Below, in pieces: positions 1-64,000 of a DNA stretch of 64,000 bases (its first letter is position 1; each line of letters begins with the position of its first letter). The stretch spans positions 14,012,001 to 14,076,000 of the forward strand of contig CP075493.1 of the NCBI GenBank assembly GCA_021613535.1, given 5' to 3'. This DNA comes from Adineta vaga (taxonomy: Eukaryota; Animalia; Rotifera). The notes beneath the pieces are model-generated. The model did no database searches and was not told where the DNA came from. It was given only the letters and a program-made list of their open reading frames with translations. Both the position numbers and the translations under genes were made by a program.

Positions 1-43
1 ATTAGACAAATTAATAATATAAGTATTTGAATATTTCAAAAAA

Positions 44-625
44 TTAAGCATGAATACGTTTAATCTCAGCTATTCTCCCTTCAATTTCTTTGAAATATTG
101 ACCCCATTTGTTATTCATACACTTATTAATTTGTTGAGTATATCGATCGAGAATAGCATCAGTATTTTTGCCTTTATTCTTCGTAACGTCTTTCCAAACA
201 TCGTTGATGAATTGATGAAAATGATCAAGTACTTCACCAAATGAGTTTTGCATTTCCTTGAACAATGGTTCAACAATCTTAAGTAAATTCAAGTAAGCTT
301 GCATTTTAGCATTATACTGAGGATCATCGGGCGATGGACGAGCTTGTTTGATCCGCGTCCGTAAATCTACTGTTTTATCGACTAACATTACATGAATATC
401 ATGAAGCATTTGATCAATATAAGCATCAAGTTCATCGTTCGACATCGCTGCAGTATCACGTGCCGGGCTAGCACCTTGTTTAAGCTTAAGTACAAGAGTC
501 TTGAACTTTTGTCTCATATTATCTTCTGTGATTGTACGAGTTCCCTAAAATAAAAATTATTAATCTATATTTTTTATGAAATCCAGTTCCAATTAATTTA
601 CTCCAGATGTATTTCGCTGCGCCAT
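44..625 (-). CDS. Small all-helical protein of unknown function (QARP-motif family), 2 exons (625-602, 544-44)
   Basis: ATG at 625 gives MAQRNTSG; phase-0 GT..AG intron 601-545 joins in frame to the 157-aa ORF; similar to the 20078-20687 gene. Confidence 0.8.
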
Positions 626-1118
626 AATTGTAGAACGAATTTTGTTACTCTATCTAGAAGAATTCAAATACTTACGTAACACGATTACTTATGCATCTTT
701 GACGCTCATTTTTATACGGAGATGATATCTGTTTCTTCAAGAAGGAACGAATGCGTCATATAGATAACGAAGTGTCTATGTCGGAAAAAAAATACCAACT
801 TGCTCTATCTTTCTTTTAGAGATACGAAAGATTAGAGTATTTTAAAGGAAAAATCAGTATGGAAGACAGATAAAGCCAAGAATAAATAAAACAATCTTGT
901 TACACAAAGAGAACGTTCGTCGACACCTTCTTCTATCTCTCTGCATGCAATGCATATAATATGCTACATTTTTATCGAATATACACAAAGTTGTTGCATT
1001 AAATCTTATCCGTTCATACCAACACTAAATTACACTTATTCTTTCATGATATAAAAATTCGTTATTTTTTTATTCTATTATTCTTTACCATTTTAGATTC
1101 GATTGAAATCATACAATT

Positions 1119-1316
1119 ATGAGCAACAATAGTATTACCGGTGACAACTTTCGAACAACAGCAGACAATGCAATGACACAAATGCAAACAGAAAATATAG
1201 CTACACAACTTGAGGAAAATTGTGATGCAGTAATTAAAAATTGTCTTGGAATGTGTGACAACAAATTGCACGAAGTTCAAAAAGCAATCAAAAATGAAAA
1301 ACCAGTCATTTCATAA
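1119..1316 (+). CDS. 65-aa helical protein, divergent from the 44-625 gene
   Basis: Clean ORF with helical character, preceded by a ttttag acceptor and followed by an ATTAAA/AATAAA-like signal; no recognisable family. Confidence 0.5.
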   Translation: MSNNSITGDNFRTTADNAMTQMQTENIATQLEENCDAVIKNCLGMCDNKLHEVQKAIKNEKPVIS

Positions 1317-2169
1317 AATATTTCCTATTGAGAAATGTTTCATCTATTTTCTCTTCAATAATATATTAAATAAAACATCGTAAAATCGATATCAATCCAT
1401 CTTTAAAAAAACGGTCTTCTTTTGATTATAAAAAATGATGAAGATATATATGTTATAATAATTTAATGTCCCTTTGTCGTAAGAAAGATAGTTTGTATAG
1501 TAAGAAGATATTGAAGGATTTTTGAAATATTCTGACCCCGCAGATCAAAATTATTTCTTATGTCATAATAGACGCGAACAATACTCGTGGACGATTTAGA
1601 AAAATATTCCATGATGATGTGATATAAAACAAAATTGTTGCTAGAATAGATTTCGATTCGAACACAATTAATCGAAAATATGATTTAAAAATATCAATAG
1701 AAATGTTTGAAAATTAAAATTCTAAAACATCTTAATCCGTAGTTAAATAAAGAATAGCACTATAACGAAAAGACGTCGAAACGTATGGTATCAGTGTATT
1801 TTCTTTACTATCAAAAATACACATACTATGTGTTATAGAATGAGTTTGTTTTGTCTACTTGTCAATTGAAATTCAGTTTTGGAATAAATGCGAATGATTT
1901 TGAATATTTCACGTAATTACTATGTTACTTATATATTAGTGCCCTCTACAATTACAAAAAACATAACATGAGTAATCGTATATAAATATTTCTTTCTTTC
2001 GTTCTGTTCTCTCTTATTTCTTTTTCTTCTAACAAAAAAGCATAATTTTCTTTTTACCTTCACATTTTTCTTTTCTTTTCTTTTCTGTTCTAGCGAAGGT
2101 GTTGTTGTCAGTTTGGATTGACGTATATATTTAACTCAAAACAAGGAATAGTGTGGTTTAAATAGAAAA

Positions 2170-3554
2170 ATGACAAATCAAACAACAATGATTATTATAA
2201 CATCTGATGATAATCTTATTCAACAATTTGCTTCGAACAAAAATGAAAATACATATATGATTAATTTAAATGATCAACAAAATACACCAATTGAATTAAC
2301 TCGAAATGATCAAGTTTATAAACGAACCATTGACACGTCCGATTATCATCAAACAAAATCAGTTAAAATACGAAAAAAATCACTTGATTCAACTTGTATG
2401 ATCTGTGGTGATTGTGCTATTGGATATAATTATGCAGTTCTTTCATGTGCATCATGTAAAGCTTTTTTTCATCGAAATGGACAATGCAATCCGGTTTGTT
2501 ATGATGTTTTATCTATTTTGATTTCACTGCATTTTTTTTCTAGAAAGAATTCAAATGTTTAACAAATCATGGTCAATGTGTAATTGATTGTAAAATAAGT
2601 CGAAAATGTTTTCACTGTCGATTAGAACGATGTTTAACTATGGGAATGAGAAAAGATTTTCTTCTTAAACAAGATGAAATACAACGAAGAAAAAATTCCA
2701 GTCGAAGTCGAAATAATTCATTGACATATGATGAAATTGATCGTGTAAGTTTTTCTCTACTATGATTATCATATCATTTGATATTCTTGCTCATGTAGTT
2801 ATTCATGAATTCTGACGAACTAGATTATTCTTTGACTATTCAAGATTGGGAAAGTATCAATAAGATTTATACAGCATTTTTATCGATTATAAATGGATGT
2901 GAAGATATGACTGATTTTGATGACGTATCGAACCAAACATCGGAAATAATCTGTTGTTTACAATCGAACAATGAAATTGCTCTTCAAATGATTAAGTTTT
3001 GTCGTTTAATTGATGATTTCGAGAAACTAAATGGTGATGATCGTTTTCTTCTTATTAAATATAATCTTATGATACTCTTTTGTATTTCAACATGTACCAT
3101 AATGAAACCTACCGATGATGGTTCTTTAGATGAAGAAGATAAACGATATATGTATATAATATGTAATCAATCAGATCATATCTATGAAATGGTGATCAAT
3201 GTCGGTATTACTATAAGAAATTTGATTCAAGATGATAATATAACCTTATCACTTTTACTTGTCATTTGTCTTTTCTCAAAAGGTTTATCAATGAATGAAA
3301 ATGAACCATCACTGAATGATTCATTAGCAGTTTATCGACTTCAGTCTTATTATACAAAGTTATTATGGAATTATCTGATTAAAAAACAAGGTGAAACAAA
3401 AACATGTCAAAACTTTACTCAATTATTGACAGCTATTTTTCGAGCGCAATCTGCAGCAAAGAAATTTCGAGAATTTCTTAGCGGTCAAGCAACAACACTG
3501 GATACTGTTGATGATATTGCACCATTGATGCAAACTCTTCTACATATTTCCTAA
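2170..3554 (+). CDS. Nuclear hormone receptor (NR1-like, C4 DNA-binding domain + ligand-binding domain), exons 2170-2493, 2544-2744, 2799-3554
   Basis: CMICGD..GYNYAVLSCASCKAFF, spliced second finger C..CVIDCKISRKCFHCRLERCLTMGM, LBD signature FEKLNGDDRFLLIK, C-terminal PLMQTLL. Confidence 0.92.
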
Positions 3555-3555
3555 T

Positions 3556-4308
3556 TTCTTCTTTGCTTAATTTGACTCTAGCAGCTGCAACATTTTCTTC
3601 TAAATTTTTTATTTTACTGGTGCCTGGAATGACAATAAAATCATTACCTTGAGCAAGAATCCATGATAATGTTAATTGATCGGGTGTACAACCTTTTCTC
3701 TATACTATTACTGTTAGATCAACAACTAATTTAAGATTTTTCGGAAAATTCTCCTGGAAAAAACAAGGAATCATTCGTCGAAAAACATCAGGACTTATGA
3801 TCTGTCCACAAAATCATTCACGATCTAATGGTGATTAACAAACAATTGCAACATTAAGTTCTCGACATGTTTTCAATATCTGAACTAAATCGTGAATATT
3901 CAATTTGTACACAAGCTTCATGAATATATTGTGCATCACCACGATCTGTATACGTTTTGGTGACAGGATTTATTACACCAGCAAACTTTGTTGCAAGAAA
4001 TACCTTGAGATAGAAAAGAATTATAATATTTCGATTTTTTTTTCAAATCAACAAAATGTTTTGTTATACCTTTTGACGTTGTTGTGGATACTTCTTGAAA
4101 TATTTCCCTAATAAATCTTCATTATCATCATAAACATCGGCAGTATCGAAGTAGGTACTACCAAGTTCAATAACACGATCTAAAACTTTGAATCATTCTT
4201 CATCAGGTCCTGCAGGTTCATATGAGATTGATAAACCCATTGTTCCAAAACTAATTGCTAATACTTTCGCACCATTTTTAGCCAATTGACGTTGCGGTAT
4301 TGATGAAT
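3556..4308 (-). pseudogene. Aldo-keto reductase (YakC/AKR13-like, fungal-type) pseudogene
   Basis: Minus strand reads QRQLAKNGAKVLAISFGTMGLS..PDEE*FKVLDRVIELGSTYFDTADVYDDNEDLLGKYFK, later VQIEYS and KGCTPDQLTLSWILAQGNDFIVIPGTSKIKNLEENVAAA; several stops and frameshifts. Confidence 0.85.
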
Positions 4309-4764
4309 GATTAGAGGATCGACTACACGTATTGAATTTTTACAAGAGAGTTTAAGCAGTAATATGTAGAAATATCGAATAACTGTGCCTATAGTATATA
4401 TGCCCATGTACAAATGCGTGACGAAATAAAGAAAGGTGAACGCAATCGTACTTGACAGGAAAGAAAGAAAAAAAATAGAGGTATCTGTAAATAGAAAGCA
4501 GAACAATCGAGTCTATCATGATCCGTTACAATTCGATTTCATGAAAGAGAGATATGTGTGTACGTGCTCCATTCACATTTCATTTATATACTGATATAAT
4601 TAAAATGCAATATTTTCCAAGCTTTTATTTATTGACAACATGGAACTTTAGGAGGAATCTATATATTTTTATAAGTTAATGAAGAAACAAAAGTTTATGA
4701 AGTTTTTAGTTTAATCGTCAATTTTCTTGTTTGTGTGGTAAGGTGACGTTGATGAGCACATTAT

Positions 4765-5280
4765 CTATCCGCCAGTAATCACCACCAAATCATATGTTCC
4801 ACAATAGACACCATCAATATAGACATCAACTGGACCCCAAATGAAAATGATAAAACGAGATGCAACTTGATCTTCTCCTCTAGGTGCTACTTCAGCTCTT
4901 GCGATTGTTTCTCCAGTTCTATCGACGAGAGCAGTATTTAAACTTTTCTTTTCGACAGCATCTGTTACCCGAATTCGATAACAACCACTTAATGTTTTTG
5001 TTTTCATACATTGAAATGCAACGTATACTTCACCATTTTCAATTTGTTTCCTTGATACATCCAACTTAGAATCAGTATTTAATGGCACAGCAGCAAATTC
5101 ACCTTCTTCACCTTTCGACTGAGTCACTATTTTCGATTCATCGATTTTTAAATCAAGCTCACGGGCTTCACTAATTAGTTGCTGAACAAGTTCATTCTGA
5201 ACCGCTTTGGCATGAATATTCGATGGTAGAAAAATTGCTAATAGAATTGCACTAGCAAAAACCAATCTCCAGTATAACAT
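4765..5280 (-). CDS. Secreted protein of unknown function, 171 aa, intronless
   Basis: Signal peptide (RLVFASAILLAIFLPSNIHA), intact ORF, AATAAA downstream on the minus strand (~4628-4633). Confidence 0.75.
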   Translation of the reverse strand: MLYWRLVFASAILLAIFLPSNIHAKAVQNELVQQLISEARELDLKIDESKIVTQSKGEEGEFAAVPLNTDSKLDVSRKQIENGEVYVAFQCMKTKTLSGCYRIRVTDAVEKKSLNTALVDRTGETIARAEVAPRGEDQVASRFIIFIWGPVDVYIDGVYCGTYDLVVITGG

Positions 5281-6546
5281 TTTATGCTAAATGAAAAAAA
5301 AAGAAACAACGAAATGATGTAGTACGAAGTTAAATTTCGATTTATGAATATGAAAATAACGAAAGATTTCTATTACTTCATAAATAGACTGCCAATTTCA
5401 GCTAAGTACTAACTAGGAAACAATAGGGAAAACTGTGCATACAATTCTCTCTGTATTGATGATATAACTTATCCTTTATTTATTGCAATGATATGTGAAA
5501 TCGAAATATGGCGGTTTACACTATTAGATATCCAAGCAATTTACATCGGTTAATATAGAGGATTTAGTTCCGAGTTCATCAACTGTGACGACAATAACAT
5601 GTAGACACCTGGACGAACACTCAAACGTACTGAAGTATGGTAGGAACTTGGACTTCCGAGTTTAATGATATGTGACGAAAATAACATTTACGTATTCATA
5701 CTTTGGGTTCGAAAATATACATCGTTGAAGACTGATTGCCTGTGTGAATATTCAAGACGACAGAAACAGAGAATGAAAGAATTGGTAAACATTTATATTA
5801 ATACGTTTTCGTACACAATGATAGGTCGACAAGTAAAAATCATAGTACAGCTTCACTGTCATTTCATTGAAGAAGCAGTAGAAGAGAAGAAAAAAATCTG
5901 AATGATTGATCAAGGGAGAATCCATGAGGACCCATCCACTTTTTGGAAAGGTTTTTTTCGCGTCAAAGTGTCAGTATGCTCTTAAAAACACTTTTGGTGA
6001 GAGAAAAAATAAGTCTCTTCTATTAAATATTCCGAGTTTTGGAGCAGTTCTTCGGAACACCTATGATATGTTTTACTATATAGAGAAAATGTCAGCGAAA
6101 GGCTTAAAACTTGTTCAAAAGCATTTTTTTGTGTTCAAAAAGATAAAACAAGTATAAAAACATGTTTCCAGAGAAACATTAGACTAGTCCTATTGAAAAT
6201 CCTGAGTGCTGAATCATCTTCTCAAAATATAGGAATAGTCATACTTTATCAACTGCGCTTCTGTTCAATTAACTTGAAGAATTTTTATTTTTCGTTGGAA
6301 GTTTAACGATACTGTAGTCTAAGAACGATGTTAAATTGATGATTTTGTTCACATTGATAAAAAGATTTGCCGTTAAGCCGTACTGTAGAAGTGAGACCAC
6401 TTAGTCTAAGAGGATAGTACTATCGGAGTGATGAATTTTTCATGTCTCTGTAAGGATATCTTTAAACGTAAAGTCTTATATACAAATGTCGTGACTTTAA
6501 ACGAACAATATTACGAGATGAATCATTGAATATAAGAAAATATCGA

Positions 6547-6730
6547 CCTAGGTGAATGAAAACGGCCACGTTTACGGTATGAAAACGTACCGTAAACGTT
6601 TTAAAAACGGTGTAGTTACGGTATGATACGGTATCTATTCGGACCGTTTTTGGCCCGTATCGAACCGTATTATCGGGCACAGAATTACGATCCGTAATAT
6701 GCCCGTTCAGTAAACGTTCCGTATTTGGTG
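6547..6730 (+). repeat. Left terminal/subterminal repeat tract of the CACTA element
   Basis: GC-richer block with many TACGG/AAACGG/CCGTA motifs in both orientations. Confidence 0.75.
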
Positions 6731-7141
6731 GTTTTCTGGGAGCTATCGGATATGATGAAACAGTGTGTTTTATTCAGTATTGAGACCGTTTTTTGTCTGA
6801 AAACAAACCGATTCATAATCGTTTGCACGAGTCAAAATATATTATTTCGATAATTCTTTAATCCTACATCATTTATTTGATTTAGAAATAGCTCTATGAG
6901 TTCACTTTCATCTAGTTAGATTTTTTATCAAGTTTCTATATAAAAAGATAACAAAAAAACAATATGTAACAATAAATATGTTTCATAAACATAGAAATAA
7001 AGCTTGAGAAAAAAAATGGTTTTTGTTCATCGCAAATTGTATTCATAAATTCATATCTTCATAAAGGTTTATATACATTACTTGTTTAGTTCAATATTTA
7101 GATCATTTGATTTAAAAATATTTGTTTTCAATCTTCTATAA

Positions 7142-8716
7142 CTATAATTGACTATTACTGGGAGATGGTAATGGAATATCATGAGATGGTTGTTGCATTG
7201 CTTTCTTTCGTGGTTTTCTTGTACCTTCATTGTACAAACATCCTGCTAATGATTCTTGTATTCGTTCTTTATAAAAGATATTATAATGATGTTTTCCTAT
7301 TCGATAACGATGACGAATAGCTTCTGAAACATGATAAAAAGAAATTTAATCTTAATAAATTTCTTTACATATAATAGGTAGGTGCATTTAAAATAATATA
7401 AAATTTCTTACTATTCAATAGATTAAATCGTTCATGATCTAATGCAGGTTTTGAGTATCGTTGGGTTTGTTGAGATGGTAACAATGACGTTTCTAATTCA
7501 TGTTCAGTAAATAATTTTCTTAACAAATTTCTACCATATTCAGCAGCATTACTTGCTGCAACTTCAAGTAAGTTTTCACCTTGATACAACTAAATATAAA
7601 AAGAAGAAAAATATTCTATAAAAACAATAACAACATAGTTCTTTTTAGAAAAGTAAGATGTGTTACCGATGACATCAGTAAACGAAAATGTGACATCTTT
7701 TTTGATATACTTGATAATTGTTGTTGAGTATCACGACTATCAGTACAAACCTCACGTACATATGCTTGAACATTTTTTAGTTCATCAAGTATATGTTTCA
7801 TTGAAACAGCATGATCATGATCAGCATCTGCTTCATCATCTGATGAAGATAATACCGGATAAGCAACTATTGAACGAAATAAACAATATAAAGTCTAATG
7901 AAAGTTTCATCATGAATAACTATTACCACCAGCACGTGAATCAGTATGATTTGTAGCATGTGAATTATGTGAACGTTGATTGGTTGAACGATTTGAACGA
8001 TTATTTGGTGCAAATCGTTTTGATGAAACAACTAAAAATTATGGTATCATGAGAATATATTCATATAAATTACACGCTAGAAATGATTACATACCAACAG
8101 ATGTCAAATCAGAAGAACTAGGTCGACGTGCCAAAGTTTTTTGACGTCGATATGGTGCAGCTATAATATTATTTATTTGTATGCAATCATACATATTTGG
8201 GATATAATACATACGTGTTGAAAACGAATTTGTTGGTATTTGTAATGTTTGTTCCATTAAATCAGCTGATGTATTCTCCTCCTCATCATCATCTTCGTCG
8301 TCATTAGGTATTTGCTCGGTATTACTATTATCTTAAATATATAAAATAATATTTACCAACTATGAGGTATAATGGAACTTTACCTTTTGACGAATGCGTC
8401 TGTTTGTTCCAGTGATTGATACACATATCTTTTGTTCCTAAATTATTAAACTTTCGAGTTTTATGATCTGTTATACATTGCTCGTACTAGAAAATTTACC
8501 TGATGTTATTAATTTTGCTGTTCGTCCACCGTTCATTAACACCGATCCATCATTTTCAAATCTTTTTACACTGGAATTACCAACAATCATCATAAGTCCA
8601 TTATCATCATAAACAATTAAATGATATTTTGTTGTACCAGGTGGATTCGAAGGTGAAAATTGTTCTTTTGGTTTTGCCAATCTCTTAGTAACTTGTTGTG
8701 TGATACTACTTGCCAT
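7142..8716 (-). CDS. Transposon accessory protein with C-terminal BEN domain (multi-exon)
   Basis: ATG 8716; acidic and low-complexity middle exons; exon 7589-7410 YQGENLLEV..EYGRNLLRKLFTEHELETSLL..KPALDHERFNLLN spliced to EAIRHRYRI..; stop TAG at 7144-7142. Confidence 0.7.
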
Positions 8717-8936
8717 TTGTTAAGTTGAAGTATAGTCAGAATCTGAAGAAAATACAAAAAATTTCAAATTAATAGTCAACAATACGTTAAATGAACAATA
8801 TACGATAATACTAAACAAATATCAATAACACCATAGATACATTATTTTATCTTTAACAAGAGTTGTTTTTAAACAAAAACAAAATTTCGATCATAGGAAA
8901 ATAAGAGCTAAAATAAAGAGATCTAAAGTTTATCGC

Positions 8937-11901
8937 TTAGTCATGTTCATTATACGATAAAACGTTTGTTACAAACAAATAATCATTTTTATCGACGACA
9001 ATACAATGATTTAATATTTGACAAACAGGAATGATATCGAATTGAGAATAAAAATATTCTAGAACGAAATATAATTTATCAACTGTTTTTTTAAGTAAAT
9101 AATAATAACTAGACATTTTGAAAGTTTCACTGAATAAGCATTTGACAGGATGGTGTTTAAGAACAGCATAACTTTTTTCATCACATGTGAAAAATATATC
9201 TATAATACCAAAGCGATATTTCTTACCATTGTCATCAAAAATATATTGAACAAAATAATTAACAGAATTACCACGTTTATTATAAATCAAAGAGTGAAAC
9301 ATTTTGTTTTTCACAATAAATCGACGATAAATTTTACAGCATAAATCTAAATCATTACAAGTACATGTTAATGTATGAAATTCTTTTAAGTAATGATAGT
9401 TATTTGCTGGTACAGATAGCAAATCATATGGTCCATTAACAATTGATTCTTTTTCTTTTTTGTTTTGAATTGCAAAGTCAATATTGTAAAAATGGACAAT
9501 GGAATCGCCATGATATTGAGTACCATGATGATTAGCACTGACAAAACCAATCAAAGATTCTTGACCAAAACATCCTAAATTGCATAGGGAGCCGTGGGTA
9601 TCATATAAAGAAGATAAATGAATATGTAAATGCAATTTAAAATGTTGTAAATGTGCGTAAAACAACTCGTGATCTTTGTAAAATTCAATGAATAGTTGAT
9701 GTGCAATTGTACTTGTTTTATCACCAAAAATATGGCCACTATGTAAAAGACGTAATGCACATACATACAACGTAAAATGTGAATATTGCTCAATATGCAT
9801 AATTGAATTAAAATGTGGCAGTAGACCATAGAATAACATATTTCGAATTTCAGTTGCTTTAACAAAAGCAAAATTGTCAAATGATCGTAACTTTCTATTA
9901 AAGAAATCTAAATATAAAAATAAAATACAATAATGAAACAAATATTGCAAAAATAAATACTCTAATATTTAAAATTAAATGAAAACCACTTACTTGGAAA
10001 GTGTTGATTGTTGATCTGAATATTCAAGTCTTCACGTTGTTATGGTTTTAATCGATCATAAATTGATGAAATGATCAATTTACCATGACCCAATAAGGAT
10101 ATGTGTAGATAATCTAATACAATTGCATGAGGTAGTTCAACATCTAATATTTTAATAAGAATACTTTCACCACGATGTCCATAAATATCTGAATTAGTTT
10201 TTTCAGATTTATTTGATAATTTTGAATATGCTTCAACAGAACGTAAATGAATTAATTCATAATGAAATTGCATTTTTCTTTCCATATGTTGTCCTTCTAT
10301 AAAACAAAACCAACAACTGAAATATCCATTGTGATTAATAAAATTTGTAATCAAACTTAAAGCAGGACAATCACCAGTTATTCCAAAGATTAACAATTTA
10401 TAATATTTGTCTGAAATACGAATACCTAAAGATAATTTAAAAATATAAAATGTTATTTATGAATGAATGTAAATAAGTGAAAAAAAAAGTGAAGAAACTT
10501 ATTGTTATATCTAAAGTTTTAGTTTTCATCGTTACGTCTTCGTAATTGATGGAAATAAATTAATAAAGCATGCTTCGAGACAATTAGCTATTTTATGAGT
10601 AAAAAGATGTACTGCGAAAAGTCACATACACGGATATGTTTTATTGAGTATATTGTTCTAAAGCAATGTGTCGAATAATACAAATTATTACCTTTTATTT
10701 TTATTGCATCTAGATTATCAATGCAATGACTTAACCATAGTTTTGGTGGTGGATGAACATAAGCTATCCAAATGGAGATAATCACCATGTTGGATCGTTG
10801 AGAACGAAGTTTTGGCGGTAACTCGACGACTGAACCACTAAACATCCACATTTTCAATTTAGTTGAACTTGTAATACCTATACCATCAACGTGTAATAAT
10901 AAGCTTATAAGATTTCGATAATCATTTTTTTTCAAGAGATTTTGATAAACATTTCCAAATGGTATATCTTTTGTTTGTTCATGATCATCGTTGTTATTAA
11001 TATACTGTTTGTATTCATCAATATCGAATGATAATCTATTGACAATTTGTTTGAGTATTAGTTCAACATTGCTATCATATCTAAAAGATAGAGATTTTAA
11101 TGAAACTAGTCGTTTATCAAGTAAACAATTTAATAATGATAAAGCAAGTACTTACATGAAAGCAATTGATCGCTTATCAGTTGAACAACATAATGGACAG
11201 AACTTTTCTCTATTGTCAAACTCTTCTTTACATAATAAGCAGATTGTTCGTTTGGTAAACAAGTTGATTACATTCAATAGTGTTAAAAGTTCTTCTTCAG
11301 CAACAGGTAAATTGTTTGGAACAGGAAGAACAGATTTAATTAAAGATAAAAAGTTATTTGTACCTAATTTCGATAAATTTGCTTGACGTGCTGCTCTAAC
11401 AAATGCTTCACAATAATCTAGAGTTGAATGAATCGTATATTTGTGCAAAGGTATCTTAAGTGAAGTGATACATCCATCATCATCATGTTCATCATCATCA
11501 TCAAGTTCAACTGATATTACTTGTTCGTCATCAGTATAAGTATCAACTTCAGTTGTTGTAATTTGCTGATCATCATTATAATCATCATCATTGTGGATTA
11601 CTTCATCAATACAATCTTCATGTAATTTTATTGACATCGATTCTATTGAAAAACATTTATCACGATCATCATAATTTGATGGATTGGCATCACAAAAAGA
11701 AAAGTTATCATTTTGCGGAAATGTCTGCAGATCTTGTTGAAAAACAGCTGGATCCTGTTGGACTGATATCCGTTGATTAACATAGCATAATTTCTTTGTA
11801 ATCAATCTTTTTCTTCTACGAGAAATATTATGTTTATTATACCTTTGTTTCCTTTGTTGTTGACCAAATTTCTGTTCAAATCCAATATCAATCGAGTACA
11901 T
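8937..11901 (-). pseudogene. CACTA/EnSpm DDE transposase (Transposase_21/Tnp2 type), spliced, with an in-frame stop
   Basis: Zn ribbon CLLC..CPLC; LLLHVDG..ELPPKLR; GDCPA..NHNGYFSCWFC; LDYLHISLLG; KATEIRNMLFY; HLHIHL..HGSL..FGQESLIG; TAA at 10042-10040 inside LKP*QREDLN. Confidence 0.88.
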
Positions 11902-12429
11902 TTATTTCATCTAAAAATACACAAACGAGACAAATTTTGTCAGCTAACTAATCAATTAATATAATCAGTGATAAGGCAGATTAAATAGTAGATCTCGAAA
12001 CATACATGAACGAGAAAATGAGGGAACATAATACAGCTTCTTCCTAAAAACAACGAATGCTAATTACATTGCATTTCTATAGATACTCTTTTATACCTTT
12101 AGTTCTATCGGTCTAGTCGGATGTGAGTGTATATAGATATGAAGATCGTCCGTGGAAATTGAAAGGGACTTTAATATATATAACATTTATTAAAATTCCT
12201 ATTATTAATTTACATATATGTATTCGAATGTTAGATCATGTGATTCATTGTATGTATCTAAATTTTTATATAGATGGCGCCACAATATGCATAATCTAGT
12301 ATATCTACTTTTGTTACATTTTTCAATTTCGTTTTATAAAACTGTTTACCGTTTCATAAAAAATTATAATAATTATACAGACAGTCATATACTGGGATCT
12401 GCAGCCTTAACAAATAGGTTTTAAAAAAA

Positions 12430-12628
12430 ACGTCTAAAAACGGGGCGTAATCTATGTACAGTTATCGGATAGAATTCGGTGCTCCGTAATACGGGCCGTT
12501 AATGGTCCGAAAAGTATCCGTATGTATACCGTTAACTGATGCCAGTATACGAAAAAAGTTGGATATCGGTATAGATACCGTCTTTTATCCGTGTGCGGCC
12601 GTTTACGGTCCGATACTTTCCACATGGG
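12430..12628 (-). repeat. Right terminal/subterminal repeat tract of the CACTA element
   Basis: ACGG/CCGT-rich block ending in CACATGGG followed by TA. Confidence 0.75.
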
Positions 12629-13479
12629 TATATTTGATAATGTTCATGGTTGGAATATGTGTCTTTAGAGCTACAGTAGTTGATGACATTTAATTTGAAA
12701 CTTGAAATAACAAAGTCTGTTCTACTAATGGAAAAAGCTGCATTCTATAGCTTGCCTTTATTTTAGTTAAAGTATAGATATAAATGTGGAAATTGAATTA
12801 AATATGTACACCTTACCTACTGAAAATAGCTAATCCTCAGACTGAAACTGAATCTAAGTATTTGGATTTTAAAGACAGGTCTATAATAGTAAAGAAAATA
12901 AATTATATAGATAGTAATCATCATTTAGCTCAATTGAGAGTTAACTAAGTCAAGTAATTGATTGCACATTCCTTCTTCAAATTTATTTTTAAATTTTCAT
13001 ATAAATCATAAGTAAATATATATATTATATTTACAGTGCCAAAATAGATAAGTTTTTTTTCATGTTTTGAGTATATAGATATGGTACATTTTATGATCGC
13101 TGTGAAATTTTACTGTTCTTCTAAAGATGTTAGACTTTTCTTTGTCTTTCAGAATTGATCTTTAAACACACAGAAGTACTTCACAGATAAAAAAGAATTC
13201 ACAACATCCGACTATGGTTAAATGTCAAAATTTGTGATCATTCTATCGATTTTCCGTCGCTTGTCTGAGAGGACTATAGTATTCAAATGATTTTTTAAGA
13301 ACTATGTTTTTCTTCTCGAATAGCTATAGTCGCACACCAACATTGTATTAGTGTCTTGGTTGAAGCCGAGAATAGAAAGATAGTTAGACAGAACATTTTT
13401 TTCTATGTGTGCATACCTGAATACAAAAATAAAGATAATAAGAGAAATGGTTTTTTGTTGAAGTAAACACAAAAATCCA

Positions 13480-15315
13480 ATGCAGAACTCATGTGACAGT
13501 GCATCAAAGATATCAATGATAAGTGTTACAGACATAGCTCAACATGAAACATCACTGGTGAACGAGCTCTCTCAAACGATAAACGATTTAACTAAACAAG
13601 TTCAACTTGCGTCGCATAAAATTGAAAGAAGTCGTAATGAGGCGCTTGAAAAAGCTAACGAAGTACGACGACAAAAAATACACGATATTAAAACGCATTT
13701 CATCAGTCAATGTAAGAGTATAGAAGAGCGATACGATCAATTGATGCGACTCGAAGAAGGCGTTCGAAAACGTCTGACAATAGAAGTTTGTCAAACTTGC
13801 ATTAAAGCGAATTCGGAACATTCTGATAAGGCTATCGCTATACAACAAATGATCAATTCTCATTCTCAAGATGTTTGGCAATTACGATGGAACACTCCGT
13901 CTCAAATATTGAAGGTAAATCTTAGAAATACTCATATATATTTCATATCATATTTCCTCTTCGATATAAGACATCAACAGCACAAGCATCGACTGATGAC
14001 GTTGAAAATCATGCTGGTTTTTCTGCATTATTTCAAAATGCAGCAGCAAACACATTGGAAACGAAAGATAAATGGATTGGAGGATGGGCGGAACAAGCAG
14101 CTTTAGCACGTAAAACACAAAATGTAAATAATACTCAGCAGTCTTCAGCAAAAAAACCACAGATGATTCGACCTTGTGAAAAACTCATTAAGCTATTTTC
14201 ATCAAACGCGGCTCAAGAAGATGTCCAGGATTATCTTAAGGTAACTATAACTATCGCGCTGTATCTCAGACATAAATAATCTTCTACATTGATTATAATG
14301 AATGATTCACTACTGGAATCTAACTGGAAATTCTGAATCAATGCGTTGTCTATTCTGTTTTATATCTAACGTTCTGTAGTCGTGTTTGTCATTTGAAGGA
14401 ACACTATTTACTTCTCTCTTTTTTAACTGTGAGCCTTAATTTTTTGATAAAATAGGTAAATGCATAAAGTTGAGTAATAAAAAGTTCGAATATCGATTTG
14501 TCTAATAGTCAAAATCTAAGTGGAACGAGAGGAGAAATCAAACGATGTAAAAAAAATAAAATTTATCAAAAACTATGCTACTTAGTTATTTTGCTATAAA
14601 AATGAGATCTTCGACGCAAGCTACATAATAAGCTATGTTTTTTCGTTGATGAATCCAGAGAAGAATACCTGTGCAAGCAATATATCTAAAATGTCCGCAA
14701 CATGTTATATTATGTGTAGAGAATTTTTTATTGGAGACATGATTCTTCAAAGGAAAATTAAAAAAAAAGAATTACGCTTATCACATATTTCATTTTAGAC
14801 TTTCTTTATACTAACAAAGAAAAAAGATATTATTCCAGAACAAATCGCTATTCTTGTTTTATCTTTTATTCGATCTGTTGATGAATTTGAGACTAAAATG
14901 GTAACATCACGATACATTCATATGATTAAATATTGGGCCGAAAAACATCCTGATGGAGAACTCATGGTGATTGTTGGCATTCAAGTGTTTGTCTCTTCTC
15001 AAGGATACTTCAAAGTTAATAAAAATGCAGTTATTTCTTTTTTGCATGTTTGACAAGTTGATATTTTAATCATATTTCCGTACAACAAGAATGACTGTAT
15101 GAGCAAAATCATATCGATTAACTCTTTGTTTGTTTTTTGTTGTTTCAGTTAACATATTTTCACATCTCCTGATATGCTTTACACAAAATCAATGTATAAC
15201 CAAAGAAAGTATTCTCAAGTGGTATGAAAAAGGCACACATGGTCGAAACTACGTTGGTTATCAAGTAGCTCGTACTATGGCATCTCGATACGTTTCTGAT
15301 ACTTTTGGGATATAG
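13480..15315 (+). CDS. Coiled-coil protein with a C-terminal W2 (eIF4G/eIF5/eIF2B-epsilon)-like domain; approximate exons 13480-13914, 13971-14240, 14799-~15015, ~15149-15315
   Basis: N-terminal heptad region; last exon FSHLLICFTQNQCITKESILKWYEKG..GYQVARTMASRYV resembles the W2 acidic/aromatic boxes; phase of the last junction is not clean. Confidence 0.55.
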
Positions 15316-15427
15316 TTTGTTATATAAACTTTACTGAACTTCAAAAGACATACATTCATTTATCTATTTAATATATTGTAGTTTTATTGTCATACTTGTA
15401 TTATTTTCGTACTTATATGCACAAAAA

Positions 15428-15516
15428 TTTGAGAGTGTGAGAAGTGTGGATGAGTGATAATGAAAGTATAAACATGAAAGGAAAGATATCCTCATCGTCA
15501 CACCCACACCCTCAAA
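15428..15516. repeat. Short imperfect inverted repeat (MITE-like) built from telomere-like TGAGGGTGTGGG units
   Basis: tttgagagtgtgagaagtgtggatgag versus the reverse complement of ctcatcgtcacacccacaccctcaaa. Confidence 0.5.
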
Positions 15517-15841
15517 TAGTCAATAAAAAATATAGCTAGGATACATGACGTTTATACATTCTTCATCGCCTTTATTTTATGAATTGCATTTCAAGTAGGA
15601 GAAGAATTTTATACAATGTATGCACAAGAGAATAAATATTCCCACATGTTCTGTTTTCTGCTAACAGACATATTTTTATTAAAAAAAATACATTTTTTTC
15701 TATCTCTCTTTGAAATGAATCGCTATTACAATTTCTACTCCGCGTTATATTCGTAGTTTTAATTGACACTTTGTTAATTTACAAAATAAATTAGAAAACG
15801 ATCCCAGTTCCTGAACAATAAAAACATTTCATCTATTTTTC

Positions 15842-17145
15842 ATGGGTTCAAAACAAAGTCGTAATTCAAAGACAACAGCGATAATTAGTGATTCAGGTGC
15901 AGCAATAGGTATTGATTTGGGTACAGCATATTCATGCGTTGCTGTATATCAAAATGGTAAAGTAGATATAATTCCAAATGAACACGGAAATCTAACAACA
16001 CCATCGTATGTTGCATTCACCGATAATCAACGTTTAATTGGTGATGAAGCAAAAAATCAAGCATTTATGAATCCATACAATACGATTTTTCATTCGAAAC
16101 GACTTATTGGTCGCAAATTTCATGATTCATTTGTTCAATCTGACATGAAGCATTGGCCTTTCAAATTAATTAATGATAATGAGAAACCAAAGATTGAAGT
16201 TACATATAAATCTGAAACAAAACTATTTACACCTGAAGAAATCTTCTCAATGATATTACAAAAAATGAAAGAAATTGCTGAATCTTATCTTAATCAATCG
16301 GTCACATCGGCTGTTATCACAGTTCCAGCTTCTTTCAATGATTTTCAACGTCGATCAATAAAAGATGCTGCTCGTATTGTTGATTTGAATGTCTTACGTC
16401 TTGTAGATGAATCAACAGCAGCTGCTATTGCTTACAGTATAGATAAAAGAAATATTTCTGTTGAAAGAAATATTCTTGTGTTTGATTTGGGCGGTGGAAC
16501 ATTCAATGTATCAATACTTACCCTTATCGACGGCCTATTCGAAGTGCAATCGACAGCTGGTAATGAACATTTAGGTGGCGAAGATTTTGATCATCGAATG
16601 GTTCAATATTTTGTGAGAGAATTTGAATTAAAATACAGTTTAGATTTAACAGGAAATAAATATGCTCTTTGTCGTTTACGAACAGCCTGTGAACAAGCTA
16701 AAGTATATTTATTTATAGAGAAACATATTTTTATCCTTCTATCATTATTTAGCGCAGTTTATCTTCAAGTTGTGAAGTGTCGATTGAACTGGAATCATTA
16801 CATGAAGGAATTGATTTCTATACGAAAATAACTCGTACTCGTTTTAACGAGCTCAATGCTGATTTATTTGATTTATTACTTGAACCTGTTCAGAACGCTC
16901 TACGAGATGCCAAAATGAGAAAATCACAAATTCATGAAATTCTTCTTGTCGGTGGTTCAACACGTATACGAAAAATACAAGAACTTTTACAAGATTTCTT
17001 TGATGGTAAACAACTGGTTCGATCAATTAATCCAGATGAGGCCGTTGCTCATGGAGCTGCTATTCAAGCTGCTATTTTAACTCGTAGACATGTCTCAAAC
17101 ACTCAAAGATCAACAAAGGGATGGATGAGAAGTTGTATTACTTAA
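15842..17145 (+). CDS. Truncated HSP70 (nucleotide-binding domain only) with N-myristoylation motif; exons 15842-16702, 16753-17145
   Basis: MGSKQS; [51 protein letters not shown], then a 20-aa unrelated tail and stop; no substrate-binding domain. Confidence 0.9.
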
Positions 17146-17384
17146 TGTGAACTACAATCAAAATTTTTTGTTGTTTTAAAAAAAGATGAAATATCTTTGA
17201 GGATGTCGGTATAGGTATGAAGATGAATTATATATCTACCTTTACCCTCACGCAATCTAACTTACAGCAATTTATTTCTGTATTTCGAAGTAAACTCGAA
17301 TATATTCTTTTACTGCTTTGATGTGTTTAAATTGTCCTATAAATCGAAATAAAGTCGATGTGATTGATTGTTACTTTCAACATT

Positions 17385-18377
17385 TCATTTTTTTGTAAAC
17401 CATAAATCCAACTGTTCTCCATTACTCAATCGTTGTAGATCTTGCTCAGATTTATAAACTGTTATTGTTTGCCAAGCATTGCGTTCATATAAACTCGTTA
17501 ATGCATCGTCGACAATTCGAATATTATAGCCACGCGAAACGAAAAATTTCAGATATTCGTATGGATCACTTTTCTTCTCTCGCATCATTCGAGGACTAAA
17601 CTCTGATATGATGTGATGAACTTGATACTGATCAAATAAACGAATACCACTTTGTACTGCATATAATTCCGATCCTTCAACATCTATTTTCATTACATCG
17701 ATATTCTGACTAACTAAACTATCGAGTCGTGTACTGTTAATGATTTGTCTAATTGAGTAATCTCTAGGTATTAGTCTAATGGCATCCTTTTCAGATGATA
17801 TTCCACATATTGTATGTCCATCGCCGATATTCCGATTGTCACTAAAGAGTATACATTGACTTGGTATGACACCTAGACCATTGGCATGTACAATAACATT
17901 TGATGATGCTTGAGATGCATGCAGCGATGCTTGCATTAATTTGACATTATTAAGCATTGGTTCTATGGCAATTACTTTGTGACCAAGTACAGACATTACT
18001 AGAGTGAACCATCCAATATTGGCACCGATATCCAAGAAAACAGCAGGTTTTGACGGAGCATTTTTTAACATTAAGGAAATTAATTTCGTCTGATGTGGCA
18101 TCCAAGATCGCGATCCAGCAATTGAATTAGAAACAATATCATCGGATAATAAATGCATACAGAAAGGACGAGAATTAAGAAATGTTATTTTAATTGCATG
18201 ATTATTACTTGAGCAAGGATAGACGACTTGTGTGGTAATCTGAGGAGGTGTTGATATTAAAATCGTAATTGATTGTGTCCCTCTTTGCTTAATTATAAAT
18301 CCAATAATTAACATAATAAGTATTAAAACTATGAATAATATCCACCGACGAATTGATCGTGAGAAATATTGATTCAT
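17385..18377 (-). CDS. FkbM-family SAM-dependent methyltransferase with N-terminal membrane anchor
   Basis: FLDIGANIGWFTL, VIAIEPM, MKIDVEGSE motifs; TM at residues ~13-29; intronless. Confidence 0.88.
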   Translation of the reverse strand: MNQYFSRSIRRWILFIVLILIMLIIGFIIKQRGTQSITILISTPPQITTQVVYPCSSNNHAIKITFLNSRPFCMHLLSDDIVSNSIAGSRSWMPHQTKLISLMLKNAPSKPAVFLDIGANIGWFTLVMSVLGHKVIAIEPMLNNVKLMQASLHASQASSNVIVHANGLGVIPSQCILFSDNRNIGDGHTICGISSEKDAIRLIPRDYSIRQIINSTRLDSLVSQNIDVMKIDVEGSELYAVQSGIRLFDQYQVHHIISEFSPRMMREKKSDPYEYLKFFVSRGYNIRIVDDALTSLYERNAWQTITVYKSEQDLQRLSNGEQLDLWFTKK

Positions 18378-19345
18378 TATCGATGAAAATATCCTTAAAT
18401 AAGCGAGAAAAAAACAACTTTATATTTGATGATAAACCAAGGTCGAGTTTATTGAATCAATTATTTTACTTTAATTCTTAAGGGCAAATAGAAACATTGG
18501 ATTTTAATTTAAGTACTAATTTACATGAATAATTATACTTTCAAATAGATAAGTTTTAACAAAAAAAAAGTTAAAAAAAAAACGCTTATCTGTGTTAGTA
18601 AACGTGTCAGTTAACTGATAATACTTACACAGTTAAATTAAAATATGCCTGCTGATGATAGACAATATGGTTCTGTCATTTTTTTATGACTAAAAAAATA
18701 TTGGATAAAGAGAAACATGATATAAATCATGTTCGCAATGCTTTAGCTCGGAAGAAAACAAATATTGACATAGAAGTTTTTATGTGGTAAAGATTTTTGA
18801 GGTATTACCTGTGTGTATGTGTGCTGGCAATGTATGAGATATGCCTGATATTTATATTCTTAAAAATTATACGATATAATGAAACAAAATTCACACAACA
18901 TCTTTATTGTTCATTTCATTAACTCAAGTCGTATTTAACCTTATTTAAAAAAAAATCAAAAACGAGTGTCAGATTGATCAGTGGCTGTATTCTGCCAAGG
19001 ACCAAAAGTAACATGCTTCTGTCTCATAATCTTTAAAATTGTGTTTGTCATTTCTTATCAAAATCATATTTAAATAGTGTGAATTACAGTTTGTGCAATT
19101 CTTTTCTTTTCTTCTCTCCATTATGAAGTATGAGAGAGAAAAAAAACGACTCTTAACTAATAGATTGAAGTCACGTGCTAAATATCTCTGTTTGAATCTA
19201 TATAAAAAAAAGAAGTCTTTGACATGATTTCAATCTTCACATATACGATGTCGGGGATCGGGTTGAAGTTACCACACCCGCAAGATTATTATTTATATAT
19301 GAAAAAAAATAAAAGAAATAAATGTATACTTCTAAAATAAACTAT

Positions 19346-19687
19346 TCCATCAATTCTTCTTTATGCTTTTAAATGCACTGTAAACAGTAGACTCAATCGC
19401 TATGACTGTGTTTTTAATTATGTTAAGAAAACTTGAAATTGCGTATTGTATGCTTGTTTTTGTATTGAAGTGGCATTTGGTCCAAGATCTTTGTTTGCAA
19501 CTTTCTCTACTAGTTCATCCGTTTTTCTGTTAAAATTGTCTTTAGTTTGATTTGCTGCGTTTCTCATCTTCCACAGTTTTTCCTCAGTGGACTCTTCACT
19601 TTGTGCAATTCATTGAACATCATTTTGAAGCGAATCTAATTGTTGATTAGTATCTGTTTGAATTTTACGAAGAGATGAACTTGCCAT
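19346..19687 (-). pseudogene. Disrupted helical protein, probable distant QARP-family member
   Basis: MASSSLRKIQTDTNQQLDSLQNDVQ*IAQSEESTEEKLWKMRNAANQTKDNFNRKTDELVEKVANKDLGPNATSIQKQAY, then a frameshift to SFLNIIKNTVIAIESTVYSAFKSIKKN. Confidence 0.6.
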
Positions 19688-20077
19688 AACAAATAAATCA
19701 CTTATTATGAATTGCGAGTATAAGATGCCTTACAAACATTGTGAAGATTTGTTTTGCGTAATCTATTTTCAAACTATATATAAATATATACTTAAAAAAT
19801 CGGTATCTACAACGGAAACAACCAATGTAAGGTGCTACATACATATCATTTATGTATAGTATGTATGAAAATGACCAATGACTCTATCATTCCTATATTT
19901 TTTTTATGATAATAAACGAATGTGAGTGAATGTATGTCTACGCTTCAATACATATATGTGAATAAGAAATTGAAAAAGACAAATTTTTTTATCATATTGG
20001 TAGGGGGAAACCCATTCAGTTGTATGATTGTGTCGATTATAAAAAGAATATGAAATCATCTAATTGCTTCTCTATCT

Positions 20078-20687
20078 ATGGCTCATCAACAAGTATCAAA
20101 TCATGGTGCAGCAATTGAAGCACATTCTCTAAGTCAAACACTTACTGTGACTCATAATGTATGTATAGATCTTTCTTTTCGTGTTTTTTAACAAAATTAA
20201 TCTGTTTTAGGAAACTGTTTCTCAAATGTTAAACGAACCAGAACAATCTTATGAAACATTGATCTTACAATTGAAATCAAAACAATCAGAAGATGGTATG
20301 ACAGAAAAGGGACGAATTATTGATGAAATGAAAAAAGATATGAGTGGAAATAGTGATGATATACTTGAACATGTAATTCAAGCTCGTCCGCCACCAGAAA
20401 GTTCAAATTGTGAACGAAAAATTCAATTATACAATCATAGTGTTGATGAAATGCAAAAATTAATGATCGATCTAGACAAAACATTTGCAGCGATTTTATC
20501 AGAATTCAGTGTAGCTATTGATGATTTATGGGAGACAATATTAAACAATGATGAAAAGAAATTAAAAGAAATTCAAGAATGTTTTCGAAAAGTACTTCAT
20601 GAATATAATGCAATATGGAATATTGCCTTTAAACATACAAATGAAATCATGTCAAACTTTAAAAAAGAATTAGCTCAACATGAATAA
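20078..20687 (+). CDS. Helical protein, paralog of 44-625; exons 20078-20158, 20211-20687
   Basis: QSYETLILQLK/QKFKTLVLKLK, VIQARPPPES/IKQARPSPDD, IDDLWETI/INDVWKDV, WNIAFK/WGQYFK; phase-0 first intron in both. Confidence 0.8.
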
Positions 20688-22230
20688 CAACAAGAAAACA
20701 TTTTGTACATGATTTTTCTTATTTTCAATAAAAAATCCAATCGAGATCATAATTTAGAAAACAAAACTCACTCACTTTCATAAGAATTATTGGAAGAAAC
20801 TGAAATGAGACGAATATGTTTAATTCATTTTATCTCTTTTGTGTATATACAATATAACGATGAGATTGAGAGAAAAATTCAAGTAAATATATTGACGAAA
20901 AAAACATTCATTGACCTTTAAAACATCATGTTCGATTGTTATATTGTATTCATCTTATATGTATTTTTACGAATTTGAATCTTCTTCCTTTGACATTTAT
21001 CACATCAATGTTTCGAAAATATAATAGAAAGAGTGTGTTTATTCTTTACTCACATCTTCATCTGATCCATGTGACATACGATAAAGTCATTCTTTTGCCT
21101 TTATCACTTTTCCAAGTTAATATAATAACCTTTTATGAGTAGATAGAGATTCCTATGCATTGGTTATATATAAAAAAAACGTTATTTACATATTAATCTT
21201 CATTTATTTCAATTCCATTATTAATACAGATGCACCAGAGACAGCTATTTGTCGAGTTCACAACCGTAAAGTTTTTGTTGTAGCATTCAGATAAGTGAGT
21301 CAAGGGAGGAAAAACAATCACAACGTTCACAATCTAGATCATGAAGATGTACGCGTTTTTGTAGTCCTCATCAGTAAGTTCATTTACATTTATTATTTGA
21401 TTCTCCATGTATTTTTTGTTTCTATTTGAAAATAATTATCGACGTACGGGAATCGTATTGATATTGGTGAAAGAGAAAATGAGATTCAATATCCTTTGTT
21501 CATTCTTATTCTCATTTTACATTTCAATCCTCAGTTTCTCAGTTCATTAGAATTAGCATGTTAGGATTGATTTGAAGAGAAAAAAACAAAACGAGCAAAA
21601 ATGATACTTTGAATGAGTATATGTTCGTTAGTATCATATGATCAACTAGACGTGATAGTAACAGTATGAATGAAAATGTATTGTATCTTTATAGAACTGA
21701 AAAAAGAGCGAGAAAAATATTCGACGGTACTATAGACGAAAGAAAAATGAGAAGATACTTCGACTGTCTAGATAACAGCTCGTTTAGTATTGTAATGGGA
21801 GAAAAATTTTTTTGAAACATGAGAACACAACAAAGCATCTCACACATGTATGGCATCAAATGAAGAAATGCGTTATCAAGAAAAGAAATATATAAATATA
21901 TATATGCAAACACGTGGATAGAATCCATGAGATTCGTTACTTCCGTTGTCTCTCGAAAATATGACGCTTCTGCCGATATTATTCATCGTATAACATGCAT
22001 GGCGAACTTTGCCCTCACTGATTTTTTTCAACTATATCAGCATGTAATGAAGGCTGTTCTCTTTTCTTTACATATATATGTATGACATGGAATCGTTAAC
22101 ATCAAAAGGCACAATTTATTCTGCACTTCATGATAACATGTTGTTTTTTTCTCCAGTATCACTCGAACCAGATGCTTTTAATGTTCTCTATTTTTATTGT
22201 TTTCTCTTTCAGATTATTATTGCACTGTAT

Positions 22231-22701
22231 ATGGCTTTTCTGAAACGTCTCAGTATTCAATACCGACAGCTTCTGAAAGATCCAGCTCCGTATTGCTATG
22301 CAGAACCGAAGGATCTTGAAAACGATATCACACATTGGACGGGATATATCGATGGTCCAGAACAAACTCCTTATGCCGACGGAAGATTCTATCTCGATAT
22401 CGATTTTCCATCAGATTATCCATTCAAACCACCGAAGATTCGTTTCACAACGCCAATCTATCATCCAAATATAAGTACGAAAGGCGAAATATGTTTGGAT
22501 ATTCTTCATTCTCAATGGTCTCCAGCATTGAGTATTCGCGCACTCTTAATATCTCTATGCTCACTATTGACTGACCCAAATCTCGACCATGGATTGAATC
22601 GAGAAGCATTGGGATGCTACCAAACAGATCAGAAACAATATCAAGAAAAAGTAATCGAATGGACACAAAAATATGCTTCGAAGCAGCGAAGTTCAAATTA
22701 A
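22231..22701 (+). CDS. Ubiquitin-conjugating enzyme E2 (UBE2D/E-like)
   Basis: GPEQTPYADG, YPFKPPKIRF, YHPNISTKGEICLDIL (catalytic Cys), WSPAL; likely start MAFLKRL at 22231. Confidence 0.93.
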   Translation: MAFLKRLSIQYRQLLKDPAPYCYAEPKDLENDITHWTGYIDGPEQTPYADGRFYLDIDFPSDYPFKPPKIRFTTPIYHPNISTKGEICLDILHSQWSPALSIRALLISLCSLLTDPNLDHGLNREALGCYQTDQKQYQEKVIEWTQKYASKQRSSN

Positions 22702-22959
22702 TTAATTTTGTTTTCAGATACCTAGATGATTTTAATTCATAATTTTTTCTTCTTACATCAACCTCACGTCTGCAATTGACTTTTAAACTTTATTTAAAAT
22801 AAATAACGGTTGATTAATGGTTATCAGAAAATTTAAATCTAGCTGAAATTCAAAATGCAAGGTAACTCATACGCATATTCTCAAAATACATCTTGAATAA
22901 AACATACTTCACGATTTTATTGAGATAATATACAAGTGAGTTCTCAACATGAAGATGAG

Positions 22960-23657
22960 TGTGATCGATGCAATCTCATGTTTGAAAGTAGTTATATATC
23001 TAGTGAACAAAGAATTCAATAAATAAATATATGTAACAGTGTATTGATATAGTTTCTATGGTACGAAATACTTGCAGTAAAAGGAATGGTGATTACAAAG
23101 GCAATTAACATTTGAAATAAAAGTATACTGACTAACTGACGATCATTTGTGCGTCAACACTCACTACGTGCATAAATGTTGTCAAAATATCAAACAGAAA
23201 CATGAGTGTAGTTGGTAAAATACACGTACAAATAGTGATAAGAAAATTGAAGAATATAAGATGTGTAGACGATTCTATAAAACAAAGAGACGTACCATTA
23301 TTGATTTCAACGTCATACAAATAAACGGAATAGTGTATATAATCATTTTTCGCTATGATGGGAAAGAAATCTGCGTGAAAAAGTAATGAAATTTACACCA
23401 GATATCGCTTGTCTTTGTTGAATCTATGTTCAAACTAATGGAAGAGATAACGTGTCATAAAAACGACATAAACAACCAAAATATTGTCGATTGAGCCAGC
23501 TAAGAAGTCCAATGAACACGTATTGTTGCGGAGAAGGACGACTAAATATTATCAAATTGAACAACTCTCTCAATGTTCCCACAACTAACATGACAATCGA
23601 AGTAACATGATTCAACCATCATACGATACTATTCAGAGTTGAAATCAAATCAGTCAT
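22960..23657 (-). pseudogene. Degraded rhodopsin-family GPCR
   Basis: MTDLISTLNSIV*WLNHVTSIVMLVVGTLRELFNLIIFSRP (TM1), CILPTTLMFLFDILT (TM5), DAQMI; many lesions. Confidence 0.6.
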
Positions 23658-24129
23658 TGTACTTCCATAGAAAAGTACAACCAAAAAAGTTGTACTTTTG
23701 ATTTATATCGTCTTGTGTCAATAAAAATTTTAAAAAAAGAGAAGTTGTTATTAAATAGTATTTCTTCATTTTCTATCAACTAATTGTGAGATTGTTGGCA
23801 AGATCTTTTTTTTGCGAAGTTGATCAAGTACCATACATGATTTACATATCAATCAAAAAGAGAGACAAAACCATCTTAACATGTACACTTTTTCGCAATA
23901 TGAAAAACTTGCCACTTATCAGACTCAAATTTCCGACTTCGATAAATTTAGAATCATCTGTTTGTTTTTGGGATAGATATTAACACACTGCATGTTCAAC
24001 TTTACATCAGAAATATGGAGATTGAGTATAAAAAGTTGGTAAGACCCCCGTCTTTGTATGATTACAAAAACTTTTTTGATGTTTTCGTCACGTCAATAGG
24101 TAATAACTTCTTTAAATTATTTTAAAAAT

Positions 24130-25300
24130 GCCAACGTTATAGAAGATTTCAATCGCCTTTTCATACTATCATAAACTCTGCCAATATTATTGTAGACTGT
24201 GCCTATATCTGGATGACTGGAAGAAAGATATTTTTCTCTAATGTTGAGTACCTTTTGATATGCAAGAAAAGCATTTTGATAGTCTCCCGTTTCCTTGTGA
24301 ATTATACCGATAGTATTATATATCGTAGCCAGACAAATATGATCGGATATGGTAAACCCATTTATTGAACTCCATCAATGGATTTCTGGTAGAAAGAGAT
24401 TGCTCCGGTGTATTTGCCTTTATCGGTTGAAATCAAACCTAAAGAAAGGTATAAATAACTTCGTTCGACATGATTGTCGACAGAGCATGATCTGAGCATC
24501 AACTGATATATTTCTTCAGCTTTGTTATATTCGGCCATTAAATCAGCAAGAGAATGAAATACAATTCGTCTTGATATTTGTCTTCACAAACTTTGAGTGA
24601 CTATAGGAAGGTGTTGATCATTATCTGTCGTTGCTGTGAATTGAGCTTGCCAGTAATCTTCATCTGTTCTCGTGATTGCACCAATTCTAAATACACTGTG
24701 CATAGAAAATAAGGTTTCATCTTCTCCAGCGGATAGAGTAAGATGTTCTAACTATGCAAATGATGCCGATGTGTTCGTTGATTTGATTGTGATTTCAAAT
24801 AGGATTGGTACAATGTTAGAATCTTGTGAATGAATTAGACAATAGGTTAGTGCTAAGTTTTTTTTGAATATTAGCGAACAATGGACATTCCTTGACCACA
24901 ATAAACAATCAGAGGAAATGTTAAACTAGACGATTGCAAAGAATATTCATGTGCAATTTGTCGATTAATATCATTGATGAAAAAACTCATTTGCATAGTA
25001 AGTTCGATAAACGCGCAACTATCTTTTGTATACCACCAAATAGCTGCATTTTCTCTATAGTTTCGTTGAAATTCATCAATCTTACTCAATTTTGATTGAT
25101 CATGATGATATATTTGACGCCATGTATCAATAATTGATTCTTTCAAAGTGCCATCATATGGAAATTCAAGAGGATTTTCTTTCATTAATTGTGAATACAT
25201 AAATAATGGATCAAGTTGATCAATTGTAGTGTTGACGAATTTTAGAATCTTGATTGATATTTATATAGATGATAACAATAGTTTGATGTAAATATTTCGA
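24130..25300 (-). pseudogene. ADP-ribosyltransferase + TPR-repeat protein pseudogene
   Basis: LDPLFMYSQLMKE, AIWWYTKDS, VYCGQGMS, EDETLFSMHSVFRIG, TPRs ..HPDIGTVYNNIGRVY; frameshifts and stops. Confidence 0.85.
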
Positions 25301-26445
25301 CCGATTCATATTCAATCAATGGAAAAAATGAGTCTTTACTTCTGTTTCACCAATGTACCATAACGATAACATGAAATTAGAATAATTATTGGTATGTAAT
25401 TACTCTTCAATATATGATAAAATACCCGTCCTTTTCACATATACATATTAAACAGTTTGAAGGAAGTAGTACTTCTTCTTTTTTCATAATCGAGATAATT
25501 TATCCTATGGTGTGAATGAAAGTATAAGTAAAATTCAGTGAAACATCCATCGTTGAATATCAGAGCATCATCAATAAATGCATACGTTTAAATAGAAATA
25601 ATTGTCTCTATGCAAAATGAATCTAATTAGTATTTATACATCAACATTTCATATCGCCATACTGTGCATGAAATAAAACATTTATAATTATTAGAAAATC
25701 AGGAAACTACTTTTGTTGTTCTAACTTTAAATCGATATCGTGTATTTACTCATGAGCTTTGCTTAAGATATAGGAAAGAAATGATTGATGTTATTTGTAG
25801 AATAAAGTCTTGATGATGTCAATAATTTCTATGACTTTCACGTTTTAGGTAAACTTCTTGTAAGTCATAGTTTAGTTACGACACGAGCCATAAACAAGTG
25901 TAGAGCTTTAGTTCAGATGTAGATATAATTTTGAACAGAAGTTCTATTTGAAAAAAATAAGTGTTTTATGAAGTCATTCAACTAGTTATAACATCCATGT
26001 TTTAGTAAAGTTAGATATACAAACCAAAGTCTCTATTGTTCTTCAGGGACTTCTTTTAACAACGTTTTCTTATATATGGATTATGCTTATGTGAATATAG
26101 TTACCTTGTAATCAAATTTATGTTTTTTTCTAGATTTGAAGAATTGTCAGCCATGAATGAAAACAAACAAGAAGTTCGTAGTTTCATTCTTCAAAAAAGA
26201 ATATGACGACATATTTTATGTTTTATTTTACTGTTTCAGTTTGATTCACTTGATATGGTCAAAACTGAAATATTACATAATACAAATAGAATATCGTAAG
26301 TATATTTTCGATAGTACAACTCCTAAAAACTTCAATATCAATGATTCATTGCCTAATGAATGTCTTCTGAATAACTATATTGAAACTAAAACGTTTCTTT
26401 CCTCTCTTTTCATTACATTGTCAACACAATATTCTTACTTGATAT

Positions 26446-27739
26446 GACTACCGTTTTCTCATGTTGGATGTCAACATAGTCAACGAAGAAAATCTGTCTG
26501 GATTATTATTTCTATCATTGCTGTTCTACTGATCACAATCATTCCGGTAACTATTATTGCAATGGGAAAGAGAAACGTGTCAGAAATATCAACAACGACA
26601 ATGACAGCAATAAAAACATCTACGATAGCATCGACAGTAACAATAACATCAGAAAAAACGTCAACAACAAAGAAGATAACACGTAAATATATAGTCTTAT
26701 TGAAACAAATAGTATAGAAATGATATACTTATTGAATCATTGAAAAGAATATTATACGATTTCTCTGGATTCGAAAAATTTATATAATTAACAAATTTTG
26801 TTTTTAGCTTTCAGAAAATCAAATTAGTTTTGTTTTAGTTAATAACAAAACTAAATGGAAACAAGATGGAATAACTGTTGCTGGAGGAAATGGACAAGAG
26901 AATCAATTAAATCTAGCTGCGATGTTACAGGTTGAACATAATGGTCAAACTATGTATCTTGTTGATTCGCTAAATAACTGTATTATTAAATGGAAACAAG
27001 GTGCAAGTTATGGTGAAATTGTTGTTAGTGGAGAAGGAATCGGAAATCAAACAGAGCCATTAATGCGTATAAAATATGTGGCTTTCGATAAATGAAATAA
27101 TGATTCCTTCGTCATATATGATATTGGAAACAGACGAATTGTACGATGGTTTCGTGACCAAGATGGCAAGCCACTACTAATCATCTCCAATATCATGTGC
27201 ACTTGTTTAATCCTGAAAGAGAATGGTGATCTTTATCTGTGTGACTCAGGAATAGGTGCAGTACGACTTTGGAGAGAAGGAGGGATCGATGGAGTTATAG
27301 TAGCAGGTGGAAATGGAAGAGGTAGTGCTGCTAATCAACTACAATATGTTGCTGGTGTTTTTGTTGACGATGAACAAACGATCTATGTACTAGACATTCA
27401 CAATAATCGCGTGATGAAATGGGAAAAGATGCAAAACAAGGCATTGCTGTTGCTAATAGATATAAACATGCACAAAGTCCCTCTTTTCAACGTTTTCCTG
27501 GAGATATTTTTGTCGATTCTTTCGGTATCATATATGTATGTGAATTAAATGATCATATCGTTATGCGTTGGTTACCTAATGAAATAGAAAGTACGGTTAT
27601 TGTTGGTGGTAATGGAAAAGGTAATCGATCAAATCAATTGAGTTCTCCTTTGAACATATATTTTGATCAAAACGGTAATCTCTACGTTTTGGACCGAGAC
27701 AACAAACGTGTACAAAAATTTGAAATTGACATTGAATGA
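26446..27739 (+). pseudogene. Type II membrane NHL-repeat (beta-propeller) protein with Thr stalk, disrupted
   Basis: TM WIIISIIAVLLITIIPVTII, KWKQDGITVAGGNG, VAGGNGRGSAANQL, GNLYVLDRDNKRVQKF; TGA at ~27093 and frameshift at ~27420. Confidence 0.85.
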
Positions 27740-27876
27740 TGTTGATTTGTTTTTATTCAATAACTTTTTATTAAAAGACACTGCTTTTTACCGAATTTAA
27801 ATGAATAAAACTGAATCATCTCACAAAGGTCTAGAACTTAAGTATTGCTACATAGTGTATGAATACTAGTTTCGAA

Positions 27877-29250
27877 TTATAGTTGAAATATCTGATGTTT
27901 GAAGCATGGGGGTGATGGTTCAGTATTTCCTTGTGCAATGCCTTCAATATTAGAGCATGCATAGTAATTCTTACCCCATGGGCGTGAACCAGGATTCTTT
28001 ACAAATACATTATCAAATAATATATTCTTCATAGGATTCGAAGAGTTGCCAATGATTACTCCGGGACTTATTTGTGGATCATTCAGAGTGATATTTCGTA
28101 AAGTAATATTATTCCAAGTAATACCAGATGGAATAGGACAAGCCATTCCTGGTATAAATGGCCAAAGAAGTGAACAAGCTCCTTTGAAAGCTGCTTGCTG
28201 AGGCCCTAACCATATTGCCCATTGAGAAGCATTGTATATTTGAATATTTTCATAGAGAATATTACTTATTTCACCGGTGTGTCCTTCTTCTCCTGGACGT
28301 GATTTCAAATAGATTCCTTTGAAAGTATTATACATAGTACAATTTCGAAATGTAATATTATGAACACATGAATGAGCTGTAGAAGGTCCAATAGAACCAA
28401 TTGTTAAACCTACACCTGAAGCATTGATCCGTTCAAATAACATATTTTCACTACATGATGAATGAAAGCTATTTGAATCTTGTTGTTTAACTGCAATACA
28501 ATCATCATCATTCCAAATGTTACAATCATGAATCCAAATATTGATTCCAGATACATCAAATCCATCGGTATTGAAAGCAGTTAATTCATCAAGATCATGC
28601 CATTGAACATTGGGATGTCTACGCGCATCGACATCTGTATGACGAATTTCTAAATTAGCAATATCTTTTCCATAGAATGTCCATTTTGGTGAATTTTTCA
28701 ATAAAATATTTTCTATAAGAAGATTTGTAGAATTGTAGATTACTAATAAACGTGGTCGATCTCCACGAATAACTAAATATTCTACTAAACCCCACCAACG
28801 ATTACCTGAACCATCGATAATTCCTTTTTGATTTCCAGAATTTGAGCTAGTAAATGTAACATGATTTAATTGCTCGAAATAAAAACAATCGAGTACAAGA
28901 TGAGTATGAGAATCACGAGGCCATTCGAAATAATTGTCAGAAAATTTGAGAATACCATCAATTTGAATAGTTACATGAACAAGATGACGAGCGTAGATCC
29001 CACCCATCAACCAAAATGTTCGATTGAATGGTATCAGAAGAGTGTCATTTGGTTGTAAAGAATTCACTGTTTGATTGAGAAGAAGTGTATTTTTCCAACA
29101 CGTTGTTAGTCTCTCATCACCGGCAATACCTCCAATCGTCTCAAAATTTACTATTCGTCCATTTGAATGTATCAAATGCGCATTTTTACCGGAAATATGA
29201 ATAAAAATAATGAAAGTACTGAAAATTAATCCACATAAATATGAAAACAT
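27877..29250 (-). CDS. Glycoside hydrolase family 28 (polygalacturonase-like), secreted, intronless
   Basis: Signal peptide; GIIDGSGNRWW, RPRL, FNTDGFD, DDDCIAVK, GLTIGS, NITFRN. Confidence 0.92.
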   Translation of the reverse strand: MFSYLCGLIFSTFIIFIHISGKNAHLIHSNGRIVNFETIGGIAGDERLTTCWKNTLLLNQTVNSLQPNDTLLIPFNRTFWLMGGIYARHLVHVTIQIDGILKFSDNYFEWPRDSHTHLVLDCFYFEQLNHVTFTSSNSGNQKGIIDGSGNRWWGLVEYLVIRGDRPRLLVIYNSTNLLIENILLKNSPKWTFYGKDIANLEIRHTDVDARRHPNVQWHDLDELTAFNTDGFDVSGINIWIHDCNIWNDDDCIAVKQQDSNSFHSSCSENMLFERINASGVGLTIGSIGPSTAHSCVHNITFRNCTMYNTFKGIYLKSRPGEEGHTGEISNILYENIQIYNASQWAIWLGPQQAAFKGACSLLWPFIPGMACPIPSGITWNNITLRNITLNDPQISPGVIIGNSSNPMKNILFDNVFVKNPGSRPWGKNYYACSNIEGIAQGNTEPSPPCFKHQIFQL

Positions 29251-29399
29251 AGTTCGTCGTTGTTTGATAATAAAATATTCAACATTTTACATACATTTAT
29301 AGGCTTTAAGAGAAAAAAAGATAAGAACACATGCATGCTCTACTTTTTTTCATGATGATGATTGTTCTCTTTATCAACATGAAACTAACAAAAAACAAC

Positions 29400-32090
29400 C
29401 ACCACACAGAACATTTATTAACTGGACTATTTCCTTGATTTGGTTTACAAGAAAATACTCGATCAAATTCAATGAAATTCGATGTTGGACCATTTACTCT
29501 AAAAATAAGAATTTTATTTCGTATAACATTTTATATGAAAGATATAACCTACATTGGGAAGGTGAATGAACACCTTGTTTCATTTGATTTGTAAAATATT
29601 GATTAGTCCCTTTCATACACCATTATTGTTGAGCGAAATTAAGAAAAAACATCTGTTCTATTGAATATTTGTTAAGACTTGCTAATTTTCTATCAACATT
29701 TCTATGAGTCTGTGCCCATGTTTGATAAGCCTACAAAAATCGAATCGATTTAGACACGGATCAATCAATTGATAGACATACAAAGAATGCTTCTTTCAAT
29801 CCACCATTATCAGCAATATTCTCCCTTGTGTTCTAAAAAATATATAAAACAAGACAAGTTTATCGGAATAAATTCGAAAAGAATAAAGAAAACCAGAAGA
29901 TTCACTTGAATTACTGTATAATTATTGTACTGTCTAATTATGCATTCCTTGCGTTGATTGAATGGATTAGTTGTTTCATTACTCCACCATGAAACTTTAT
30001 TTCCATTCTTATCAAATAGTCTACCTGTATCATCAAATCCATGAGTAATTCCATGGACCATAACCGTTCCAATACCTATTTATCGCGTGAAGAACTTCTT
30101 CTTTACCTTAAATCTCTACTTACCACCATAACTAAGATATCTACAAGGAAAATATTCTTTTGAATAAGAGACACATGAAGAAATCTTACTTCGGTGCATC
30201 TTTATGGAAGAAAGGTGGTTGAAGAATACCAGCCGGAAAACTTATAGAGAAATGAAGATATTGCACTGAGAGAAATCTTTATTATATATTACAAATATCA
30301 TTCAATGATGGATTATATTCTGTACAATCAACAGACTGCCGAAGTGATTGAAGACGACGTTTAAGATTTACTTTAAGTACAATCAAAAGATTTTGCATTA
30401 AAGATGAATTGAAATTCTGCTAAATTCAAAAAAGAAAATCCTCTTTCACATACTTCGGCGTATAGTTGTTCCAGTTTTGTCATATTATCACCATCTAAAT
30501 AGTTAGGATAACCTATTTTTTCATTGATCGCTTTCGCCTATTAACATATAACATATCTTTCTTTATTTCGAAAAATTGAATCGTTTATCGTACTTTTTCA
30601 ATTGCTCTATTTTTTGAATCTGAATCCATCCATGTTGATTGACTGACAATATCTATGAGTGTATTTCGAATATTGCTGATCATTTCACGAGACTAGAATA
30701 GAGTAGACAAAAAAAATTACCGAAGTAATCACAAGATTAAATATACTTAATTGTATGAATTTCTATCAAAATATTTATTTATGTAAAGTTATCAATGAAA
30801 TATTACGTAAATAGTCAAGTTCACTGATAGTAACAGTATCTGTTTCGATAAGAGGGATGTTTGCCGAAAGATAGAGACGACGAAGATGATAAATTGTTCG
30901 ATGTTGTTCGAATCGTTTCTTTATCGCAAGCGCTTTGTTCTGCTGATGTCCAAACATACTGAATAGTGAAAAGAAATCAGACACTTGTACATCGAGAGAA
31001 AATAATTATACTTTAGAAATGAATTGCTCTAATTGATATATAGCATTAACATCATTATCCACCATGATGTATCATTAGTTAAAGCTGATGCGAAATCTTT
31101 GATAAATTTTCGATAAGCTCGCGTAATATCAGTTTCATTCAGATAAGAATTACGATCTCCTAACACAAGATACTCTTGACTAATCTTAAAGAAAAAACAA
31201 TATTAATTCTTTATCGAAATTTGATAATTCATCATTTTACTCGAATATTTTGAGCTGATGAATTTTTCATATCAATTTCTGTGCCTGCTTTAAACATTAC
31301 ACTGCTACTGTAATCACTATATATTGGCATAATGTGAGTAATAGATGAGAAAGATTAAATTTTGATTCGTTCTATGTTGAACCTTGTAAAATAGGCCAAC
31401 CACCAAGTTCTCGATTGATAAACGTGAGAATTACATCGACATCTTCTACTTCGATTACATCTTCATTCACACAAGATGTATACATGCGACGTGCATTGAT
31501 AGTTGCTTTGAGTTCAACCATTTCATTCAGAGGTTTGGATGAAAGAAGATCTGAAAAAGAAAACAAGTGAATGGAATATCAAAATAATTTGTTTCTTACC
31601 ACCGATAATGTTGTTCAATTTCGTTCCTATTTCTCTTCCTGTACTTTGTGAATTAGCTAAAAATTGAATTGTAAACATAAATAACGAGAGAGAGAGACGG
31701 AGAGTACCATCATCTGGTATTCTTGCATTTTTTATCCATTTCCTACAAGCGAATTCATAAAAATTCTCGCATGAATCCATCGTTTCATCAATATTTTCTA
31801 GTAAAACATTTGTTGGAAAGACAGAATACAATATGAGTACATTACTCAATATTCTAACCTGCTTTTATACAATAAGGAGTTAGACATAATTCATCATTTT
31901 TCGCTAAGATTATTTTCAAGATTTCTTTTTGAATGTTCAGGTATATATTGAATGATTACCCATTGTTGTTGTTGTTGTTTCCTTTCGTTCATTTCCATAT
32001 AAAACACCTAGAACAATTATAGTTGCGAGAAGAAGACCAGCAAGAATATCAAATAATATTAATATCCATATTTTGCTATGTTTTCGTGAA
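29400..32090 (-). pseudogene. Neprilysin/ECE (peptidase M13) pseudogene, multi-exon
   Basis: N-terminal TM, DSCENFYEFAC, ELGGWPIL, FPAGILQPPF, HGITHGFDD (HExxH Glu lost), ENIADNGG, HSPS, KCSVW; several stops. Confidence 0.88.
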
Positions 32091-32516
32091 AATGATAAAC
32101 TAAATCAAATACATTCGATTCTCTATACATATTGGTTCAGTAGATTCTTCGATTTACATGTTAGTATGAAGCATATCTTTTGAGATGAAGATAAAAAAGT
32201 TATAAATACAATTTAATAGCTCTATTAGTCTTATTTTATGATCGTTCTTTTATAAAATAAAATTGATTACTCTGAAATCTTTGAGAGGATCATTAAATTG
32301 AAAATAATTTTATGTGTCCTTTTTTGTCCTTGAAATATAATTGACATTGCTCGAGATATACTTTTCATACCGCGATCACATGTGAGGACTTCTATAAAGC
32401 GTGATAGATAAGTGAAGAAGTTTTTTTTTCTCTGTATAAAGAAAGTCTTATACAATCAGTCATTTCTTTCGAAGGATACATTAACATTCGTCGATTCAAG
32501 TTTCATACAAAATCCT

Positions 32517-34633
32517 ATGTGGAATTCTTTGATAACATTGATATTTGTTGTTTGTTCACTATTATTACCAAGTGAACAACAATATACATCTGATTGGACA
32601 TCTCTAGATGCACGTCCCCTACCGAAATGGTATGATGAAAGTAAAATCGGTATTTTCATTCACTGGGGATTGTATAGTGTTCCAGCTATTTCTTCCGAAT
32701 GGTTAGTTTATATTATTAGTGTTTGAAATAGATGTTTATCATCTATTCGTATTGTTTGTAGGATGTGGTGGAATTGGCAAGGTGATAACCCAAGTGAAAT
32801 TGTTGTAGATTATATGAAGGCAAACTATCCGCCCGATTGGACTTATGCAAATTTTGGTCCACAGTTTCGTGCAGATCTCTTGGTAAATTATACAAGACGA
32901 CATTTAGCTTTTGACGAAACATGAATAATTTCTTGATATTTCAGATCCAAATGAATGGGCTGATCTATTCGCTGTTTCTGGTGCAAAGTTAGTTGATACT
33001 TTTCGTTGTTCATGGTTATATCAGATATTCTTTTTCATTTAGATATGTTGTGCTTACAAGCAAGGTTAGTTTGAATTGTAAACGATATAGTTTTTGTTAA
33101 ATTTTCAAAAATAGCATCACGAAGGTTATGCGATGTGGCCATCAAAATATTCTTTCAATTGGAATGCAATGCATGTTGGTCCAAAACGAGATTTACTTGG
33201 TTAGAAAGATTTTTACTCAATTTCATTTTCTTATTTCTTTGAATGCATTACTTTTAGGAGATTTAGCTTCAGCCATTCGTAATCGAACAAATCTTGCCTT
33301 TGGTTTATATTATTCCTTATTTGAATGGTTTAATCCATTGTATCTACGAGATAAATCCAATAATTTTACAACTCAAGTTTATGCTGAAGTAAATATTCAT
33401 TCTAAAGGAAAGAGAATTAGATGAAAAATATAATTTTTTATAGACAAAAGCATTACCAGAGCTAAAAGAAATCGTCGAAACATACAAACCTGATATTGTT
33501 TGGTCTGATGGTGAATGGGGTTAGTTGATCATTCTTTATTCTTCATATGAATACGAATATTCTCATAGAGCCTCTTGATACTTATTGGAACGCTACTCAG
33601 TTTTTAGCTTGGCTCTATAATAATAGTCCTGTGAAAGATACTGTCGTGAGTATATGTTTGGGAAAAGATGATTAATATACTTCGAGTTCATTTTTATCAA
33701 TAGGTTGTCAATGATCGATGGGGTAGTGGAACATTATGTAAACATGGTGGTTTCTATACGTGTTTGGATCGTTATAATCCAGGACATCTAATCGAGCACA
33801 AATGGGAAAATTGCTTCACGGTATGAACGAAATTTTTTGTATAATAATTGAACTGACTTAACTCATTTGACTAGATCGATAAACGTTCATGGGCATATCG
33901 TCCTATTGCGAACATTGGTGATTATATGACAATTGAAGAAGTAGTTAAAGAAATAGTTACTACAATTAGGTGAATCGTTTCATTTTTTATTTTCTGAAAT
34001 AATAATAAGTATTATTTATTTGTTCAGTACTGGAGGAAATGCATTAGTCAATGTAGGTCCAAATATGCATGGAAAAATACCACCGATATATCAAGAACGT
34101 CTTCAACAAATGGGTTCATGGTTGAAAGTGAATGGTGAAGGACTTTACGGTTCTATGCCATGGCTATATCAAAATGATACAATCAATTCTGACGTATGGT
34201 AAGTTTGATACACTATACATAGAAGTAAAAAGATCGTAGAAGATTCAATGATAGGTATACTTCATCAAAAGATAGTAGATATGTGTATGCATTTCTTCTC
34301 GTGTGGCCAAAAAATACTACCGATATTACACTTGGTGCACCGCTAACTTCATCAAATACAGTTGTAACAATCTTGGGTTCAAATGGTGATTTACTTCAAT
34401 GGAGAGTAGCTGATGGAAATCGTGGTATTGTGATAGATGTATCAAATGTCAAACTTCATTTACTCGAAAGTCAGTGGGTATGGACATTCAAACTGACGAA
34501 TTTGGTAACTGACAATATTACTTCTACTACTATCGACCATACAACTTCCGAACATATCACTACTCGAAGCAGTGCAGCTGTTTCTTCTATTCTAATTTGC
34601 TATTCTTCATGTTTCTTTGTCAACTGTGCGTAA
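32517..34633 (+). CDS. FUCA: Alpha-L-fucosidase (GH29), multi-exon, Ser/Thr tail with hydrophobic end; apparent 1-nt frameshift at ~32881
   Basis: [73 protein letters not shown]. Confidence 0.9.
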
Positions 34634-34854
34634 CAGTATTCTCGTCATCTGATTTACTTTGATAGTAAATATAGCTTGAAAGATTACGACTGTGTATTCT
34701 ATGCAGAAATAGAGTGTATAGTAACATATGTTAACTAACAAGTATCTTCTTTTTTTAAATTTTAGTGGACTATACACTATGACAGACGAATAACAATAAA
34801 TGAAAAAAGAATTTGTCCACAGTCACTATAGTAAGTCAGTAAATTATGAATGAA

Positions 34855-36629
34855 TCAAGAGAGGGTTACAGAAATTGATACCCCCGAACCACTATTTCCC
34901 GACTTAAGCCAAAAACTGACTATATATGATTGGCCTGCCGTAGCTGCAAACGATTGACTAAGTCGATCAGTACGTCCATTACATCCATCGGCATAACCAT
35001 AGCTACCTGATCGACGATACGACGAACTAACGTACCCTGTCGTGCCTGATCCACAGCCAGTCGGAGCAGTTTGAGACCAGCCGGGTGAAAACGAACCTGA
35101 TTCAAAGCCTCCGTTGGTTAGCATTTGAACAGCTCCATTATACACTGATACATCATCTAAGAACCAGTAATCAGGATTATGTTGAAGTACAAAGGTAAGA
35201 GTGACAGTGCCACTCGTAACCGGTGTCCATTCATAGGCATAACATGCATATGATGACGTGCTACCAGACGATGCAGTTAAGAGATTACTGGAGGAACCGA
35301 TAGACGATGGTGTACATGGTGGTGTTGGTGTGGTCGCTGTTTGACATATATACATAGAAATCAAAGGTATTCAATAAATAACAGAAATAGCTTACTTGTC
35401 GTAGTCGTCACTGAAGTTGCTGCAAAAAAAACAGAAAGCTTTCAGTGTTGATTCTAAATTATACTTACTTGTCGTTGTCACACTTGTTGTGGCTTAAAAA
35501 GAAGATATTCAGATACTTAGATAATACGTAGAAAGAAGTGCAAAAAACTCACATGTTGTTGAAGTACTAGTACTAGATGTTGAAGCTATCAATCAAAAAT
35601 ACAAAATAAGAAACAATTATAGAGATAGAGAATATGTAACTTGCTTGTACTAGTACTTGTGGCTAAAAAGGAACAAAATAAAAAAAAAGAGTTATTATCA
35701 ATGTAAGCGGAATAGTCGACTGTACTGTACTTGAGGTTGTACCTGAAAAAAAAGAACGGAAGAAAATACATTATTAGAAATGTAAAAGGATAACTTGCTG
35801 GTTGTAGTAGTTGTTGCTGTGGTAGTTGTGCTGGTGGAAGTAGTAGTAGTTGTACTGGTGGTGGAAGTAGTACTAGTGCTGGTGGTTGAAGTAGTAGTTG
35901 TCGTAGTCGTTGTAGTTCCTCTGTTGGTAAGAAGTGCGATCAACAAAGCAGCAAGACCGGCTAGGAGCAAGATTAGCGCAAGAATTGAAGCGATACAACA
36001 ACAGCAGCATTTAGAATAAGCTAGACCACAACGGCGGCGGCGACGACGACGATGACGATCATGTTTTTCCATATCTGTCTTCTTAATTACACTAATTGAA
36101 TCGAAGGCGGATTTATCTGCCGAGAATGTCTATATATACAAAAGGATGGAAATTGTGCCGTATAACGAATTATCAGTAATGAATGTAGACTCACTTTCAA
36201 CCTATCGTTATGTGATGCCGCCTTCTCTTCATTGTGTACCAACGATAAACTTTGTATGGTGGATGCATTGGCCGATGGAATAGTAACAGATGGAAGTGTC
36301 GAAACAGCCACTTCATCAATAGACTGACTGTCTGTTGGTTCCTAGATATATATATATAGTGCAAAAAAGAGATATTCATCCAGCTATATTTTCTAAAATC
36401 GGTAGGCAAATGAAACATTATTACCAACTAACCTGTCCTGTAACATTAGTAGATGTAGAATGTGCCACATAAAATCCATTACGGCTAACGCGCATTACAT
36501 TGACAGATGCCTAAGAGAACGATGCACATTTTGAAAATATTTCCTTTTGTTTACCGTTTTACGAAAATTCCTTCGACGATGAGATAACCTATCATGATAA
36601 CTAACTGATTGCACTCTCACTATTGTCAT
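34855..36629 (-). CDS. Type II membrane protein: Arg/Cys-rich juxtamembrane region, TM, micro-exon Thr stalk, C-terminal CBM4/9-like beta-sandwich
   Basis: Spliced from ATG 36629; RRRRRRR..CCCCC, TM IASILALILLLAGLAALLIALL, poly-Thr, YWFLDDVSV..MLTNGGFESGSFSPGW..LSQSF..SYIVSFWL. Confidence 0.75.
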
Positions 36630-38069
36630 AATTCTATTATGTCGTTGTTTTTCCGATGTTACAAAGAAAATAATAAACCCTATACAGTAATTCTCATTAT
36701 TATACGTCTTTTAATGTAAATACAATTGTATCGTATTCAAGTCATTGTGCATCATGAAGCCATTGTGAATCCCAATGCATTTCAATGCCTTTTTCTTTTC
36801 TTATTTATTCGATTCAATTTCTTTGTATACTTGAATGCAAAAAAAGCAATCAAAATGCTATGCAGAATAAACAACAAGCACATGACGTAAATTATGAAAA
36901 AAAAACTGAGAGTGAAGATGGTTTAATGTTACATAACCTTCGGTGTTCTTTCACTCTCAAGATGATCGACACAATCCGATGTTTTTTCTGATTAAATTCT
37001 GACGGTAAAACAAAGATAAGAAAATTAATCATCTAGACCCTACATTTGAATAAATACGAAAAGATGTCCCTGTTTATTGATTGTACTTATAATTCAATGC
37101 TACTGAGAATAGTACCATCGTTAATTCCATCAATCATTAAAAAACCTTCAGTCTTTTAACTGCATGAAAATCTCTTGTATGATTCATTTTACTGATAGTA
37201 TTCCATTCATAGTTCTTCAGAATAGTTTGATTTTTTCAAATGTTGGCCCTTGTCGTTTTCGTACATCTATCCGAAAGATTGATTTCTGAGCAGCGCGCTA
37301 GGAAAAGTCAAAGGATATTCTACTCGGATAGTGTATATTTTGAAAAATTATTTATATTCAGAATCATGGCATAATTCTGTCACTGAGAAATAGTTTAGAA
37401 AAAAAATAGGTCAAAAATTTGGTTGAAAGGTTACTTTGCCTTGAATTATATTGTATTTCAGCTTTTTGTTTGTTTACATGCTTCATTTTAATTGTGTATT
37501 AATTAAAATGAAAAATATCGAATATTCGTGTTTTGCACACGTATAGGTGAACAGAGATGACATTGATTGTGAAAGTTAGTTATCTTTTTGAACTTTTGCA
37601 TACGCATTTGGATTAGTAGAAGCAATAAAAATATATTTATTGATCTTTGAATATGAAATTTTAATTAACTTTACTCTTCACCAATGACAAAACAGAGAAA
37701 CAAACAAGAATCTTGACGAAGCATCATGGATGGGCAAAGAGTATGAGGAAAAAAGAATATATAATATCTACGTATAACCTCTCTATCGACTTTAACCGTA
37801 TATATAATCGACCATATTCACATACAATTTAACATCAGTTCTATTTCTATTATACTTGATCAGTATTGAAAAGAACAAAAATGGTCAACAAAATAACCAA
37901 ACTTTGCTTCATTTTAAATATTATGATGTTGGCAAAAACATGCAAAGATCTATATATGAATGAGAGTATATGCCCGTATTATAAAACAGAAGAATAAATA
38001 CTAGATATGAATGATTACGAACTTTAGAAAAATAATCGAATTGATTCCAACGACAACAAAAATAATTAA

Positions 38070-40063
38070 ATGATAATGCGCTTAAAAGTATCTTTAAGTA
38101 TAGAAAATGGTTTATTGAACATGTATGAATATGAAATAACAGTGAACAATATATCGATAATAAGTGAGAAAATATATGAACACAGTTATATTAGGATTCA
38201 ACGACTTGATGTATTTCATCGACTATTGCATTCTACTCTCGATCGTTCTACTACTTCTAGTCTGTCTGCAGAATGTTCATCGAAAGGATTTGTTGAAGAT
38301 AAACGGTTACTTGTGCAATTTCAACTACTTATGGAAATTTTACTTCGTCTTCCGATTACCGAAAAGAGTAAAAATGACTTTATAAGTTGGTGTCGTGAGC
38401 AGTATTCTAGCAATCCTGCTGATAACAGCGCTATAGATTTATTCGCTTCAACATTTAAGATTGGTGATGCAGTTAATTGGTACACGAGAAATTCATTTCT
38501 TTATCGTACATTAAATCAAATGTTTAGAACTAATAATCTTCGATTAATATACAGAAGTCGCTATTTTGTTGGTCATCTATACAGCGAACTGAAGAAAGTC
38601 TATGAAGAGACCTGGCCATTTTTCAATCCTCAAACTTATATTTATCGAGGAACATCAATGCCTTGCAAAGAGTTTCATACATTCAAGGCGGATAAAGGTA
38701 AACTTGTCTCGACAAACTGTTTCCTGTCAGCTACATTCAATAAAAATGTGGCTGTTTGTTTTTCGGGGAAAGATATAAATAGAACCGACTACGTTTCAGT
38801 TATATTCGTTATGCTCATCGATGCGTCTAACAATAAATCAAAACCATTTGCACCGATCCAAAATTTAAGCACGATGAGAGATGAAGAAGAAGTTCTTATT
38901 GCACCTGGAGTGATATTTCAAATTGAACAGATAACCTAACTGGAAGTATGTTACATGTTTAGAAGAATTTCATTTTTTTTTGCTAATCTAATCTATTTGT
39001 AGGAAAATGTATTCGAAGTCAGATTAGTTCATACTTTGAAAGAGAAAGAGCTTGAACAAAATATTCTTCATGCAAAAACAATTTATTTGGAAAAAGCTCG
39101 AAAAATCGAATCAGTTGATGACTTTGAGTCATTGATCGACGAGGCTTTAATTGAAATAGATGATCACAAAATGTTCTCAATCTCTATGATTGATGATAAG
39201 CAAAAAGGTATATGAAAATTGAATGTATCAGACTTCTCTATATGTATTATCTATTCTATAGATCATCCATCTGTAGAGTCTCAATCGACACCAATGATCA
39301 AGTCATATATAAAACCTCATGAAAAAGGTAAATCTTACGAGTTTCATTCTTCATACGGATATAAAGTATCAAATTTTTTCTTTAAAATCTGTCAATTTTG
39401 TAGAACACCATCGTAAAACATGTTTGATGTCCTTATCTCTGTCAGAATCTACACTGAAATATCTATACACTGAAGTGGCACGACTTCGAACATCAAATAC
39501 TCGTAGTGATGGTTCTATTATATTCATAGTTGATCAAACTCTTTTTGATAATATGGATGATGACGATGATGATAATTCATTGATATCAAATGCTATCATC
39601 TGTCGATTGTTTCCACGTCAATATATTTATAATCAATGTGCTTATCAAATTGAAATACAACTGTCAGCATCTTATCCACTTTCTCCACCGAAATTGTGTT
39701 TTCTCACTCCAATTTACCATCCAAATATTAACAAAAACGGTGAGAAAAACTTGATGAGATCAGGTTAACTTATCTTTATTCTATTCTATGTTTTCTTTTC
39801 AGGTGAAGTTTGTCTAAATATTCTTGAAAACACTAATTCATGGTCAATGAAATCATCACTAATCACCATTTTAATAGCTAGATGATCTTATTGATAATCC
39901 CAATATTGATACAGCTCTCAGCATAGGTTAGTATTCTTAAATGTCGAGTTAGTTATTAATCTATACTATCTATTTAGATAAAGCACTAGATTTACAGAAT
40001 AGAACTGAATTCAATCGTAAAGCATTCGAAATGGCAAAGAAATTTGGTTTACCGCGACAATGA
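38070..40063 (+). pseudogene. ADP-ribosyltransferase (R-S-E type)-ubiquitin-conjugating E2 fusion; one stop and one frameshift in this copy
   Basis: Exons ~38070-38945, 39003-39208, 39262-39328, 39404-39739, 39803-39926, 39978-40063 with compatible phases; ART motifs YRG, FLSAT, DEEEVL; E2 motifs YPLSPPKLCFLTPIYHPN..GEVCLNIL..W; TAA at 38937-38939, frameshift at ~39880. Confidence 0.8.
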
Positions 40064-40317
40064 ATAACAGATCGTTGTTCATTTGAGAATGTAAAGTATG
40101 ATATCATGCAAAATTCTCCGTCACAAACGTGTACAAAGTTAAAGTGGAATTAATTGATTTCATGAACCTAAAACCATCTTCTTCAGATTATAACAAGCAG
40201 TTCGTTATCATTTTTTTTTCATATTCACTTTTTGTATGATATGATTTATTATTTTAAAATATCAATCAGTTTAGAAAAGTAGAAAATTGTTTGTTGCATA
40301 ATCATTGTATAGAAGTA

Positions 40318-42980
40318 TTAAAATCGTTCATAATCTCCTTTTCTACTGCTTTTTCGCTGCTGATTATAAACAGATTGATCTTGAATAGTCATCGTTTTTA
40401 TATTCTTTCTTCCAATGAACATCATTCGTTTTTCCATTTGTGATTGACTGAAAGATTTCTTTCGTCGATAGATTAACGTTGGATTTCGCAATAAGAATAC
40501 AGCTAAATACCATCGATGTCGTGCTTTTGTCCAATGTATCGTTTCTTCTTTGTACAAATGTTCACGAAGTAAAATACTAGTAAAATAGAGTAATACAGGA
40601 TGTCGATGAGCACATTCGATATGAATAAAAGCACAATAAGCATTGAAACCCGCATCGAATGTTTCCAATTTTCGACCCATAGGAGAATAATCCAAACGAG
40701 ACATATAGATCATTCCACCAATAGCACTTTTAATTACACGCATAATTGAAGAAATCAAACCAAGAAATGCATCAAGGAAAAAATTAAAATATAAGAATAT
40801 CATCAATATTCTCCGATGATTTATGGATAAAACTTCACCTGCTTGTTGAAGAAAGATATATTGACCAACGATTTTATTCATATAGGTTTGAAAAATAGCG
40901 AAAAGTATTGGAGGAATAATAATTTTAACAACCGATTCAACTGATCTTATCATTCCATAAATAATAACAACATTTATGACAGTACCAACGATCATCGTGA
41001 AAACTGCAATTAGAATATATGCCCATAAAACATAAGCAATTAAATAACCAGCAAAATGAATATTTTGACAAGCATAATTGACATTCTTCGACGAATCATA
41101 TCGTGTTATTTCTGTACTATTACCACGAAATGCTTGTAAAAGATTTCGACGAATAGCAGCGAATAAAACAAGTAATTGGATAATACTTACAGTAAGAGCA
41201 GTGAATATAGCAATTAAATAAGGATAAACTAAATTAGGGAGAGGAAAACTCTTTGGTAAATTTTTCAATTGTTTTAAACGGACATCATCTTCTGCTGATA
41301 TATTTATCAATGCATTGATTATATTTTCAAAAACATTATGCAATGAATGAAGAATTGGTGGAACTTGAACGCATGCCTATAAATGATTGGAAATATGAAA
41401 TGATTTTTTGTCTTTTAGTTCGTTTACCTGTACAGTAAGAAAGAAAAGAAGACAAAAGATTGATGCATAAACACAAAGTACACGTGCTGAAAATTGAAAA
41501 TCATCTTGCCAAAGATAAATACGTTGAAAAAGATTCGATGATAATTTCTTTTGATTGTTGAAACCAAATAATTTCTGAACATATCGATATTCCGTTGACC
41601 AAGGTAATGATGAATGCAAAAGATGTTTTTCTTCACTGGTTAATTGTTTGCTTTCCATACGTTTATTACGCATTCGTTGGAAGAATAATTTCGGTAATTC
41701 AGTACTTATATATCCTAGAAAACAATAGCGAGGAATGTCAAATAGTAATTGAAAGAAAATCAGTTTTGATCCATGTCCATAGTAATCCAAATATACGATT
41801 GTAAAATCACTTTCAGCACTTTGATTAAAATTTACATTGTTTAGATAGTATTCATTACGACAGACACCATCGGAAGCGAGGATTAAACCAAAATCAAGCC
41901 AAGCATATAGAGTAGCACAAAATAAACTAAATCGACTATCGATATACACTGCTGCTAACATTGGATAACATCGAAAGCCAATAATAAGTACTTTGAAAAT
42001 CTGAAGAGCGTAATTGATAATAATACCTTTATCTGTCGTTGACGTGTTTCCATTGATAAGTTGAATTGCGATAGTGAATAATTCATCAGCAAAGATTGCG
42101 AATATAACTGCAGAAAATGTCCGTTGAACACATGTAAAAAAATCCAATGGAATAGGTAGAGCAAAATAGTTCTTCCATGTTTGTTTTCGTTGAAATGATT
42201 GTCTTTTTGCAGTAAGAATAACAAATAGAAGAATAAGAAAGCAAGCAATAGGAAATGTGACAATATTAATATCGTCTTGAACATAGATTCGATCACAAAA
42301 TGAAGGCCGATTGTAAAACAGAGATTGATTGTTGTGTAGTTTGTCGATAATCTCTTTATGAATACCATTCAAAGCGATTCCTTTAATAATAGTTGCACAT
42401 ATACCGAGAATAACAGTTCCAATTAAAGTTATCCATGATGAAATTCGATAAGATGATCCAGTTGTTTTAATAGTAGGTAGAAATGACGATTTTTGTGTAA
42501 CAGTTTTAGGAGTTACACTAAAAGAAAATCTCAAATAAAAACAAATGAAAAATAGTTGTTCTAGTCGACATACGCTTTTGGTTGTCTACATTTCTTACTG
42601 ATCGAACGATATAAAGCTAACCATAGAAGACGACAACGAGAAGACCGGTAATAACACCAAGAGTAATAACTTGTTTGCCACTGCTTGATACTATTAATAG
42701 AAAAGAATGAAGACATTTTCAAACAACTGTTTCTAAGCATTTACATTTATCACACAATTTTCCTGACCACCAAAACTTGCAATCACATGTCCATGATCCA
42801 TCGAAATGATCTTCACAATAGCCATATTTTCCACATAAATTCAAAGTTGAACAATCTGTAATCGTGATAGATGATAAAACTGAAATACGATTTCAAATTC
42901 ATTTTGTTAAACCTACTATTTTGTGACGATGTTATTCTTTCACGTCTCGTTCGGTTAAGTGAAAGATCATTCGACATCAT
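40318..42980 (-). CDS. STRA6-like multi-pass membrane receptor with N-terminal EGF-like module (TAG at ~42618 in an upstream exon)
   Basis: DDFQFSARV, RLDYSPMGRKLETFDAGFNAY..IECAHRHPVL, ARHRWYLAVFLLRNPTL; upstream exon CSTLNLCGKYGYCEDHFDGSWTCDCKFWWSGKLC. Confidence 0.82.
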
Positions 42981-43691
42981 CACTTTTAATTGTCAACACT
43001 GTAAAAAGATACGAACAACACAATATAACTAAAAAATATGTTTTTTTTTTCGTTTTATTTCGACGTTTTGTCGCATGGTAAAAGATAACAAATGTGCTTT
43101 CGTTATATTCTATTAGTTGGCATCACTGATTTATATACTATAGCGATGATATCGAAAAAATGAAGAGATAAGACGATATCACATCATAAATTTGAATATA
43201 GATGAGGTTAGTGTGTTGCATTTGTAGTCATATTTCATCCGTGTCGATGAAGGAGAGATATTCATACTTATTTTTTCTCAATGTATTTTGAACGTGATAA
43301 AGATTTAAACTTAGAAATCATTGGGAGTATACTTTTATATCTCAACATAGACGATGGAATAAAAAATTTAATCTAATATCGGTTTTTTTCTTTGTTTGTT
43401 AAAAGTTTAACAAAACTTTATTTTTTCGATACTTGCAACAGGAAGAAATGCATCGTTTTTTCTAATATATTCTTTTGTTATTTTATTTTAATTTTCCTTT
43501 TCTTCTTTGTATGTGACATAACACAATGATATGTATACTCTTTTACTTGATGATCATTCTAGAAAATATAACAAACTACAATAGGTCACAAGAAAAAGTA
43601 TATCATAAAGAAATTAGTTTCTTTTGTCGTTATATATGTTTAATTTTTTATTCAATTCTATCGATTGCTACGATTGAAATAAACTATCAAC

Positions 43692-44513
43692 ATGGAGTGG
43701 ACATATACTACTTATACTATAGCGAATTATGGTATTACACTAGCTCTTGTGCTCACGACTGTTATTGGCGTTAATCCTACAAAAGCATATGGTGATTACG
43801 CTAAGGCTGATATAAAACATCTTTCTTCAGATACGAACCCGATACAGATATTTTCTCAAATCAAGCGAAGAACTGTCTTTTATATTGGTATATTTTGTTG
43901 TTTGTTAGAAGGAATGACATTGTCTATTACCGCTGTATTGATGTTTCAAGGATGCTTCTTAACAGATATTAGAATTACATCAGGTGATGATTGTCTTGAA
44001 TATCCAATGGATTGTTTCGTCTTTCAAGGCAATGATTTCGTTCCCATAACGCGTAACGCAACTTTTCTTCGTGAGCGTCTGAAAAAAGCTCAATTTCCGA
44101 GCAATATATTCGATACTAATGCTTGGTGTTATGCATAGATTATTCGTTTTCAAACAACTAAACGTGTTCTTGATCAATTAGGTGTTACCATGGCTCTTAT
44201 TGCTCTCTTTACAATAATGTTAGCGGTAATTATTTATCTTGCTAAATGTAGGAAAACAGTGGCATTATCCGTTATATTGATTTCAACTTCTGGTAGTTTC
44301 ATGATCATTTGCTCCTTTAACTTATGCCATCCTGACTTTAGGTATGGCATTGGGAATCTTTGAATTAGGTCTCTTCTATATTTTACCTAAACCAAAAAAA
44401 CAAGCAATATCACCGATCAGAATCCTCCATATGCAAAACGGTCAACACCACCAGCAAAGCTATCGATTCAACCTAAAGTTATAGATCGATCTTCAAAAGT
44501 CAATCCCAAATAA
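43692..44513 (+). pseudogene. Multi-TM protein of unknown family, disrupted
   Basis: Hydrophobic segments, DDCLEYPMDCFVF; reading continues past the TAG at 44136 (WCYA*IIRFQTTKRVLDQLGVTMAL) into more TM segments. Confidence 0.55.
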
Positions 44514-45770
44514 ATCTTTTGCTTTACAAGTCAATAATGAATTTGTAATTCTTTCATTTGTTTTTGCATGATAATTGTTTGCTTCACTTGAATGCTTCAC
44601 TATATGTATATATCATGATATCTTACAAAGGTAACAACTAAATTGAAATAAGCAATTTGAATATTGTTTTATAACAGTGTAACGTAAAAAAAGTTTGACA
44701 GCTGTCTGGGAAAAAACTATTCAACACGAATGTTTGTAACTATTTTCATATTGCATCACTACTGACGATAATAATACGAAGATATTTCTGAAATTGATTA
44801 TATAATTGCTTTGGCATACTAAATTATTTTTGCAATAGGATTAGTTCTCTAAGAAATAGTTTACATTTGGTGTTCTGCTCCGTTTATATGACGTCAATGT
44901 GCCCTTGTTTTCTCTTACGTTGCCGATCGATTAGAAGAAAGAAAGTAAAAATGAAGACATACACACCGAAATGAGCACTACGTTTTCGAAATTGATCTTT
45001 AATTTCTGCAAATTCAAATCAATTGTAAATCGATAGGATAGACTCCATGTTTTTTTCGTTTCACTGTACAAATTTAGACGACAAATAGTGAATACGGTTG
45101 CTTTCGAACTTCACTGATAATTTTCAAACAGAATATCATAAGACAAACGATATTTAGGAGTACGACTATCAAATTGTTATTGAATTTACTTGAAGCCGAG
45201 CTGTAATGTATTGGATCATTGAGTTTGATCTCCTTTCTTCCCTAGAGACAACATAATTCTTTTAACATCTTTTCGAAATAAATTTCATGGTACTCCCCGC
45301 GATGTACGATTATTTCAATTTCAGCACTTGTCACGAGATTACTAATGGCTGCATTCTTCTCAATAAAACAAATTCTTTCATTGTTGACGACCATCTTCTC
45401 GTTTTTTTAACTATTTTGCACTCAGTTTCTTTCCACCTCGCAACGACAGAAAAGCGATGAAAGAACAGAAAAGAATACTGCTTTTCTTACCGGATCTAAA
45501 ATGTTTTATTATTTATGTAAGCACTAAAGTAATTTCAGAAACTTTCTTCTTTTCAAAATTTACTTTGTCAAAACAAAACATTTACATGTTAAGATTTTCT
45601 TTTTGGCAACCTTGTGAAGTTTAAACATGATGCATTTCAACTTGTAAAGATAATATTTGTCCATTAAAAATTCACTTACTTCTACCTCCTGCGAAAATAT
45701 ATAAATACATGCTTTATCATCCATTTCACGTTTCATTTTTTTCTTGATTTCAATTTAAAACGAATAGACG

Positions 45771-48326
45771 ATGATGAATAAATTTCTTCTCGGCTGTTGC
45801 TTCGTTATTGTCTGTGTTGTTGATGGTTCGCATTTTCGTGGCGGAACAATTACATCGTTAGTTATTGAATATTTAACTTAGTTTCATTTATACTTATCTT
45901 TATTTTGTTCTAGGCGTCCTTACAATAATACTCCATCAGGTAGTTCAGTTCCTGTTATTGTACGAGAACGATGGTCATGGCGTCGTAGTGCATACGCTCC
46001 TGCCTGTTCACCTGCTACCATCGCTGCACAAGCTCCTATGATTGGTGATGGGGCCTGGCTCAATTGTGTGTCTGGTACTTGTGGTGCTCATTGGACTGGT
46101 TTGTATGTGCCAACATACTGTACTGATTTCAGTGCTCCTTTGGATGTTGCTTCGGGTGAATATTATCAAACATATACAATACCACTCAATATTCAATTCA
46201 GTATTGCTTTTGCGTCGGGTGCTTGGTTTGGTACTCTCGTTGTTGGATCGAATGGAAATTGGGCTGTTGTCGGACGAATTAGTACGATTGTTAGACCTGA
46301 TGGTTATTTAAATACAAGTCCTATTGCTGTCAGTCTTCCAATTCTCTATAAAGAAATCAATATACAACATGTTCACGTTGTTCAAATGTCTGATTTTGAT
46401 GGAACTGATATATTAAAATGTCGATGGTCGGTCGGTGGAACAAGTACTATCAATCAGTATAATGAATGTGCTGGTGTGTGTAATGGTATACCTGGTGCTA
46501 ATCTTATTCAAGAAAATTGTACAATTGTATTTACGCTTACAGCAGCTAATTGGTATGCTGCAGCAGCATTACAAATTGAAGATTTTTACAATCCTGCAGC
46601 AGTGACTGCAAATACACCAATGAGTTCGGTACCACTTCAATTTCTTTTTTATGGTTATGCTAATCCTGGTGGTTGCACTACTCCACCATCTATTATTGGT
46701 AATCGACCAAATCGAGGTAAGTTCGAATTTGATCAAGATATCTTTCAATATTTCTCATTATTTGTTTTCTAAGCTTGTATTGGTGTATTGCCCGGTGAAA
46801 ATATTACTGAATATGTTGTCATCCAAGTTTTTTGTACTGGAAAGAGTATTGTCGAGTATGTTTCTAGTGTACCAGTTGGCATGAAGAAAAGTGCTATCTT
46901 GAATCCAAGCACTGGTCAGTAGATAGCATACGTTTCAAATTCTGTTAGTTTGATGTATTATTTGTAGGCATTTATCATATTATTCTCAGCTGGGTTCCTG
47001 TAGCCAGTCAGTATGGTCCACAAGCTGTTTGTATGGGAGCAGTCGACAATACAAATATTCAATCAAATCAATGGTGTATTACATTTCTAGTTGGTTTCAA
47101 GTCACCAGATGTTATTCGACCATCGACCGTTCAAGGTTCAGCATCACCTGTCGGTACCGTCTTTCAGAATCAAACAACATTCTCTATTCAAAGTAATATT
47201 TTCATCACATTCTAGAAGTTCAGTCTACTAAAACATCTTCTCAAGAATTACTCATATTTTTCTATTCATTTTTTTTTCTAGCTTCAATATCTGTTAATCG
47301 TCCAACACGTAATGATACTAAAATCTACTTTCGAGATGCTACAACTGGTGGTACACTTGTCCAATCATACGATTGTGGTTGGAGTCCAGAAGTAACATAT
47401 ACTGGTTTTACGATTGTTATTCGTTTTCCTGTTGCACCGTGGATTGCTGGACATTTCTATTATGTTACTATGGATAGTGGTATGTGTAGAACTTTAGTTA
47501 CTGTTATCCTTCATCTTTTCTACGTTCATTTTAGGTGTTGCTAGTGGAACTGAATTTTGTGGTAAGTTATTATTTAGAAAATGAGAGCAACGATAAATGA
47601 CAATAAATAATTACAGGTCCTGAATCGGCACCAGTTACTGATCCGACATACTGGGTATTTAATATTTGGAATCCAGCACTTTCGTCAACAACAACAACGA
47701 CTACAACACCATTTACAACCGTAACAGTCACAACAAAACCAACATCAACAACAAGTATTAATACATTGGTAAGATCCTTTGTTTCTTTCATTTCCTATCT
47801 ACTAATTATAATCATTGTCTTTGATAGTTAACAACAACTGGAATAGTTGTAACAACTACAATTCCTGTTACAACTGTCTCGACTACAACTACATCAGCTG
47901 CAACAACACTTGGTAAGTTGGATATATTCATTTCGAATCTCATATATTTAATGACGCATCCACAAAGATGAAATTGAATGTATACCGTAATTCATTTCTA
48001 TTTTAGCTCCAACAACAGCAGGTACAACCGTGTCAGCTTCAACAACAGAATCAACAGTTAATGTCCTCTATCCAAGCGATCTTGTAAGTTTTCAGTTCTA
48101 TGTTATTATATTTATTTACATAGTTATATTTTCGTGTATCTAATAGGAAAAATTGTGTTTACAACCAATCTTGATAATGTCAGTTGCTTCAGGCCTTGTT
48201 ATAATACCAATCCAAGCATTGGTTATGTATGCTGGTTTTACAAAATTTTCTAATCTCTTTAATCAAAATAAAGCCAATGCAAAAATGAGACATCAACAAA
48301 GAATGAAAAGAGTTATGCGACGTTAA
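45771..48326 (+). CDS. Cell-surface protein of the SHFRGG (integrin-beta-like/Sib-like) family with Ig-like domain, Thr stalk and C-terminal TM
   Basis: Signal peptide + GSHFRGGTIT; RPDGYLNTSP, DFDGTDILKCRW, AALQIEDF, PMSSVPLQF; SVNRPTRN..YYVTMDSGV; Thr-rich exons; TM ILIMSVASGLVIIPIQALVM; stop 48324-48326. Confidence 0.8.
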
Positions 48327-49163
48327 ACAAGCTTATACTTTATCATTTGATGGAACATTTTCATATTTCTTTTTTTTCTTAACTAACAATAATTGTGTGA
48401 TAAATATATTTTAATCAAGCTATTCGTTTTTCTAAACACTATATAAGGATTTTTATATTTTACTAATGATTTAATCTTTTCTCATTTAACAATTCTCCCT
48501 ATATGTTTTACATAAACAGATATATATTCATACGTGACTTTTGTTTTTTCCAACTTGTTCTATCGTACTCGGAAATAGAAGTACATTTAGGTATATAATA
48601 TTTGTTTCGATTGTATACCGTTTTTTTTTATTATTTTACCTCACAAGCAACGTTTTTGCCTAAAATATAACTTTCGAAACAAGCTAGTAGAAAAAAAAAG
48701 ACAAAGATTTTGTGCAATAACAAATGAAGCGAAGTATATACACATTGAATAAAAACGGTTGTAGACCGATCAAATTATATTGTACATCGAACAACGTACA
48801 GGTGAGATATGTAATGTCTAGGGTTTTTATAATAAAAGTTTGTACTGAAAGAATTGCGGACGCTTGGATGACTGATATTGTGATAATGGGCGATGTTGTA
48901 TAAGGTTTTCTATTGTCACTAGTAGTGATCAATGTTTACTTTTGCTATTGACAAGACAGAAACTATAATAGATTATAGTACTTTTTAGAAAAGCGTCAAA
49001 CTTCAAGTACACGACGGTGCTCTTTTCGATAAACACAATATAGAATGATGTTCTAAAGTATAACTCACTTAGACTACTCTAAATAAATCTCTTTTTTCAG
49101 AAGATACATACAAATTTCAACAGAGAAAATTAGTGTGACGTATTTAAATACAATTGAATTATA

Positions 49164-50202
49164 ATGTTTGCATCAAGTCCCCTGAAGGGGTGTTTGTACT
49201 TTGGGATTTTTGTTGCTTTTTTTGCTGCGCCAAATGCTCGGCGTAATCTAACTGCGCCATCATCATATAAATCATGTCCCGGTAAACAATTATTATGTGG
49301 TAAGAATATTTGTTACGATCCAGCTGCGCAAAGCTGTACTGAACTTGACAAAACTGTTGAATGTATGAATGTTTGTGGAGATCAATGTTACAATCCTAGA
49401 TTTGAACAATGTTTCAACAGCACACTTTGCCAGTCTTCCCTAGCGTGCAATCAACAGTGTCTTCAGAATAATCAATTGTGTGTTAACAATATAACAATAT
49501 GTAACACAACGCGTTCGTATTATTATTATCCAGTGAACTCAATTTAGTCATGTAATGATTTATGTTATGATTCCACAACCGAACAATGCATCAATGGCAC
49601 TATTCAGTGCATTAACGATTGTGCTGGTGCATGCTACAATTCATCATCACGCCAATGTTTGAATGGAACTTTATGCAAACTTAGCGAACAATTTTGTAAG
49701 GTGGTATGTAATAGACAGTCTCAATACGATTATACTTCGAGATATATTCAATGCTATGATCCTTCATATCAACTATGTTTCAATAACACACTTTGCGACA
49801 CTTTTCGAGTGTGCAATCAACAGTGTCTTCCGGATAATCAAATATGTGTTAACAATACGACAATATGTAATATTACGGGCTCATATTATAATTATCAAAC
49901 GAATCAAATTCAATTATGCGATGGTGTATGTTATGATACTACCATCAGACAATGTGTATCTCGATACATAACAGTAAACTCTACTTCGACTCGTTCGCCA
50001 TGACAACGATAACATTTCGTTCGAAGACTATTCATTCACACCAGGATTGGTTCGTTTTATATTGTGGGATGGATTCGGAATGCACTGCTATATATTAATC
50101 GTCGTATGTCTTGTACTTTTTGGTATGTACCGATACCGATTATTTGCGCCGTTCTCGACTAAAACTGAAAAATCGAATCCTTCAGATGACGATCAAATCT
50201 AA
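49164..50202 (+). pseudogene. Cys-rich repeat (CG..CYxP..QxCxN) surface protein, disrupted
   Basis: Internally duplicated unit (ACNQQCLQNNQLCVNNITICN / VCNQQCLPDNQICVNNTTICN); TAG at 49545 aligns with Gln in the other unit; frameshift at ~50000 leads to TM CYILIVVCLVLFGMY. Confidence 0.7.
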
Positions 50203-50404
50203 TTGATGAACTGTCTAAAATATCGTCGCTGTGCGCAATCTGATTTGGAACTCGAACCTTTTCAAGTTTTTAGTATTGGAAAATTTTAAACTACATGACA
50301 ATGCTTTTTAGACGTCTTCTTTTGACTATAAACAATCGTTTGAAACGATAATGTAAGATGAATATCTCTTATATCAAACAGTATTCAAAATAATTATTCA
50401 TTCT

Positions 50405-50425
50405 TGAGGGTGTGGGTGTGGGTGT
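50405..50425 (+). repeat. Short telomere-like tract TGAGGG-TGTGGG-TGTGGG-TGT
   Basis: Read directly from the sequence; related motifs at 15499-15514, 63367-63379 and 63421-63431 on the minus strand. Confidence 0.6.
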
Positions 50426-50664
50426 AAGAGTATCAATCAAATAAATCTGTTCAAAATATTGAAATGTATAACATATATCCATCGCAATATTGTCGATAGG
50501 ATCAAGTAGATTTTCAGGATGGGAAAATATTTTCTTTTCCAAGATGATATATTTTTCTTATCATATAATAAGAAGAAACTTTCATCACTTTCTTCCAGAT
50601 AGTTAGCATAAAAAACAGTTGTATTCTTATTATTACATACTATAACATCTTATCCTGTAAGAAA

Positions 50665-53408
50665 ATGTGTGCTTTCTTCTATCAGCTCCGTTTCATATTG
50701 AAAATTTGTTTAGTTATAACATTGACGATTTCTCATTGTTCATCTGTCCCCTATGGAGTCTCGTCAACGACATATATTGATCGATTGAATATGAGTGTAT
50801 TTGTTCGTCAACATATTCAATTAGAAAATGATATCTATCATATTTATATATCACCATTGGCTTTACTTGATCTTAATCAAACAACATTAGTATCAGATCC
50901 AATAACAACTCGTACAACAATTATTATTCCATTGATTCTTTATATTGACGAACAAATGAAATTTGTTCTTGAAAATAATAGAAATGAATGTAAACAGACG
51001 ACAAAAAAATGTTTATTTTATCAAGTTTCAATTGAAACTATGCATATAATATATAAAGATACATGGGATCAAAGAAATCTATTGCATTCTTATCGTCAAG
51101 ATATAACTTCTATACAACTTTCATTTATTCCTTTGTTACAACAACGTTTATTATATGTTAATATTGGTTGTGTATCCAAAGAAATTTGTTTGAAACTTAA
51201 TGAAATCTTACACCAATCGAAAAGATCACTTGGTCTGTATCTTGAATATTCTTTTGATAAGACTGAACAAACAGAAATGATAATTAATTATAAACATTTA
51301 CAAACAAAAAATATTCATCATTCGAAATTTGTTCTTGAATATGATGTTGAACAATTATTACAGAATCTATTAGATGTAGCTGGTATACATAATAATGATA
51401 CATATGTTTTGTCACAAACTGATTTATTTTCATTGAAAGAAACTTTACGAAAGGAATTATTTGGAAAAACATTGATTTTAACGGATGATAATGATGAAAA
51501 ACAATGGAATTCAGTCTATTGGATAGATGAGAATATTCTTCGGCCAGATCGTGTTCTTAAATTATTGAAGAAAAAAAGTAATTCTAACTATACTTTGAAT
51601 AAAATGTTCACGTATGAGAATGATAGCAATACTCAAATGGATATTTATGTTCAACAGATGTATGATCAACGAAGTTTGAATTTATATCGAAAATATCGTC
51701 ATTTATTTGAATTACAACAGACAAAAGAACAAATGATGTTAAAGCTCAAACCAATATTAGCCTATGAAATAAATCTATTTAATAAATCGAAATTTTTCAT
51801 TCGTCAATTGGTACATTTAACCAAACGTGACACTATCTATTCGATGCCACTTTGTCCTATTGCATCAATAAAGGAAACAACACTAACAAATTACAAAAAA
51901 CAAATATCAGACATATTACAAAAGTTTCGTCAAACTCCTGAGAAACTTTGGAAAGCATTGTCGGACTGGATTGCAAATAAATATCCATCAACGACAACAG
52001 TTGATACATCAGAGAGTAAGCTGTACTATAGAATCAAGATAAATTCCAATTTTTTGTTTTTCTTTAGCAACGACGATAGAAACTACAGAATACATTGACA
52101 GTACCACTGACTTGTCGACATATGAGCCAACATCATCCGTAATTATCATGACAGATACGAGTGATGGTAAGACGTGTAAATTTGAAGTATTCTATCATGT
52201 ATATATATATATATGCAAGAATAGATCTTAAAAATGAAGAAATTCAGATGAGATTGATCGATTCTGTTAGAGACTAGATCATTGTATTACTCATCGGATT
52301 GATTCCATCTTTTACTTCATATATAAATCTTATCTAATCGACGTGTATTTTGAAAATGATCTATATTTGAAATATTCTTTTCTTTATTTTTATTAAATAA
52401 CAATAGCTACGACACAAACAACGACAACAACAACAACAACAACAACAACATTACTACTACGTGGCAACTCAAGTAAGATCAAAAGGAAAACATTGCTTCA
52501 GTTTTTGGATTTGCACTATTCATTATCAAATAAAAAGATATAATGATGATCATTATGTTGAAAAATATGCATCTTCATAATGCATATATAAAACAAAATA
52601 AGACCGCATCTATATCTGTCTTTTGTTAGCTTCAACAGTGGTAGAAGAAGGCGAAGTTTTAATGGTAAAATGCTCACAATCGCCAGTAGTTGTTGTTGTT
52701 TCGGCCATCTATCGATCGGTTTCAGAACCTTTATCTTGCTCACAAGATGTTACGAATATTACACGAGAATCATGTTTTGGCAAAAATTTCTGCGATTTTT
52801 TCGTTTGGAACGATACGGCAACTGGACCACTTCCATGTACAGAGGATCCCAAACAACTTGAAGTCGTATATTCATGCGATACTGATCGATGTAAGCTTTT
52901 CTCACATACTATACATGGTACATGTCCATCTTTCATAGATATATTTGGCCCTGTGTTATCAAATCAAGACTCTTGGGGAGAGGATATTTATCAGAGTAAG
53001 TTAAGAAGTTGACGCCGATAATGAAATTATATAAGGTGTAATATTCTCTCGTATTCTTACGCAGAAGAAGGTTTTTGAACTACATTCTTTAGCTTTGAGT
53101 TGAACTCGATAGAGGATAATTACAATACTGTAGTTATATTGTGCGATCTAGCATTGAAAGATTTCAACACTTTTCTACATTGACTTTCTTTTATAGATGC
53201 TCACGGATATATTTCTGATGTTGAATCAATCGAAGTATGTGGCAAGTATTGTTTAGAGACAGATCAATGTGTTGGTGTTGTCTATGCTCCAATAACAAGA
53301 CATTGTTGGCTGAAACACACTATGGTGACTCGCAACGTAGCTGACGATCGAGATTCAATGGTTGTGATTCACCCTGATCGGTATCCCGTAATCGATAATT
53401 CAGAATAA
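50665..53408 (+). CDS. Large secreted mosaic protein: unknown ~430-aa domain, Thr stalk, SUEL/rhamnose-binding lectin domain, PAN/apple domain
   Basis: Signal peptide; short Thr-rich exons; VEEGEVLMVKC..VVSAIY..CSQDVT..CFGKNFC..PCTEDPKQLEVVYSC; CGKYCLETDQCVGVVY..HCWLK; joining into one gene is inferred from splice sites. Confidence 0.65.
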
Positions 53409-53944
53409 AATCAAGAACGATTTTAAATTCTTCTTTTTGCTATCACTTACATTTTCGAGTAGTTTTCGTGTTACATATTCAAGAAATCTGTTCGAGAAAA
53501 AAAGAATATAATATTCTTTATAGAGCAATTTGCATTGAATACATTTTTTTTGTATTAATCGAAAGTACAGTGACGATTATATCAAATGTATCGAGTTCAT
53601 TAAATACAGATTTCTTTTTTATTGTATCAGTACCACATTGATCAATATAGAATATTCAATAAGCATGAGGTATGATAATATTTTTTTGAGTCTCATCTCA
53701 ACTTCGAGAATAGAACAAAAAATTTGATGAAATGTGAATGACCTGTGTTCATTATCTTTACAAGTAGTTCTTCTTCGCTTAAATAAATTCTTACATTCAT
53801 CTCCGTACATCGTATAAAAGGTATGGCGTGATTGTCATGTTTATAGATAAAAGAAATAACAAACTAAACATGATTTTGATATGATATCTATGAATATACA
53901 CAACTCATTTTTAATATTTCAAAGTTAATATATACTTATAATCA

Positions 53945-54460
53945 ATGCGAACAATCGATAAAATTATCATTGTTTCTTTTATATTTTTTTTCATTTTCGC
54001 TATTTTTATTGATTATATCAATGCTGTTTCTCCAGAAAATAAACGTATTCGATATGAAGATACATCAAAATGGATTTGGCCACCACAATTTGTTTTAAAA
54101 GTATTTTATTGGTGGTGTGAACATGCTGATCCATTTCTACTTGAAAATGAAACTGTGGCTAAATATTTAGCAGTACTTTCACCATTTCTATTTGCACCAT
54201 TTTATTTAATTGGAATTTATGCAATTTATAATAAAAAACAATGGATTCGTTTCCCTATGATTATATATTCATTTGTATTATTTTTTGATTTGAATTATTT
54301 CTTCTATCAAGCGATATATGGAATAGAAAAAAGTAACAATTTATTATTATTTACTTTAGGATATGGTTATTATCAAATATTTCCATTGATTTTAATTTAT
54401 CGATTTTGGTCGAAGAATGTTTTTAAAACAAGTATTTCAACTAGAATTAAAAACAACTAG
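53945..54460 (+). CDS. EXPERA-domain (TMEM97/EBP-like) membrane protein
   Basis: About 4 TM helices, FIDY, WWCEHADPFLLEN, FAPFYLIGIYAI..WIR, YQIFPLILIYRFW. Confidence 0.75.
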   Translation: MRTIDKIIIVSFIFFFIFAIFIDYINAVSPENKRIRYEDTSKWIWPPQFVLKVFYWWCEHADPFLLENETVAKYLAVLSPFLFAPFYLIGIYAIYNKKQWIRFPMIIYSFVLFFDLNYFFYQAIYGIEKSNNLLLFTLGYGYYQIFPLILIYRFWSKNVFKTSISTRIKNN

Positions 54461-55061
54461 GATCTAATATTATATCATTCTATATTTTTTATTTCGTGAA
54501 CTTAATGAAATAAATATATTGTCGAGAGAGATGATTAATATTCATAAAAAGAAAATTTGACAGTTAGATTTTCCTAGAAAAAATTCAGTTTTTCCCAGAA
54601 ATTCTTTTACTATCCATTCATATTCAGTTGTATAACTACGATGTATCAGTAACCTTCATGAATAGTTAGTCAGAAAGATCATTGACAACTGTGTTGCATC
54701 ATAATTCTATTCCCTTTTGGTTATGCGATGTACTATTGACATCGAGAGAAAAAAAGCACAAATCGATTACTTTGTAATAACATATAGAAAAGAAAAAGAA
54801 CATATCCTATCTATATATTTTTCTCATCCTTATCCGGTACAGAAGAAGTAGACTAATTCTTTTGCTTTCCTCTTTGGGATAAAATATTGATGTATATCTT
54901 CTTCGGTCATATAGCATATATCAGGAAAAAGTCAGTGAAGATATTTATAGAAAGAGAAAAAGAAAGAGAGAGATAGAACGGATAGTATATAAGCAATTAT
55001 TCTTAATAGATAACAAGAGAAGTATTCTGAATATAAACGACGAAGCAAACACAACTAAGCA

Positions 55062-55324
55062 ATGAGTTCAACAGATGCAAGTAAGTCGTATATTTTTGTA
55101 TTGAATACTTTGAATATCACACTTTTCTTCGTTGAAAATTAGATGCAAAAACAATTCGAGCAGCTGAATTAGCTGAAGCTCACATTACTGGTCAAGATAC
55201 ACCAGCAAGTGATCCTCATAAAAAAGCTGATGCTGAAAATCAAGGTTGGATGTCAGGTGATCAATTTACAATTTCCGAAACGCCTGTTGCACCACTTGGT
55301 TCAACTGTTGGTACAAAAGAATAA
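55062..55324 (+). CDS. 66-aa hydrophilic, probably disordered peptide (exons 55062-55080, 55143-55324)
   Basis: TATAAA at ~55033, ATG, gtaagt..ttag phase-1 intron, clean frame, AATAAA at ~55399. Confidence 0.7.
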
Positions 55325-55759
55325 ACATTAACTGTTTTCTTTTCTTTCTCAACCTACCCTTTAACCTCATTCTTTCTTTATTTACTATTCATGCATACAA
55401 TAAATCACTGACTTTGTTGGATTTTAATTTACTTGATTATTAATATAAATATATATGATGATATAAGTACAGAGAAAGAAGATTTTCTATAATGGAAATG
55501 ATATCAAATGAACAGTAATTGAATCTTAAGATAAATACACAAAGATATATAATACATGATACGATAAGTGTCAAAAATGAAAGAGTTGAATTAACTGCTC
55601 TTGAAAATCTTTGAGAGAATCTAAAGAATCATCTGAATAAGTCACATTCTTTTCTTCTAATTCAAAGAACGTCAGTATTTACATGTTAATTACAATATGT
55701 ATAAAGTATTCCAATGAAATAATATCGATTTCTTTTTCATCATTTATGTCATCAATTGT

Positions 55760-56200
55760 TAATGAAAATAGTCCAGTACCCGTTTACAAAATGATTTGGC
55801 CATCAAATTTGTTGTTCTACTATGATTCCAAAGTATAATAATATGATTATCATATCTATTTACTGCCATAAAATTGGATTTGCTATCATGATTAATATTA
55901 ACTACTGTCACAGAAATGAATGCACCTTCTTCCAGATAAGCTTCATAGGAAAATATTTCATCACCTTGATTGCAAATAATGCGTATTCTTCCAGTGAACA
56001 AACAAATAGTAATGATATCATCATGAGTGCCTAGATTTACATCAGCTGTGATGACAAAAAATGATTTAAAAATAGTTAGATAGGTTAATATTTCAGTAAA
56101 GACACCATTATGCGAATTCTATCATCAATTGCTACTGACATCACATCCGATTCTTGTGAATAAGTCTAAGAAATCGAATGATTTCTCATACATGCATCTA
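55760..56200 (-). pseudogene. Highly degraded FG-GAP/VCBS-repeat gene remnant
   Basis: FVITADVNLGTHDDII..IICNQGDEIF..ISVTVVNINHDSKSNFMAVNRYDNHIIILWN. Confidence 0.45.
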
Positions 56201-57149
56201 AAATTAAAAATATTCAAAGAATTACTATATACAATCATGCAAGATTTCAATTATCTCTTGGATTCGCAGCCATTGTTATCGTTTATAACTCCACAAATGT
56301 GATTCAATCTAAGATATGTCGTCAAACTCATATATTTAAACATGCATCAACTAGATACGCTATACGCACCGATGTCTGTCGAATATATCACAGGATCAAT
56401 GGTTACTTTTGTAGTTAATATATCCGATTTTTGTTTTTGAAAAGAATTACTGCTAGAACAGCAGTCACTGTAATAACTACTACAATAGTAGATATTCCTC
56501 CACTAAAACTATTTCTAATATGAAAAGATTTGAAAGATCTATTACGATAGAGTTTTACTGTTTTGTTAATGGAGATTGTCGTCTTTTAGTATATAGTTTT
56601 TGTCGTTATGAATTGTAATCAACACGTTTGAGTAGAGTACAGTGTCGTTAACAGAGAATAATATATCATAATTCAAAGACATTCTGTTACATTTCTTAAA
56701 TATCATGTATCTAAGAATAATTATTTGAGGAGAGAAACAAATATATATATCAAATAATTCTATTGTAGATTAAAACAGTTCATCACATTATTTATGATCT
56801 AGAATATATGAACTGACATAATTAGCAGTTCATACTGATATATCTCTGACATGGCTTTATATGTTATTTAAAGCAATGAAATGCAAAAATGAACTCTATT
56901 TTATCTAATATAAAATTATCTGTTATTGCATTTCAGAATAATATAGTGCTATCATTAAACTATATCACGAAAAGAGTACAATCGGAGATATCAAAATTCA
57001 GTATCTGACTATGATGCCGTACTCGTCAATACCACAATAATACGATGATTCTCTTCGTTTCTTCAGCAAATTTTATATTTTTTTTTTGAGAAAATAGATA
57101 AGAAAGAAGAAGAACAGGAGCAAATAGAAAAGTTGCCATGTGAAAATGT

Positions 57150-59508
57150 CTATTTAGATTTTTCAATATGATCAATAATTTGAAGTGCAGGACCAAGTTT
57201 CAAACCCGTTTGTTTCGTTAAAATATCTGATGTTAACATAAGAAGCGTTTTTCCATCGATTTCCTAAATAAGCAATTCAGTTCTTAAAATAATTTATTTG
57301 AAATATTAAAAACATACTTCTTCAAGAAAACGAGATGCAACACTTTCAAATGATGGACCAATTTCTTTTATAAATTTGACAACATCTTGTGGTGTGAATT
57401 CCTCAAGACGGCGACGAGATGCTGCACTATCTGAGAAAAGCAACGTTATTCAATATCAAAGTATGAATTTGACGATAGATTATTTACTAATCGAAGTAGA
57501 AGCGAATTCTCTTGTCATTTCCTTAACATGGTCAACGTTATGGGTCAACGCTGTTTCTATTATTGAAAACATATTCTTCATTTGTTTTAGTTTGTTTTGA
57601 TATTCTTCCTTTTTAGCCAACTATAAAACAAAGAATGACAATGAAAAAAAAATGAATCTATCTAACTTGATTTGTTTCCAGCCAGTTTAATGTTTCTTCA
57701 ATTGTTTTAATAATTGTCTTTTTATCAACTTCATTGAGTTTTTTGCTTAATTTCCCATCAGTAATTTTTGTCTTTAAATCAAAACAAAATGATTCCAATG
57801 AATTCTTTATTTGAATTCGTTCACATTCCATTTCTTCATCTTTTTTATACTGTTCATTATCATTAATCATACATTCAATTTCATCTTTTGTTAAATTTCT
57901 ATCATTATTTTATTTTCATTTCCAGAACTTTTCTCTATAGCTGACACGTTCAGAATACCATTCGCATCGATATCAAAAGTAACTTCAATTTGCGGCACAC
58001 GACGAAGGGCTGGTGGAATATTCGAAAGTTGGAAACTTCCAAGAAGAGTATTATTTTTCGTCTCAGAACTTTCACCTTCGAAAACTTTCACATCAAACGT
58101 AGTTTGATTATCTGAATCTGTTGTAAAAGTCTGCGTTTGTTTCGTTGGGATAGTTGTATTACGTTTGATTAGTGCTGTCATAACACCGTCAGGTATTTCA
58201 ATACCCTATGTAAAAATGAAAATAAACAAAGGTCCTTTTTCAAACTATAAACAAACCAATGAAATTGATGTAACATCAAGTAACAGCATATTCTTAATCT
58301 TCTCTGATTTATCTCCTGTTAAAATAGCTGCTTGTATGGCAGCACCATAAGCAACAACTTCATCAGGATTGATTGATTTATTTAGTTGTTTTCCGTTGAA
58401 AAAATCTTCAACCAATTTTTGCACTTTCGGTATACGTGTTGATCCACCAGCAAGAATAATTTCATGAATACTTGCTTTGTCCATTTTAGCATCCCGTAAA
58501 GCTCTCTCAATAGGTTCAAGTAATGTTCGGAAAAGATCAGTAGATAGTTCTTCGAAATGAGTACGTGTTATTGTTGTATAGAAATCGATACCTTCATGAA
58601 GTGAATCAATTTCAATAGAAGCTACCGTCGTTGTTGATAAAGTATGCTATTTAAAAATCACAAAAAATGCTCATTAGAAAATCGATTGTACCTTCTTACT
58701 TTGGCCTGTTCACAAGCTATTCGTAAACGACGAATAGCACGTTTATTTTTTAATAGATCGATGCTGTTTCGCTCTTGAAACTGTTCAATACAATATGTGA
58801 TCAGACGATCATGAAAATCTTCTCCACCTAAATGAGAATGTCCAGCTGTAGATTTGACTTCAATTACTCCTTCTTCAACTGTAACTATTGATACATGTGA
58901 TGTTCCACCACCTAAATCGAATATGACAATATTTTTTTCACCTGGTCCTGATGTGTTTAAACCATAGGCTATAACAGCAGCTGTCGATTCATTTATGATG
59001 CGCAATACATTCAAACTGGCAATAATTCCCGCATCTTTTGTTGCTTGTCGTTGAGAATCATTAAAGGATGCTGGAACTGTAATTACAGCTTCGGAAATTT
59101 CTCTTCCAACGTGATTCTCTGCTATTTCTTTCATTTTTATAAGTATCATCGATGCAATTTCTTCAGGAGTAAATAATTTGGTTTGATTTTTAAATTCAAC
59201 TTGAATTTTCAATTTATGATCATGTCTAACAACTTCAAATGGCCAATGTTTGATATACGATTGTACAATTGACTCATGAAATTTTCTTCCTATCAATCGT
59301 TTAGCATTTGAAAAACAGTATTTTGTGGATTAATTGATAGTTGATTTTTCGCTTCATCACCAACTAAACGTTGATCGTTACTAAATGCAACATATGAAGG
59401 TGTCATTGTATTTCCATTTTCATTCGGAATGATTTCAACTTGACCATTGTCATATATTCCAACACATGAATATACAGTGCCCAGATCGATGCCAATTGCT
59501 CGAGTCAT
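57150..59508 (-). pseudogene. HSP70 with a C-terminal SAM domain in place of the EEVD tail; two frameshifts in this copy
   Basis: NBD, linker MLLLDV, SBD ([27 protein letters not shown]), lid; then exons 57620-57488, 57430-57318, 57263-57150 encode FTPQDVVKFIKKIG..ASRFLEEEIDGKTLLMLTSDILTKQTGLKLGPALQII; frameshifts at ~59308 and ~57908. Confidence 0.88.
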
Positions 59509-60138
59509 TGAAATTTTTTGTTCTGACAACAGAATTTGCAAAGTTAAATAAGAGTTCTATAGAATGGTCTTCTATAGGAAGAAACATATTTTTTATCAAG
59601 AAAAAATAGCGATTGTCACATGTATTTACTTAAGAAATGCAAAGAATGAAGAAAAATTCTCGAATACAAAATCTCACTTGATGACAACGAAAATGAAACA
59701 ATTCCCTTATTTTTCTTTTTAACGTTTCAAGATTGCATATCTGTAAAGCTGTTACAACTGAAATGGTATTCATTTCAATCAGCATGCCAGCCATTCAGTA
59801 TGCTATGGAAATAATCATCTTCTTCCTACACTTTTTTGAACTTTTAGTACAGATAACTTACACACAGAACATAAAATGAAGAGAATGAAACGAAATCTCT
59901 AAAAATTCTTGTTCATCAGATGACTCGTGCTATGGTATCAAAAGATGTCACTCAATAGCATTAGTCTTTTTTTGGTTTATTCTAGATGACTCTCGTCATC
60001 CTCTGTCATGATGTTCTTTGCTTCTTCTATTTTTCTATTGCCTGTTTATCTCATGTTGACATCTTTACATTTTTTATTCTTGTTTATTTTTCATTTCAGA
60101 TAAAACTACATCTGTACAAGAACCAACGAAAAAACAAA

Positions 60139-61047
60139 ATGACACAAGAAACCGTTATTATCATTATTGACAAAGATGGTAATAAACAATTGGTAACTGA
60201 ATGTTTAGAATCGTTGGAAAAAGAATGTGGCCACCACCATATGGAGCGATGTGATTCATTTGATAATGCTTCCGAATATATCAAACAAGTTGATGAAAAT
60301 AAAACTGTCATTCTGATTGTTACAGGACGTTCACAGGAAAGTTTCAAAGATATTACATCTCAAGTTAATTCTTTACCACGAAAAATACGTAATTGTTTTC
60401 TTTATTCAACTGAACATGAAAATACAGCAAAACCTACAACAATCTCAACACAATATATCTTTGGTAAACGTCAATTACTTTCAGCTGTTCATGATGTATT
60501 AGATGCAATTGATTCATCACCAATGCATATTCATTCAGATGAATATACATCAATTACAGTACATGAAAGTACATTTAATAAATTATTCGATGCAATGAAA
60601 TCGATTCAATTTAAATTTCTTGGTTTTACAATAAAAATATCTCAAATGGAAGCTGTTTTATCACCATCAATTTTTCAATTTAAAGCTCTAGGAGAAATCT
60701 TTGGCGCTTTAAATATGCTTCCACATTTAAAACAAAATGTTCATGGTGAATGTGAATTAATATTAGATGAACAAACGGGAAAACTTCTATTAAAAATCAA
60801 AAAACTTATCATTGAATTACCGAAACTCTTTGGATTTGGCGGTGGTTCTACAGATGTAGGTAGTTACATTCCTCCAATTCCACTCAAAGGATTTATTAAT
60901 TTTATGCATCCATTCGATTTACCAAATATGTGTGAAACAAAACAACTTACAATCATTCCACGAAATCCACGATTTATTGTTGAAGAAAAACGTGCCACTT
61001 TCTCAGTTCAAATAGATTATGCTGAAACATTTGTTGAAAAAAAATAA
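60139..61047 (+). CDS. 302-aa two-domain protein: receiver-like alpha/beta N-domain + beta-rich (possibly tubular lipid-binding-like) C-domain
   Basis: Intact ORF from MTQETV; FDNASEYIKQV..KTVILIVTG..IRNCFLYS resembles the N-terminal module typical of this lineage's ART proteins; fold of the C-domain is a guess. Confidence 0.65.
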   Translation: MTQETVIIIIDKDGNKQLVTECLESLEKECGHHHMERCDSFDNASEYIKQVDENKTVILIVTGRSQESFKDITSQVNSLPRKIRNCFLYSTEHENTAKPTTISTQYIFGKRQLLSAVHDVLDAIDSSPMHIHSDEYTSITVHESTFNKLFDAMKSIQFKFLGFTIKISQMEAVLSPSIFQFKALGEIFGALNMLPHLKQNVHGECELILDEQTGKLLLKIKKLIIELPKLFGFGGGSTDVGSYIPPIPLKGFINFMHPFDLPNMCETKQLTIIPRNPRFIVEEKRATFSVQIDYAETFVEKK

Positions 61048-61428
61048 TTATTTTTCTGATATTCTCGCTATCAATTATAAATATCTGATAATCTCGCAAT
61101 GTGTATGAATGTGAAAATAAATTGACTAAGATACATTTATTTCTTGTCTTCAACATTGACTCAAACAAGTCTTATTTAGAGGTTGATTTTTTTCTATCAT
61201 CATCAAAAGCACTTTGACCAATACTCTCAAGGTTATGAAAGACATTTTCCTAGAAAAATTTTGGTTTTGCCCATTTTTTAATGTTAATGGAGAGAAATTA
61301 ATGAAATTCTAGTAAAGGAAGAATTAAAACTCAATAAAAAAATCAAATTCATGATGGATTATCTTCACATTTTTTATTAGCAATTGGTTTTCGTCATATT
61401 AAAGTAGATAAAGGAGGATGTGGGTGTA

Positions 61429-61520
61429 CCCAGGTCAACCAATCCGACGATCCGAGAGAATCCTATAGGATTCCTGGTGACGGAATCCACTACACTTCCA
61501 ATAATATCCGATGAATTAAA
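61429..61520 (+). mobile_element. Solo terminal fragment of a CCCAGGT-ended DNA transposon/MITE
   Basis: TA followed by CCCAGGTCAA, similar to the CACTA termini above; 16-bp palindrome GAATCCTATAGGATTC at 61458-61473. Confidence 0.5.
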
Positions 61521-62554
61521 AAAACCTGCAAATACCTAATTTCTTTGCATTTTCTCGGATTGAAAGTCCTTTACTTATGCGCTTCATATCTATCACGTAA
61601 GATTTCTTTCGCTTTTTTCGATTCAAAATCCTTTACTTATACTTCCTATATGCTCGATTAGAGTATGATTCCTTTGGACTGGTTTAGGATGGAGTGCTGA
61701 TTATGTAGATTGTATAGTGGGTTAAGGAAGGGATGTAGGAAATGGATCGGTGGAGGAATGCGATTTATTTTTTGGGACCCTCAGAATCGTAGGAGATGAA
61801 ATACATGAAACAATGCCAATGGCTAAGTTGTTTTGTGGAGAATTGATCGAGTGTTTCGGTAGAAACTAAACATTTTTCGAGGGATATAGGTGGAAATGTG
61901 AGTTAATGTTTGCGTTTCTTGTGAGTATGTCGTTCTGAGTTGTTGAGGATGTCTAGCAGTGTTAATTATTTTCATAAACAGTATTTGTACATCGGTAGGT
62001 AGTGTTGGCTTGGCGAAAGCACGAAGGTGGCAGTTAAATTAGCTAAGCAAATGTTTTCAGTAAGAGTTAGGTAATATATATTCATAGATAGCGACAAATA
62101 GTTTGAATATCGTGTTGCAGGTTCATCTAATGCGTCTTTTTGGTTGTTTTGTTTATAATATTCATTTTAAGATTTATGTCGGAATATGGTGCGGTTGTCG
62201 GTAGTTTATGATTAGTAAGCATGAATTAGGCTTCATGGTTGTATGGTTTGAACCTCAGTCTCATTTTTAGGTTTTATATTTACTCACAGGGTAACTCAAA
62301 CTTCTTTTCTCCTTAGGATGCGAGATTGCGCTGAAAAACAATTCTCTATTCTACAGTAAAGAGGGAATTGAGTTGGTATGACGAGCGTTATTTGTTCTAC
62401 AATTGTAAATATTTATTATCATAGAAATCTTACCAATGTTTCTATGAAAAAGACAGATATATCGTTATCTTGCTGCATACATGTATCAATTTGTGTTGTA
62501 TAAATATCCGAAAGAATACCTTTAGATTTATTTCGCTATACATAAGACAAAATA

Positions 62555-63070
62555 ATGCAATTCTTATTTATTCTTCTAATTGTTGTTGGTGAGTTATTTA
62601 CAAACAGAGAACATCTTTTTGCCTTTCTAACAATTTTCTCAATAGGATGTATTGTTGTAGTGAACACATATCAATGTTATGTTTGTTCTAGTCCATTAGA
62701 TGACGGATGTGGTGATCCATTTAACTCAAACATGATGACTGATGATAAAAAAGAAGATGCTGGGGGACAAGTGTGCATGGTAAGATTTATTCAGCTATTC
62801 TTATGATACCGGTTTTATTCTGATTGGTTTTTTAAGAAAATCAAGGCTACGACAGCTGTTACTACAGGAATCCTGCGTATACTATCATCACCTGAGGCAT
62901 GTATAGGTATTATGAATGGTTGCAGAGAGCAGAGTTCGGATCTTGGTAAGGGCACTGTATGTTGTTGCAATTCAAACTTATGCAATAGTGCACTAAGAAT
63001 GGGACAGCCGTCTTTCGTTGTCTACTTAATCATAGGCGCACTGGCTATCATCACCTATACATGGTTCTAA
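62555..63070 (+). CDS. Ly6/uPAR three-finger (Quiver/sleepless-like) protein, probably GPI-anchored, 3 exons
   Basis: Signal peptide, YQCYVCSS..GCGDPF, CM|K, CCCNSNLCN, hydrophobic C-terminus. Confidence 0.85.
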
Positions 63071-63305
63071 TGGTCCTTAATTGTTCCTTCTTTTATTTAT
63101 TTTAATCAAGACTTTTTATAATTAATTATTCGTTTTTAATACTAATTTTAAGCATAAATTAATTCTTGTACTTTCTGAAACACTTGCTTATGACAACTAG
63201 GTTTGTTCATAAACTGTATAATGAAAATCAGTCAATATTTGTTTTGATTGGGAAAGATTTCAACAAAAAAGTTCATTTTTGTGTACTCCGAAAGTGAGTA
63301 GACTA

Positions 63306-63440
63306 CTAGCATTGATTTGCCGGTATCCGGTCGTCTGGGTGTGTAGGACACGGTAATAAACTCGCACCACACCCACACATTCACCACTAAAGTAGCACAA
63401 CTCAAAACTAACCGAGCTATCACACCCTCAATAGCCTTTT
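63306..63440 (-). mobile_element. Possible non-autonomous Helitron 3' end
   Basis: Minus strand: CCGG-ATA-CCGG hairpin, 10 nt, CTAG, then T; upstream GTGTGGGTGTG and TTGAGGGTGTG motifs. Confidence 0.4.
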
Positions 63441-63543
63441 TATTGAATTCACCCAGCTTACTAACATCTAGTGAGCTGGAGTCTTTCGAATTAAACAAAA
63501 AGCTACCATGCACAATAGCATCGAATTAATTAAATTCATTCTT

Positions 63544-63999
63544 TTATGCCAAGACAGGTTTCGTACATTGTCGAGGACATCCACCGCAACATTTTTGATC
63601 ACCCGGACAGTTACTATCATTGGTACATCGAGCAATGCAAATACCCATCATACCTGATGATGTTGATGGACAAAAACCTAACTTGGATGAATTGCCTTTT
63701 GGTAATTGTTGAACACGAGGACAGCAGACAGCATAGGCATCATTTGGTGCTATAGTGCAACGGTGTGTTGGTGGACATTCACGACGATTGATACCACGTC
63801 CACAAAAATAACCTTCGAGTGGAGTTTCTTCTTCGTCACATGGGCTCTTTTTGCATGCACACATTGATTGTCCATTAGCATCACGTCGGAAACCGTATGG
63901 ACAATGAATCATACACATACGAAGATTTGATTCAGATGGAGAACTAGCCACTAATGCAAATGTTGCTACTGTAGCACATAGAAGGAAAACAATATTCAA
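63544..63999 (-). CDS. Secreted protease-inhibitor-like protein: antistasin + WR1/lustrin + WAP domains (true start may lie beyond the window)
   Basis: CMIHCPYGFRRDANG..CAC; CGRG..ECPPTHRC..AVCCP; KLGFCP..GICIARCTNDSNCPGDQKCC..CTKPV. Confidence 0.85.
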   Translation of the reverse strand: MNIVFLLCATVATFALVASSPSESNLRMCMIHCPYGFRRDANGQSMCACKKSPCDEEETPLEGYFCGRGINRRECPPTHRCTIAPNDAYAVCCPRVQQLPKGNSSKLGFCPSTSSGMMGICIARCTNDSNCPGDQKCCGGCPRQCTKPVLA

Positions 64000-64000
64000 C

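Follow-up and report, generated by a model that had tools for sequence, protein, structure and literature searches.

Single-chain proteins that join an ADP-ribosyltransferase (ART) to a ubiquitin-conjugating enzyme (E2) are known from fungi, where the PARP-Ubc family (clade 6A PARP, fPARP2) carries an ART followed by a C-terminal E2 with its catalytic Cys kept (Citarelli 2010 PMC2964712; PMC13720257; bioRxiv 10.64898/2026.07.25.740670). In the accessible parts of these sources, the fungal proteins combine a PARP6-like ART of the diphtheria-toxin class with an E2 of the UBE2Q subfamily, have one origin, measure ∼1150 aa, and the function of the pairing is uncharacterised. The SidE family, CteC and DTX3L-PARP9 likewise couple ADP-ribosylation with ubiquitin, but according to the available text of PMC7827354 SidE relies on a phosphodiesterase and involves no E2, CteC consists of an ART alone, and Deltex works with a separate E2 and a DTC domain that is not an ART. 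AACRNL, which is also found in rotifers, belongs to a different family, with an H-Y-Y ART and an N-terminal ubiquitin-like domain (PMC12957317, accessible part). Bdelloid rotifers have an ART-TPR family (PF01129/PF03496), with 431 A. vaga genes standing under GO:0003956 in the part of PMC11258130 Supplementary Data 3 that could be consulted.

Here we analysed a 64,000-nucleotide stretch of the Adineta vaga contig CP075493.1 (the window), in which an ART of the R-S-E class is joined to a UBE2L3-like E2. Like the fungal PARP-Ubc proteins, the rotifer fusion is a predicted single chain with a C-terminal E2, but its ART is of the R-S-E class, and the E2s of its family are UBE2L3-like or outside that clade and come from at least two sources. 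Pfam scans of the rotifer fusions for a PARP6-like catalytic domain returned no PARP family; the rotifer and fungal fusions are convergent, and not homologous as fusions. The rotifer fusions also contain no phosphodiesterase beside the ART, since the same scans show only ART and UQ_con and the window gene has no room for one. SidE and CteC were not among the sequence or fold matches listed, an absence that excludes neither.

The rotifer ART-E2 family is real, conserved and apparently undescribed. We found no paper on it, in a literature coverage that leaves out most subscription papers and with the domain pair visible in database annotation, and it is not described in the accessible text of PMC3417536, PMC11354881 and PMC3482391. 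A preliminary description of the locus knew of no characterised single-chain arginine-type ART-E2 in animals; we found no paper describing the rotifer family either, though the layout precedent of the fungal PARP-Ubc proteins had been missed.

Results

Layout of the fusion gene

The gene lies in AT-rich animal DNA, its introns measure 51–76 nt, and its parts are collected in Table 1. The preliminary description had read it as an R-S-E ART with YRG, FLSAT and DEEE motifs, connected through two short exons to a UBE2L3-like E2 with HPN and the catalytic Cys. Every motif was recovered in its place, the layout was confirmed, and Pfam identifies both domains above their curated cut-offs (ART, PF01129, E = 6.1e-7; UQ_con, PF00179, E = 2.4e-11). 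All five introns are GT-AG with compatible phases (0, 1, 1, 1, 1), again as described. With an X placed at each of two breaks, the spliced model aligns colinearly from the ART to the last residue with A. ricciae and Rotaria homologs that are unbroken. No notable repeats were found.

Table 1. Features of the fusion gene and its neighbours in the window
Feature	Position	Strand	Remarks
Standalone E2, single open frame	22228..22701	+	UQ_con E = 6.5e-47; outside the fused-E2 clade
Second ART gene, ART-TPR type, pieces over several frames	24117..25260	-	ART profile E = 8e-19; TPR_12 E = 2e-11
M13 peptidase gene fragments	29813..31864	-	No corresponding row in the accessible part of the published gene order (PMC12220480)
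Uncertain 5′ end	38070..38194	+	ATG at 38070/38076, open frame; no ortholog homology in segment
ART exon: helical subdomain and R-S-E core	38195..38945	+	Pfam PF01129, motif columns
ART residues	Arg of YRG 38646; Ser of FLSAT 38727; E-x-E Glu 38883/Glu 38889	+	Motif alignment
Stop codon TAA in window sequence	38937..38939	+	Absent in 5/5 covering runs; assembly error is the probable cause
Intron, 57 nt, phase 0	38946..39002	+	GT-AG; precisely here two A. ricciae models retain a 17-residue insert
Linker exon B, last ART strand and helices	39003..39207	+	Conserved in A. ricciae, R. magnacalcarata
Intron, 54 nt, phase 1	39208..39261	+	GT-AG
Linker exon C, 66 nt, phase 1-1	39262..39327	+	Skipping keeps frame; missing from A. 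ricciae models; Rotaria linker of similar length
Intron, 76 nt, phase 1	39328..39403	+	GT-AG
E2 exon 1: Met 39427, helix 1, acidic insert, HPN 39718-39726	39404..39739	+	Pfam PF00179
Intron, 63 nt, phase 1	39740..39802	+	GT-AG
E2 exon 2: catalytic Cys 39811-39813; window frameshift near 39877-39880	39803..39926	+	Frameshift absent in 5/5 covering runs
Intron, 51 nt, phase 1	39927..39977	+	GT-AG
E2 exon 3, to stop 40061-40063	39978..40063	+	1 residue shorter than homologs; 3-base in-frame difference there in 5/5 runs
STRA6-like receptor gene	40318..42585	-	Converges on fusion gene, ends ∼250 bases apart

The start at 38070 is unsure, because homology to the orthologs begins only at ∼38196, although the ATG and open frame from which the gene had been drawn are present. 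Splicing is predicted, because no spliced read or contig was seen across any exon junction, including 39208/39262 and 39328/39404, the two at which reads had been proposed as a check; the eight runs examined contain no joints (0/8). Among the presumed RNA runs, X12 has three contigs on the 5′ part of the gene, short and unspliced, of which one lies upstream of the ATG and one crosses a possible intron at 38123–38194 without a gap; X13 has one contig of this kind in the same part, and X15 has no contig on the fusion gene. That possible intron, also GT-AG, and a short first exon are implied by the gene model of P0001, a named Adineta vaga protein with 100% identity to the window E2 exon. The model omits the sequence around the 38937 stop as well as the segment that holds the catalytic Cys and the frameshift; this public model is wrong, with the catalytic Cys spliced out to bypass apparent assembly errors.

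The two breaks in the reading frame

A TAA at 38937 and a frameshift at ∼39880 had been reported for this copy, and both are present in the window sequence. Contigs from all five covering runs (X1–X5, from 4 studies), however, read through 38937 with an open codon, supported at full depth, and stay in frame across 39877–39880, where this holds for both variant contigs; X4 is of unrecorded kind, and one of the four studies may be the window's source, leaving three. Since the breaks occur in the window and in none of the five covering runs, they are probably assembly errors, and the living animal most likely carries an open gene. There may also be a stop allele at 38937, as rare alleles can drop out of contigs. 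The window is locally inaccurate, because the five runs all differ from it at further positions and no run contains more than 0.75 of its words. Between 37800 and 40300, it shows several substitutions and small indels relative to all covering runs. Other ‘pseudogenes’ of the same assembly may likewise be errors.

Fused homologs in three bdelloid genera

Of 92 candidates from a search with the E2 exon, 3 were longer proteins, and each of these has ART and UQ_con; a region search gave 4 among 476 candidates, one of them an unrelated plant protein. From a HMMER search with P0003 as query, the best 150 of 13,863 matches were examined. Both domains were found on 19 of the 171 proteins in the collected set, and P0173 came in addition from a profile search with 11 matches among 7,992 candidates. 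The fused homologs, every one a computed gene model, collapse with the window gene to nine distinct genes in four species of three genera (Adineta, Rotaria and Didymodactylos): A. vaga has P0173 and the partial P0143 besides the window gene, P0002–P0005 of A. ricciae are two paralogs, the P0007 cluster of 12 models in Rotaria magnacalcarata is one gene, and P0024, P0039 and P0040/P0166 of Didymodactylos carnosus are three. The co-occurrence of the two domains, proposed in the preliminary description as a check on its single-chain arginine-type ART-E2 in animals, was thus found, as were intact fused homologs in other genomes, namely unbroken fusions in A. ricciae, R. magnacalcarata and D. carnosus, whose gene models support the claim; A. 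vaga itself has a further unbroken one in P0173.

The score of linker exon B against P0003 or P0007 was reached by 0 of 2000 shuffles; for linker exon C against P0007, 363 of 2000 shuffles reached the score, so the similarity is not significant. The E2 half had been noted to have its own Met (MSLSLSES), which is present at 39427 but which neither the A. ricciae nor the Rotaria fusions conserve. A metagenome scan kept 80 of 85 loci, all of them E2 matches and none with an ART nearby, on contigs of which many were shorter than 2.5 kb. We consider it very probable that this bdelloid gene family is a true ART-E2 fusion.

The ART domain and its subfamily

An E-x-E in the ARTT loop marks arginine specificity. 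In the motif columns, R, S and the final E are conserved in all eight full fused ARTs, and the residue two before the final E is E in six of them and D in two; the window ART reads E-E-E at this site and has Met at the aromatic ARTT position. Judged by these residues, the ART part would catalyse arginine-directed, NAD-dependent ADP-ribosylation. R-S-E ARTs are defined by an Arg, a Ser and a Glu, located on strands 1, 2 and 5 (PMC7827354, available portion), and all three are present here. The full R-S-E and E-x-E set also occurs in 132 of 156 unfused ART domains.

The window ART exon and A. ricciae P0004 share 56% identity across 213 columns. In a structure model of the homolog P0003 (pLDDT 63.6, pTM 0.46, with a low-confidence linker), the ART part matches R-S-E ARTs at Z 11–14, including HopU1 (Z 13.8, rmsd 3.5, 185 aligned), 6drh_B (Z 13.2, rmsd 2.6, 164 aligned) and ART2.2 (Z 13.0, rmsd 3.2, 193 aligned), and an ART profile run against the PDB found Vis as the best match (E = 4.6e-10). 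A single-sequence model of the window ART had a pLDDT of 34.7, and phmmer of the window ART against the PDB gave no match. The Foldseek matches listed were E2s only, and Atlas matches, all <0.9, were taken as leads only. Vis, HopU1, the 6drh toxin and vertebrate ART2.2 have the fold (Z 11.9–13.8) and catalytic triad in common with the fusion ART, but at 16–24% identity; they carry no E2 and are secreted, injected or GPI-anchored, whereas the fusion has no hydrophobic leader: a crude hydropathy scan found a strongly hydrophobic N-terminus in 0 of 8 fusions, and the fusion protein is predicted to be cytosolic, without a signal peptide.

When 164 ART domains were placed in a quick tree, all eight full fused ARTs fell within one 26-row set; set against four TPR-type outgroup rows in a further tree, this group had support of 100/99. 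The sample is biased toward P0003 neighbours, and the near-identical models P0001, P0002, P0005, P0040 and P0155–P0165 were excluded from the ART trees and the tallies. Among the other 18 rows of this subfamily, 17 stop ≤23 residues after the ART, as expected of gene calls entering an intron, and P0035 runs past the ART without an E2. The fusions have the same ART domain, helical subdomain, R-S-E and E-x-E as the ART-TPR family, but belong to one TPR-less subfamily and carry the linker and E2 in the place where most ART-family relatives have TPR repeats or a second ART; Pfam scans found no TPR repeats after the ART in the fusions.

The E2 domain and its origins

The window E2 has HPN, the catalytic Cys and, going by the homolog model, the UBC fold. 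Among the nine fused E2s, eight keep the Cys, with Ser in P0007 of Rotaria, and seven keep HPN, which is altered in two Didymodactylos fusions. UBE2L3 (UbcH7) is the best match of the fused E2 both in sequence (E = 7.6e-23, ∼33% identity, among PDB entries; the trees contain no named UBE2L3 row) and in fold (E2 part of the P0003 model, Z 21.1, rmsd 1.5, 150 aligned). The fused E2 differs from UBE2L3 in an acidic insert after helix 1, in its membership of an expanded bdelloid clade, and in an altered WKP loop, which reads WSM, WKF or WSY in the window gene's orthogroup. The WKP loop binds E3s.

The E2 tree, which left out P0183 (not an E2) and P0177 (a near copy), places the six Adineta and Rotaria fusions in a bdelloid E2 clade (100/100) alongside standalone members, and the three Didymodactylos fused E2s outside it. 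The window gene groups with A. ricciae in both the ART and E2 trees (99/97 and 100/99). A single clade of all nine fused E2s is rejected (p-AU 5.7e-6), and for that reason E2s are concluded, from these trees, to have been fused or swapped onto one ART subfamily at least two times; a single clade of the six Adineta and Rotaria fused E2s is not rejected (p-AU 0.18). 

The expanded UBE2L3-like clade, with its insert after helix 1, includes P0049, P0050, P0059, P0061, P0108, P0112, P0141, P0168 and P0172, and two of nine standalone members have Ser at the catalytic position. P0172, from Rotaria sp. Silwood2, joins a clade E2 to a flavin monooxygenase on 6 contigs, as a real fusion or as merged genes. 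P0025 shows a partial tandem duplication.

State of the A. vaga window copy

The orthologs are longer at the N-terminus by 200–670 residues, including a predicted alpha/beta domain, and tblastn and profile searches of the window found nothing that corresponds to the ∼670 N-terminal residues of P0004 (best E = 0.16). Residues 1–95 of P0004 look ubiquitin-like by eye but gave no match in the collected proteins or Pfam.

In the accessible part of PMC12220480 Table S2, FUN_000920-T1 carries PF00179 and PF01129, the only one with PF01129 among the 21 PF00179 rows listed. We assigned it to the fusion locus by gene order, as NCBI locus numbers do not map to FUN numbers: a STRA6-like gene lies on one side and fucosidase, GH28 and E2 genes on the other, which is the order in the window. 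Its baseMean is 0.093 across 16 transcriptomes, which cover hydrated culture and spaceflight conditions only (group means 0.010, 0, 0.016 and 0), and three neighbours have 16.8, 34.5 and 44.0; the last value (44) is that of FUN_000926-T1, which the standalone E2 at 22228–22701 matches. In the same source, a second STRA6-like gene adjoins an E2-only model that is silent (FUN_000854/855); the pair may be a partial duplicate of the fusion-STRA6 block. The M13 peptidase gene in the window is likely broken.

Under fungal infection, the arginine-ART term GO:0003956 appears in three rows of the accessible part of PMC11258130 Supplementary Data 3, all of them sets of down-regulated genes (two for A. 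vaga, with 6 and 19 of 431 and FDR 4.3e-5 and 1.2e-12; one for A. ricciae, with 8 of 366 and FDR 0.024); the enrichment is one of the category as a whole. The proposed immune or stress effector is not borne out by these data, with the gene near silent in culture and spaceflight and its category enriched in down-regulated infection sets.

Among the differences listed, 32 are coding, of which 22 are non-synonymous and 10 synonymous (pN/pS 0.59, p = 0.19, not below neutral), in a tally that excludes the break sites and two differences beside an indel and in which some differences may be window errors or close-paralog sequence. The E2 portion has 16 non-synonymous to 5 synonymous differences, and 10 cluster at 39816–39866, just after the catalytic Cys. 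The window copy is either rarely induced or decaying, and it is not the best representative of the family.

Discussion

The reading that we tentatively favour, at somewhat under an even chance, is one cytosolic protein in which an arginine-type ART is tethered to an E2 and acts in cis. Both enzymes would be carried on one transcript, host E1 would charge the E2 with ubiquitin as a thioester, and the tethered E2 would deliver that ubiquitin in cis, such that ADP-ribose and ubiquitin could both end up on one target or on the fusion protein itself. Ubiquitin would then be tied to the target of the ART or to the ART's own turnover, and the role may be control of a potentially harmful ART. This is consistent with the unbroken colinear fusions in three genera, the retention of the ART triad (8/8) and E2 Cys (8/9), the match of the P0003 model to R-S-E ARTs and UBE2L3, the conserved linker exon B, the single well-supported ART subfamily (100/99), the lack of a strongly hydrophobic N-terminus in all eight, and the absence of the breaks from every covering run; since an unrelated ART-E2 fusion is retained in 299 fungal proteins, the pairing appears useful elsewhere. 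It sits less easily with the whole-protein confidence of the P0003 model (pTM 0.46) and its low-confidence linker, with the fused homologs all being computed gene models, and with the short subfamily rows that end near the ART and P0035 that continues without an E2. Because Rotaria has Ser for Cys and two Didymodactylos fusions have altered HPN, E2 catalysis is not always needed. Further points against the tethered enzyme are the near silence of FUN_000920-T1 (PMC12220480, accessible part), the missing ∼670 residues of P0004, the pN/pS of 0.59 and the enrichment of GO:0003956 only in down-regulated infection sets (PMC11258130, likewise). Compatible with either mechanism, and with a real family, this copy could be a decaying, front-truncated duplicate without current function, which we hold to be a substantial possibility that falls short of probable: the N-terminal domain is missing, baseMean is 0.093, variation is indistinguishable from neutral and other genes in the window are broken, but the frame is open over ∼1.5 kb of coding sequence in 5/5 runs, GT-AG is intact at all five introns, every catalytic motif is kept, and the expression data in the accessible source cover hydrated culture and spaceflight alone. 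It is very improbable that gene prediction has run together two neighbouring genes, one for the ART and one for an E2 that begins at Met 39427. No junction read was seen, this Met is near the usual start of standalone family E2s, the homologs are predictions and P0172 merges a family E2 with a monooxygenase; in contrast, the ART exon has no stop in reads, exon B is conserved across two genera, Met 39427 is not conserved, neither AATAAA nor ATTAAA occurs from 38900 to the final stop, and the ART-then-E2 order recurs in nine distinct genes of four species.

Integrated decoys are a concept known from plants, and the E2 could analogously be a sensor, bait for parasite effectors whose engagement turns the ART on, with E2 catalysis dispensable. 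Different E2 lineages on one ART subfamily, the E2 sitting in place of TPR repeats, the loss of the Cys in P0007, the changed HPN in 2/9, and the cluster of differences after the Cys, with E2 changes mostly non-synonymous, would all fit, as would the solved structures in which the bacterial effectors OspG, SopA and SidC bind UBE2L3. We nevertheless regard such a decoy as doubtful: eight of the nine fusions keep the Cys, its loss is not peculiar to fusions because two of nine standalone E2s also have Ser, pN/pS cannot separate diversifying from relaxed selection, the gene is near silent in culture (PMC12220480, accessible part). To our knowledge, no bdelloid parasite effector is known either. 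A broader version, in which bdelloid ARTs would be modular immune switches that repeatedly captured E2s as ubiquitin-loaded bait, with effector engagement causing the ART to mark E2-bound ubiquitin or a cell-death target, is unlikely; if true, it would be an animal counterpart of plant integrated decoys. An ART that modifies ubiquitin itself, presented by the tethered E2, to give an ADP-ribosyl-ubiquitin mark or to block ubiquitin use, is distinctly improbable. E2-held ubiquitin would adjoin the ART, whose class and E-x-E are like those of arginine-specific enzymes, and R-S-E ARTs of the SidE family modify ubiquitin Arg42 (PMC7827354, available text), but Pfam shows no phosphodiesterase or other SidE domain in the fusions, and since 132/156 unfused ART domains have the same triad, the triad is not tuned to the fusion.

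ADP-ribose/ubiquitin cross-talk has so far been represented by bacterial effectors, Deltex/PARP9 and the uncharacterised fungal PARP-E2 fusion. As natural proteins of 560–700 aa, the bdelloid fusions are simple in vitro material for the interplay of a tethered ART and E2, and they give a handle on the several hundred bdelloid ARTs, for which we found no paper. They are a second, independent ART-E2 fusion, with another ART class, in animals, and with E2s gained at least two times, and for that reason the pairing of ART and E2 appears to have been repeatedly selected.
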